From assembly GCF_006345805.1 (NCBI RefSeq), contig NC_042997.1, positions 154,938,001-155,002,000 on the forward strand: DNA of 64,000 nucleotides. The letters run 5' to 3'. Numbering within the stretch: position 1 is the stretch's first letter; each line of letters begins with the position of its first letter. Below, piece after piece: positions 1 through 64,000 of the stretch. The translations under genes were made by a program, and so were the position numbers. Source of the stretch: Octopus sinensis (Eukaryota). The notes beneath the pieces are model-generated. The model ran no database searches. It had not been told where the DNA came from and saw only the letters and a list, made by a program, of their open reading frames with translations.

Positions 1-477
1 TCATCGAAGCTTATTCTGAGTTCTAACACCAGGTTATTAGCATCGTAATGTCTAAGTGATGTGTATATGTATATATATATATAATTAGAAAATGAAGTTT
101 TTCAGTGTTAACTATTCAAAAATTATTAGCTATTTTAAAAAGTTCTTTTATTTAACACAATGTCACTAATCTTTGTGGGAGACGTTTGTGTATAGTGTGT
201 ACTCTACGACTAGTGTGCATTTTGTGTGTGAGCGTTTTCGTTTTTCACGTCTTCAACGACACGTATTCCTTGCAAATGCATATACAGGTAGTTGCTTTTT
301 TGTAAAGGTGTTAACTAGTTCTAGTTTAGTTTCTTCTTTTTATATGTTTTATTGTAACAACTCACAACGTATTGTAATTATATATTCTTCTTTTGTCTTT
401 CGTAGTTGGTCATTCTTATCTTTTTTTTGTGTGTAAAAGGGGAAAATTTTAGTTAAATATGCTCCGATATATACTGG

Positions 478-1020
478 TATTCTTTTATTCTTTTACTTGT
501 TTCAGTCATTTGACTGCGGCCACGCTGGAGCACCGCCTTTAATCGAAGAAATCGATCCCGGGACTTATTCTTTGCAAGCCTAGTACTTTTGCCGGACCGC
601 TAAGTTACGGGGACGTAAACGCACCAACATCAGTTGTCAAGCGATGGTGTGGGGAACAAGCATAGACACACAAATACATACATACACACACACGCGCGCG
701 CGCGCGCACGCACATACATATATATATATATAAACAAAACAGAAAATGGAACAGGAACGTAACAGGTGACAACAAAACATTCGGACATTTAGACGATACA
801 AAAAAGGACAGGAGAAAACAAGGACGGGTCATTCGGAGCTTTCAATCTTCTGTCGAGTACCAGATCATCTTTGCAGTTTCAACATATATATACCTCAGGT
901 TATTTCAGTTTCTGCCTGCCAAATCCACTCACAAAATTTTAGTCTGCCTGAGGTCTATCCGAGGTGCTACGAAGTGGAACTGAATCCGGAACCATGTGGT
1001 TGGGAAGCAACTCCTGCGCC
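478..1020 (-). mobile_element. tRNA-derived SINE family A (CORE-like), interrupted by a ~170-bp insert in its internal microsatellite
   Basis: Reverse complement of the family consensus: tail TGACTGAAACAAGTAAAAGA at 478-515 and head ...AACCACATGGTTCCGGATTCAGTTCCAC at 970-1020. Same sequence as the copies at 13094, 32685 and 37372. Confidence 0.85.
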
Positions 1021-1040
1021 TATATATAGATATTATATAT

Positions 1041-1073
<33 letters not shown>

Positions 1074-1126
1074 GAAAAAACAAGTCAAAAATAGAAAATG
1101 CTAAAATAATTTTATAGTGAACATTT

Positions 1127-1164
1127 CAGTACCGGTTTCGGTCATTTTGAGACCTTTTCAACTG
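1127..1164 (-). ncRNA. Minimal type I hammerhead ribozyme-like motif (U3-A8 core) in Penelope pLTR
   Basis: Minus strand reads CAG UUGAAAA GGUC-UCAAAAU-GACC GAAAC-CG-GUA CUG: 3-bp stem I, 4-bp stem II, palindromic stem III (ACCGGU), GUA triplet. Confidence 0.6.
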
Positions 1165-1519
1165 TAACGATTAAATAATTAAATTTAGAAAAATTAGAAG
1201 AAAAGTTTTTTTAAAGGAATATTTCTATAGTAGTGTTCAGATATAAGTGGCATTCTGCCTTTCTCTGACTCCCTTGTTTGCACTTGTGTGTTGGAGGTCG
1301 TTGTGAGTTCTTGGTAGGGTAGTAGAGGAAGAAGGCTGATGAGGAAAGGGGGTGGGAAAATCTGGGAGTGCCCTGATGGTCGTATTTTGAATGGTCAGTG
1401 GCGGCTGGCAGTCGCAGTTCAATTCAGGAGAATATTTCTATTGAAAGGCTTGTTTATAGAATTTGCGTAGGTGTTATACTAAAAAACATTAGTGACAAAG
1501 TTAAGGTAGAAGTGGAGAA

Positions 1520-1735
1520 GAGAGAAGAAGAGAAGAAGAAGAAGAAGAAGAAGAAGAAGAAGAAGAAGAAGAATAAGAAGAAGAAGAAAGACGATGTTGA
1601 TGATGATGATGATGAAGAAGAAGAAGAAGAAGAAGAAGAGAATGAAGAAGAAGAAGAAGAAGGAGAAGGAGAAGAATGATGATGATGGTGTGTGTGATTA
1701 TGACGACGATGATGATGATAATGATGATGATGAAA
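1520..1735. repeat. (GAA)n/(GAT)n microsatellite inside the Penelope 3' region
   Basis: Directly visible; it is the source of the poly-K/E/D ORFs. Confidence 0.95.
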
Positions 1736-2440
1736 GAAAGAGAGAAGAAAAGAAAAAAACAGAGAAGGGAGAATATGAATGGTTAAAGTAGTGAGGTGTT
1801 GTATGACTTGAAGTTGGCATGTTATGGATTATAGCTGTGATTTTAGCTGTGATTAGTAATGGACTCCTTGGAATGTAACACTTGTGTGTGAATATTTCTT
1901 TCATTCTAAAGTTGAGGTATATTAATTGTTTGTCGTAGACCCGTTAAGAAGTGGCCTGTATTTTGTAATAAAGAGACTTTCTTTACTTATTCGTTGTCTC
2001 GAGGTTGTATCGTCCCTAAATTGGTAGAGGGGGAAAATCCTGAAGCTTGGTGTTTTTTTGTTGGCGCAAGTATCTATGTGTTGGCTAAAAGCTATTTTTC
2101 TGTTTTGGGGAATTTTTATCTGGGATCTGTGCAGGGCCATTCGTTTACGCAAACTATTTTTTTGTTTGGCCTATGTACTGCTCTTGACACCCGGAGCAGG
2201 TTAGTGAGTATATTAGGTTCTCCGAAGCACATGTGAAGTTGCTTTTCACTGTAAACCGTTGTCCCTGTTTGAAGGAGAACTCTGATCCCTCAATTAGATA
2301 GTCGCATATCCCGCAATTGGGTCTTCCACATTTTTTTACTGTCGGCTTCTGTGTTGAAGAGTGAATTCGGGCTTGTGTTAGGAGACTTTTCATGGATTTA
2401 GGCTGCCTCTTGCTTTTTATGATCGTGTATATATATATAT

Positions 2441-2972
2441 GTGCTGAAAAACTTCGTTGGAGAGATTCTTCTAACACGTTGTGAGTTGTTATAATAAAGA
2501 ATATAAAAAGAAGAAAAATCCACAGAATGTATGTATTTTTCATGAGATAAAATATTTACATAGTCAACCGGTCTTGTTTTTGCTAGTCATCACTAAGAAA
2601 TTAGACAAAATTTTACAATTTCATGGCTTCATAAGAAGTTTTTAGTCCATGCTAGTAGCAGAAAAATTGTTTTGTTAATGAATCAGTAGCTAAACAAATC
2701 TAAAGAGAGGTAATTAGTAATTGTTATTATTAACGGTAGGAGATGTAAGTATTCTTTCTTTGAAGGTGAATTGATAGTATTTGTATTACAAAGTTGTAAT
2801 TTATGAATCAAAATATGTAAAAAGTTGGTTATGCGTTTATGACGGTAAAATTGGTTATGTGTTCATATTCAGATACAGTTTGTATTTTTCCATAAATATA
2901 TTCTCTTTATTTAACCGCTGTTGTATAGAAATTGTTACCTTCCATTGGAAAATGAGGAAAACAGTGAGGTTT
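2441..2972 (-). mobile_element. Second, older Penelope-like 3' end
   Basis: Minus frame LTVFLIFQWKVTISIQQRLNKENIFMEKYKLYLN resembles the GIY-YIG C-terminus (QRISKESLFITKYRPLLN) of the neighbouring element. Confidence 0.55.
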
Positions 2973-2990
2973 GATTGGAGACATATATAC

Positions 2991-3044
<54 letters not shown>

Positions 3045-3198
3045 AGTATTGCCGGAACGTATTAAGAATAAATACGCAAGTCATCGTTATTTTTTATTTT
3101 ATTTAGTAAATATGTCTACTTGTATCTAGATTTCTTACAGTCATACACATCTGTACACAGTCATTCTTTCTCATATGCAATCATAGATACATACACGC

Positions 3199-3233
<35 letters not shown>

Positions 3234-3234
3234 A

Positions 3235-3278
<44 letters not shown>

Positions 3279-3854
3279 ATATTATATATATATATATATA
3301 TACATACATACATGTGCACAGCCATTCAGTCAGAAACTTGACACAGATAACAAGTAATTGACTTTCAGCCGAATATTATCTCCAATAATATTGCCACAAT
3401 TGTCAGCTTTGAGAATAAGTTGTTGTCCTTCTGGTCACAGTCATTGAAGTAAGTTATTTTATTGAAGGTAGAAGTGTGATCTTCATCTCACACTTGAATT
3501 CAACATGCAGGCGTTTGCTTCACACGATATGGATGGACATAACACCAACACACTAGATATGAATAAACAAGGAAAACAACGTCGAGAATTGTATTAGTGG
3601 TACTTTTAGAATAAACTGAAACTATAAATTTATGGGGTAGAACCTGATAACAACCTATACATTGCTGCAAAATCATATTCATCTTTAGATATATGAATAG
3701 AATGAAAATATACCGGAACGAACTTCATTCAAGTAACAGTTAATGATACGTAGGCACACGCTATTTCGTCATGCAACCGTAATATACCACGAAGTATATC
3801 AAACGTTTTTATAAGTCAAACTGTGTTCAATTGTGTTAGTAGTGCACTTAAATC

Positions 3855-4115
3855 ACTTGTTACGGTTATTTCTACAGATGTTCTAATGAAATTATAGCCA
3901 GCACTGATTTGTGTTACGATGTTTCGTATCCGAAACGTCTGATGTAAACAACAATGAGATCGAAGGTGAAAAATGGGTAATTAATGATTGTAATTTTTCA
4001 TCTTTGATCTCGTTATTGTTACTTACATCAGGTGACTCGGATACGAAACATCGTAACAAAATCAGTGCTGACTATAAGTTCTATAGAAAAATCTGTAAAG
4101 ATAGCCATAACAAGT
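3855..4115. repeat. Imperfect ~260-bp fold-back (inverted repeat), probably an old MITE
   Basis: Arms of ~120 bp, e.g. TGTTACGATGTTTCGTATCCGA vs TCGGATACGAAACATCGTAACA, with a short central loop. Confidence 0.8.
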
Positions 4116-4567
4116 CAGGCAACAGTATTTCCCAGCAACTCCACCAAGTAATATTGTAGAAGCAAGATAAAGGTTAATGACTGCAATTTTGCTCCTAAAT
4201 TGATTATTGTAATATTATTCCCAAATGTATGAATAGCGCGAAAATAACATAATGCAAGCATTATTCTAGTTCAGAGAAACTTATAACAAGGGTGACACTG
4301 CATATCACAAGAGACCAAAGAAGCTACTTTTTGACCTCGTAATAAGGCTGACCATCCACCTCAAAGTGTCAGTGATTATTGCAGTAATAACGATAATAAG
4401 AGTCGTGAAGTATATTTGCCACTTAAATGTGGCTAACCCTTAAGGGTGGATGCTACTGTAGCTTGTAGCCCCAGCAGGACACCTCCTCCAGCTGGCTATT
4501 GACACACTTTCTGTGCCCTGTCAGTATTTGCAAAGGGAAGCCATCCTTCCCATCTTCAACCTGTATA

Positions 4568-4612
4568 CACACGGACTCGAGTTTCTGGGTATTGATCCGT
4601 CATCAGCGTGTG
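4568..4612 (-). ncRNA. Type I hammerhead ribozyme motif (canonical core, decayed stem II)
   Basis: Minus strand reads (UGC) CACACG CUGAUGA CGGA-UCAAUA-CCCA GAAAC-UCGA-GUC CGUGUG: perfect 6-bp stem I, canonical core, palindromic stem III, GUC triplet, two mismatches in stem II. Confidence 0.75.
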
Positions 4613-4624
4613 GCAATCACTGGT

Positions 4625-6543
4625 TATTTCTTTATTATAGGCACGGGGCCTTATATATAGAAGGAACATACAACTGACATGCGGGGACATAAAGACGAAT
4701 GAAAAATGATATATGAAATGAACATAAATATGATGCAAATGAGACGGCCACCTTGCCCCCACTGCGAGATGAACCGTCAATACCTTTGCAATATATTCTA
4801 CAATTAGACTTTACGATTAAACATACAATTAAGCTTCACAATTAACTTAACAATTAGACTTTACAGTTGACTTTAAAATACCTCTAGTTTCACTACAATG
4901 CGAAACTGTGACCTTTCCTTTCATTTTTTCCTTTAATTTAACCGTTCATATGTGTCCTTTTACCACAGAAAATTAAACTTTTTTCTTTCTTATTTTTTAC
5001 AACTTTTAATACCTGTCCATTCATCAGTTCTTTTTTCATTATTTTCTTTTTGTTTAATATAATTTACAATGTTCATGTTCTTTTTTTCCGTTGTTTTTCC
5101 ACAAATTTATCATACTTACCTTTTTTTCATCCTATCTGGTGTTCTTTTTCTTCATGTTTCTCTTTTCTTCGATGTTTTTTTTTTCCATTCCCTTCTAGTT
5201 TTCCGCTCCACTGTAATTCGACTGTCTGTATTTTTTCGCATTCTTGCTTGTCTGTATCTTTATCCGACTGCAATTCCTCACCTTTCTTCTGCACACCTTT
5301 GTCATACACCTCCTGGTTCTGCTGCTCGATTTCCTCGTCGCCTTGCATCTCCACCTCCTCTTCTGATATCTCTGTTATTAGTTCTTCTACGTTTTCTATT
5401 TCTTGTTGCATTCCTTCTTCCATACTCTTGCACTTTTTTGTTTCTGCTGTTATCGGTGACTTCTTTCTTTCACTCTTCCTGCTTTTTGTCTCTTCTAGTC
5501 TTTCTTTTTCTGCCAGTTCTCTTTCCCTTTGTTCTTCCATTATTTCTTCTTGTATTTCTCTTGTTATCTCCTCAACTGATTTACAACATTTTTTATTTTG
5601 TGCCCTCTTAGGCCGTACCTGTAACACCTTGGTGGCCTTCCTGTAAGAATTATTTCCAGCATCTCTCCTGTCGGCATCTCTATCGCTTCGTGCACTTCCT
5701 TATAATATTCTGGGGATCTTTTCGGTTTGAACAGCAGTTTTTAACATAATTTCTAGGTAAATAAGAAATTTTAAACTTCGTATACTGGTAGAATGTGTTT
5801 ATAAAACATCTTTTTCTCTTGGCTTTATTGAGAAAATTCTATAGTTTGTAAGATATTTGTTGTTGTTTTTTTCTTCAATTTCTGCAATTTCAACCAATCA
5901 GTGACGTCTATTGAGGTAAAAAACATTCTGTGCCGTATGAATATTCCCTCGTTTAAGAAACAGGTTGGGTTTATTTACATTTGTGAAGAAAAAAAAGATA
6001 CCCTTCCCCCCACCCCTAACCCTAACCCTAAAACAGATTTAAATGCAATAGATCAATACTAGGGCCATAATTATGGGTGACAATTTCATATGACACCGCT
6101 AGAAAAAAATGCCGTTCAAACCGAAAAGATCCTATTCTGGGGCTATGGCTCCGATTATTTCGGCATTCGGTTCTGCTTACTAACTGAATCTCTGGGCTTC
6201 CTTTTTGCAGCTTCGAACCAAAAATGGCCACCATTACCCAATCAGGTTCTATCATTGGAGGTACTCTTCCAACTCTAATTTTTATCAATGTCTTCCCTGG
6301 AGTGCTAGGCAATAGCGACCATTTCTTCCCTTCTATCACCTTTTTTACAATTTGTCGCTGCATCTTCTTCATTTTCGAATATGGCTGCCACTGTCCCGTA
6401 TTCCTTTCCTCTATCGAGGAAGGTTATTTTCTCTTCAATGCTGCTCGTAATTAGTTTTTCTATTTCCTCCTCTGGAGCTCTCTCTACTCTTCTATTTTCG
6501 TTCGTAAAAGTTCGAAAGATTACAGTCTTCTTCTCAATTTTCT
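4625..6543 (-). mobile_element. L1/Tx1-like LINE derivative carrying a decayed gag-like ORF1 and a 3' tail but no ORF2
   Basis: Minus frames give KKTVIFRTFTNE...GKTLIKIRVGRVPPMIEPDWVMVAIFG. After removing the MITE they continue IEMPTGEMLEIILTGRPPRCYRYGLRGHKIKN (degenerate CX2CX4H knuckle), then an E/K-rich tract (5127-5627). The 3' end reads GGCCCCGTGCCTATAATAAAGAAATA at 4625. Confidence 0.65.
5714..6132. mobile_element. MITE with GG-starting TIRs and 8-bp TSD (Merlin-like), nested in the LINE ORF1
   Basis: Left TIR GGATCTTTTCGGTTTGAACAGCAGTTTTT; reverse complement of right TIR GGATCTTTTCGGTTTGAACGGCATTTTTT. Perfect TSD TATTCTGG at 5706-5713 and 6133-6140. Confidence 0.88.
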
Positions 6544-6544
6544 T

Positions 6545-6771
6545 CATCTCTTCTTTACCAACGTAAATTTATATTCATGAGGGTTTTCATCATAGAAGGC
6601 AGACCAGCACGCGCAGGATCTATTCATTCCTGATCTTGTCAAAGAAATGATATTCATAATTCGTCGCAGCTTTCTCCTCATATATGCATGTAGCTTGTCT
6701 ATTTGAGCTTTATAGACTGCCCAAGTTTTAAAATGTATAACATACAATAATAATGTTTTTAAACGGAACAC
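6545..6771 (-). mobile_element. RTE (BovB-like) LINE RT C-terminal fragment
   Basis: KTLLLYVIHFKTWAVYKAQIDKLHAYMRRKLRRIMNI resembles the RTE pattern LLYGSETWT.Y....KL......LR.I..I. Confidence 0.6.
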
Positions 6772-7791
6772 AAGGTCACAAATTTAGCCGAAGGTACATT
6801 TGATTAGATCGAATCTAATATTAGGCTGGGTTTTATTTTATCGAATTCGGCAGAATAAAAGGTAAAGACGGAATTAAAGACCAAAGTATAAAGATTGATT
6901 TCTTAAGGCTTCGAATATAATGTGAGTGTACGCATTTGATTACATCAAATGCAATGTTTATGTGATTGACCGCGGAAGGATGAAAAACAAAGGCTGTCTC
7001 GAAGGTACTTGAGCGCAAAATAACGAAATAACTCATAATAAAGACACATTATAAAGTATTTTGTTCTATTTATCACAATAACGATTTCTGATATAGGCAC
7101 AGGGCCAACAATTTTGAGAGGGGTTCAGCCAATTACTTGACTGGTAACTCATGTTATCTATCCTGAAAAGATAAAAATCAAAGGCATTCTCGACAGTATT
7201 TGTAAATAAATGATACTAATCACTGATTTCAAATTTTGACTCAAGGCCAGCAACTTTGAGGGACGATTACATCGGCCCTAGTGCTCGACTAGTTCTTATT
7301 TTATCAACTCCGGAAGAATGAAAGTCAAAATCGACCTCGGCGGAATTTGAACTCAGAACTTTAAGACGGACGAAATGCCACTATACATTTTGCCCGGTGC
7401 GCTAATGATTCAGCCATCTCACCGACTTAGTGATGCTAAATTTTGGCACAAGGCCAACAGGTTCAGGGCAGTGAGTAAGCCGAATACATCGACCTCGGTA
7501 CTTAACTGGAACTTATTTTATCCACCCCGAAATGATAAAAGGCAAAGTCAACCTCGGTGGAATGATGCTAAATATTACAAGACACTTTGTTTGCCATTCA
7601 TTTTTTTTTTCTTCGAATAATAACCAAAAGTCATATATAGTCTAAAAGCCAGTCTTCTCTGTGTGGATGATTTCAAACTAAAAATACAAGACCCAGAACA
7701 AAAATGGTCAACTTACATTAATTTATCAATGGCATCAAAATAAGTAGAAGAAAAATGTTTCAAAGATACACGAAGAAGATACAAATTCATT

Positions 7792-8005
7792 CTTTTCTAC
7801 TCTAGAAACAAGACCCGAAGCTTTTGGGGATGGGGCCAGTCGATTAGATCTACCCCAGTACGCAACTGGTACTTAATTTATTGATCCCGGAAGGATGAAA
7901 GGCAAAGTCGACCTCGGCGGAATTTGAACTTAGAACGTAAAGACAGACGAAATATCACTAAGCATTTCGCCCGGCATGCTAACGTTTCTGCCAGCTCGCC
8001 GCCTT
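7792..8005 (-). mobile_element. tRNA-derived SINE family B (tail type A)
   Basis: Reverse complement of GGCGGCGAGCTGGCAGAAACGTTAGCA...GTTCAAATTCCGCCGAGGTCGACTTTGCCTTTCATCCTT...AAGTACCAG, flanked by a degenerate TSD GAAGA(T/C)(A/G)CAAATT(C/T)ATT. Further partial copies lie at ~7090-7560 and 8190-8440. Confidence 0.88.
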
Positions 8006-8538
8006 GAAGACGCAAATTTATTAAAACTTTAAATAGTTTTATACTGAAACTGCAATTAAAGGATTTTTAACAAATCAACCCATATAAATGCAAATGAATA
8101 AATGAAACTGATAAAATTCAGCGTAAAGAATTGAGAAAATTAGAAAAGTGTACTGCAGAAGAATCAAACTAATATTAAAACTCGACCTGGCATATGTTCC
8201 GTCTTTACGTTCTGAGTTTACATTCTGCCGAAGTCGACTTTGTCTTTCGTCCTTCAAAGAGGTGAGCCGGGTAAAATGCTTAGTGGCATTCCGTCTGTCT
8301 TGTCTTCATGTTCTTAGTTCAAATTTCTCCGAGGTCGAATTTGCCTTTCATCCTTTCGGAGTCGATAAATAAGCACCAGTTGAAAAGTGGAATCAATCTG
8401 ATAGACTAATCCCCTGCCCCGAAATTACTGGCCTTCTGCTGTCTTTAATTATAAGTCTGTTTTATCAAGGCAGACCTGACATGTAGCAACAACGAATACC
8501 AGCTCAGTGTAAAAATGAAAAAAAAAGGATTATAGATA

Positions 8539-8935
8539 GGCACAGATGTGGAAAGAAGCTTGCTTTCCAACTACAAGGTTCCGGGTTCAGTTCCACTGCG
8601 TGGCACCTTGAGCAAGTGTCTTCTACAATAGCTGTAGGCCAACCAAAGCGCTGTGGGTGGATTTGGTAGATGAAAAGTGAAATCCCGTCATGTATGTGTG
8701 CGTGGGTGATTGGGTGTGTGTGTGTTTGTTTGTTTTTTTGTGTGTCCGTCTGTTTTTGTCACCCACACACCGCCTGGTAACCGGCGTTGGTGTGTTTACG
8801 TTTCCATAACTTATCGGCAAAAGAAACCGATAGAATAAGTACTAAGTTTATAAAAATAAGTCCTGGGGTCGACTAAAACCTTTCAAGGCGGTGCACCAGC
8901 ATGGACGCAATGAAAAGACTGAAGCAGTTAAAAAG
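8539..8935 (+). mobile_element. SINE family A
   Basis: Head GGTTCCGGGTTCAGTTCCACTGCGTGGCACCTTGAGCAAGTGTCTT, internal GT microsatellite, tail GACTGAAGCAGTTAAAAAG. Confidence 0.85.
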
Positions 8936-9354
8936 AAAACCAAAGAAGATATAAATACCTGAGTAACTGTAGTCATTCACAACAGCGTCGGTATCAAAAA
9001 TTCGATGTTATGCAAGGAGAAAAACCCAGATATGAATGCCAGAAAACTGCATTCCGAACCCACCATTCAAAATCTGATACAGACAAGATATACAAGCCAC
9101 ATACACGGATACGAAGTAAAGAAAGAGCCAGTACGTGCTGGTTAGTTCTGCTTAATTTAACACTCAAATCTCCTTAAAATCACATCCCTCTGTCTTAAGG
9201 AAAGAACGACATTTTGAATCATGTAGATCTAGAGATATTGTCTTTATCTCTAGTTATTTATCTGGCGATAAAGACAAGGAAACGAAATAACAAAAGCAGG
9301 TATGACGTAGACTAATGAAAATAAAGAAATGGTACAAAGTAAAGACAGTATCAA

Positions 9355-9636
9355 GATATATATATATATACTTATATATATATACATATATATATACATA
9401 CATATATATATATATATATACATATATATACATATATATATACATTTATATATACATATATATATACAATATATATATACATACATATATATATATACAT
9501 ATATATATACATATATATATATATACATATATACATATATATACATATATATACATACATATATATATACATATATATATATACAATATATATACATATA
9601 ATATATATATATATACATACATATATATACATATAT

Positions 9637-9668
<32 letters not shown>

Positions 9669-9674
9669 CATATG

Positions 9675-9708
<34 letters not shown>

Positions 9709-9727
9709 ATACATATATATATATATA

Positions 9728-9768
<41 letters not shown>

Positions 9769-9801
9769 CATACATATATATATATATATATCTATATATA
9801 T

Positions 9802-9835
<34 letters not shown>

Positions 9836-9836
9836 A
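9355..9836. repeat. ~480-bp (TA)n/(TACA) microsatellite
   Basis: Directly visible; it generates the spurious YI-repeat ORFs. Confidence 0.97.
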
Positions 9837-10574
9837 ACGAATGTATATATTTTTCTATGTTTAAAGAAATAATAAAATACAAACTACATATAGAAAAAAC
9901 AAAAGAAAAGGTGAAAATAAAAGCAATATGTGAAATCAAAGCGAAATTTCATAATATACTAAGGAAAAAAAATGGACAGAAACATATCTGTGTAGTCAGT
10001 TTCCCGAAAGACTAGACACTGAAACACTGTGTTAATATGGAGGCTAACAGTGACTGCAAATAAAATAATAAAACATTAATACCAACGGCAGTGTGAGCAA
10101 TAAAGAAGCATTTGACTGCAACATTTCTAGCTAACAAATTCTCGCAGAAGCAGCCTATCTACAGTCTGGGCAATAAATAAGCTTGTATTTCTACATTAAA
10201 ACTGAAAATATAAGGTATCAATAAGCAATAACTTCAGTTAGTAATAATGACATGACTACGGCACTCTGGTACATGTCTCTGCAGACTAATAATAAGTTCT
10301 AACTTTTTGTTATCTTGTATTTCTGATGCTGGTTGTTCATGTTGAGAATATTGGTTTTAAACTTTAGTACGAGGCCAGCAATCTCAAGGGTGTGGGTGAG
10401 TCGATTACATCGCTCCAAGTGTTCGACTGGTATTTATTTTTATCGACTCCGAAAGGATGATACGCAAATGCGACCTCGACGTAATTTGAACTCAGAGCAT
10501 ACGAAATGCCGCTAAGCATTTTGCCTCGTGTGTAGCTTTCTGCCTTAGTTATGATGTTAATATCCTCAGTTGGA

Positions 10575-10970
10575 AGGCAGTGAACTGGCAGAAACGTTAG
10601 CACGCCGGGCGAAATACCTAGCGGTATTTCGTCTGCTGTTACGTTTTGAGTTCAAATTCCGCCGAGGTCGACTTTGCCTTTCATCCTTTCGGGGTCGATA
10701 AATTAAGTACCAGCTACGCACTGGGTCGATATAATCGACTTAATACCTATGTCTGTCCTTTTTTGTCCCCTCTATGTTTAGCCCCTTGTGGGTAATAAAG
10801 AAATAGGTATTTCGTCTGCCGTTACGTTCTGAGTTCAAATTCCGCCGAGGTCGACTTTGCCTTTCATCCTTTCAGGGTCGATAAATTATGTACCAGCTGT
10901 GTACTGGAGTCGATCTAATCGACTGGCCCCCTCACCAAAAATTTCGGGCCTTGTGCATAGAGTAGAACAG
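10575..10970 (+). mobile_element. Dimeric SINE family B (unit with tail B + unit with tail A) inside one TSD
   Basis: TSD AATAT(C/T)CTCAGTTGGA at 10559-10574 and 10971-10986; internal junction TAATAAAGAAATA|GGTATTTCG at 10805/10806. Additional copies lie at ~10350-10530 (-) and ~10990-11200 (+). Confidence 0.88.
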
Positions 10971-11879
10971 AATATTCTCAGTTGGACAAAGCGGTGAGCT
11001 GGCAGAATCGTCAGCATACCGGGAGAAATGTTTAGCTGCATTTCGTCCGTCTTTACATTCTGAGTTCAAATTCTTCAGAGTTTGGCTTTAATTTTACCCT
11101 TTCGGGGTTAATAAAATAGCTACCAGTTAAACACCGGGATCGATATAATCGACTCACACCTCCTCCGAACTTACTGGCCTTGTGTCAAAATTTGAAACTA
11201 ATATTAACATTATAACTTATTAGGGGACAATTAGACTAGTGATGCGTATTACCTTATTTTGAGTACTAAACTGTTTTAAATATTAACCTAAAGCATCCAC
11301 TATATTCCTTTTTAATGTATTTTACTTTATGTAGTTCCATAATTCCTAATGATAAGTATGTATATTTTGTCTAAGACTAACTCTTCGGGAGAGAGAAAAG
11401 TCTTTTAGATTGTCCATAGCATCGACCCCAAAAGAATGAAAGGTAAAGCTAGTCTCGGCAGAATTTGAACTCAGGACGCAATAGGTAGAAACAAATATAC
11501 TTCAGGGGGAGTTTTTTTTTTAATCCCGTGTTCTAACCATTCTTCCAACACATACAGCAGCAGCTGTGCTTCCAAAGGAAATGGATAACGTATACAATAA
11601 ACAACGAAGTAAAAAGTTACAGATAAAAAGAAGTATTTCATTCCTAAATGAAATCAATATCAAAATTCAACAACTAAAATAATAAAAAAAAATAGGAGAG
11701 ATAAGCTTTATATGACAAAAAAAGTATGTGAATTCAAAAGAAGGCATAAAGCAATATATCCTCTCCAAATATAAAATATTTCATTGATATGGAAAGCGAT
11801 AACGACTTTAGATAAACAGATTTCAACTTCAAGCCAAAATTATTTAACCAAGAGCTAAGTAAAATTTAAAAGAAATTAA

Positions 11880-12205
11880 TTCAGTGCCAACAGCAACAAT
11901 TTGGCGGAGGATTATGAAGAAAGAAACAATCACTTTGACTAGTTTGTTGAAAACAACGAACATAGTACCAGAATAATTGTGACATGCTATCACATCACGA
12001 GAAGTAGTGCAGATGTTACAAAATGCAAAACAAGGAAGGAACCAATAAGAGCCTAAACTTCTAGTTTAAATATTTAGCAAATAAACATCAAACGGTAGCA
12101 GAGGTGTTTAATGAGGTACTGACAGACTCGGAAATAACGCTTGTCTGACTAACTGTGAGGAAAACCAAGTTGTAAGTTATAGGCCTATAACTTGCTTACA
12201 ACAGC
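11880..12205 (+). mobile_element. Decayed R4/Dong-like RT fragment
   Basis: NF*FKYLANKHQTVAEVFNEVLTDSEITLV*LTVRKTKL...YRPITCL resembles the R4-clade pattern NFWLK.L...H..LA..FN...WLT.G.T.L...NYRPITCL. Confidence 0.55.
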
Positions 12206-13093
12206 TGCATTCGACCTACAGGTGCATTCTAAGGATAAGCCCTTTCAACTGGAGGATACTCGCCACTCTCACCGGCATTTCGGCAATGTAATAATCGTTT
12301 CTAACATACACACATGGAAATAAATTTATGGAGAAGCAGGTTAGTCGTTAATATTAACCCATGTACTTAACTGCTATTTTATTTTATCGAGCCTGAAAGG
12401 ATGAAAGGTGAAAGAGAGCTCAGCGGGAATTGTACTGAGATAAAGAGCTGGAGCAAATACATGTCCGATTCGCCAATCCGTCATTCATTTTCAATAAGTA
12501 AAGATTTCTTTTACTTTTTCTACATTTTAAACAGTTGCGTACTTGTTCCCTGAAATCAACCGTCATCTCTTATGGCCTTCATATTCTAACATTTATATAT
12601 ATATAGTGACATTTCTACATTTATATAATTTGACTGAAATAAAGGCTCTTTTTGTCTCGTTGTGGAATATTATGCAGGTCGATTGTCACGGCCATAATAT
12701 ACAACTGCTATTTACTTTATTAATGTAAAGATGTCGACATGAACGATATCTCTAACCCTAATGAGATTTAATGTATTTACTTATTTCTTTATTTGCTTTA
12801 TCTGAAATCTAAGCCACAATAAATCATGCAGTCTTGCACATTACTATGCACCATCTCGACGACCCTGATTCCTTTTAATATATTGTCTATTAAAAAGAGT
12901 TTCATATTCCAGAAACATCCAACTTGTTTTTTTAATCAGGACTCGCAAAGAAGACATTCATTTAACCAAACATATATTACTAACTAATATATAACTGCAT
13001 AATATTCTTCAAAATCACTAACCATACGATATTTTACGCTTGTTATTTGTGCTATTATAGCCTTGTCTACATGAGAGTTAGGTGGAAAGTTCT

Positions 13094-13533
13094 CAGGGGT
13101 GGCTGTGTGGTAAGTAGCTATAGTCGCAGGAGTGGCTGTGGGGTAAGTAGCTTGCTTACCAACCACATGGTTCCGGTATCAGTTCCATTGCGTGGCACCT
13201 TGGGCAGGTGTCTTCTACTATAGCCTCGGGCCAACCAAAGCCTTATGAGTGGATTTGGTGAACGGAAACTGAAAGAAGCTCGTCATATATATGTATATAT
13301 ATATATATATGTGTGTGTTTGTGTGTCTATGTTTGTCCCCCCAACATCGCTTGACAACCGATGCTGGTGTGTTTACGTCCCCGTAACTTAGTGGTTCGGC
13401 AAAAGAGACCGATAGAATAAGTACTAGGCTTACAAAAAATAAGTCTTGGGGTCGATTTGCTCGACTAAAGGCGGTGCTCCAGCATGGCCACAGTCACATG
13501 ACTGAAACAAGTAAAAGAGTAAAAGAGTAAAAG
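13094..13533 (+). mobile_element. Full-length SINE family A with a duplicated 5' end, flanked by ~185-bp direct repeats
   Basis: CAGGAGTGGCTGTG...TGACTGAAACAAGTAAAAGAGTAAAAGAG. Flanks 12905-13091 and 13534-13715 are near-identical. Confidence 0.92.
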
Positions 13534-14071
13534 TATTCAGAAACAATCGACTTGTTTTTTAATCAGGACTCACAAGAAAGACATTCATTTAGCCAAACAT
13601 ATATTACTAACTAATATTTAGCAGCATAATCTTCAAAAACACTAACCATACGATATTTTATGCCTGTTATTTGTGCTATTATAGCTTTGTCTACATGAGA
13701 GTTAGGTGGAAAGTTTTCATATCTTCACGAAAAACGTAGTCTTTGTAAAGCGAAAATATAATAGCATAATTCATCTTTTTGTATTTGTAGAAAAATTTAT
13801 TCTAAAACCATCTGACCATAACAGTCGATAAATTTGTATGAAAGAATCAGATAAGTATGTAAGCCTTTCATCTTAATTACTTTGATCTCTCTAAATGTGT
13901 ATGTGTGTGTACGTATATGCTTGCAAATATATGTATACGTGCGTGTGTGTGCATGTAGGTATAGGAATGTATATATTTATTATATGTATGTATATACATG
14001 CATGTTTGTGTGTGTGTGTGTATATATATATATATACGGACATATTTGTAGATACACACATGCATTCATAC

Positions 14072-14117
<46 letters not shown>

Positions 14118-14594
14118 GTGTGTGTGAGTGTGGAACTCAAAAAAACCTTTTATATGTCATTTTTCTTTAACACTTTAAATGGCTTGAGCAACTTCTATCA
14201 TCGATCAGGTAAAATTATATACTTTGCACATATAATAACAAATAACGGAAGAGTAGCTGAACTTAAAATTGAGAAAGGAAACAAAATGAAAGCAGTTATG
14301 GCGTTAGAAAACATATCAAAGGCAGTACCATCATAATTAAAACAAAATCAGAGTTTTTAACACTTTAATCAAAGGCGGAGGGACAAGCCCGTGCTATTTT
14401 CAGGTCCTTCTAGATTGATGGAGACGTATCCGACTGATCTTGTTCCTAAGCATCTGTTAATCAAAGCCAGTAGGCAAATGTGGGCAGAAGGAGAATGAGT
14501 GTTCTTGGAACAAAATAAATTTTATTAAAGACGCCCAAGAACCAGGTTACGACGTTAAGCTGGAAAGACGTAACGAACGTGGAATTAGCGTCAC

Positions 14595-14687
14595 TAGCAA
14601 CCCCTTGCTGGTCAGGCCTCCGCAGACTAGTTTCAGGGTATTTGCCCCTTATCAATGCAGAGCAGCCGAACCCAGCAGGCGTCGCTA
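14595..14687 (-). ncRNA. Extended type I hammerhead ribozyme (U3-A8 core variant)
   Basis: Minus strand reads UAGCGACGCCUGCUGGGUUCGGC UG CUCUGCA UUGAUAA GGGG-CAAAUA-CCCU GAAAC-UA-GUC UGCGGAG GCCUGACCAGCAAGGGGUUGCUA. All three stems form, stem I is extended by a further ~20 bp, and the triplet is GUC. Confidence 0.8.
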
Positions 14688-14742
14688 CTGTCCGAAGAAT
14701 TATTTACCTAAATTCAGTGGAATACATCCACTGGTTTTCAAA

Positions 14743-14902
14743 AATAGAAATATTAATATTTCTAAGTCTCTCTAAAGGAGACTACGGCAGCGGTACTGGA
14801 TATTAATAGTTATCGCCATATTAGCTTGGCGATAACTATTAATATCCAGTGCCGCTGCCGTAGTCTCATTTACAGAGAATTAGAAATATTAATATTTCTA
14901 TT
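14743..14902. repeat. Near-perfect 160-bp palindrome (76-bp arms, 8-nt spacer)
   Basis: AATAGAAATATT...CTGGATATTAATAGTTATCGCCA-tattagct-TGGCGATAACTATTAATATCCAG...AATATTTCTATT. Confidence 0.92.
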
Positions 14903-15614
14903 AATTCAAACTATGTTGTAAACATATAAGGCTGCAAGCAGGTAGAATCGATAGCACCTCAGACAAAATGATAAGCGGCATTTTTTCCAAATATTTATGT
15001 TCTGATTTCAAAATCCCGCCGAGGTGAACTTTGTTTTCGTCCCTTTGGGGGTCGATAAAATAAAGTACCAGGCAAGTACTGGGGTCGATATAATCGATTT
15101 GTCCCCTCCCTTCAAAATTGCTTGCCTTGAACCTTGCAACGGACCAACGTCCTATTCAGACGGAATGTTGTGATCTCGTTCACTTATGTGCTCTGAAAAC
15201 CGAGTAACCAGCTTAATGAGTACTAGAACTCGAATATATTTATGAATATAATTGAGATAATTAGCAAAAACAGATACATCAAAGTTACAACGGTTAAACC
15301 TGTCATTGCTTCAATCAAAATATTGATTTCAAATTTTCGGACAAGACCAGCAATTGCGAGGGATGGTGAGGGGCAAACCGATAACCAAAAAGTAAAGTCG
15401 ACCTCGGCGGAATTTGAACTCAGAACGTAGAGTCAGGCGAAACGCCGTTAAGCATTTTGCCTGGCGTTGCTAAAGGTTCTGCCAACTCGCCGCCTTCGCT
15501 ATCAACCAAAATATCAAAAACGTGAAGATATTAAACATTTGATAAATAAATCAAAAAGACATCTTTCTGTTATAACTCCATTCACATGTAAGATGCTTTA
15601 TGGGAATTTAACAT

Positions 15615-15986
15615 ATTTTCTGCTATAGGCAGAAGCCTTAAATTTTCGCGGGAGGAGACTAGTCGATTACACCGACCCTAGTGCTTGGCTGGTACTTATT
15701 TTATCGACCCCGAAAGAATGAAAGGCAAAATCGACCCAGGCGGAATTTGAACTCAGAATTTAAAGACGGACGAAATACCTATTTCTTTACTACCCACAAG
15801 GGGCTAAACACAGAGGGGACAAACAAGGACAGACAAACGAATTAAGTCGATTACATCGACCCCAGTGCGAACTGGTACTTAATTTATCGATCCCGAAAGG
15901 ATGAAAGGCAAAGTCGACCTCGGCGGAATTTGAACTCAGAACGTAACGCGCCCGGCATGCTAACGATTCTGCCAGCTCGCCGCCTT
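15615..15986 (-). mobile_element. Dimeric SINE family B (tail B unit + tail A unit)
   Basis: Same architecture and same AAAGAAATA|GGTATTTCG junction (15780/15779). Other copies lie at ~14935-15130 (+) and ~15325-15497 (-). Confidence 0.85.
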
Positions 15987-18173
15987 TATGGGAATATAAT
16001 ATCGATTGCAGTACCTGACAGGTACTTGATCTTTTCGACAACTAAAGGATCGAAGATAAAGTTGAACTTGGCAGGATTTGACTTTAAAATGTATAGGATT
16101 GTATCTAAATCTTTCGAGTTCTTTTGGAGAACACTAACATTTCACTTAATCCAGTATTTCCCGTATTCACCGTTCGTAGTTAAACAATCTTGCTGACATT
16201 CTAATATTTTTGCTACCTAAAGTACGTTCCGAATCATTTGCTGGTGCGAAAGAAAGAAAGACGACAATCGAGAGATAAAGATAGAAAGAGATATATATGT
16301 GGAGATAGAGAGATAAATAGAAAGGGAGAAAATTCAAAGATAGGGACCTACAAAGCAGAAAAATCCATTATTTTTTCTGTTTCTCTTCCCTCTCTTCTTA
16401 TTTAACTATCAACCAAGCGATGGTTGTCCAATAAGGAGCCATTATGGCTAACTAATAATAAACTTTACTCTGGTCAACTTTAGATAATCAACTGAGAAAT
16501 ACCTGTCGCCAAACCTAGTAATGCTTTTTCCTTTGCCATCATCTTCATGTCATCAACAACATCAATACCACCACCATCACCATTACCATCATCATCATTA
16601 TTATCATCATCTGAGTTGTCGTCAGAGCATGCTGTCTCTAATGTTGTCATTATCATTAATATTCTCCCTCTCTCTTTCTCTCACCCCATTTTCGCTTTTT
16701 TCTCTTATCTAAGATTTTGTGAATGTGTGTGTGTGTATGTATATGTGTATGCGTGCATGTTTGTATGTAAACGTGTGTGCTATGTGTGTATGTGTCTGCC
16801 AATATGTGAGTATGTCAGTATGTGAGTTTACCTATAAGAGAGCGTATATGAATGCGTGTAAATGATTGTGTATGCGACTACGTATTTGAAAATGTGCTTA
16901 TATATATGTGTGTGTGTATGTGTGTATTTGTGTGGTGTGTGTGTGTGCACGTGTCTGCATGTGAATTTCTGTATATGTATGTGAGTCTATGTACGTGTAT
17001 GTCTATGTGTGTGTATATGTGCTGTATGTATGAGGGGATGTGCGCATAATCTCGCGTATATTTCTTCCTCTCTTCCCTTTATCATTTTCTTGCTTAATCT
17101 TCAAATGTTTTTGCAACAGTTCCTGGCAGTTAAATTAATGTTTAGGCACCATTTCTTCCAGTTGAATGACCAGTTTATTTTCTGACATTTCAACAACAGA
17201 CCAAAGAGCGCCATCTTCAGGAAAAAAAAACTTTCGCCATTTACCTTTTTTTTTGTGTGTGTATTTATTTGATTCTTACTTCTGTGCTAGATTTCCTAAT
17301 GCCATATTGTGGCTATTACTTCAAGCTGAGAAACTACTTTCCTCTTTTTCTTTTTTTCTTTTTCAGTTTTTCTCTTTTATCCCCGCCATTTTGTCACGCC
17401 CTATATCTCTTTTACTTTTTCTCCTCCACTTCTCTCTTTCTCACCCTCTATCTTTGTCCTTCTCTGACTCTTTCTCCCTTGCTCTCTCTCACGTTTTCTG
17501 TCTTTCTATCTCTCTCTTTTCCTCAATTTCCAAGCTATTTTCCAGAAAGACAGCACCAAATCCCCTATTGTCTTAATATTATAACAGAACTATTTTAATC
17601 ACATTTCAAACAGACCCAGAAATTTTCTTAACGGCAAGTCAAAAACTACAAACAAACTATTTTTCAGAGATAGTTTAGGTATAACCACACTTGTTTAGAT
17701 ATATTTCGTACAATATATCCGTCATTCGTTCGCTCTCAGCAAATCTTTAACTCTGTATGTCTTTCAGTGTATTTAAATCTCTAGTTAACTTTCCTTTCGA
17801 TTTTTTCCTTTTTTATCTCATGGTCTATGTAGATTTGTATCTATGCAACTAACTTATCTCTTGTCTATTTATCTCGCAGAAACATATACCTGTAATCGCT
17901 TTGCCTATTTATAGTGGGCGCGTGCGAGTGTGTCCCATAAATAGATATCTCACTGATATAAGCTACGTTACGTGCACGAATGACCGTGCCGAGACGTCAA
18001 ACCTGCTTTTTATGTTTTAGTATATTGGCAGCTAAATACTTAAATACAAATTTATATTCCCACATACTTTTGCTAACACCTCTACCGACTTCATTTTCAA
18101 TAGAACGTCTTCATTTTATCATTTTATATCGTGGACTATGGTTTGTGATTTGTGATGTTCATTATTTATGTTC

Positions 18174-18217
<44 letters not shown>

Positions 18218-18247
18218 TTAAATAATGAACATCACAAATCACAAACC

Positions 18248-18261
<14 letters not shown>

Positions 18262-18339
<78 letters not shown>

Positions 18340-18580
18340 TTAGATAGATAGATAGATATGGTGGGGGTGGCAGCGGCGGCGGCAGCGGTGGTGGTGGTGG
18401 TGGTGGTGGTGGTGGTGGTGGTGGTGGTGGTGGTGATGGTGGTGGTGATGGTGGTGGTGGTGGCGGCGGCGGCGGCGGCGGCGATGGTGGTGATGGTGGT
18501 AATGATGATGATGATGGTAGTGTTGGTGCTGGTGCTGGTGGTAATGATAATGATGGTGGTGGTGGGGTGTGATGATGATA
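18262..18580. repeat. (GA)n, (GATA)n and (GGT/GGC/GAT)n microsatellites
   Basis: Directly visible. Confidence 0.95.
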
Positions 18581-19091
18581 CAGACATTAATAGATTAGAA
18601 TATACCAAAAGGTGCATGGTATATACGGTTACTTCACGTGTGCGAATGACAGTGCCGAGACATCATTTCTGCTTTTATGTTTTCGAATGTTCACATAAAG
18701 ATGTAATTTTCTTATTGGTCATTTAATTTTAGTTTGGAATAATTGCCTCCTAAATCCATTTTCCCATTAAAATCTCAAGAACTTCTCAGAATCATTATTA
18801 GAATGAAATTATGCTAACAATACTGCGTTGTTCGTTGCACGCTTTTCCGTGGATGGCAAACGATCATGGGAATACTGTTATAATTGTCAACACTGGATTT
18901 CGAAAATTATATAATGCATTTCTCCGTCAGAGATCATGATTTATTTTACGTTTGTTGTATCTGCGTAGTGAGATATTGTTTATATTTTGCAATTGCTAAG
19001 GCTTCCATAGTTATTCTCTTCATTTTTATGTAATTATATGCAAATCATAGTCCCCTCAACTAATATTTTTCCATCTTCCTTTATTTTGACT

Positions 19092-20950
19092 AAGTCCCTA
19101 CTCCTAATGACCTCAAATTGAGACCTATAATAGCAGGTCCCGCATGCGAAACCCACCGCCTCAGTAACGTTTTAGATTCCCTCTTAAAACTATACCTCAA
19201 GCATATCAAAAGCTACATAAGGGACGACCAGGATATGCTTAATCACCTTCCTGAAACAATAAACAAAAACACCTTACTAGTATCCTTCGATGTAGTCAAC
19301 TTCTATTCCAATATCCCCCACAAATTAGGAATAGCGGCAATTCAATTCCAGCTAGAGAATTACGCCAACGAACTCCCACATCGCATCAAAAAAGAATTCG
19401 TGATAGAAGGGCTATATTTATCTTGGAGAATAACTACTTCGTCTTCAAAGACAACTTCTTTCGACAAAAATCGGTGATTGCGATAGGTACAAGAATTGTC
19501 CCCTCCTTTGCTAACCTAGTCATGGGATATCTAGAAATTAGTCTTTATCGTAAGGTACATAGAAAATAACTGGAAGAGACACCTGGGTGACTGTTTCATT
19601 CTTTGGCATGAAAGTATAGGGAGACTTAAAGAATTTCAAGCACTTATAAATGGACTTGATGTAAACATTCAATTCATGATGGAATATAGCCATCAACAAC
19701 TTCCCTTCCTCAACATTCTCATTAGGAAATCTAACACCATAATAGAAACAGATATATACTATAAGGCCACGGTCTCCAAGCAATAGCTACTGTTCAACTC
19801 ATGCCGCCCCAGACACACCATAATGAATATCCCCTTCAACCTAGCAAAAAGGATCTGTACTATAGTTTCTAATGCATGCACCAGAGACACACGACTACAC
19901 GAACTAAAGGATGCACTCATCACCAGGAACTACCCACCTTCACTAATTGACATATGCTTTCAACGTGCCCTACAACTCAACATCCACGAACTCAGACATC
20001 CCAAATTAAAGAAGGATTTTTACAGCCAAAAGCCCTACCATACATCTCCACACACAATCCTCTTAAAAATGAAGCCTTCGACACCATCCTTCAAAACATT
20101 CTCCTGCTAAAAAAGGACCACAGAATGAAATTAATCCTCCAATCACACATCATCACAAAAAGCAAGAGACAGAGCAAATCTATTAAAAGTCTCCTAACAC
20201 AAGCCCGAATACGTTCAACAGCAACACTGAAGCCGTCAGTAAAAAAATTTGGAAGACCCAACTGTGGAATATGCGTCAATTTAATTGAGCGATCAAAGTT
20301 CTCCTTCAAACAAGGACAACGTTTCACAGTGAAAAGCAGCTTCACATGTGCTTCGGAGAACCTGATATACATAGACCAAACAAAAAACAGTCTACGTCAA
20401 AGGATGGCTTTGCACAAATTCCAGATCAAAATTCCGAAAAACAGAAAAATAACATTCAGCTAACACATCGACATTTGCGCTAACAAAAATCCAAGCTTCA
20501 GAATTTTACCCCTCTATCAATTCAGGGACGATACAACCTGTAGCCAACGAATTAATAAAGAGTTGTTCTTTATCACAAAATACAGACCCCTTTTGAACGC
20601 ATCTATAGCAAATGACATATCCACCATGGCCTTAGAATAACACAAATACACACGCAAATATTAAAATCGATACATTCAAAAGAGATACACAAGAATTCAT
20701 TTAAAACAGTCCCAAGCACTGCTATAATCCACAACGATTCACTTATAGGTCACTTGACCATTTAACATCCTACTACTATCATACCACTCCCGCATTCTTT
20801 TATTATTCTTTGTCTTCTTCTCCTTCGCCTTCTTCTTCGTCATCTTCTTCCTTTCCGCCACCTCCTTCCTTACTTTACGAGTTTTAACATCTTCTAAAAC
20901 AGATGTCCTCTATAGACCAGTCAAGTGTTCCAAATGTCGCTCCAATTACA
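19092..20950 (+). mobile_element. Penelope-like retroelement (RT + GIY-YIG), 5'-truncated, with multiple frameshifts and stops
   Basis: RT motifs LRPIIAGPACETHRLSN...SYIRD...LLVSFDVVNFYSNIPH, GTRIVPSFANLVMGYLE, QLPFLNILIRK..IETDIYYKAT and NIPFNLAKRICTIVSN, followed by GIY-YIG RPNCGICVNL...FTCASENLIY...RQRMALH. Confidence 0.95.
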
Positions 20951-20989
20951 GGTTAGGTTTGTCTGTCGAGCACTAGGGCTTAAATGGCA

Positions 20990-21235
20990 GAGACTTAACT
21001 CGGTTTCACTGGTGTATTACTGAGGTTACAACACTCCCTCCTGGACGGGACGCTGGTTGGTCTCAAGGTTAACTTCCCAGCTGCAACTGAAACTCGTCTT
21101 TAGCTGATTAGACTGCAGTAACATGAAATGAAGTGTCTTGCTCAAAAACACAACGTACAACCCAGTCCGGGGATCGAAACCACGCTCTTGCGATCGTGAA
21201 TGCAACACTCTAACCACTAGATCACGTATTTTCAC
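20990..21235 (-). mobile_element. tRNA-derived CORE-type SINE (family C, diverged)
   Basis: Minus strand reads CTAGTGGTTAGAGTGTTGCATTCACGATCG...GGTTTCGATCCCCGG...TTGTGTTTTTGAGCAAGACACTTCATTTCA...CAGCGTCCCGTCCAGG. Confidence 0.75.
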
Positions 21236-22185
21236 ATAATCAAATGTATCGCGAGATATTGTTTTGCAAGAAGAAAGTTCCGACTACGATATGATTGTTA
21301 GAGTTTAGTATATTAGTCTTCGGTTACTTTATCTATGATAGCAGCACCTTTGTATGATATATTTCCATTAAAAGCTTGATATTTATAGTTCACATTGTCA
21401 GAAACAGAGGAAAATAGAGACCATCCATAGGAAACAATTTTTTTATGCGCTCAACTATCAAATATGAACATGTCTTTAGGCCGAATTCCATCTCTATATC
21501 ATCTAAAAATGTTATTAAATCCAGCTGTTTCTCAGCAATCTAAATATTTCCAGAATAGATTTTTAGATGGTCCGCAAATAAATTGAGTTACATTAGTAAG
21601 TCTAACACATACATAACGGCTGGACTTTTATGAAAAAAGGCCAGTGGCTTTGTTCCCGAAATAAACAGAAGTATGTATGTTTATATATATGATTGTATGG
21701 ATTATGGTGATAGGTAGGTAGGAATGGTGATAAGTGGGTGAGTGGTGGCTTAGTAGGTAGGTTAATAGGTAGGTATGTAGGTAGGTTGAGAGCGAGGGAG
21801 GGAGGTAAGAATTTCATAGATACACGGGTAAGTATGGGTAAGCGAATTGGTACCTGGGTGTGCACGGATGGCTATGAAGTATGTAAGTAGATACGTAAAT
21901 ATTTGGTAGGTAAACTGGTGGGCATATTCCCGCGTTGTGATCTATAGTGACTCGGTCTCTCAACGAACTAATAGGGAAGCGTTTGTGCAGAGGCTCGATG
22001 TACAAGAAATGGCAACCGAATCGCCCTCAAAACATAACCTACTGTCTTAAAAAAAAGGATGTGTCCCTTAAATAATGCAGTTCTAGAAACACTATCTGAA
22101 AAAAAAATCTGGATGATCACAACTAAAATGCTTAGTTACGATATTGAATATATTGACTGAGTATTGTCCATGCTTGCACTAGGTA

Positions 22186-22399
22186 CAGTAATCCCTCGAC
22201 TATCGCGGGTGTTACATTCCAAAACACCCCGCGATAGGTGAAAATCTGCGAAATAGAAACAGCACTGTACTGTATATTTTTTTTAATAATTTGTATATAT
22301 TTATTTTGCTATAAATGCAAAACAACGCCATGGAGTAATCGGCGTATGCTTAAATGATAAACCGCGATAGGTGAACCGCGATATGGCGAGGGATTACTG
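22186..22399. mobile_element. Tigger/pogo-like MITE
   Basis: TIRs CAGTAATCCCTCG...CGAGGGATTACTG, TA TSD on both sides, internal CCGCGATAGGTGAA repeats. Confidence 0.9.
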
Positions 22400-22589
22400 T
22401 ATATACATTTACATTTAATTCTTAATTGGCTCAGTACACTTAGCTGTAAATAGGTACGAATTTTAGATATGGCCAACGTACCTTTATATAACACCACAAA
22501 AACAAGCTTTATGGATGAGTATGATCCATATCTCCAAAATAATTTAAATTTCACTCGATAGTTTTCTATTCGATTGATCGATCAATCGG

Positions 22590-22625
<36 letters not shown>

Positions 22626-23899
22626 GAGATAGATAGATAGATAAATATATACATTTATACAAACATATATACATATAGGCGTGTGTGTTTGTGTGTGTAT
22701 GCGTGCACATCTATGTATGTATGTATGTATGCATGTATGTATGTATGTATGTACGAGTGTATGTATATGTGTATGTATTCAAGTAAATATGCATGTATGT
22801 AAATGAATGCATACATATGTGTGTGTGCGTGCGTGAATATATGCGTGAATGTGCTCGAAACTTCGAAATCACAAGCAACCTGTATTTCTGTCTAACAAAA
22901 AATATATATGTGGGTGTATAATCATGTATATGATATTGTATGTGTGTGTGTGCATGAGTGTATCGTGTTGCAGATCGTTTTTCTTCCATCACAAAAGAAA
23001 ATAAAGTTTATCTGTCTCTGAAATCTCTAGTCAATGTCAATTTGCCATCCATTACTGATATCGTATTCTTTTTTTCTAAACTTCGACACGCTTCCGGTTA
23101 CCTTTGTATGTTCATCCAGGAAAAGATTAAAGACCAAAATAAAAATAATAAATAAAGTCGATAACTGTTTCCAATTGATACGAATCATTCAGCGATCAGC
23201 TTCTCTCGAGAGAATTTGTTATTCTGTGTCACACAAACAACTAACACTTAATTCATTTTTGAATCAGAGTTGGGTTTGATAAGCATTTTATTTATTAGTC
23301 ATTTGTCATTTTCTTTCCCCGTTTGTTCTTGTTTTTTTGTTGTTGTTTTTTTGAGGGGGGGGGAGATTGCTCTTTTTTTTCTTTCTTTTCTGTTCTATTT
23401 CATCGGAGATGGATTATAGGATGAAATACAAGGAAACTATTAATGGTCTACGTTGGCAATGATTATACCGCAAAAGATAAGTTAAGTTGCTACGAGCAAT
23501 GAAGAATTCTTTGTGGAAGCCTACCAGTAGAATCATTCTTAGAATCGTTCTTGTGTGAAGGCCATAATCCTTTATCCCTGTCTAACGCTCTCGTCCGGTC
23601 CTTGGGTGTTTCAGGCAGCGATCACATCGTTGCAAGCATTCGGGCTAGTTCTCCGGTCATAGAATAAATTGACTTTGGCCCTTCTTCCCACCAGTCAAAA
23701 GCACTCCACACAGGATCATGAATACTGCCATTCTTCCTTTGGTTTACGTCATCTTTTTTTTTTAATCTAACGTTTCGAGTTCTTGTCCTTTGTATGAGAG
23801 AAGGAAACATACAAAAAGTATTTAGCTTATACATCGTTGATCACTGTACGCTCCCATTCTTCTGATTTTGCCTCTCTCTTCCATTTGGGTCCGGGCTTT

Positions 23900-24950
23900 T
23901 AGGGTGCTTTGGTTTTTGAGGGTTTTTTTTACTATATCATCTTCCCATTGTTTGCATGCCTTATATCTACTCTCTACCAATCTTTCGGATACCATGCAAC
24001 ACCTATACGAGTCCACGTGTTGCCTGTGAGCTTTGCGACATATCCAGTCCAGCAGAACTTATGCATTCGATGCCGTGATCACATCGTTCACGTCATCCCA
24101 TTCTTGAATTATCGTGTTTTGGATATGCTTCCACAATGGCATTGCTAGTATACATTTTCCCAAGTCCCGCTGTACCATAACCATAGCTATTTTCTGTTGT
24201 TGCTTCATCTTAATAGCCCATGTCTCACTTGCATATAAGAGCGCAGGTAAGACGGTGATTTGGAGAATGGCACATAGAGTATTGTCTGGCTGAGCTTTGA
24301 GCACATCTTTAATCGAGGCAAATGCTTTCCCTCTTGCTCAAGGTTTCAGAACTGATGTCTTGATATATATTGATTGTCTGTCCCAAATAGACGCTCTCCA
24401 TCTTGTCAATTTTATCGTTTCCTGCTACTACTCAGCGTTTTGGGACTGCAGGTATTTTGTTTTCACATGTTTATTTTGAAGCCTACAACTGAACTCAATG
24501 TGTACAGTTCTTTTAGTATGGTCTGCAGCAAATCTGAGGTTTTTGCGAGGAGCCCCATGTCCACGAATCGGAGGTATTTTAACAGCCTGACATTGATGTT
24601 GACGCCACCTTTCCAATCAAGGTCCCTGACAATTTTTGAGACATGCATTGAAAATCTTTAGAGTCACGGTACCTCCTTGTTTGACGCCCTTGCGGACTGA
24701 AACTCTTATAGGTAGTGATGACTGATATATATCGATGGCACATCCCTAGTTCGCCTCACTGAGAGGGTCAATATATTGACCCCGATTCCTTGCATTTCAG
24801 CGAGAATTCAGCGTTGCATTCAAACAGATGCCGCTGTAATGCTTTTAAGTAATTTATGGGGACGATGCAAGAAGACAGCTTATGCTCTTTCTCACGTTCT
24901 AGAAGTTGTGTTGAAGTGAATATGCAGTCTATTGTGTCGTAGTCTTTCCA
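23900..24950 (-). mobile_element. Decayed RTE-clade LINE RT region
   Basis: GVKQGGTV (GVRQGD), LDWKGGVNINVRLLKYLRFVD (LRFADD), SVVGFKINM.KTK and VLPALLYASETWA. Confidence 0.8.
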
Positions 24951-25432
24951 AAAAAATGAAACTTCATAATAAACAATAAAATTCTACAAAAACAGAAGAC
25001 TATGAAGAGGAACTTAAAAATCGCCTTGAGTATTCCGTTCTCTACAATGCGATAAGACATCTGGAAAGAGACTTCGAGAATTGTTTGAAGAAGCTGCTGT
25101 GACTGCAAAAAAGTGGAAGAAAAATCTTAAGAGACTCAAGAGAGAAAGGACACTATAAAATCGGTGTTGATGGTACTCATAAATAAAGACAGGCTCAAGG
25201 TGGCAGACAAAACGGTAGCAGAGAAGGTCAGTGAAATCTATGACCCCCAATCTTACTTTATTAGAAAAGTAATTGGGAAGATCTTAAAAGCAAACAACCC
25301 ATATACTTACTGTCTCACTTCTGCAAGTTGTTTGTAGAAGTCATAGTCACCAGCCTAACAAAAAATGTCAATGACCAACAGCCGACGGGGAAGCAGGTTT
25401 TGGATCTTGCTGCACTAAAGAAATTAAACGAG

Positions 25433-25755
25433 TAAAGACTCTTTCGGTCATGAATGATCATGGGATTACACCTTGAAAGTTTCCCTCCTAGGTACAAGTC
25501 CGAGCAAGATTGTTTATGGAAGACCAGAAGTCGCCCATGCATGCCAGCCTCCCCTCTCTACACCACCGATGTTATCCAAGGGAAAGGCAAAGTCTGATAC
25601 AGCTTGGCGCAACCCATTTCTACAGCTGAGTGAAATGGAGCAACATGAAAGAAAGTGTCTTGCTAAAAAACACAACACACAGCCCTGTCGAGGAATCGAA
25701 CTCACTACCTCATGATTGTAAGCCTGACGTTCTAACCACTGAGTCATGTGCCTTC
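25433..25755 (-). mobile_element. tRNA-derived CORE-type SINE with a distinct 3' tail
   Basis: Minus strand A box TGACTCAGTGG, B box GAGTTCGATTCC, CORE-like GTGTTGTGTTTTTTAGCAAGACACTTT..TTGCTC, tail ...CCCATGATCATTCATGACCGAAAGAGTCTTTAC. Confidence 0.8.
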
Positions 25756-25762
25756 ATATGAG

Positions 25763-25882
25763 ATGCTTACAGCACCCAGGTTTCCCTAGCGGTCACCGAT
25801 CTAAGTACTAACTAGGCTCAACGTTGCTTAGCTTCGGTGATCGGACGAGAACCGGTGCATTCAACATCATATGGCCGTAAGC
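25763..25882 (-). pseudogene. Full-length dispersed 5S rRNA copy, probably a pseudogene
   Basis: GCTTACGGCCATATGATGTTGAATGCACCGGTTCTCGTCCGATCACCGAAGCTAAGCAACGTTGAGCCTAGTTAGTACTTAGATCGGTGACCGCTAGGGAAACCTGGGTGCTGTAAGCAT (120 nt, mollusc-type). Box C is altered (TAGATCGG vs TGGATGGG), there is no oligo-T terminator, and it is a single copy. Confidence 0.9.
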
Positions 25883-25974
25883 AAACTAAAGAAACTATAT
25901 CTGTGTATACTAACACAGACAACACATGCACACACATACGCGTGGATATGCAATCATGCACGTATGCACACATA

Positions 25975-26020
<46 letters not shown>

Positions 26021-26879
26021 AACAAACACACAGGCGTACATATACACACTTACATTCACACACACAGAGACTCACACTCACAGACACACACATACACACA
26101 GACATAATTCATAAAATAATCCCATTTATACCATGAAAAAGTAACTACCGAAGAAAAGATATTGATATTTCTTTTGCAAATTGTTCAATTATTTAATAAT
26201 CATTTGTTATGTTCCAGTTGACGATTCTGTTTATGAAAAGTAATTTTACTTTTAATGTGATTTTGTAAAATTTGAATTACACAAATCAATTTTCTTTTGT
26301 TGGGCCTATTTCCGTTTTCAATTTCCTTACATTGAAGATTTTATCAGTTAATTTATTCCTAATAATTATGTTTCTCTTTCAGGTGGTCGGAACTTCTGTT
26401 GTGGTGACAAGCATTTTCCTTGCCAACAATTCCAATCAGCCAAATCAGAAGTTATGGCGGTACTTAATTAAGATACAAGAATTCATTTAATATACTATAG
26501 AATGCAAAGCCTAGTTATTATTTTGTTGTTGTTGTTGTTATTGTTGAACTAAATCAACTGCAATCCAGCTCGTCTATGATCAAAAGGCATTCCAACCATG
26601 ACAACCCTGCCCATTTTGTCTTTCAAACAGGGTTTCTATCGTCATATTATCTAATGTAAACGTTAGGGTGTTACTTGAGGTAGAGTTGGCTGCTAAATTT
26701 AACAGTACGAACGACCAATTTTACGTACTGTCCCCTTACAGTTTTTTTTTTTCGATAATCCTATAACATGGAAAAAATTACATATATTCGTGTACCGTAT
26801 TTTCTGGACTATGAGCTGAACTGCCCATGAACCCGCAATCCCGAAAACCATAACTTAATCCAAGCAATAGCCTATTGAG

Positions 26880-27330
26880 GCTATGTTCGGCTCTGTTTTA
26901 GAAAGGGCAGCCTTCATATCTGGTGTGATATCCAGTCAATATCCTAACTTCGTTTTAATGGCAAGGAGAGTGGAAAACGCGGTCTCACACTCATAGGTGG
27001 TTGGAAATTGCATCAGTACTTCAAGAGTCATCTTTGTGACATCAGGATATCACCGTGCCATTTCAATCCAAAAGTTAGAACAGCACATTTCACTGAAAAA
27101 AAACTTTTTGCACCTCCATCACCGACCAAATCAATGAACTGCTCTTGAATTAAATTGTCTTCTGCAGGCTGATCGCCAGCACAGAGTACAAAGGGGTTCT
27201 TGATAAAGAGGCAGTTTTTTGTCAAAGTCTCCATTTATTGAACTGGGATACTTCGTTTCGAAATGCCTCCTAAACTTGCTGGGCTTTAGTGAAGTAATCG
27301 CCAAAACCTCGGAGCACAAAAAGAAATTAT
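26880..27330 (-). mobile_element. Internally deleted hAT (Buster/Charlie-like) transposase remnant
   Basis: N-terminal BED-like LCSEVLAITSLKPSKFRRHFETKYP fused to the C-terminal dimerisation region IQEQFIDL...FWIEMA...LMQFPTTYECETAFSTLLAIKTK. Confidence 0.85.
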
Positions 27331-28785
27331 GGTTTCTCTTCTCCACCAGGCTTTATCAAAGTAAAACTGAATTTCAAATAAGATTCGTCATATCTCATTT
27401 TTTTCTTTGGGAGTATTATAAAAAAGATAAAATTCAGTAAGCCAATTTAATATAACTACAGAGTGTATTTATTTCGCACTTATCAGGTATGCATATATGC
27501 CTTATTGTAGCCAGCTTTTGGGTGTACCAATTAACAAAAAAGCTTACCTCTCGCTTGTGGAAGAAAACCAAATGTAAGTGAGATAAACCTCCGTAAACTG
27601 ATAACCATTGAGAAGAGAGTTCTGTCAGAACACATTGCCATGGAAAACAGCCTTGCAGGATGAGAATGGATGTCTGGCAAAGGGCTTGGTCATGTGGGAA
27701 CATGCACCGGTGAGGATAACAACGGCGTAAGAAATGCTAACATGTGGATCGCAATAGTGGAGTGGTGAATCATGTGAGCGTAGAATACCGACGGCACATG
27801 CACGATCAACCGTTATATCCGCATATTTTCCATCGGCCAATCACACTTATTGTACTGCAAGTATGATTAGCGTGCAAACGTTTCTGCCAGCTCTCTGCCT
27901 TTCATGCACATATATATAGGCTGTGTGATGGCACCTTACCAACACATCTTGTTACAAATCCATTACCTAAATAAATCATCTAAAAGTACGAGAGGTATTT
28001 TATCGGTCAAATTTTCGACAGTTATTTCCGTGATTTCATTATTCTTTTGTGTGTGTGTCTGTATGCTTTTTTTACAGTAACGATTCTCTAAATACATCAA
28101 TTTCAGGTCTTCCTATTAATGACAGCTAGGTTCAAATGTATAGATTTCCTTTAAAGAATGAGAAGAGGAAAATTTGAACCAATAAAAACTCTGAACAAAG
28201 AAGCAAAAAAATTTGTTTTCAAGTTTTTTTTTATAGTTAATGAAATATCATTTAATCATTAGATATTATGATGGATAATTCGGTCTCTTAAATAGCAACC
28301 ATTAATTATTGCAAAGGGTTAATTAATAAATTTAATAATGTTATTTTCATCTATCATAAGATCATTGTTCGATAAATTAATTCTGCTATCATTAAATGTG
28401 TAGTATAATTTTATATGAGCATTGTTTGTTTCTTTGTTGTTGTTGTTGTTGTTATCGTTATTATTATCATTGTTGTTGTTGTTGCTGCTGCTGTTGCTGC
28501 TGCTGCTGCTTTTGTTGTTGATGATGTTTGTTGCTGCTGCTGTTTCTGTTGCTTCTACTGCTGTTCTAAAACTGTTTCATCTTTGGAGATGTCAGATCAA
28601 ATCTGTGATTCGCAGGTTCATCGCTTTAAGCTGCGCTTTAATTAAATTTCCTGCGATATAAGAAGGCTTCTGTTTCAACCCTAGACTGATCGCTTCGTTT
28701 CATACAATCCGTTTAAAACAATCGCTATTTTCCTCAGAGGACTATTTTTCCCCTTTTCATTTCTTTCAAATATTGTTTTCAATTA

Positions 28786-29116
28786 CCGTAAACCCTCGAG
28801 TATAATCCGCATTTTTTTCCCAAAATTTAAAGGTCAAAATCCCTAGTGCGTATTATACACGAGGTTAAAAATGAGAAATATCTTCTAAGCAATGTTCGAG
28901 TCTCTATTTGCTGTCCGGCAATGTTTATTCAGACGCGTTTTGTGATGCCGGACGCGAAAATACTTTAAGCTAAGCCTGAAAGCAATGAAGTCAAAAGAAT
29001 CATCCATAACTTGCAGTAAGCAACATTTATTAAACGTTATTACTGTTATTACTTTATTTTCTGCAAACAAAATGCACAAAAATGCTACGTTTGCATTATG
29101 TTATATATACAATAAT
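28786..29116 (-). mobile_element. Truncated pogo/Tc2-like MITE (same family as 51495-51980, opposite orientation)
   Basis: TA|CCGTAAACCCTCGAGTATAATCCGC TIR; the body matches the reverse complement of ~51670-51980. Confidence 0.85.
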
Positions 29117-29835
29117 AATGTGGTTGAGCTTTTTCCCTTTTACCAAGTTACTGTTTACGACGTTTAACATTTCGATAGAAGATCCATTTTTCGTCACCAG
29201 TCACAAGTCTATCCAAAAAGGGTGAAATGAGTTCGCGAGAATGGAGAGAAGAGCAGATGTCAACTTGGAATTTGCGGTTGCTTTCGGAAAATTCATGAGG
29301 CACCCATTTTCCAAGTTTAGGAAGCTTTCCAAGTTGTTGAAGATAACGATGAACAGTTGTATGATTTGAACTAAGCTTTATTGCCAATTCTTCAACTGAT
29401 AATGCAGGATTTTCTTCAAGTATGGCCTCAAGGGGCTTATCATCAAACTCAATTGGACATCCTGTTCAGTCTTCATCTTCAAGGCTGAAATCTCCACTTC
29501 TGAATTTTGCAAACCATTTTCTGCAGGTTCTTTCATTCAAGCATTCTTTCCCATAAACTAAGTGCCTGTTTCGAGTCGTTTCGGCTGCAGAGTTTCCTTT
29601 TTTGTACTCATAAAGCATTATGTGCCTCAATTGCTCTTTGGATACTTCTATGTTAGAAAGGGTTTTAATCAAAGAAATTTTAATTCTGTTATTCTGTAAA
29701 ATAATATTTAATTAGTTTAAATGTACACAAATGCATAAAAATAATTTTTAATTCTATTAGACATTCTAAAATACTATTAAATTTCATTCAGTTCTTAAAA
29801 AGGTAAAATCGGACAGAACTTATGGGATGACCTGA
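29117..29835 (-). mobile_element. Mariner transposon 5' half (transposase pseudogene)
   Basis: TA|TCAGGTCATCCCATAAGTTCTGTCCG TIR; HTH QLRHIMLYEYKKGNSAAE...WFAKFRSGDFSLED, GKWVPHEFS (WVPHEL motif) and LDRLVTGDEKWIFY; in-frame stops. Confidence 0.93.
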
Positions 29836-29989
29836 TACTTTGCCGGGCTTCTGCCAAAATTTAAAACCAATATGGTGACAGGGCGAGAGAGAGAGAAAGA
29901 AATAATTAGCGATAGAGAAAAATGCGGAGCAAAAGCATGGTAAAATCTCCAAGTCGCAAAGCTTTCAATGAGAATCGAGAAGTTATAAT

Positions 29990-30203
29990 CTTTTCTGCTA
30001 TTGGCACAAGGCCTGAAATTTTGGGAGAAGGGGTAAGTCGATCGTATCGACCCCAGTACTCAACTGGTACTTAATTTATCGACCTCGAAAGGATGAAAGG
30101 CAAAGTCGACCTCGGCGTAATTTGAACTCAGAACGCAGCGGCAGACGAAACACTGCTAAGCATTTCGCCTGGCGTGCTAACGATTCTGCCAGCTCGCCGC
30201 CTT
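29990..30203 (-). mobile_element. SINE family B monomer (tail A)
   Basis: Perfect 15-bp TSD TCGAGAAGTTATAAT at 29975-29989 and 30204-30218. Confidence 0.92.
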
Positions 30204-30354
30204 TCGAGAAGTTATAATAGTAAAACACAAAGATTGAACACTGTGGTGAGAGATGAAAAGAGACGGAGGAGACACAAGAAAAAAGAGACGGGGGATAAAA
30301 TGAACGCATACACACAATCTTTCTCAAATATGTGAGAGTCCAATATAAACTGGC

Positions 30355-30652
30355 AAATATTGAAGTATAAACTCATAAAGAAATGTGAGCCAATCCAGAC
30401 ATACGAACTAATACTTATACATAAGCTAATTGCAGAATATAGCTAAAATATGACCCCAATTCTGAATTGTGAACCAATAATGAAATATGAGCCAATAATA
30501 AACTATGAACCAGTTCTGAAATACGGCGAAATACTGAATTCTGTTATAATGTTAAAATACAATCCATAACGCTGAAATAGGTTGCAATGAAAAATAATGA
30601 TTCAATCGTAAAGTATGAGCCAATGGTGAAATATGACCTAATGCTGAAATAA
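30355..30652. repeat. Degenerate 18-bp minisatellite (consensus ~AAATATGAGCCAATGCTG)
   Basis: Units such as AAATATGAGCCAATAATA, AACTATGAACCAGTTCTG, AAGTATGAGCCAATGGTG and AAATATGACCTAATGCTG. Confidence 0.7.
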
Positions 30653-30826
30653 TTTTAATTTCATTGAGCTTCGTTTGCCGTATTAACTGTATTGTACAAT
30701 ACAGTCTATACTTCTAATATACATTGCTTCCTTTACCATTTGTGTGTGTGTGTGTGAAAAAGAAAGAAAGAGTCAGTGAGTCTGTGTGTGGAGTGACAAT
30801 GAGTTCAATATCATCATTAGAGTTAG

Positions 30827-31440
30827 GGTGGCGAAATGGCAGAATTGTTAGCACGCCGGGCGAAATGATTAGCGGTATTTTGTCTGCCGCTACGTTCTGA
30901 GTTCAAATTCCGCCGAGGTTGACTTTGCTTTTCATCCTTTCGGGGTCGATTAAATAAGTACCAGTTACGCACTGGGGTCGATATAATCGACTTAATCCGT
31001 TTGTCTGTCCTTGTTTGTCCCCCTCTGTCTTTAGCCCCTTGTGGGTAATAAAGAAATAGGTATTTTGTCTGCCGCTACGTTCTGAGTTCAAATTCCGCCG
31101 AGGTTGACTTTGCTTTTCATCCTTTCGGGGTCGATTAAATAAGTACCAGTTACGCACTGGGGTCGATATAATCGACTTAATCCGTTTGTCTGTCCTTGTT
31201 TGTTCCCCTCTGTGTGTAGCCCCTTGTGGACAGTAAAGAAATAGGAGTTGTTAGCACACCGGGGAAAATGCTTAGTGGCATTTCGTCTGTCTTTACGTTC
31301 TAAATTCAAATACCACCGAGGTTGATTTTGCCTTTCATCCTTTCGGGGTCGATAAAATAAGTACCAGTTGAATACTGAGGTAGATGTAACCGACTTACCC
31401 CTCCATCAAAATTGCTGGCCTTGTGTCAAAATATGAAACT
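30827..31440 (+). mobile_element. Trimeric SINE family B array inside one TSD
   Basis: Two near-identical 185-bp tail-B units (30874-31058, 31059-31243), then an older tail-A unit. TSD AATAT(C/T)ATCATTAGA(G/A)T(T/C)AG at 30807-30826 and 31441-31460. Confidence 0.9.
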
Positions 31441-31578
31441 AATATTATCATTAGAATCAGAAATATTTCGCCATAATCCGTGCAAACCAAGCTCTAAAAT
31501 GCCAGTTCTCACTTGATTTATCTTAGTTGTTTGCATTTTCGTTCAATATTTATTATTGTTGTTGCTGTTATTGTTGTT

Positions 31579-31609
<31 letters not shown>

Positions 31610-32684
31610 TTGTTGCTGTTATTGTTGTTGTTATTGATTACCAAACGAAAAGCCGCACTGATTTCAGCTCTGTAAGTTTTTGTCAAAAATTTCCGTTTTT
31701 CCGCCAAGTTGAATGTTTGTTTACTAATTTATTTTCGATGTTTTCGAAGAACTCAACAACTGTATCAACACGTGATTGATTTTTTTTTTTTTTTGAAGCT
31801 ATCTTCTCGAAGAGACGAAATTTTCGACTTTTTTTTATTTCAAACCATGTTGGCCCCCTTCTTACCTTCAAAAATCGATTTGAATTCAAACGAATCCATA
31901 ATGATCTTAAAGAGGGAAAAGCACAAAAGCATGAAAGTGAAAAAGTAACTGAGAAAATTTGAGAGAAAGCAAAGAAGCTAAACTGAGGGTGTCATTAATT
32001 TCGCTATCCTTGAGAGGGGTAGTAATGGGATTACGACGACTTCAGGAATATACATAGCGCAGTATGGGAACAGTAGCAACAACAACAGAAATACAGCAAA
32101 ACAACAACAACGAGAAGAACAATAGCGAAAATGAGAACATTACAACCGCAATAAAATATAACGATAATGTTCTGAAATTATGAGTCCTGAGGGAAACAAT
32201 CTGCAACAACGCAAATTCCTTAATTTCCACTGCCACAACCATAGTCACTGTAACCAATCAGAATCACTGGCAACAAAATCAAACAATTGCACCAAAAGTT
32301 CTACAAAGGCAGCTCTTGCAGGAGCAGAAAAAATAATCGAACACGTGCCTATAAGCTTAAGAGAAGTACAAATACACGGTCAGGTAAACGTGAGAGCCGC
32401 ATTGGTGCTGACATTAAAGTTGGCGTCTGCCTTATAATTATCAGAGCGAAATGGTAATTTTCCTAAAGAACTTTCCAAAAGATATGGTAATAAATCTGTT
32501 GTTGTTAACTCAAACAAACCAATCGTGTTATAGTGCAACACAGAGGTGATACGGATAACGGCACTGCAATAAAAAAAAAGAAAAATCCTTAACAATGACA
32601 TTGACAAAACTGCCAACAATGACAACAAAACCATCATCTGCTGAAAACAAAGAAAAACAACAATGTCATCAACAAGAAGAAAAA

Positions 32685-33098
32685 GGCACAGGAGTGGCTG
32701 TGTGGTAAGTAGCTTGCTAGCCAACCACATGGTTCCGGGTTCAGTCCCACTGCGTGGCATCTTGGGCACGTATCTTCTGCTATAGCCCCGGACTGACCAA
32801 TGCCTTGTGAGTGGATTTGGTAGACGGAAACTGAAAGAAGCCTGTCGTATATATGTATATATATAAGTGTGTGTGTATATGTTTGTGTGTCTGTGTTTGT
32901 CCCCCTAGCATTGCTTGACAACCGATGCTGGTGTGTTTACGTCCCCGTCACTTAGCGGTTCGGCAAAAGAGGCCGATAGAATAAGTACTGGGCTTACAAA
33001 GAATAAGTCCCGGGGTCGATTTGCTCGACTAAAGGCGGTGCTCCAGCATGGCCGCAGCCAAATGACTGAAACAAGTAAAAGAGTAAAAAAGAGTAAGT
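32685..33098 (+). mobile_element. Full-length SINE family A
   Basis: GGCACAGGAGTGGCTGTGTGGTAAG...TGACTGAAACAAGTAAAAGAG. An inverted partial copy lies at ~33455-33700 and a head at ~34185-34350. Confidence 0.92.
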
Positions 33099-33684
33099 AA
33101 AAAAAAATAACACAATGGAAAGTGAACAAGAAAAATGTTCACACCGACAAGAGCAACTTAGAAAATGTCGAGAACGTTACCGAAAAGTCAGACGAGAAAA
33201 TGAGAACACAAAAATCAACATCAACAACAACAGAAACAACGAAGGGTATAAAGAATTTTAAAAGCATTAACACCAAGATATATAGATCCCATGGAGGAAT
33301 CTCATCTTCCGACTGAAGATCGTAAGTGAACCTTTATATAAAAAGACTTCAGGCGAATGAACCTTTATATAAAAAGACTTCGGTTATCGTACTTCTAGAG
33401 GACGAGCAAAACCTTCCGGCGAGAAGCATAATCATTTACAGATCATTAATCTTTTATCTCTTATCGTTTACTCGCTTCAGTCATTAGGCTGCGGCCATGC
33501 CGGGGCACCACCTTGAAGTATTTTAGTCGAACGAATCTACTCAGTGCTTAACTTTTATAAACCTGGTATATATTCTATCGTTCTCTTTTTTACCGAACGG
33601 CTAATTTACGGGACGTAAACATGCCAACACCAGTTGTCAAGCAGTGTGGGGGACAAACACAGACACAAACACACAATCACACAC

Positions 33685-33743
<59 letters not shown>

Positions 33744-33825
33744 TATCTAGTCTATTTTCATTCCTCCACTTCACTCTCTATTTCATATCTCTAGAATAAC
33801 TATTGCTTAACCATTTTCTCACACC

Positions 33826-33873
33826 GTCTCCGATGAAGGGATATATAAAATTTCCCGGAAACAGCTGTAAGGC
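33826..33873 (+). ncRNA. Type I hammerhead-like motif with a U4C change (probable Penelope pLTR remnant)
   Basis: GUCU CCGAUGA A-GGGA-UAUAUAAAAUU-UCCC-G GAAAC-AGCU-GUA AGGC: stem I GUCU/AGGC, palindromic stem III, GUA triplet. Confidence 0.55.
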
Positions 33874-34694
33874 CTTCTTTATAAATGTTCCGAAATCTTT
33901 CACAGCCTTGGATTTTTATCACATTCTGTTAATTTATATATATATACGCATGCTGATATGTGACTTACGTTGGATTCCTCGTTCGCATAATCACCGAACC
34001 TGGAACTTAACTATAGTCTATCTATAGCACTTACTCAGCATTACTTGATACCTTTGGGTCTTCTTGACACCATTACCTCTCATAACCTATATATATAGAG
34101 AGAGGGGGGAGGTAATACTCCAGCATGGCCGTAGTCAAATTACTGAAACAAGTAAAAGAATAAAAGAATATATATTGATGACAGGCTTCTTTTAGTTTCC
34201 ATCTAACAAGTCTCCCAAATCTACTTACAAGACTTTGATTAGCCCAAAGTTATAGTAGAAGACATTTTCCCAAGGTGCCACGCTGAAGGACCGAATCCGA
34301 AACCATGTGGTTGAGAAGTAAACTTCTTACCACACGGCCATGCCTGTGCTTCTAAATGTATAAATTTTTTTTTTTTAAAGCTAGAAGAATGCAAATCCTT
34401 CCTCCTGCACTGGCAGAAAGAGCCTGAAAAATTTCAGTGACGCTAGTTGAGCTACAAGGAGAAGTAATAGATTGTCAGTCTTTCTCTTATGAGAAATACT
34501 TGGAGAGCAGATCTGAGAGTCAAATGTTAATCATACTCGAATGCTTTCTTTTTCTAATCGCCAGACCTGTTCCATACCGAAAACACAAAACACACGGTAT
34601 CAATAGAAGTCAAAAAGTCAAAGGGCTTCAAATGTGATGATACTAGGATTCTTGAGCATTTCAGTTCCCTTCTTTCTACATAGGAATGACATTG

Positions 34695-34963
34695 TTCTGT
34701 TGTGTCTGGGGAGAGTCATGTTTTTTGTGTGCCTTATAATGTAACACACTCACCGGTAAAATTTCCACTTATTTCTTATTTTTATTTTCCTAAAATTTCC
34801 GTTGCGTCTTGCAACCTTTTCAATAGTCTTGAGTCTTGAAAAGGTTGCAAGACGCAACGAAAATTTTAGAAAATAAAAATAAGAAATAAGTGGAAATTTT
34901 ACCGGTGAGTGTGTTACATTATAAGGCACAAAAAGAAAATGACTCTCCCCAGACACAACAGAA
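34695..34963. repeat. ~270-bp palindrome (~129-bp arms, 12-nt spacer), probably two inverted Penelope pLTR ends
   Basis: Arms 34695-34823 and 34836-34963 are near-perfect reverse complements. Each begins at the centre with TTGAAAAGGTTGCAAGACGCAACG(G/A)AAATTTTAG. Confidence 0.9.
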
Positions 34964-37371
34964 TATGCTTCAACACACGAACTCATATAAAAAATCTTGC
35001 AAACCAAATCCCAAAACGAAATGACATTGTTATTTTCCATTTTGACACGGCATGGTTCATACATTTTACAAGTATTGCGGTTAATTTATTTATGCATAGC
35101 GTCTCTAATATCTTAGAGTGTAGAATACTGGGAAATGGTTTTCAATAATTAATCCAAGCCATTAACAACATTAATTCCTTATTCTGGAGAATTAATGTTA
35201 TTTTCCCCTCCAGCATCCAATCAGGTGCTAGTTCTGGTCTTGTAATCAGTTTAATGCTGCTATCTTACAACTATGGGTTTTAATAATGTGTTTAGGCCAC
35301 AAATTAGCGCTAAAAATTTTTTACTGCCTCCTACTGTTTTCCAGTTGCTTGCAGTTCTTTGTGTTTCATGAGCTTTATATGTTTGGTTCTCCAATGGTGG
35401 GCCATTTTTGTAGTGCTATTACATTTTTGTTTTTGTTTTTCATTCTGGATAGGGATCATTCCACTTTAAATTATTATTACTTCGGGTCACTAAACCCTCT
35501 CTCACTGCAATGTAACACTGCCCAGTCAGTCCATTAAGGTGTAATAATATTTGTTACAAATGCTATGATAGCCTAAACTCTCCACCAATTGACGAGGAAG
35601 CATCTGCATGGTCTTTCGGCCGATTAGAAATTCAAACCAAATCTCCCTCAAAGCAAGAATGGGATTGTACTTATGAAGCTCAGATTCACTACCCACCACA
35701 TTCCATATTTAATTGATTATAATTAACATTTCAGAGTTGTTTCCTTTGCCTCTTTTTTTACCCAAGTAAATCGTTGAGATAATGATTATTTTTATCATTA
35801 AAAGTTTAATTTTAAATTATTAAGACTCCTTGGTTTAATACTTCCGCTTTGCTATTGGATAATAATAGCTTCTACAAACTAGTAATGGAACTTCTACGAA
35901 GTCACTTGACCGGTTGGAAATAGTCAAATCTCCTCTGGAACTTACACTATTCTCTTTAAAAAGATATGGTACATTAGGCATGTTGTTAATTTAGTTACAT
36001 TATGTCGAAGAAAAACTGAGATTGTCATTGCTGGAACACTTGTTTTCATAGGTCTGCACAATCAATGCTAGTCTTGGTCAAGGCAACAACAAAATCAACA
36101 ACAGTTAAACTTTCCCTAAGCCCAACAACAAACATTATTTTCTTCCTTTCATTCCAATTTCTTTGTCTGATCGATTTAAGTTCCATTTTAACTGATCTAA
36201 ACTTACTTCAATACATGTCTATTCTTTCATATACGAGGAGACTTCTATACCGTACCAAACCGTAGAAAATACTCTTTTTCTTTGCATTGGCTGGTAAAAA
36301 TTGACTATTTCAATTTGTGAGTTAAATTTATAAACAGCGACTCGAGAAGCAGTAAACTTTAAGAGATATAAAAACCAGATGGCCAAAAAGAATACATCGC
36401 TTTTCAAGGGGGCGAAAATTACATTCCTTTGAAGCTTCAGTATATTATTTTTACTTATTCTATTTGCCGCCATCAGAAGTCGATTTAGACTATAATCAGA
36501 AACGTAAGAGCCTGCAATAATTATAAAGAAACATCTATCTCCTGTCTCTACACCAGCAGGTTTCAATCCATTTTACAAATAAATGGCTTTTTATCTTCAA
36601 ATATACAGCTGAGTAATGGTGTCGTGTAAGAGTATTACAAAAAGAAAACACGCCTAAAACTTTTTCCAAACTATTTTTTCTCAACCAGCATAATAACATT
36701 ATCCGGCAAATGTTTAGTTATCAGAATATTCAACAATCAAATCGTGTAACCCTAATTAATTCAAATGAACTAATGCCAGCTTTAAAATCGATTTTTTAGG
36801 TGTATCCCAGGATTTAAGAAAAATTCGTTGCTAGTAGTTTGGTTTACTTATAATGAAGACATGATAACCCAATAATTCTTATCGTGTATTTTATTTTATC
36901 GGGGGTTAAATATAAGACAATTTCAAATTTTCATAACATTTACTCACCGTTTTTCGTCTATTACTTAAAATTTAGTTTATTATGCCAGTTTATGTATAGT
37001 TGTGACTCATGACATGTCAACAATTCGGTTTCGTAGTATACTTTTGGGGGGACTAAAACCAATAAATATATATTTAGCATATCTACGACGCTTGAAGTTC
37101 TGATCAAGAGAACCTCAGTACACATTCCTACTGTAGTTAGCAAGTATCGTCTCCATCAGTTTTACCTTCACATCTTTCAATGACAGAAATATTACCATAA
37201 ATTCTTTCGCCTTCGTCGTCAAATGAATCACTATGACTAACATGGACAAATTGCAAAATAAGAATATAGAATGTGAAACTTTAATGATATTTTGCATCCT
37301 TAAGATCGATAGCTCTGAAGCAAATTACATACATTTTGTATATTTTATTATTTATTTATTTATTTATTTAC

Positions 37372-37532
37372 CACAGGAGTGGCTGTGTGGTAAGTAGCTT
37401 GCTTACGAACTACATAGTTCCGGATTCAGTCCCACTGCGTGGCACCTTGGGCAAGTGTCTTCTACTATAGCCTCGGGCCAACCAAAGCCTTGTGAGTGGA
37501 TTTGGTAGACAGAAACTGAAAGAAGCCCGTCG

Positions 37533-37571
<39 letters not shown>

Positions 37572-37792
37572 ATATGTTTGTGTGTCTGTGTTTGTTCCCC
37601 CCACCCCACGATCGCTTGACAACCGATGTTGGTGTGTTCATATCCCCGTAACTTAGCGGTTTGGCAAAAGAGACCGATAGAATAAGTACTAGGCTTCCAA
37701 AAAATAAGTCCTGGGGTCGATTTGCACGACTAAAGGCGATGCTCCAGCATGCCCACAGTCAAATGACTGAAACAAGTAAAAGAGTAAAAAGT
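37372..37792 (+). mobile_element. Full-length SINE family A
   Basis: Consensus head, body and tail, with (TATT)n on both flanks as the likely TSD. Confidence 0.92.
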
Positions 37793-37869
37793 ATTTATTT
37801 ATTTTTCAGAAACACCTGACATAATACTTTCAAGAATTTGCAGCCATCTTATTCCATCTTATTTAAAAT

Positions 37870-38176
37870 TTCGAGGATACACTCAAAACCTCACTGAAGT
37901 ACTTTGAAATCAACCTCGACCTTGGAAATGCAAGCACAGGACCGCCCTGTCTGGCATGACTGCACCAACAGAGGTGCAACCTCCTACGAAAGTAACAGGA
38001 TCACGGGAGCCCAAAGGAAACGTGAGCTCCGCAAGCCTACGGCGATCTCCTGGCCTTCAGTTCCAGCGCCCGATCTACGGCAGAACCTTCCGAGCTCGCA
38101 TCGGTCGCAGCCGGACACAGCGTGACCCATCTTTCCTCATGCGATGTCCTTGGTCATCGTGACAACGACGGACGAA

Positions 38177-38207
<31 letters not shown>
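37870..38207 (+). mobile_element. RTE-BovB-like LINE 3' end with (CAT)n tail
   Basis: FEDTLKTSLK...AQDRPVW...GATSYESNRITGAQRKRELRK...GRTFRARIG, then GTCATCGTGACAACGACGGACGAAC(ATC)n. Confidence 0.85.
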
Positions 38208-38209
<2 letters not shown>

Positions 38210-38229
38210 TATTATTATTATTATTATTA

Positions 38230-38267
<38 letters not shown>

Positions 38268-38277
38268 TATTATTATT

Positions 38278-38720
38278 CAGTAGTTTTATTTTTATAGCGT
38301 GCTTTTACTTCACTACCGAGCGCAGCTCTGTGTGCCTTGGGTATGTGCTGTGATTTGTTGTGATGCTCTGATGGTTATTGTATGGAAAGTGTTCTGCGTA
38401 GGATGTGTGCAGTGCCTAGTAGTGCAATTTTCTGTATGTTATATGTGTTTGTAAGTCCTGGTGTTTTTGTTATGTATTTGTCTGAATACTTTTTATCATG
38501 CCTAATGCACCTACTATGATAGGAATTGTTTCTGTTTTCAGATTCCACATTCTAGTTACCTCTATTTCCAGGTCTTTGTATTTTGAGAGTTTCTCCATTT
38601 CTTTTAGAGACACGTTGTCATCTGCCGGTATTGGTACATCAATTAGAAAGCATTTTTTTTTCTTCATGATCTCTAACAACTATATCTGGTCTGTTGGCCT
38701 TAATTTCTCTATCTGTGTAG

Positions 38721-38721
<1 letters not shown>
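38278..38721 (-). mobile_element. R4/Dong-clade non-LTR element 3' end (RLE nuclease) embedded in (TAA)n
   Basis: TDREIKANRPDIVVRD...KCFLIDVPIPADDNVSLKEMEKLSKYKDLEIEVTRMWNLKTETIPIIVGALG...IQKIALLGTAHILR, with (TTA)n on both sides. Confidence 0.9.
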
Positions 38722-38799
<78 letters not shown>

Positions 38800-38816
38800 C
38801 ATCATCATTATATAAG

Positions 38817-39155
38817 CCGGCGAGCTGGCAGAATCGTTAGCACGCCGGGCAAAATGCTTAGCGACATTTCGTCCGTCTCTGCGTTCTGAGTTCAAATTCT
38901 GCCAAGGTTGACTTTGCCTTTCATCCTTTCGGGATCGATAGATTAAGTACCAGCTGCGTACTGGGGTCGATTTAATCTTCTGTTTTCCTCCCAAAAATTT
39001 TGAGCCTTGTGCCTAGAGTAGAAAAGATTATTAATCCTTTCGGGGTCGATAAATTAAGTACCAGTTACGCATTTGGGTCGATATAATCGACTTAATCCGT
39101 TTGTCTGTCCTTGTTTGTCCTCTTTGTGTTTAGCCCCTTGTGGATAATAAAAAAA
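38817..39155 (+). mobile_element. SINE family B (tail A) followed by a partial tail-B copy
   Basis: Consensus head at 38817; the second unit starts ATCCTTTCGGGGTCG at ~39034. Confidence 0.85.
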
Positions 39156-39158
39156 AAC

Positions 39159-39227
<69 letters not shown>

Positions 39228-39246
39228 CATCATTATTATTATTATT

Positions 39247-40060
39247 TTGGTTTGGATCAAGTTCGGTCTTATTCCTGGTAGGATTTATATGGGTAACGGG
39301 TTACTACGTGTTACCTTAGGTATCCATAAGTTTTCAACGGTCTTTCAAGTGCTTATAACCCTCCTGATAATCCTTGCTGTCGCTAAGAGGCAAACTTTCT
39401 GTTAGAGCTCTGCCGGGCATTCTATTCTAATTTCATTCACCTATTTGTCTATATCTTTACCTACTCTTCCCAACGCACCAATTATTATAGGCACGACCTT
39501 TACTGTTCATACTCCAAATTCTTCCTATTTCAGATTTTATGGGAGTATACTTTTTTTCTTTTGTCTTCGTCCTCTCTCTTCGCGATCCTGGAATCAAACG
39601 GGCATGATGAGTCGATCAGTAAGCAACTTCGCTTTTCCTTATCTATAATTGTTATGTCCGGTCTATTTTTTTCTAATTATTTTCTAACTATTATTTTCTA
39701 ACTTCTTGTCCGTTTGAGTAGGAAAGTCCCACAAAATCTTGTATTTCTCCGAATCCAGTACTCTTTCGAATCTGTGATTGTACCCTGTGTTTCCAGCTTT
39801 AAATCCCCATTTCTGGCACAGTTTTCAGTGTAAAACTTTTACATCTTGGTCGTGTTTCCATTTCTTATATTATTCATGTACCGACTTGGGATATTCTTCT
39901 ACAATGTGTGCCACTGCCTCGTTCCAAGTTCCACGGGCGGGCTCTAGATTTTTCTGACACATTCTTTCCATATATATTTTCTCAAGTTGTTTGTTTTTAT
40001 CGCTTGATTTTGGGCTGCTACAAGTAAGCTCTCTGTTTCTTTTAACCGCCCCAGGTTTTG
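39247..40060 (-). mobile_element. Second, older R4/Dong-like element 3' region abutting (TAA)n
   Basis: KETESLLVAAQNQAIKTNN, EAVAHIVEE.P, KLCQKWGF, YKILWDFPTQTDKKLE and NRPDITIIDKEK; (TTA)n at 39159-39246. Confidence 0.8.
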
Positions 40061-40065
40061 TTCTA

Positions 40066-40425
40066 CATACGTCTTCAGTGGTCCGGACTTGCAGGTGGAG
40101 AAAAACTGGGACGAGATGACGGGCAGGGCGGCCAATTTCACCCAGAAATGAGCCGAGAGAAAGCTATCCCTGAAAGGTCGAGCGGAGGTGGCGAATGCAT
40201 ACATCGCATCCGTCATCTATTACCGCTTGACTGCCCCTATTACCGCTTGACTGCCCCGTTTAATGCTTGTTGAAGCTGGTGCACTTACTCTTCCACTTTC
40301 TGAGGAGGGGTGCGTTCCACTGGTCAGGTGTTCCATCTGCTGTCAACAGCCGCTCAATGGAGGGCTGGGCATGCCGTGGTTACTGATGCGCAGACATGTG
40401 CTGAGGTTGCGGCATCTCCAGGGTA
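40066..40425 (+). mobile_element. L1/Tx1-like LINE ORF2 fragment
   Basis: GPDLQVEKNWDE...RKLSLKGRAEVANAYIASVIYYRLT...VPLVRCSICCQQPLNGGLGMPWLLMRRHVLRLRHL (LSL.GR and GGLG.P motifs). Confidence 0.85.
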
Positions 40426-40857
40426 CGCCAGGCACATGCATCACAACCAGATGTGCGCGACATGGTGATTTCATATCAAGATAAACAGCTCATGACCTTG
40501 CAGGTGGGCCCAGTTAGAATTTTCAAAAGGTCCTTGGAAATGGGTTGTTTAATGATGTTGAACGAAACACCCACATTTCCAGGGGTGAATTATTCAAATC
40601 CCAAAGAATTCCTCTCAACACATGGCTGTAATGCTCCCCCACTATTTCTGCTTATGATCAGAGATGTACGTATCTCTGATCATGTCATTAAAGAAATTAG
40701 TTTATGAATTTGAGTACTAACGAAACCAAGCTGCTCCTGCCACTTCACAAGGTCGATCATGATTTTATGAAAATATGATTTGGTTGTGGTACTAAACGAG
40801 GAATCTGAGGCAGATGGTTCGAATCTAGATAGAAGCCTCAGTACACACACGCGCACG

Positions 40858-41062
40858 CGTAGGGTTGCTGAAAAGTTCCTGGCTTTAATGGTATTGCGAA
40901 AAGCCTGTTTGGAGGTCCAACCTTCCGAGTTCTTTTACAGTGCTTAGATAAACTGAAGGGCCGCTGCGATAAGTACATGAATCTGAGAGGGGAATAAGAT
41001 AATTAATTTATACCCCTGTATTTCCTTTTACCCAAAGCCGGAGACTTTTCAGTACCTCCTCG
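40858..41062 (+). mobile_element. Mariner-derived MITE
   Basis: TIRs GGGTTGCTGAAAAGTTCCTGGCTTT / AAAGCCGGAGACTTTTCAGTACCTCCTCG|TA. The internal LDKLKGRCDKYMNLRGE resembles the mariner C-terminus. Confidence 0.75.
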
Positions 41063-41608
41063 TATATACATACATACACATACATGAATGCACGCACGCA
41101 CATATAAGATTTATGCATACTGTTTCTAAGAGTCTTAGAGATAGACAAACTATAATTAACTGGTAAATATGTTTACATATTTTTTCAAAGAATAGAGTTG
41201 TGGTTGTGAAAGCAGCCCATACGAAACGAGAACCGAGAGGGAATAAACTTCACACCTCATTGTTCACACGTTGGTGTAATTACCACGATACTATAAAACC
41301 TTCTGACAAATACCACCCTACACATCTACACAGTATGTTTAATCATATGGACTTCTGATCGTGTGTAATTTCATAATGTATGTATACGTTCTGATTCTGT
41401 CTTTTGATGTAATAGCAAATTTGATCGCAGTCTTTTCTCCTCATTATTTCGACGCTTGAATCACTAATTTGTTCAGACATAAATTTATTATGAACTTCAG
41501 TTTCGACAATTGAATTTTTACTCTATTTTTCTTTGAACGACAACTAAACTGAACAGTAAGTATATGTTTACACTATTTAAACAGTACTGTTATTGTTGAT
41601 GTTGATGT

Positions 41609-41644
<36 letters not shown>

Positions 41645-42169
41645 GGATGTTGTTGTTGTTGTTGTTGTTGGTGGTGGTGTTGGCGGTGGTGGTCGTGGTG
41701 TCATGGGGGTAGTATGGTTCAGCTCAAGACACAACTATGCTCAAGTGTTCCAGGAAGATCACCCTCTTGCATGAGATCGAACTAAGTTAATGTTAACAAA
41801 CACGTGTGTGCAGGCTTAAAAGCTGCGGCCATTTAGGCAAGGTTACACTTAGATTATATGAAGTACTGGTGTTTCTTGTGTCTGTATATCCCACGAGCTC
41901 GTAATAAATACTATATATGTAAGGCTTAACTACAAAAAAAAAACATGCCATGGAGCAATGTTATTCACTCGCAACAAACTCGTCCTCCCTTTATTGCATA
42001 TTTAACTGACCTTTTCCTGGGGACTCTACGTATGGATGCAATACCATTTCTTAATCTCAACAATACAAACCATTCTAATATCAAAATCAAGGAGGTGAGC
42101 GGCAGTGGGTTTGTTTCGTTGGTCCTCCGACTCTATTATAGAACGGAACATACATACTCACATGCGGAC

Positions 42170-42201
42170 ATATAAACATACACACATACATACATACATA
42201 C

Positions 42202-42246
<45 letters not shown>

Positions 42247-42420
42247 AACATACATACATACATATAAACATACATGCATATAAACATACATACATACAAA
42301 CATACATACATATAAACATACATACATACATACATACATACATACATACATACATACATACATACATACATACATACATACATACATACATGCATGCATA
42401 CATACATACATACATACATA
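42170..42420. repeat. (TACA)n microsatellite
   Basis: Directly visible; a similar (TATG)n array lies at 46620-46950. Confidence 0.95.
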
Positions 42421-43326
42421 ATGGATAAGAACACGTATTTGTACTCCATCTTGACACAAATATCTTTTTACAATTCTTTTAAATTAGTTGCGTTAGTCAC
42501 GTATTCATTAATTTTTGAATTGCTTATTAGTTCAAGTATTCATTACTCGCTCAATTCTTCAAAAGTCTTTCCATTTTTCTCCATTTGCTCACCTGTTTTT
42601 GCGTTCACTTAGTCATCAACTGCTCAGATGCTAATCAGTTGTTTCATTGTTAAACAGCTGTTCATAAACTGTTTCTCAGTTCTTTCATTTCTAGCGGAAA
42701 TATGTAATAATCAGATCGCTATATCCGATGTCGCGATTCTCTAGAATATTACCTACGTCATCAAAAAATCTGACCATTCAAGACCTCGCGTGGAACAGGC
42801 TCCAACGACAACTTCATCTTTTAGCAGGCTTCTTTCTGAACCTTTATACTACAGCAACAACAGGCAGCGAACGAGAGACATCAGATGACGGTAGCACAAC
42901 CAGCAACTAACCACATTTTGACTACCACTATAATCACACCAATCCGAGAACATTTATCTCCAAACTCTATCGTTGTTTTGTCGTTCGTAGCAATGACATC
43001 ATTTCTTTTTGTTTAATGAAAGAATAAATATTGTGTTCATCAAAAATCTCAACAGATATCAGTGTTCTTTATCGTAACAAATTATTAATTAGTTAGTTGT
43101 TCATTTATTCATAAATAGTTCATTATTCATCTTTGCTAGCATTCTCGACAGAAAAAAGATAAAATGTATTATTTGGAACAAAAGTTTTAAAGCTGAGATA
43201 GTAGCCATGTTTTTGTGAGTAGTTATGTCAATAGTTATGGTAGCACATAACTACTTCAGTCGGTTATTGTTCAGAGTTTAAGGTTGGTTTTCACTAGTCA
43301 AAATGAATATATACTTGTAAGAGAAG

Positions 43327-46036
43327 TGAAAACGAACTTAGTGTGAAGTGTGATGTCTTGTCTTGTACTTTCGGGGTACAAGAAAGCAATCACTCTCACT
43401 AGCCGTTGCTTTAATAATCCAGAATTCTACCAGTTAGAAACAACAAAACGCAGACGTGAAATATATATAACTACTTTATTCTCTTTCTTGGTAACAATAA
43501 CAATAAGTGTGTTATCTGATGTCCTTGATTCTGGGCGCGCAAGGCTGAAAGTTAATAGATTGTAATATTTACAATGTCCAGCCGCTAAACCAGAAAGGGG
43601 TCAAGATGGCGTCGAACAGGGAAGTTGAATGTGGTCGGCAACAATTTGGTTAAAGGCATTCGGCCTCTGCTGCTATCAACCGGAGAGAAAATATATCGTG
43701 ACCGCCGCCTTCAATCGCTGGGTCCCAAGTCGCCGCTTGCTGCTGCTAGTGGTCAAACGTTCTACGATCCCCCTGCCTTGGCCAGGGTCGTGCTTCCGGT
43801 GGTTCGCGCATGCGCGAGAGGGCCCTTCCTTTCTGTGCCTTGGTAAAGGCACCAACACGCGCGAAATACAAATGGACGGTGCGCGAGCGCGCACCGCTAT
43901 AGGGTCACTACAGGCTCCCCTCCAGTGCGTACGCACGAAAGGAAACTTATTGTAGTGACTGCAAAACTCAAGGTGGACACCAGATAACCAAATAGCACAC
44001 AATAATATAATGGCAAAATTTATAACATACACAAAAAATTTACTAAAGGAAAAAGAGAAAAAATACTCAATGAGCAAAAATCAAGAGTGCATGCATGAAA
44101 GTGTATACGTCACAAAGTATAGAGCCTTACGCTGAAGGGAGCGGAAGGAAAGCAAAAACTCACAGTTAATGAACCTAAACGAAATTAAAATCCAACTTCT
44201 CTAAAGGTGGTTGATCCTGCAAAATAGCAGTTAAATCAATTGCTGCAGGAGAGGAAATGGAATTGACAGAAGCTCGCTAGTAACACAAAAGGCAAAAGTG
44301 CAAACATGCTGGTGTGATGCGCGACACAGATAATTTTCTGTTAATTACGTGACCAACAGTGGTCTAACAGGGAAAAATAATTACGCCCATACATAGGCGC
44401 AGCGCATGTGAACATCCGACATTCTATGAGTCGGGAAAAGAATTAGGCTAACGCAAACGTGTTGCAAAAAACAAGGCAATACACGTGCGAAGCAAGGCGC
44501 ATGAAATGCAATAGTGCTTGCCAGACCAAAAAACAGCAAGAATATGCCAGTGGTTGAGCGATTATATGCCTCGTTCGCACAGGAACAAAAATATGACATG
44601 CTGGCGCGTTATAATGGACAAACAACCCTCTCTATGTATACGTGACCGCTAGGGTCTATAGAAATGAGGGGTGTCCACAAAAGGCAAATTTAGCATGGAA
44701 CAAAACAAGCGAGAAAAGCATGTGTGACGTATGTATGTGAGAGAGAGCATTTATGTGTGTGTACGTGTGTGCGACAGAAATACATACAAGGTGAATGCGA
44801 GCAAAATATAAAAACAGCGCATAGAAAAAAATGTCTCTCATGTGCTATTTCAGACAAGAGTTAATTTACCAGTCTGTAATAGCCTGATGTACAATAGCAG
44901 TTCGTTCTGTAACAGAAATGTTGAGATCACAAATGCAGATGCCGATTGAACACATATCGTGTCGCGGTTGTGGCTTCAATGCTGTGACAGGTTAACTGGA
45001 ACAGAAGAAATCTCGTAGATGGTGCTGGGCTGTGAATTCTTGGTGTGCTAATGCACAAACGGCAAGTGGACCAAACTTCCGCGAGTTGCTATGTACATCT
45101 TGTGGAGGTCGACGATGTTGAAAGGCGACGGTGGTGGAGGAAGGCGACTGTAGTGGACTTGGGACAACATCGTTCTTAGTGATGATGGCGACGAAGATAG
45201 CGACGACGTGAAGTAGACAGACGACGATGATGATGACGAAGGTGGAGAAAAGGCATCGATGATGTGATGGCGATCGTCATCATGGCTGTAGAATAAGAAA
45301 GAGGCTCCTTCTACAACTTTGTGGTGGCCGGAAAACAAATCGTCGAAAGATGAATGCGTAGAGTTAAATCGTGTTCCGACTTCGCAGAAAAACTGGATTT
45401 TTTTGTTGATAAGTGATCTCTGGTTTTAGACCAGAATCACGTCGGGAGGTCACCAGCGAAACGAACTTGATGTGAGGGTGAATATCTTCGTGCACTTTTG
45501 GGGTGCACAAAGCAATCACTAGCCAGCCGTTGCTTTAATAATCCAGAATTCTACCAGTCAGAAACAACAAAACGCAGGCGTGAAATATATATAACTACTT
45601 TATTCTCTTTCTTGGTAACAATAACAATAAGTGTGTTATCTGATGTCCTTGATTCTGGGCGCGCAAGGCTGAAAGTTAATAGATTGTATTATTTACAATG
45701 TCCAGCCGCTAAACCAGAAAGGGGTCAAGATGGCGTCGAACAGGGAAGTTGAATGTGGTCGGCAACAATTTGGTTAAAGGCATTCGGCCTCTGCTGCTAT
45801 CAACCGGAGAGAAAATATATCGTGACCGCCGCCTTCAATCGCTGGGTCCCAAGTCGCCGCTTGCTGCTGCTAGTGGTCAAATGTTCTACGATCCCCCTGC
45901 CTTGGCCAGGGTCGTGCTTCCGGTGGTTCGCGCATGCGCGAGAGGGCCCTTCCTTTCTGTGCCTTGGTAAAGGCACCAACACGCGCGAAATACAAATGGA
46001 CGGTGCGCGAGCGCGCACCGCTATAGGGTCACTACA
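43327..46036 (-). mobile_element. Complete non-autonomous Gypsy-type LTR retroelement (2.7 kb)
   Basis: LTRs 45457-46036 (5') and 43327-43912 (3') begin TGTAGTGACC on the minus strand. 4-bp TSD GAAG (43323-43326, 46037-46040). PBS TGGTGACCTCCCGACGTGATT (45435-45455, tRNA-Trp-like). PPT GGAGGGGAG just before the 3' LTR. AATAAA within the LTR. No pol ORF in the 1.5-kb interior. Confidence 0.93.
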
Positions 46037-47762
46037 GAAGTTAGAAAAAAACTGACAAGCTCGTTAGGGAAGTTTGTTAACCAACTCAGTGTACTAACAT
46101 GATAATCGAACTAATTTCTAAAATAGCTACTTCGAATTTGAATCATAATAACGGTTTAAAGAAGAAAATTGCATAAGCTTTAACTTTCCACGCGTCCCCA
46201 CCACATATTCAGACAACTTAGAAGCCGCATGCTCTGCAGCAAAAATTTATTATCGGTTTGTGTCTGGTCTCTTTGTCCTATACTTCAAAGAACGACAACA
46301 TCGGTGTGTGAATGTAAATTGCTTTGAATTCTCCGTTAAGAAAAAAAAAAAAAACAGTCCATCCATTTCACAGACGTTGTTTGCCTGGCAATCAATATTC
46401 TTTTCTGCTGTTTCGATTCCATGAGCTCAGCGCACATTAAACTGAAATAACAGCGAACAAACATCTAACAACTCGTTTTAGACTTGGGATTTAGCATAAA
46501 GAATCCTTGACAATATCCAATGGCACTGGTTTGCATATTGGCTTAATCAATGGCGTAGAAAGTCTACAAATATTCTTCAAGTTTTATAAGTTGCTTTTTC
46601 TGCGTATTCGTATGACTACATGTGTGTGTGTGTGCGTATATGTATGTATGTATGTATATGTGTGCATGTATGTATGTGTGTATGTATGTATTATGTATGT
46701 ATGCATGTATGTATGTACGTACGTACGTATGCATGTATGTATGTGTGTATGTGTGTATGTATGTATTATGTATGTATGCATGTATGTATGTATGTATGTA
46801 CGTACGTATGTAAGTATGAATGTATGTATGTACGTACGTATGTATGTAAGTATGTATGTACGTATGTGTGTGTGTATGTGTGTATGTATGTTTGTATGTA
46901 TGTATGTATGTATGTATGTATGTATGTATGTATGTATATTTGTACGTACATGTGCTTTTGAATCCGTATTTGTATGAGAGGTAACGCAACAGATCTCTGA
47001 ACAAATCATAGCAGAAATCAGTTTTATTCAAACAATCAAGATTAATTCAAGCTTCACTTATAAACGTGTAGTCTTTGAAATGTACCGTATTTTTTAATGA
47101 CTTCCCCAAATAAGGATTGTATCTGAAATGTTTACGCTCAGACAACTTCTATGTGCTTCCTCAAAAGATTATTTGGTTCATAAAACTTATTTATAAAACT
47201 TTTTCAAGCGAAAGAAAACTCGGGATTCTTAAGCTAGCTTAGTTCTAACTTCATGAATTATATTTTACGTAAACATTAAGGTTCGGAAATAAACGGTAGA
47301 ACGCAGAAACTACTGTCATATATTAAAGCATTTTAGCCAAAAAGATTCTAATTTCAAAGCTAGCTGGTGCCCACTTTGTTTTTGTTTTTGTTTTGTTTTT
47401 TCCGTTACTAACATCAATAGGATGAATTTCAGAAATATCATGGTTTGCTTCTCATGACAAAACCGTATCTGAACAAAAATTTCCCATATAGAAAACAACG
47501 GGGGTGAATTGACAGCATTATCTGGTTGCGTTAGAAACTACCCCCTTTAAGTTCCGAGTTCAAATCACACCAAAGCAGATTTTTTATTTTCCTACATCTA
47601 CAGTTGAGGAAATATATGAGTTAAGTATTGGGTTTCATCTAATGCACTATACTCTCCCCCTTTAAATGTATGGCCATGTGTCTATTAAGAAATTAATTGA
47701 TTACGCACACATACATACAAATAAATAAATAAATGAATTCGCTATGGTTATGTTCTTTATTG

Positions 47763-48021
47763 TGGAGGCGCGTGGCTTAGTGGTTAGGGTGTCAGCACCA
47801 TGATCGTAAGATTGTGGTTTCGATTCCTGGACCAGGCGACGCGTTGTGTTCTTGAGCAAAACACTTCATTTCACGTTGCTCCAGTTCACTCAGGTGGCAA
47901 AAATGAGTAACGCTGCGATGGACTGGCGTCCCGTCCAACTGGGGAACACATACGTCATAGAAACCGGGAAACCGGGCCCATAAGCCTGGCTAGGCTTTAA
48001 AAGGGCGCATTTATTTTTTAT
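47763..48021 (+). mobile_element. tRNA-derived CORE-type SINE family C
   Basis: A box TGGCTTAGTGG, B box GTTTCGATTCC, CORE-like TTGTGTTCTTGAGCAAAACACTTCATTTCACGTTGCTC and GCGATGGACTGGCGTCCCGTCC. TSD TTATGTTCTTT(A/G)TTG. Confidence 0.9.
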
Positions 48022-49001
48022 TTATGTTCTTTGTTGATTATTGTTGACTAAGCCTTCTTAGAGCAACTTACGGTGAACATTATTTGGTGGCGGTTATGGT
48101 TTTACACATTTCGGACGATCAAATACCACCATTTCTTAAATTTCAGACTCACGGAAGTTGTAGTAGAAACCGGAATAGTTGTGATTCTCTAGTCCCCCAC
48201 TAGGATTTGCCTTTTTCGGATTCCTGGATGGTAGAAGTCATTATTTTTTATTGATCATCAATGGACGAAATGATACATAGATTGTAGGCAACTTCCGTTT
48301 CATTTATTTCATTCGTTTTTCTTTTGTTTAATTATATTTCGTTAGTTATCAGGTCATCGTCAAATTTGATGGACTAACTGACATCTAGTCCTTAATAATT
48401 GTTCAAATATTGGAAGGTTAGTAGTAAATTATATCAAATTTGTTGAAAATAGGTAATTTAATGTTTATCCATACGTTTCCACCAATGTAGGCGAGGATAG
48501 CAAGGAAAAGTTGAACAAACTGTTTCCAAACATTACTTTCTCGCGATCCTCAACGACTTCAGCACTCGCCTGGGGCAAAGAGAAGCTGCTCGCTTCGGCT
48601 TCGGTGATGAAACTAATGACAATGAGACATGACTTGAACAGATAAAAGACTACTCTTTACTCGCCTCCAATTCGCTGCTCGAAAAGAAAATTGAGAAGAT
48701 CTGGACGTGATTTTCGCTCCATAAAACTAAGGATCAAATTTGTAGCGTACCCTTAGTGAAATCCCCTCTCTCTGACATATATAACACAAATACGGCCGTC
48801 TCTGCAGTGGTGACCCCTCGTTTTCTAACATGCAGCCGATATTATACACAGCAGACCTTACATTCACTCAAACGTCTACAAAATGGTGACCCAGTGCCAG
48901 TCTAATTGACCAACCGTTCTGATTTCACCTCTTCGCTACAGTTATGTCCATTTTATATCATTGCCGTTTTGTCTTCTACAAAGCGTCTAGTAGGGGGCTC
49001 T

Positions 49002-49276
49002 GTCAAAGATGGCGTCCGGAACAGGGAGAAGATGTGGTCTGCAACAATTTGGTTAAAGGCCTTTTGGTAAAGCTGCTGCTAGAATCAAGTTCGGACAGAG
49101 AGAAAATATACGTGACCGTTGCCTTCGATAGCCATGTCTCAAGTCGCGGGTTCTTCTTCCGGTGCTTCGCGCATGCGCGAGAGGGCCCTTCCTCTCTCTG
49201 CTTTGGTAAAGGCACCAACACGCGCGAAATAGAAAATGGACGGTGCGCGCGCGCGCCGCTGTATAGCGTCACTACA
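49002..49276 (-). mobile_element. Partial LTR (U3 portion) of a related subfamily
   Basis: Aligns to 43600-43912 (AAGATGGCGTC, CAACAATTTGGTTAAAGGC, TCGCGCATGCGCGAGAGGGCCC, TTGGTAAAGGCACCAACACGCGCGAAATA) and ends GTCACTACA. Confidence 0.85.
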
Positions 49277-49304
49277 TGTTTGTAGTTTATTGTAAATCTT
49301 GCAG

Positions 49305-49485
49305 TCATTATTTGTTGGTATATTTCAAGGGCATCCCGAGTGGTCCACCGAGCAGAGTCACAGTCAGTCCCATTCTCCGCGAGATCCCTCCGCATCTGTC
49401 TTGACCATGTGGCATGCGACCGACCAACATAAGCCGTCAACCCAGCCGGATCCTTAGCGAAGAGAACATGGTGAGTAGGGTCTAA
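49305..49485 (-). mobile_element. RTE LINE C-terminal fragment
   Basis: DPTHHVLFAKDPAGLTAYVGRSHATWSRQMRRDL resembles the RTE pattern DPAHR.L...DP.GW...RGRP..SWL.Q. Confidence 0.55.
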
Positions 49486-49512
49486 CTGCTGGTGGGAGGG
49501 TATAATTTACAG

Positions 49513-49863
49513 CAGTGGTTCTCGACTAGATCCATATGGCCCCTGGGGATCCGTATAAGATTTGGGTATGGGGATCCATGCAACAAAATAATTAATTGGG
49601 ATCCACAATAGTATTTTAAGGGCCTGAAAATTTTTTCTTTAGATGCATGTGTCGGTATGTATTGCAGGAAATAGCTAGGTTTCTTTCCTTGGCGTTTTAC
49701 GTAGTTCAACCTACACAAGTTAATGTGTGAAAAACAAAATAAGAATTTTGAAAGAAGTCTCTATAAAACTTAGTTTTTAAACATTGAATGGCTATGGGGT
49801 CCACCAGGATAAAATAGTAATCAAAGGGATCCATAGATATAAAACAATGGTTAAGAACCCAAA
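49513..49863. mobile_element. hAT (Charlie-like) MITE
   Basis: CAGTGGTTCTC...GGTTAAGAACCC termini; 8-bp TSD ATTTACAG at 49505-49512 and 49864-49871. Confidence 0.85.
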
Positions 49864-51494
49864 ATTTACAGTAAAGAGAGCAAAACAGACCCAATGACGT
49901 ATGTCAATGAAATCTGTAGAAATATGTAGAAATACGTAGAATAGAAAAACAAATACGACACAAAGAGGCGAGCGACAACAAAATTTGACTGAATATTTCT
50001 TTCCTGTTTTTTGCTTACAACATAAAATGCGTTAGCACTAACTCAACTATTGTGCTGTTTATATTATATTTTATTATATGTATATTTATACCTTTGTTTG
50101 TTTATTTTCCGCACAATCTAAAACGCTAGCAAAAAAATATTACTAAATGCTTAACCCATACCGCTCCAAACCACCATTTCACTACTATCTAAATACCGAC
50201 TAGAAATTTAATACTGTTGCTGACATGTTGAAATTCTCGGAGCAGCTTGTTTATTTGTCCATTAAACCTAAGACCTGTTACAACATTGGGATAAGTGGTG
50301 AGCGTATGGGTGTGTTGGTGGGCGCGTGTGTGCATGTGTGTATGTGCATGTATATATGCATATATATATGTCTGAATGCATATACATATATATACAAATA
50401 TGCAAATACATATACGTATCTACATACATATACATACACACACACGTGTGTGTGAATTTATATACAGAGAGAGAGAGAGAGGGGGTGGCAAATGAGAAAA
50501 CGAGAGCGTGAGAAAATGTCTGTGTGTGTCCGGTGTGTATATATGTCCCTGTATGTTCATATGTGTGGAATTCTATGTGTGCTTGCATGTGTATGTGGGT
50601 GTTTGAGTGTATATGCCGTGTGTGGCGGTGTTTACATGTGCATTATGCCAATTGTAAGCGTTTATCGCCGTGTATACATGTGTTAGTATATGTTCATATC
50701 TCATGTATATCAATTTATATATTCATGTGGGTGTTTACATCGATTTGTAACTGTGTGTGTGAATGTGTATGTGTGTGTGTGTGTATGATATCTGTGTGTG
50801 TGAGTGTGTATGTGTGTGTCTGTGTATGATATCTGTGTGTGTGAGTGTGTATGTGTGTCTGTGTATGATATCTGTGTGTGTGAGTGTGTATGTGTGTGTC
50901 TGTGTATGATATCTGTGTGTGTGAGTGTGTATGTGTGTGTCTGTGTATGATATCTGTGTGTGTGTGAGTGTGTATGTGTGTGTCTGTGTATGAGTGTCTA
51001 TTATTGCGAATATTATATTATTAAAAAAATTCACTATTTTTAACTATTTTTTGTAGCCATTTTTTGTAGACGTCTTTTTTATTTCTATTTTTTTTTATTT
51101 ATATAGTTATTAATTTATTTATTTATTTATTTATTAACCAAAGCTGTATTTGCTTGGGTAAGTGACTTTCTGAACGTATATTTAACCTGAAATAATTACT
51201 TTGAGACAAAATTGTTATAGCCATCTAAAATATATAAATGTTATTATATTAATATAGAAGTTATTACAATAACTATAATTAAACAAATCTAAATCTGTAT
51301 CGATATGGTGAACCTTGCTGAACAATGTTCAAGTAAACCAAACATAAGACAGACAATTAAAAGCGTTAAAAATTATATACTCCCCCTCACTACTATTTCT
51401 GAAACGAGTTAACGCACCAAAGTTCTCAATTAATTAAAAATAGGTAAATTGGTGACAATTAATGTTTAACGGTTGAAGGCTGAGTTGATAAATA

Positions 51495-51980
51495 CCGTAA
51501 ATCCTCGAGTATAGTCCGCCCTTGAGTATAATACGCAGGGGATTTTTAGGGGGCTGTACCTCTAAAAAACTTAAACCTTGTGTATAATACGCACCCCTTC
51601 TCTAACTTGAGTCAAGGAGGTCTATATAACGTCCTTGGTTTGTAAAGATGTATACGGTAACGTCTTTTATAATTATTGTATATATAACATAAAGCAAGCG
51701 TGTAGCTTTTTTGTGCATTTTGTTTGCAGAAAATAAAGAAATAACAGTAATAACGTTTAATAAATGTTGCTTACTGCAAGTTATGCATGATTCTTTTATG
51801 ACTTCATTGCTTTCAGGATTAACTTAAGGTATTTTCGCATCCGACATCACAAAATGCGTCTGAATAAACATTGCCGGATAGAAAATATTTTTCATTTTTA
51901 ACCTCGTATATAGTACGCACTATGGATTTTGACCGTTAAATTTTGGGGGGAAAATGCGGATTATACTCGAGAATTTACGG
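51495..51980. mobile_element. Complete pogo/Tc2-like MITE
   Basis: TA|CCGTAAATCCTCGAGTATAGTCCGC ... GCGGATTATACTCGAGAATTTACGG|TA. Confidence 0.92.
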
Positions 51981-52519
51981 TAATGGTGGTTTGAGTAAGG
52001 CTGCGTGTATAGATAAAGGAAAGACGAGGAAACCAGGATTAAGTGCTACGATTTATTCAACCCGTTAAAAGCATTAACACGGCAAAGCTGTTGAGATACA
52101 TCTTGAAAGGACGGCCAGAATATATACACAATGGTTTAACAAGCAGTTGGTACATAATGATGATGTATACGATGTAGAATAGAAAAACAAATACGACACA
52201 ACTTCTGCTAGAGGACAGGACAAACGTACGCGGATAGCTGAAGATGCCTGCGAAATAAAATTTGTTCTCTGCCGAATATCCGAACTCGCTCTAGACGACC
52301 CACCTCACTGAGGAAAATAACGGGAAGACTCCTCCTGTGTAGCTAGCGGTGGCCCGCTTGGCTGGTTTGTCACGTGATATGGTGCACAGCCCGAGTAAAG
52401 CTTGAGGGACTCGACCATCACGGAATGAGCCAAAATGTGGGTACTTAAAGGTAAGGAGCCAAACTGTGAACATGCTTCTGCTACAAATAGACGGAGTGGT
52501 TGAAGTTGTTTGATGTTTA

Positions 52520-53032
52520 GTAGACACTAGTAACGAAGTCTCCGATCATGTTTCCCTACTATCAGACGTCCTCAGTGAAGCATAATGATAAGGATGAGTC
52601 GCAGAGAGAACATGTCTCTGATGAAGGTGTTGCACACTTTTGTCCTCGATCTGAGGCAGACGAGGTTGAACAGCCTGCCGTCCCATCTGGTGCGCAGGAA
52701 GTTCCCCACTGTTGCAATGCTATAAGTACAGAATGAAGAAAATCCCAGGGATGTTGTAAAAAGAGCTTTGAAGACTCTTGTCATCAACGTAGAGTCCTGA
52801 GTGAGCCTCGCAGCTGACCGGCCAACATGGAAAAGAGGTTAATGTGCACAGCAGCAGACAAGCGAGTCCGCAGTGACTCCAACAGACCTAAGACCGTATA
52901 CAAATGTGCTCTATGTGGCAGAGTTTGTCACTCATGTACAGGTTTGTTTAGCCACCGGAGACGCTGCTCCAGCTGTGCTGAAAGCAGCAAGGATACTGCC
53001 CATGGTCAGCTCTGACCGAAGGAGGTCCTAAA
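52520..53032. mobile_element. RTE-BovB-like LINE with an inverted 5' segment
   Basis: 52520-52730 on minus reads LRTRWDGRLFNLVCLRSRTKVCNTFIRDMF (cf. DG.LFNL.RL.AKTKV). 52735-53032 on plus reads RDVVKRALKTLVINVES..LAADRPTWK...YKCALCGRVCHSCTGLFSHRRRC, then the tail CATGGTCAGCTCTGACCGAAGGAGG. Confidence 0.8.
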
Positions 53033-53438
53033 AATAAAGAGTCGCAGAGAAATATTTATACAAGTATGCAAATATGCAAGGGAAACAGGCCAGTGGCAAG
53101 ACAGAGAAAATGCAGTGTGCTAAAGGTTAAACATCATTCAACAATGTTCACCACATCGATACAGAATTAGACTTGTTTAATTATAGTTATTGTGATAACT
53201 TCACTATAAATCTGATAATGATATTTATATATTTTAGATATTCTGTCACTATTCTGTTACTATGCAATTATTTTTCAGTTTAAACACATTTCCAGAAAGT
53301 CACTTATAAAGCAAATACTACTCTGGCTAATAAATGAATAAATAAATAAATAAAAGCGTCTACAAAAAAACCTACAAGAATAGTTTAAAATAATGAATAT
53401 CTTATAATACACTATTCGCGACTATAGACTCTCGCGCA

Positions 53439-53469
<31 letters not shown>

Positions 53470-53472
53470 CAC

Positions 53473-53550
<78 letters not shown>

Positions 53551-53821
53551 TCTCAAACATACACCTATACACTCAGACACGCGAGGACGTATACAAATCC
53601 ACACCAGTTGTTAAGCGGTGAGGATAATAAACACATACACAAATATACAAAGCGATTCAGCAAAGGAGACCGATAGAATAAGTACTAGACTTAAGGATAA
53701 GTACTAGGGGCGATTTGTTCGACTAAAATCCCTTCAAAGCGGTGCTCCAGTTTCGTCGTAGTCCAAGGACTGAAACAAGAGATAAAAGATATACAGAGGC
53801 AAATTGACCGAATCGCTAGAG

Positions 53822-54104
53822 TAGTGGTTCCCAAAGTGGGCGGTACTGCTCCCATCCCCCCGCCTGAAGGCAGTGGACAGATCCAGGGGGAAGGCATTGA
53901 ATAAAAGTTGGGCGATAATAGAGTAGCCGAAAGGGGACAAAGGATGTAAAAAGAAAATAATGGATTAATTGGGTTAAGTTTTATTTGTGAAATACAGTTG
54001 TTTTGAATTTGCTGTAGAAAGTGGTTTACGTTTGTGGTGGCAAATAAGCGTGGGGAGCTGGGGTTCCAAGCGAGGCGTCACCCGAAAAAGTTTGAGAACC
54101 ATTA
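53822..54104. mobile_element. hAT (Charlie-like) MITE
   Basis: TAGTGGTTCCCAAA...TTTGAGAACCATTA termini with a degenerate TSD CGCTAGAG/CACTAGAA. Confidence 0.75.
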
Positions 54105-54433
54105 CACTAGAACACGGTATTTGTTCCAACTCACTGCATTTTAAGTTCAAGTCCCAGTGAGGTTAACTTTGTCTTTCAATCATTCATTCGAGATTGATAA
54201 ATAAAGTACCGATAGAGGATGTTGGATTAATAGAATTGGTAGAATGTCTGACGGTAGCTTTTGGATATCTGTGATGGCCCTTTTGCGTTCTGATAGCAAC
54301 ACTTGCGGCAATACTTGTGCCGAGTTATAACGGCCTAAGTCTTTTCGTTGGACAACATCGACGGTGTAGACAGTGGAGACCGGCATACGTAGCCAACGGT
54401 TTGTTGTTCATAGAAAGTAATAAATAAATTTAA

Positions 54434-54652
54434 GGCGGCGAGCTGGCAGAAACGTTAGCACGCCGGGCGAAATGCTTAGCAGTTTTTCGTTTGTCTTTAC
54501 GTTCTGAGTTCAAATTCCGCCGAGGTCAACTTTGCCTTTCATCCTTTTGGGGTCGATAAATTAAGTACCAGTTACGCACTGGTCGATGTAATCGACTTTA
54601 TCCCCTTGTTTGTCCCCTCTATGTTTAGCCCCTTGTGGGCAATAAAGAAATA
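54434..54652 (+). mobile_element. SINE family B monomer with tail B
   Basis: Consensus head through GCCCCTTGTGGGCAATAAAGAAATA; AGAAAGTAATAAA is repeated on both flanks. Fragments of family A follow at ~54735-55030 and ~55300-55450 (-). Confidence 0.9.
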
Positions 54653-55639
54653 AGAAAGTAATAAACCTGCCCAAGTTTGCTCATATAGGTACAGATGAAA
54701 GGTTAATCCTGACAGACTGGGGTCCTATCTTTTAACTTTTGTTTCAGTCATTAGACTGCGGCCATCCTGGGGCACTGCCTGAAGAACTTTCAGTTGAATG
54801 AATCGACTCCAGTAGTTTTTTCTTTATTTTTATCCGGGTACTTATTCTATCGAAATGTTTTGCCGAACCGCTAAGGTACAGTTCTGAAGGGTTTAGTCGA
54901 ACAAATCGCCCCCAGTACATATTTTTACGTCTGATACTTATTCTATCCGATTTTGCAGTCGAACCTCTAAGCTACAGGGATGTAAACAAAACATCACCGG
55001 TTGTCAAATAGTGGAGAACAAGCATAAACACTTAGACTCGCGCACAGGGACATGCATACATGCATACATACATATGTTTGTGTGTATGTGTGCGTGTGTG
55101 TGTGTGTAAAATTTAATTAATGACAAAGAACAAGAAATTAAGCAATGAACTTCATTAGCTCACAGCTGTTTCTGCTATAAGGTGCAGTGCACTCAGAGTT
55201 GAGAACATGTGCATACTCGACTAGCGATTTATTCTGAAGCATATCTTCAGGTGCGCGCTTGCGCGCGTATGCGTCTGTACGCACAGAATGAATTTCGACA
55301 TAGTTTCCGTCTACCAAATTCACCAATAATAAGGCATTGTCCACCCGGAACTATAGTAGAAAACACTTGCCCAAAGTGCTACACAGTGGGACTGAACTTG
55401 TAACTATGTATTTGCAAAGTAAACTTCTTAAACACACAGCCATGTCTGTGTCTATATACAGAGGAATAACCTATGGATATCATCTACATCGAAAACCACA
55501 ACTAAGTAAGAGCTAGCACGTTATTTCACTCTTGTTTTGTAACAGTATTTTATATTTCAAAATGTCAACTTAATATTGTCGTAAATCTAAGATCTGATCA
55601 CTAACACGCTTTTTTCGATACGGTTTCTGTCAAGAAAAA

Positions 55640-56040
55640 AAGGACTCTCTCCTTGCACTTCGTAGGTTCTGTGATAACTGATCAAATTGATGCGGTTGAT
55701 GTTCAGTTTGAATAGCTGCAAGTCATCACTTGTGGGAAAACAAGGGTGAGAACGGTACCCCAGAAGGTTGGCCGCCTGAGGATAAAGGCCTGAAAATGTT
55801 GCTTGTGACGGGATTAGGATTTGAGGCACATGCTGGATGACGGCATGAGGTAAGCTGGCTGTAACAGCAGTGATACTCAACTAGCTATGTCTCCGAAAAC
55901 GGGGCTTTATACTAACGATTGGATAATCATGGTGACAGACATGTTTGCTGGCTCCCGGTAGGTTACTGAGTTCTTGCAGATCAGCTGAGTGAATTTCTTT
56001 TCAGCAACGGTCGACGATGTTTTTAATATGTGACAGCAAC
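55640..56040 (-). mobile_element. Decayed CR1/Jockey-group LINE 3' fragment
   Basis: CFPTSDDLQLFKLNINRINL resembles the FP..Y.L..FK..IN terminal motif of such ORF2 proteins. Confidence 0.4.
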
Positions 56041-57733
56041 GCCATTACTGGATAGAATAAAGATAAGCGCTGTTTTCAAGGATAAGGATACAGTTAGTCT
56101 ATTAAATCTATATGATATTTATTTATTTCATCGCCCCTGGAAAGATAAAAGCAAAGTTGGTTCAAGCAGATGATTGCAATCCAATAATATTTTCTTACAT
56201 AAATATGAAGCTTCAAATGATATTGTTAACACTTTGCTTTTGAGTAAGATATCTGTCGCTTGAAATTAGCTATCATCAGTCAGATTACCCTGAAAACTGC
56301 TCGGGTAGTTACAAAGCTATATTCAAGGAAGATCCATCAGGCCAATTTTCTGATCTGTCAACTCACAAACGTCAGATGCACAAGATCCAATAATTGATCT
56401 GTTTTTATTCTCAGTTTTCACTAGGGATTTTTTATCGTCTTCAAGAATTAACTGTTTCTGAACATTGATGATTGCACGCTATTTCAACCAATAAAATGTA
56501 ATCAGCAGATAAAAGTGACCTTGTAGCAGATAGCTATGACCTTGTCAGGATGAAAGCCAGAGCAGATGACTAGAGATTAACATTTGAGATATCAAACAAC
56601 AAATCAAGGAAAAGACCATCAAACCGTAAATTGCCCTTTGGAAATTGTAAGCTGTTTGTGAAAAAGCAACTTTAAATTCTTGCTATTGCTGCTATTGGCA
56701 ACGAAGATGTGTAAGAAGAGTGTTTCCACCAGTTTTGACAGAAATACACAGAGCTTTGTGCGTGCGTCTGTGAGTGTGTGTGTGTGTGTGTGTGGTGTGT
56801 GTGTGTGTGTGTGTGTGCGTGTGTGTGTGCGTATGTGCATGATGCGTGCGTGGGTGCGTGCGTGCTTCGCTATAGAAAATCGCTAAACAGAACAGGATCA
56901 ATGTCTACCTATAAAAATCTGAAATATCATAGATAGCAAACGTATCTTTTGGATCAACGCTTCATATAACATATTCACTGAAGAGAATGAAGCCTTTATA
57001 TGGTTGTTCGATCTGCTACAAATATCAACCAAATGTCCTCAAATATCGTCTAAACATAAAAGATATGCAACTTGCTAGTTCTAGAAGGAAGAGGCTTTGT
57101 AGTAGCAACAGAATAATTATGGTTGGTGGGAACATATTTGCTGACTAGAGGTTTGTCAGTGAGTCTTTGTAGTTGGTCACGGCTGGAATGCTTTTGATCA
57201 GGGCAGACCTGGAGCTGAACAACAGCGACAACAATAATCTTCTAGAAATTGCAACCAGATCTCCTTTGAATCACAAGCTATCCAGTTAAATAGAGAAGAA
57301 AGCATTGGATAATGTAGTTCTAAATCCATTGTCTGAAAAAGTGTAACGATCATTACTGAAACGCCTTTCATCATAGCAGAAATGAAGACTAGACAACAAT
57401 CTATCAATCAATCAATTTACCAATCAATCTTGTCGGGCGACTTGCTCAGGCCAATGCAACTTTTCCACGCTAGGCGTCTTGATCGAGCGATGAGGCATGA
57501 TTGTCTGACCTGATTTTTAGACACACTGATCTTCTGCTAGCTAAAGTATATGATCCGCGTACACTACAGAAGAAAGCAAGTTGTTCACTAACTGAACTGG
57601 TTGATCCTAGCCGTTGCTAAGTTGTTTGTTCATCCGCTCAACATCTAATGATAATTCGGCATTGATTTGCTGAAATAGTTAAAATCCACCATGCTGCAAC
57701 CCATGATTTCAGCATATCTTGACTCGGGTGATT

Positions 57734-57983
57734 CGTCGCCCTTTTGAAGCCTAGCCAGGCTCATGGGACCGGTTTCCCGGTTTCTATGGCGTATGTGTTC
57801 CCCAGCTGGACGGGACGCCAGTCCATCGCAGCGTTACTCATTTTTGCCAGCTGAGTGGACTGGAGCAACGTGAAATGAAGTGTTTTGCTCAAGAACACAA
57901 CGCATTGCCCGGTCCAGGAATCGAAACCGCAATCTTGTGATCATGGTGCTGACACCCTAACCACTAAGCCACGCGCCTCCACA
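57734..57983 (-). mobile_element. SINE family C
   Basis: Reverse complement of 47763-48008; TSD CTCGG(G/A)TGATT at 57723-57733 and 57984-57994. Confidence 0.9.
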
Positions 57984-58419
57984 CTCGGATGATTACATTC
58001 TATTTAATCCAAAGCTGAGACCCTAACAAATTCTATTACTCCAGATCAGAGTAGACTAGCGAACAATAGTTGCTAAGAAGTGATTCCACACTCTTCAAAA
58101 CACTGGAACTCCTGAACGAGACTCCCATTACAGAAAGCAATAACTCAAATTCAATTTTTAAAAAATATCACGATCACTGAAGCTAGTAAAACTGACGATG
58201 CAAAACTAAAAGGCTCATCGTCAGTAATTTACTTGAAGGAAATAATAAATTGCTGTATCAACAGTTTTCTGCCAACTTAACGATGACTAACATATTTATT
58301 CTGTATATTTTCCAACAGATTCGAATGCAAATAAGCTAATCACTGTTGTGTTCGTCACAGCAAAACAGCTTCTCCTTTCCAATGTGTATTCGTAATATAT
58401 TGGTTTCATATATTACGCT

Positions 58420-58590
58420 TTGCGGTATTTCGTCTGTCTTTATGTTCTGAGTTCAAATTCCGCCGAGGTCGACTTTGCCTTTCATCCTTTTGGACTCGAT
58501 AAATTAAGTACCAGTTGCGTACTGGGGTCGATCTAATCGACTGGCTCCCTCCCCAAAAGTTTCGGGCCTTGTGCCTAGAGTAGAAAAGTA
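58420..58590 (+). mobile_element. 5'-truncated SINE family B (tail A)
   Basis: Consensus body and tail. Family A fragments lie at ~58700-58905 and ~60785-60960 (-), and family B at ~61618-61830. Confidence 0.85.
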
Positions 58591-58974
58591 TATGTTCCAC
58601 TAAATTCGAACTCAAATATGCAATAAACTTGAACCACTCGAAATCTTTCCGCTGCTCTGCGAAAAATGTCTCTAAGGGAACCAGCAAATCTTTTGTTTTT
58701 TATATTTTACTTGTTTCAATCATTGGATTGCGGCCATGCTGGTGCACCATCTTCACGGTTTTAACCGAACAAAATAACTCCAGAACCTACTTTTAAGTTT
58801 GGTGCTTAATCTATTGGTCTCTTATGCCAAACCGCTACGTTACGGGGACGTAAACGAACTAACACCGGCTGTCAAACGGTGATGTGGGTACAAACACAGA
58901 TATGTACCCACAAATACAGCATATCATTTAATATTTCTCCCGATTACTCCACTTAATTATGACGAGTTATACCG

Positions 58975-59135
58975 AGAGTATTACAAAAGTGAATGTAACT
59001 TTTCTCCTAACTGAAATACGTTGTTTAAATTGCTAGTATAAAAATCTTCCCCTATACAATGATATTAATCAACATGATCCCCATCACAAGCGATGCATTT
59101 GCGCCATCGGTGAACCCAACTCACGAACACTCTTT
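58975..59135 (-). mobile_element. Mariner 3' end fragment
   Basis: VFVSWVHRWRKCIACDGDHVD* matches the mariner C-terminal W..RW.KCI...GDY.E. Confidence 0.7.
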
Positions 59136-60085
59136 AAAAAAATTTAGGTGGTGTGTGAAGGAAAGATAAACTCAAATAAATATGTGTCCATATTGCAGAA
59201 AGGATTCCTTCCAAACTTCTCCAGTGGTGAAATGATTAAAGAAGACTCTGTATTAACGGAAGATGGGATTCCTTGTCACATGGTTAACCAAGTTTGTGGA
59301 GATACCTGACAGTTGTTCTGGGACTGACATCAACTGTCTACAGTGGATAGTGGCCTGCACTTAAATTTTTTCCACTTAATTTATTTCTACCAAATATTTG
59401 TAACTGTTCCGTAAAATTAGATTTGACATTTGTCTTAACCTATTCCTATTGTGATAATCATGAATATTTACTTGTTTTTAACAAAGTCCAAATATTTGTT
59501 TATTCTCTAACAAATACTAAGTTATAGGAAACTAAAGAATAATGCCAACAAAAACATCAAAGTTTTTTTTAATTGAGAACTTTTAATTTTTATTCATTCA
59601 AATTCCTAATTTAATTTTTATTTTTAATTTTTGTAATCAGAAAAAAAGAATTTAAATATTCAGAATAATTTATAATTAAGAGAAATTATAACAGCTTGAC
59701 CTATAATAATAGCAAATTAACTTAGAGGCTCAGACTTTGAAAAATGCCAGAGCACAATAATCAGAACACATCCCCTTCAGAACATTCAATTATTCTTCCA
59801 GAGAAACCATTCCCAGCACCGGTACATTGTTTCCTTTGCAAGTTTTCCATGTCCTTTCTGTTTATTTTTTTTATTTATTTTCTACTTTTTTATTTTTATT
59901 TAATACACTTTTTTTTCAAAACGCAAAGATAATTTAATTATTTTACAAATCTGGTGGGGAAACAATATACATCTCCATTATAGGACTGTCATTAAATACT
60001 GATAATTTTCATAATTAATAAATAATCTGTACAGTCTTCGCTAATGACCGCAACCAAATTGAATTCTTAAGATTCATTTCTTTGG

Positions 60086-60515
60086 TCAGGTAACCTCTGA
60101 AGAGGAAGCTGAGTAGAACTCATTCCAGAAATTTAAGAGTCGGTTTTCATTGTTGTTACAAAATTTCCTGAAGTCCAAAAGAACTTTGTCTTGAAAGAGT
60201 TCATCTCCAGTGAATGTTGTGCGCCATCGCTTGGATAACATATGGTTCCATGACCAAAGTATAGGAAAGTTTGCTGACAATGAATTCTGTTCATGGCGTA
60301 GGTCACCACAGTGTTCAATGTAATTTACAGCAGTTTCTGACACTTGAGAGGAGGAACGAGTTGACCTTTGTTTGGTACCAAGTTTACAGAGATTGTCGAT
60401 GGTAGAGAGTATGATGAACATCCCTCCAGAACAGTGAATATACTGTTCGACTTCAATACAGTACCATGGAGATTGGCTGTCATCATTCTGCATCTTCACG
60501 CTAATGAAACCAAAT
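60086..60515 (-). CDS. DEPDC5: DEPDC5 (GATOR1 subunit, Iml1/SEA1 family), last coding exon
   Basis: Acceptor TTTCAG|ATTTGG. Encodes (R)FGFISVK...QYIHCSGGMFI...LWSWNHMLSKRWRTTFTGDELFQDKVLLDFRKFCNNNENRLLNFW...SEVT*, matching the recalled DEPDC5 C-terminus (RFGFV..[51 protein letters not shown]). Length 430 nt = 1+429, in phase with the upstream exon. Confidence 0.93.
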
Positions 60516-61312
60516 CTGAAAGTTAAATAAATAAATGAATGAAACATGATAAAATAAACACAACATGTGACTGCAGTTGCAAAACTTAGTCAGACAGAAA
60601 GAACATATGCTAACGTGTGCAATTTATGTAATTAATCCAGAAAGAGATGCAGGAGAAAAAATACAAAACAAACAGAAGTTTTATGAGAATTCAGTAAAGC
60701 AAAATAAATAACCACTAAAACGAATGGCAATTAGGAAATGGTTCAAAATGTGAATATAGATGTGATAAAAGAATTCACCTTATATCTTTTACTTGTTTCA
60801 GTCATTAGACTGTGGCCATGCTGGGGCACCGCCTTGAAGAATTTTTAGTCAAATGCCTTAATCCCAGTACTTAATTTTTTTTATTTTTTAAGTCTGGTAT
60901 TTATTCTATCGATCTCTTTTGCTGAACTGCTAAGTTACAGGAACATAAACACACCAACACACATCAAAAGAGTTATAGACTGTAGCAAATATTATGTGAT
61001 GGTAATGTATAAAGTGCAACAGATTTAATAAGACAGACTAAGTCACAATTGATAGGAAGACAGACATTATACAGGTTTTCAAGTAAAAATATTGATATAC
61101 TTAAATGCAACTGCTTCTACTAAAACACTTTTGAACCTATATATGGGATCAATAAATGGTGGAGAGAGGCCAACGAGGGTGCTTCTATAAGGCCTACTAG
61201 AAAATAACAGCTATATCTCTCACGACTCAGTCTTCAAAAAAGATTGCCAAAAGATTATGCCATATTATTTCTGGCATAAAATCTATTTTAAAACATCACC
61301 AGAGAACCTTAC

Positions 61313-61373
61313 CTTTTCACAACTGCGGACTGGAATTTCAAGATAATTTTTGTAGTTTCATTAAAATCCTTCC
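61313..61373 (-). CDS. DEPDC5: DEPDC5 penultimate coding exon (61 nt)
   Basis: CTTTCTCTTCAG acceptor and AG|GTAAGG donor. Encodes (G)KDFNETTKIILKFQSAVVK(R) and joins the next exon to give FQSAVVKRFGFI (cf. human FQEAIAHRFGFV). Phases fit both neighbours. Confidence 0.9.
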
Positions 61374-61899
61374 CTGAAGAGAAAGAATAAAAAGACCAAT
61401 TTTTCAAATAACTTTCTAAAAGTCTTTGAGAAGACATGAGAAAGTAGAGTATTTATGATTAACACACTTACACACAAACACTGTTAACTTTCATTATACT
61501 AGGTATATATTACTTGTTAAGATAAACATCCTAAAGGCCAAAGTGCATCCAACATTATTTTTGAAGTATCAAGTAATTTTACAATCATTATTGTTTTCGT
61601 TACTTTTGTTGTAGTTAAGGTAGTGAGCTGGTAGAATCATTATGATACCAGGAAAAATGCTGAGTGGCATTTTGTCCATTTTTACATTCTAGGTTCAAAT
61701 GCTGCCAGGGTCAACTTTGCTTTTCATCTTTTCGAGGTCTATAAAAAAAGTTCCATTTGAGAACTGGGGTCAATTTAATCGACTTAACTCCTCCTCTGAA
61801 ATTGCTGGCCTTGTACCAAAAATTTGAGATTATTATTATAATTATTATGATTATTATTACTATAATTAAAGTGGTGAGTGAACTGGCAATCCATTTTAA

Positions 61900-62119
61900 C
61901 CCTTCAGCATTTAAACTGGCCATATCCAGCTCAAATATTCCACTTGTTTTATGTTGAAAGTGATCATATCTTGCCTCTCACACCAACCCTACAATGTCAC
62001 TCAAAATATAAACAATCACATCATAGAGGTCTCGATTGTACGAGAAAATGCATGATTAATTCAAAACAATGTAAATAAATAGGCATTACATTTGACAGTA
62101 TAATCTGAATGCTAAAGGG
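61900..62119. mobile_element. piggyBac-like MITE in a DEPDC5 intron
   Basis: TTAA|CCCTTCAGCATTT...GAATGCTAAAGGG; the right TTAA is degenerate. Confidence 0.7.
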
Positions 62120-62154
62120 TCAGTGTTAGTAGGGTATGATTTGACCCTGTAGAG

Positions 62155-62626
62155 CAGTGTTTCAAGCTTTTTACCCTTGTGTAACCCTTAAAATAAATTA
62201 CATATCTCAAGGAACCCTTGCACGAAAAAAATTATATACCATATCTTTCTCATATTTTTTCATCATAGTTCACGTGGTAAATATCACATGCTAGCATGGA
62301 AAACGGACGCTAAATGATGATGATGATGATGATGATGATGATGCATGTGTGTGTGCATGCTTGCGTGTGTACATACATACATTCATACATACATACATAC
62401 ATACACACATACATACATATGGTTGTTTTATTTTTTTGATAACATAATAGATTAGACAGGATGATGTCTATATTACAATACTGTAGTAATCAATAATATT
62501 TTGTGCATGTATTGTAATAGTATGATCATGAAATTAGCATTAGTTTATCTCACTCTTTCTCATGGAACCCCTAGAAGCCTTTTGCAGAACCCTAGTGTTT
62601 CAGAGAACCCCAGTTGAGAAACGCTG
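62155..62626. mobile_element. hAT MITE in a DEPDC5 intron with a nested retroelement 3' tail and microsatellite
   Basis: CAGTGTTTC...GAGAAACGCTG termini; perfect TSD CTGTAGAG (62147-62154, 62627-62634); nested CATGCTAGCATGGAAAACGGACGCTAAA(TGA)n. Confidence 0.88.
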
Positions 62627-62731
62627 CTGTAGAGATTTCATCATGTGTGGGTGTGGGTACAGTGATAAATTTTTCTGAGTGCAACTGTGCATGCTTACAT
62701 GTTGTCATATACATCAACAAATAAAGTTTAC

Positions 62732-62900
62732 CTTCGATACACCCTGACGCTAAGCATTTAATACAAGAGAGATCCATTTTTAGGGTAAATGGTCCTCTTA
62801 AAGGATCTGATTGAGGCCACTGTGGTAAAGCAAATGGATCCAGAGGTACAGGTAAGAGATGGAACCCGCCGTTCTGGGTTTTCCGAGACCACGTGTAAAT
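62732..62900 (-). CDS. DEPDC5: DEPDC5 internal coding exon (169 nt); the gene continues upstream beyond the window
   Basis: TTCTTTTCAG acceptor and AG|GTAAAC donor. Encodes IYTWSRKTQNGGFHLLPVPLDPFALPQWPQSDPLRGPFTLKMDLSCIKCLASGCIE(G), cf. DEPDC5 [47 protein letters not shown]. Confidence 0.92.
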
Positions 62901-63145
62901 CTGAAAAGAAACAAATATTTCAATGATAAATTAAACAAACCAAAATGAAAACAATACAATAGCAGAAGTGTTAGTAACCAGATCAAGGATTTATGAAGAA
63001 ATATTTTCAAAAGTGGTAGGCATTCAGAAGGGTATTCAGTTGTAGTAGGAATCAGAACAGACATTAGGGCTCAACACAGCCCTCTGACCTGTCAGATGTT
63101 GATAAAACACCCAACCGATACCAGTATGGAATATGGATGCTAAAC

Positions 63146-63176
<31 letters not shown>

Positions 63177-64000
63177 GTGATGATGGTGATGATGATGTTG
63201 TTGTTGTTTGAGCCTAAATCAACCCTGCAGCTCACGAGTTCTCTGTAAAACTGTCCAACCCATGCTAGTGTGGAAAGCAGACATTAAAAATGATGGTGGT
63301 GGTGGTGATGATGATGATGATGGTGATGATGTTGTTTGAGTCTAAATCAACCCTGCAGCTCACCAGTTCTCTGTAAAACTGTCCAACCCAAGCTAGCATG
63401 AAAAGCAGACATTAAATGATGATGATGATGATGATGTGATAACGATGACGATAACGATGGTGGTGACGACGACGACTCTACAAAGGTGTGATTGTTTCAG
63501 CTTTGAACATAAAAACTTTAATCTTATTCAGATCAAGTCACTTACGAAACAAGTACAACTCTGAACATAAACTAAGTTCCGAAAGAACATTAATCCCAAT
63601 ACAATAATTGTTTGGCAAAAGGAATAAGAATCCAAAATCAATATTATCAGCAAAATACATTCAATGTTAACAGAAAGACCAAACAAAACAAGTTGGAGAA
63701 AACCACAATGGAAATTACCTTCTAGGTTCTGCTTTTGTTTTTCTTTCGTTTTTTTTTTTTCAAAAAATATTTAAACATGGAGAAGTTTAAAATTTTATTT
63801 TATTGTTATTTCTTTAGCTAAACCCAGACAGAAAGTCAAATATGTGCTGACATTTTCAAAAGTGGGCGGATAAACATCGTTTACAATGTTTATCAGCTCA
63901 CAATGTCACTCAAATACAATTGTAGTTTTATTTTATCAGAAATTTAGAAAGAAAAATGTTTCAGAAGTTCCACCACAAACTAATTCTTTTTACATTTTCG

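Follow-up and report, generated by a model that had tools for sequence, protein, structure and literature searches.

A truncated hammerhead repeat in Octopus sinensis and its probable origin as a non-LTR retrozyme moved by Penelope-like machinery

The hammerhead on the minus strand of the window (the whole 64-kb stretch of Octopus sinensis DNA that was analysed) most probably belongs to a truncated copy of a 361-nt non-LTR retrozyme, likely mobilised by a Penelope-like RT-endonuclease. Judged from its sequence, the repeat family falls within the definition of metazoan non-LTR retrozymes; it is a new, cephalopod-type family of a class that is itself already published. The initial annotation had proposed a candidate retrozyme at this locus. 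The ORF-less 361-nt unit, its tandem copies and its Penelope-type scars bear out that proposal, but the boundaries given were wrong and the window copy is truncated. Positions in the unit carry the prefix u, with u1 at L027:1456. The features of the locus are as follows.

14601-14818, minus strand: direct arm, u8-u233 of the 361-nt unit, 89% identical to the natural copy L027
14815-14902, plus strand: inverted arm, u-4 to u83, ending at 3' site B (alignment to the unit)
14373-14600, no strand: single-copy flank outside the element (copy, protein and fold searches)
14619-14664, minus strand: type I hammerhead with U3-A8 core and 6-bp stem I (sequence, descriptor scan, covariation)
14601-14687, minus strand: extended stem I, distal helices past the bulge (folds)
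14664-14662, minus strand: UGC, the URH triplet directly 5' of stem I (from sequence, as are all lines below)
14661-14656, minus strand: 5' strand of stem I
14655-14649, minus strand: core UUGAUAA
14648-14645 with 14638-14635, minus strand: stem II, 4 bp including one G-U
14644-14639, minus strand: loop II, CAAAUA
14634-14631, minus strand: GAAA
14631-14626, minus strand: palindrome ACUAGU (stem III)
14625, minus strand: C17 of the GUC triplet
14624-14619, minus strand: 3' strand of stem I

The ribozyme and the limits of the window copy

The window ribozyme is a genuine type I hammerhead fold, for which self-cleavage is predicted between 14625 and 14624. The core, stem II, the CAAAUA loop, the ACUAGU palindrome, the GUC triplet and the cut position are all present as the initial annotation described them. 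It is the only type I match of the descriptor on both strands of the 64 kb, and the 106 nt at 14590-14695 fold with a z of -3.45, none of 200 shuffles being equally stable. Hammerheads with U3-A8 cores are active; the SM-alpha hammerhead of Schistosoma, in which the URH bulge makes contact with loop II, has the same CAAAUA loop II and URH bulge as the octopus copy. The comparison with Rfam that had been suggested returns no hammerhead match for this ribozyme, either at the gathering score or at E <= 10. Stem III consists of 2 bp and a 2-nt loop, from which weak activity as a monomer is predicted. The long stem I that had been claimed holds for its 6 bp and UGC bulge, but its outermost 6-7 bp pair the repeat with the flank and are no feature of the family; in intact units, the long helix of stem I extends to u129-138 paired with u250-259. 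The G-U pairs of this copy, once read as a sign of selection, do not carry that meaning. In proximal stem I, U-G occurs in four of 100 family rows against UA in 79, so that the U-G of the window copy reads as decay. The evidence for selection, as read from the aligned copies, lies in differences between subfamilies.

Similarity to the family is confined to 14601-14818 and the inverted arm at 14815-14902, which replaces the GC-rich element of about 370 nt that had been placed at 14373-14740. When the genome (2.72 Gb, 13,516 contigs, about 30 of them large) is searched with 14300-14780, there are 1937 candidates, and the 40 that were scored match query positions only to 180-191, down to about 14601. 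The sole genome match of 14330-14612 is itself, while the 20-mer across the junction has one exact genome match and three unrelated matches with two mismatches. The segment 14373-14600 has a GC content of 44%, folds no better than shuffles (z -0.37 on the minus and +0.16 on the plus strand) and has neither a protein relative in the genome nor a Pfam match. Since it is single-copy, unstructured and without relatives, it is taken as host flank. Two other identities for it were rejected. As the remainder of the unit or a diverged subfamily, its alignment to u234-450 is equalled by 173 of 300 shuffles; as the start of a Penelope ORF it is ruled out by the same protein and Pfam searches. The element had also been called ORF-less, and indeed none of seven frames over it has a Pfam match.

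The junction between flank and element is bridged by contigs of two runs, X6 (14 differences over 14140-14652) and X8 (no differences over 14404-14646), and is therefore real. From another organism's DNA run, a contig tracks 14140-14600 with 27 differences and then continues with 512 letters unlike the stretch; it represents either the unoccupied site or the locus as it was before a deletion. Depth is raised at 14500-14600 by extra contigs in two DNA runs, which may be alleles or a short paralog.

The direct arm of the window copy has an 8-nt deletion near u130. The eight nucleotides are kept in all 20 family stretches displayed, of the 99 others aligned, so the deletion is private to this copy. 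The arm stops 22 nt past the predicted cut and not at 3' site A, and no target duplication is present between the flanks. The two arms are joined head-to-head through a 4-nt overlap and form a fold-back of 85 bp. Rfam reports microRNA matches to this fold-back (14743-14902), which is 91% complementary and a product of the inverted insertion, but they are spurious; any transcript of it would be double-stranded. The window copy itself carries one ribozyme rather than a tandem. That single ribozyme is weak in stem III and lacks a partner in cis, so that the copy would release no unit-length RNA and is probably dead; it is a truncated, likely inactive member of the family, and the locus itself probably has no consequence for the host. 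An intact core, the bridged junction and the 6-7 bp that pair across it would all suit a domesticated ribozyme that works as part of a host transcript and has taken the flank into its stem I. Such a role is nonetheless very improbable, given the missing partner in cis, the private deletion and U-G change, the unstructured flank and the absence of a target duplication. Contigs of a run guessed as RNA (X16, contigs only) point weakly the same way, as 148 of them fall on the multicopy part and the single-copy part is uncovered. None of the runs recorded as RNA contains the stretch, a result that is neutral as to expression.

Elsewhere in the window, the minus strand holds a 5S rRNA match (25764-25882, 98.4 bits), a fragment of a mariner-type transposase helix-turn-helix (PF17906, 29151-29711) and two exons matching the C-terminal region of DEPDC5 (60089-60589 and 62595-62930); the ribozyme shares the strand of these exons and lies about 45 kb downstream of them.

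The repeat family and its conservation

The exact 31-nt core has 62 copies in the genome, a 28-nt 3' motif has 328 and a degenerate core has 752 matches; all three numbers are lower bounds, and the control matches are zero in each case. Natural tandems place the ribozymes 361 nt (L235), 365 nt (twice in L233) and 360 nt (L234) apart, with two or three direct ribozymes at each locus, some of the cores or loops being mutated in L235 and L233. Copies and tandem arrangements, for which the initial annotation had suggested looking, are thus found, the tandems at a spacing of 360-365 nt. The unit has a GC content of 43%. Copies are mostly dispersed, mostly shorter than 1.3 units, 5'-truncated and sometimes tandem, and neither a poly(A) tail nor a simple-repeat tail forms part of them; the longest arm is 1251 nt, and four of 275 arms exceed 600 nt. 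A natural monomer folds with a z of -5.37 (0 of 100 shuffles), its long stem closing across the cut site, and one decayed copy folds no better than shuffles (z -0.71).

The conservation of the ribozyme was assessed in 100 rows, the window copy and 99 of 101 distinct 50-nt stretches, two having been dropped because they are truncated or gapped in stem I. Pairing is found in 92.9% of 1400 cells, a value reached by none of 500 shuffles and compared with 28-57% in slid controls; as the rows are related, the cells do not count as independent, and the exact core had served to select 53 of the loci. Two-sided changes occur in all six pairs of stem I, and stem II covaries as well; this is the covariation that the initial annotation had asked to see. 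The 3-8 pair is standard in 88 of the 100 rows (UA in 85), and a URH triplet precedes stem I in 88; core columns are fixed by the search pattern and hence provide no evidence in the covariation test. Loop III is palindromic, in four different sequences, in 93 of the first 100 matches listed (counted by eye). Four alternative palindromes would be expected of ribozymes that act as dimers, as described for other hammerheads (PMC4209133; PMC7229834).

The U3-A8 core is the norm of the family (135 of 151 cores), and C3 with A8, a 3-8 mismatch, is found in 11 of 151. Several related repeats have their own distinctive features. A second, younger hammerhead unit of 360 nt (L131-L136 and L234:1720-2116), with copies 91-98% alike, has two 3' ends, and several of its copies show the C3/A8 mismatch; one may speculate that such copies would regain pairing, as C-I, through A-to-I editing at A8. 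A third hammerhead repeat (L139:4513-4562) shares the CAAAUA loop, its core being the canonical C3-G8. An older subfamily (L231 reverse strand 2330-2711; L236-L255) consists of units about 350 nt long, which match the main unit at 66% and carry the loop II variant CAAUAA. It is best conserved at a 29-nt motif ending at site B, which has 210 exact degenerate matches and is a candidate recognition signal for a helper enzyme.

Insertion ends and the route of mobilisation

The anatomy of the insertions was read from 179 loci with 275 arms, after removal of 15 duplicates or unrelated fetches. While the 5' ends of the arms vary, 235 of the 275 end at one of two 3' sites, site A near u26 (126 arms) or site B near u83 (109 arms). 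The sites lie 57 nt apart, and their windows, which were set from the histogram of ends, cover 44 of the 361 unit positions. Arms are paired head-to-head in 83 cases and tail-to-tail in none. Among the 59 head-to-head pairs with both ends canonical, 55 are A/B, four A/A and none B/B, an excess of A/B with a p of 7e-13 against independent choice. AT content averages 83% in the flanks, and the DNA next to 101 of the 235 ends is (TA)n. The 29 of the 55 A/B insertions that lie in microsatellites were set aside before target duplications were sought. In the 26 others, the flanks share at least 9 nt in 19 cases, compared with 1.5% of 650 mismatched pairs; the median shared length is 11.5 nt, including a few element letters, and the duplications are about 9-14 nt long. 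These shared letters indicate that one and the same event has site A as its limit on one side and site B on the other. The second 360-nt unit likewise has two 3' ends, 183 and 222-224 nt past the cut.

Two 3' ends, head-to-head inversion, AT-rich targets and target duplications together form a signature of the Penelope-like "tail" type. In Penelope-like elements, this signature consists of a tail at one end with an inverted 5'-truncated copy (PMC8557442 = bioRxiv 2021.04.23.441226), and a Penelope protein studied in vitro uses two internal RT start sites, nicks AT-rich DNA and extends both strands (PMC11167929). A satellite or a LINE-driven SINE with a chance hammerhead, spread by DNA-level amplification or 3'-primed retrotransposition, is hardly credible as an account of this anatomy, even though tandem units occur. 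LINE machinery is also compatible with target duplications and 5' truncation. Against it stand the dispersed, short copies, which have no poly(A) or simple-repeat tail, and the two fixed internal ends in A/B pairs with their 3' ends outward, which are unlike those of a LINE or a satellite.

Two Penelope-like pieces lie in the window. On the minus strand, 1072-2586 is the 3' end of a very young, autonomous Penelope-like family, for which there are 1883 candidates, the best 40 at 99-100% identity over 265 nt. This family has a GIY-YIG domain in its ORF and a minimal hammerhead, at about 1130-1170, whose core is U3-A8 and whose stem III is palindromic; interrupted GIY-YIG frames lie upstream in the window, and a tandem copy in L231 runs into ORF1 and RT frames. 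Its insertions also have two 3' ends in (TA)n (18 and 12 of 31, with one read-through), and all three inverted pairs seen are A/B. On the plus strand, 19094-20460 is a decayed piece of a Penelope-type RT, broken by stop codons and shifts of frame; the frames in L043 and L231 are related to it. As drivers of the repeat these fragments were rejected, since all they have in common with it is 13 nt of AT-rich sequence, which does not occupy the same relative place in both. The elements that the initial annotation noted at 1075 and 19092 as those being exploited are, accordingly, neighbours of the same mechanistic type with no sequence link to the unit.

The identical end anatomy also invites the reading that an autonomous Penelope-like element, with its ORF-bearing copies outside the sample, has the unit as its pLTR, or 3' end. 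The U3-A8 cores of Schistosoma Penelope ribozymes (PMC4209133) and of the Penelope end at window 1072-1200 would fit, as would the resemblance of Xenopus retrozymes to pLTRs (bioRxiv 2026.07.22.740005). This reading is quite unlikely. In the 5' direction, copies re-enter the unit for up to 3.5 periods (L122) with no ORF, and the ribozyme is canonical and not of the minimal pLTR type. With one family's proteins as query, Penelope matches occur at six of 193 and one of 20 loci, seven of 213 in all, and none forms a pLTR junction; the nearest lies 71 nt from a unit and is a decayed mid-RT piece. No ORF with RT and GIY-YIG is joined to the repeat at any of the 213 loci, so that no autonomous Penelope-like element is seen there, and the "unusual pLTR" also offered by the initial annotation finds no support. 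The best match of the unit to the one Penelope family compared is 23 nt (E 0.35). Where copies have flanks in common, these proved to be other repeats or duplications in the 14 inspected.

The state of the template was examined in loci picked by the 3' motif irrespective of the ribozyme, in which 36 arms reach u225. Thirty-five of these pass the cut site, none of the 36 has its 5' end within 7 nt of it, and nine of 91 arms at 3'-motif loci are longer than one unit. Because arms run past the cut site, the template was continuous across the cut bond, either as a re-ligated circle or as an uncut multimer. The latter would make the family a Penelope-dependent repeat copied from uncut linear multimers, its ribozyme kept for turnover or 5' processing, and the circle step is the only point at which this differs from the preferred reading; about a third of the confidence placed in the latter rests here. 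Taken by itself, the circle-free version is rather doubtful, though far more so are the other alternatives. The lack of 5' ends at the cut site, the scarcity of loci with two direct ribozymes, as seen in the few arms above 600 nt, and the in vitro insertion of an anole element without hammerhead cleavage (PMC11167929) speak for it. Conservation and covariation of the ribozyme across units just 66-81% alike, the unit-length monomers that close their long stem across the cut site, and the circles shown for comparable units of coral, mussel and axolotl (PMC7229834) speak against it. At L091-L120 and L161-L200, 17 of 57 5' truncations fall at u240-262, the 3' foot of the long stem (p 0.005, in an interval chosen after looking, so a hint only), as if RT stalls on folded RNA.

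In the preferred reading, in which the unit is a retrozyme moved by Penelope-like machinery, tandem copies would be transcribed, and paired hammerheads would cut as dimers via the palindromic stem III and release unit-length RNA; in Xenopus, eight of nine predicted dimers failed to cleave (bioRxiv 2026.07.22.740005). A host ligase may then close the RNA into a circle, by analogy to known retrozymes (PMC7229834). A Penelope-type protein would nick AT-rich DNA on both strands, at positions about 10 nt apart; one strand would then prime cDNA at site A (u26), the other at site B (u83). The cDNAs would end early and, if both survive, be joined head-to-head. The window copy would be such an inverted insertion, its site-A end most likely lost later by deletion. 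A more specific version, which we hold only tentatively, is that one Penelope-type dimer on one ribozyme-made circle primes both nicked strands at two fixed sites 57 nt apart. If true, this coupled priming would link the retrozyme class to Penelope by mechanism and not by co-occurrence, and a coupled two-site reaction would account for the tail that Penelope insertions have on one side and for their inverted ends. In the published in vitro Penelope assay, the strands showed no difference in start site (PMC11167929); the near-obligate A/B pairing provides a sharp prediction for that assay.

Relation to known systems

In the literature searched, no description was found of a cephalopod hammerhead or retrozyme, or of tail-type retrozyme ends, although supplements, subscription papers, Repbase and Dfam may hold one. 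The words "ribozyme" and "retrozyme" do not occur in the main text of a 2026 paper on Octopus vulgaris repeats (PMC13282606), nor do "octopus", "cephalopod" and "squid" in PMC7761336. The helper machinery of retrozymes was left open in 2020 (PMC7229834), their repeats show no motif pointing to a helper in the account of PMC7761336, and in 2026 the helper was approached in Xenopus through co-occurrence and pLTR homology (bioRxiv 2026.07.22.740005). Like the class itself, the hypothesis of a Penelope helper is therefore already in print (PMC7229834; PMC7761336; bioRxiv 2026.07.22.740005). In the octopus family, the insertion scars themselves point to Penelope-like elements as the movers. The family also adds a cephalopod-type hammerhead, with U3-A8 as its normal core, that is missed by Rfam.

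Metazoan non-LTR retrozymes have been described from Acropora, from Mytilus (350-390 bp) and from axolotl (330/350 bp) (Cervera and de la Pena 2020, PMC7229834). The octopus family resembles them in its ORF-less unit within the 150-450 bp range, its GC content below 50% (here 43%), its canonical type I hammerhead, tandem copies, long target duplications (>4 bp) and self-paired monomer, and in the co-occurrence of Penelope-like elements. It differs in its U3-A8 norm and in having copies that, in this sample, are mostly dispersed, truncated and inverted and not in long arrays; the two fixed 3' ends in A/B pairs are likewise a feature of the octopus family that does not appear in the account of those retrozymes consulted (PMC7229834). 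With SM-alpha of Schistosoma mansoni and newt satellite 2 it shares the type I fold with an internal loop in stem I (PMC6155905), and with newt and axolotl a weak palindromic stem III needing dimers (PMC7229834). SM-alpha has C3-G8 in place of U3-A8; the comparison covers the ribozyme.

The non-autonomous Penelope-type repeats of Chlamys (such as MRC1) also have pLTRs and head-to-tail copies (PMC8557442). The Chlamys elements, mostly without hammerheads, resemble their autonomous partners at the 3' end, whereas here no such similarity was found to the one Penelope family compared. From Penelope-like elements proper, the octopus family differs in having no ORF and a canonical rather than a minimal ribozyme, and its tail of 57 nt (about 40 nt in the second family) compares with 30-40 bp in those elements. 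It shares with them 5' truncation, partial tandems, an inverted 5'-truncated partner, a tail at one end and AT-rich targets (PMC8557442; PMC11167929), as well as the type I hammerhead, of which the U3-A8 variant is known there too (PMC4209133).
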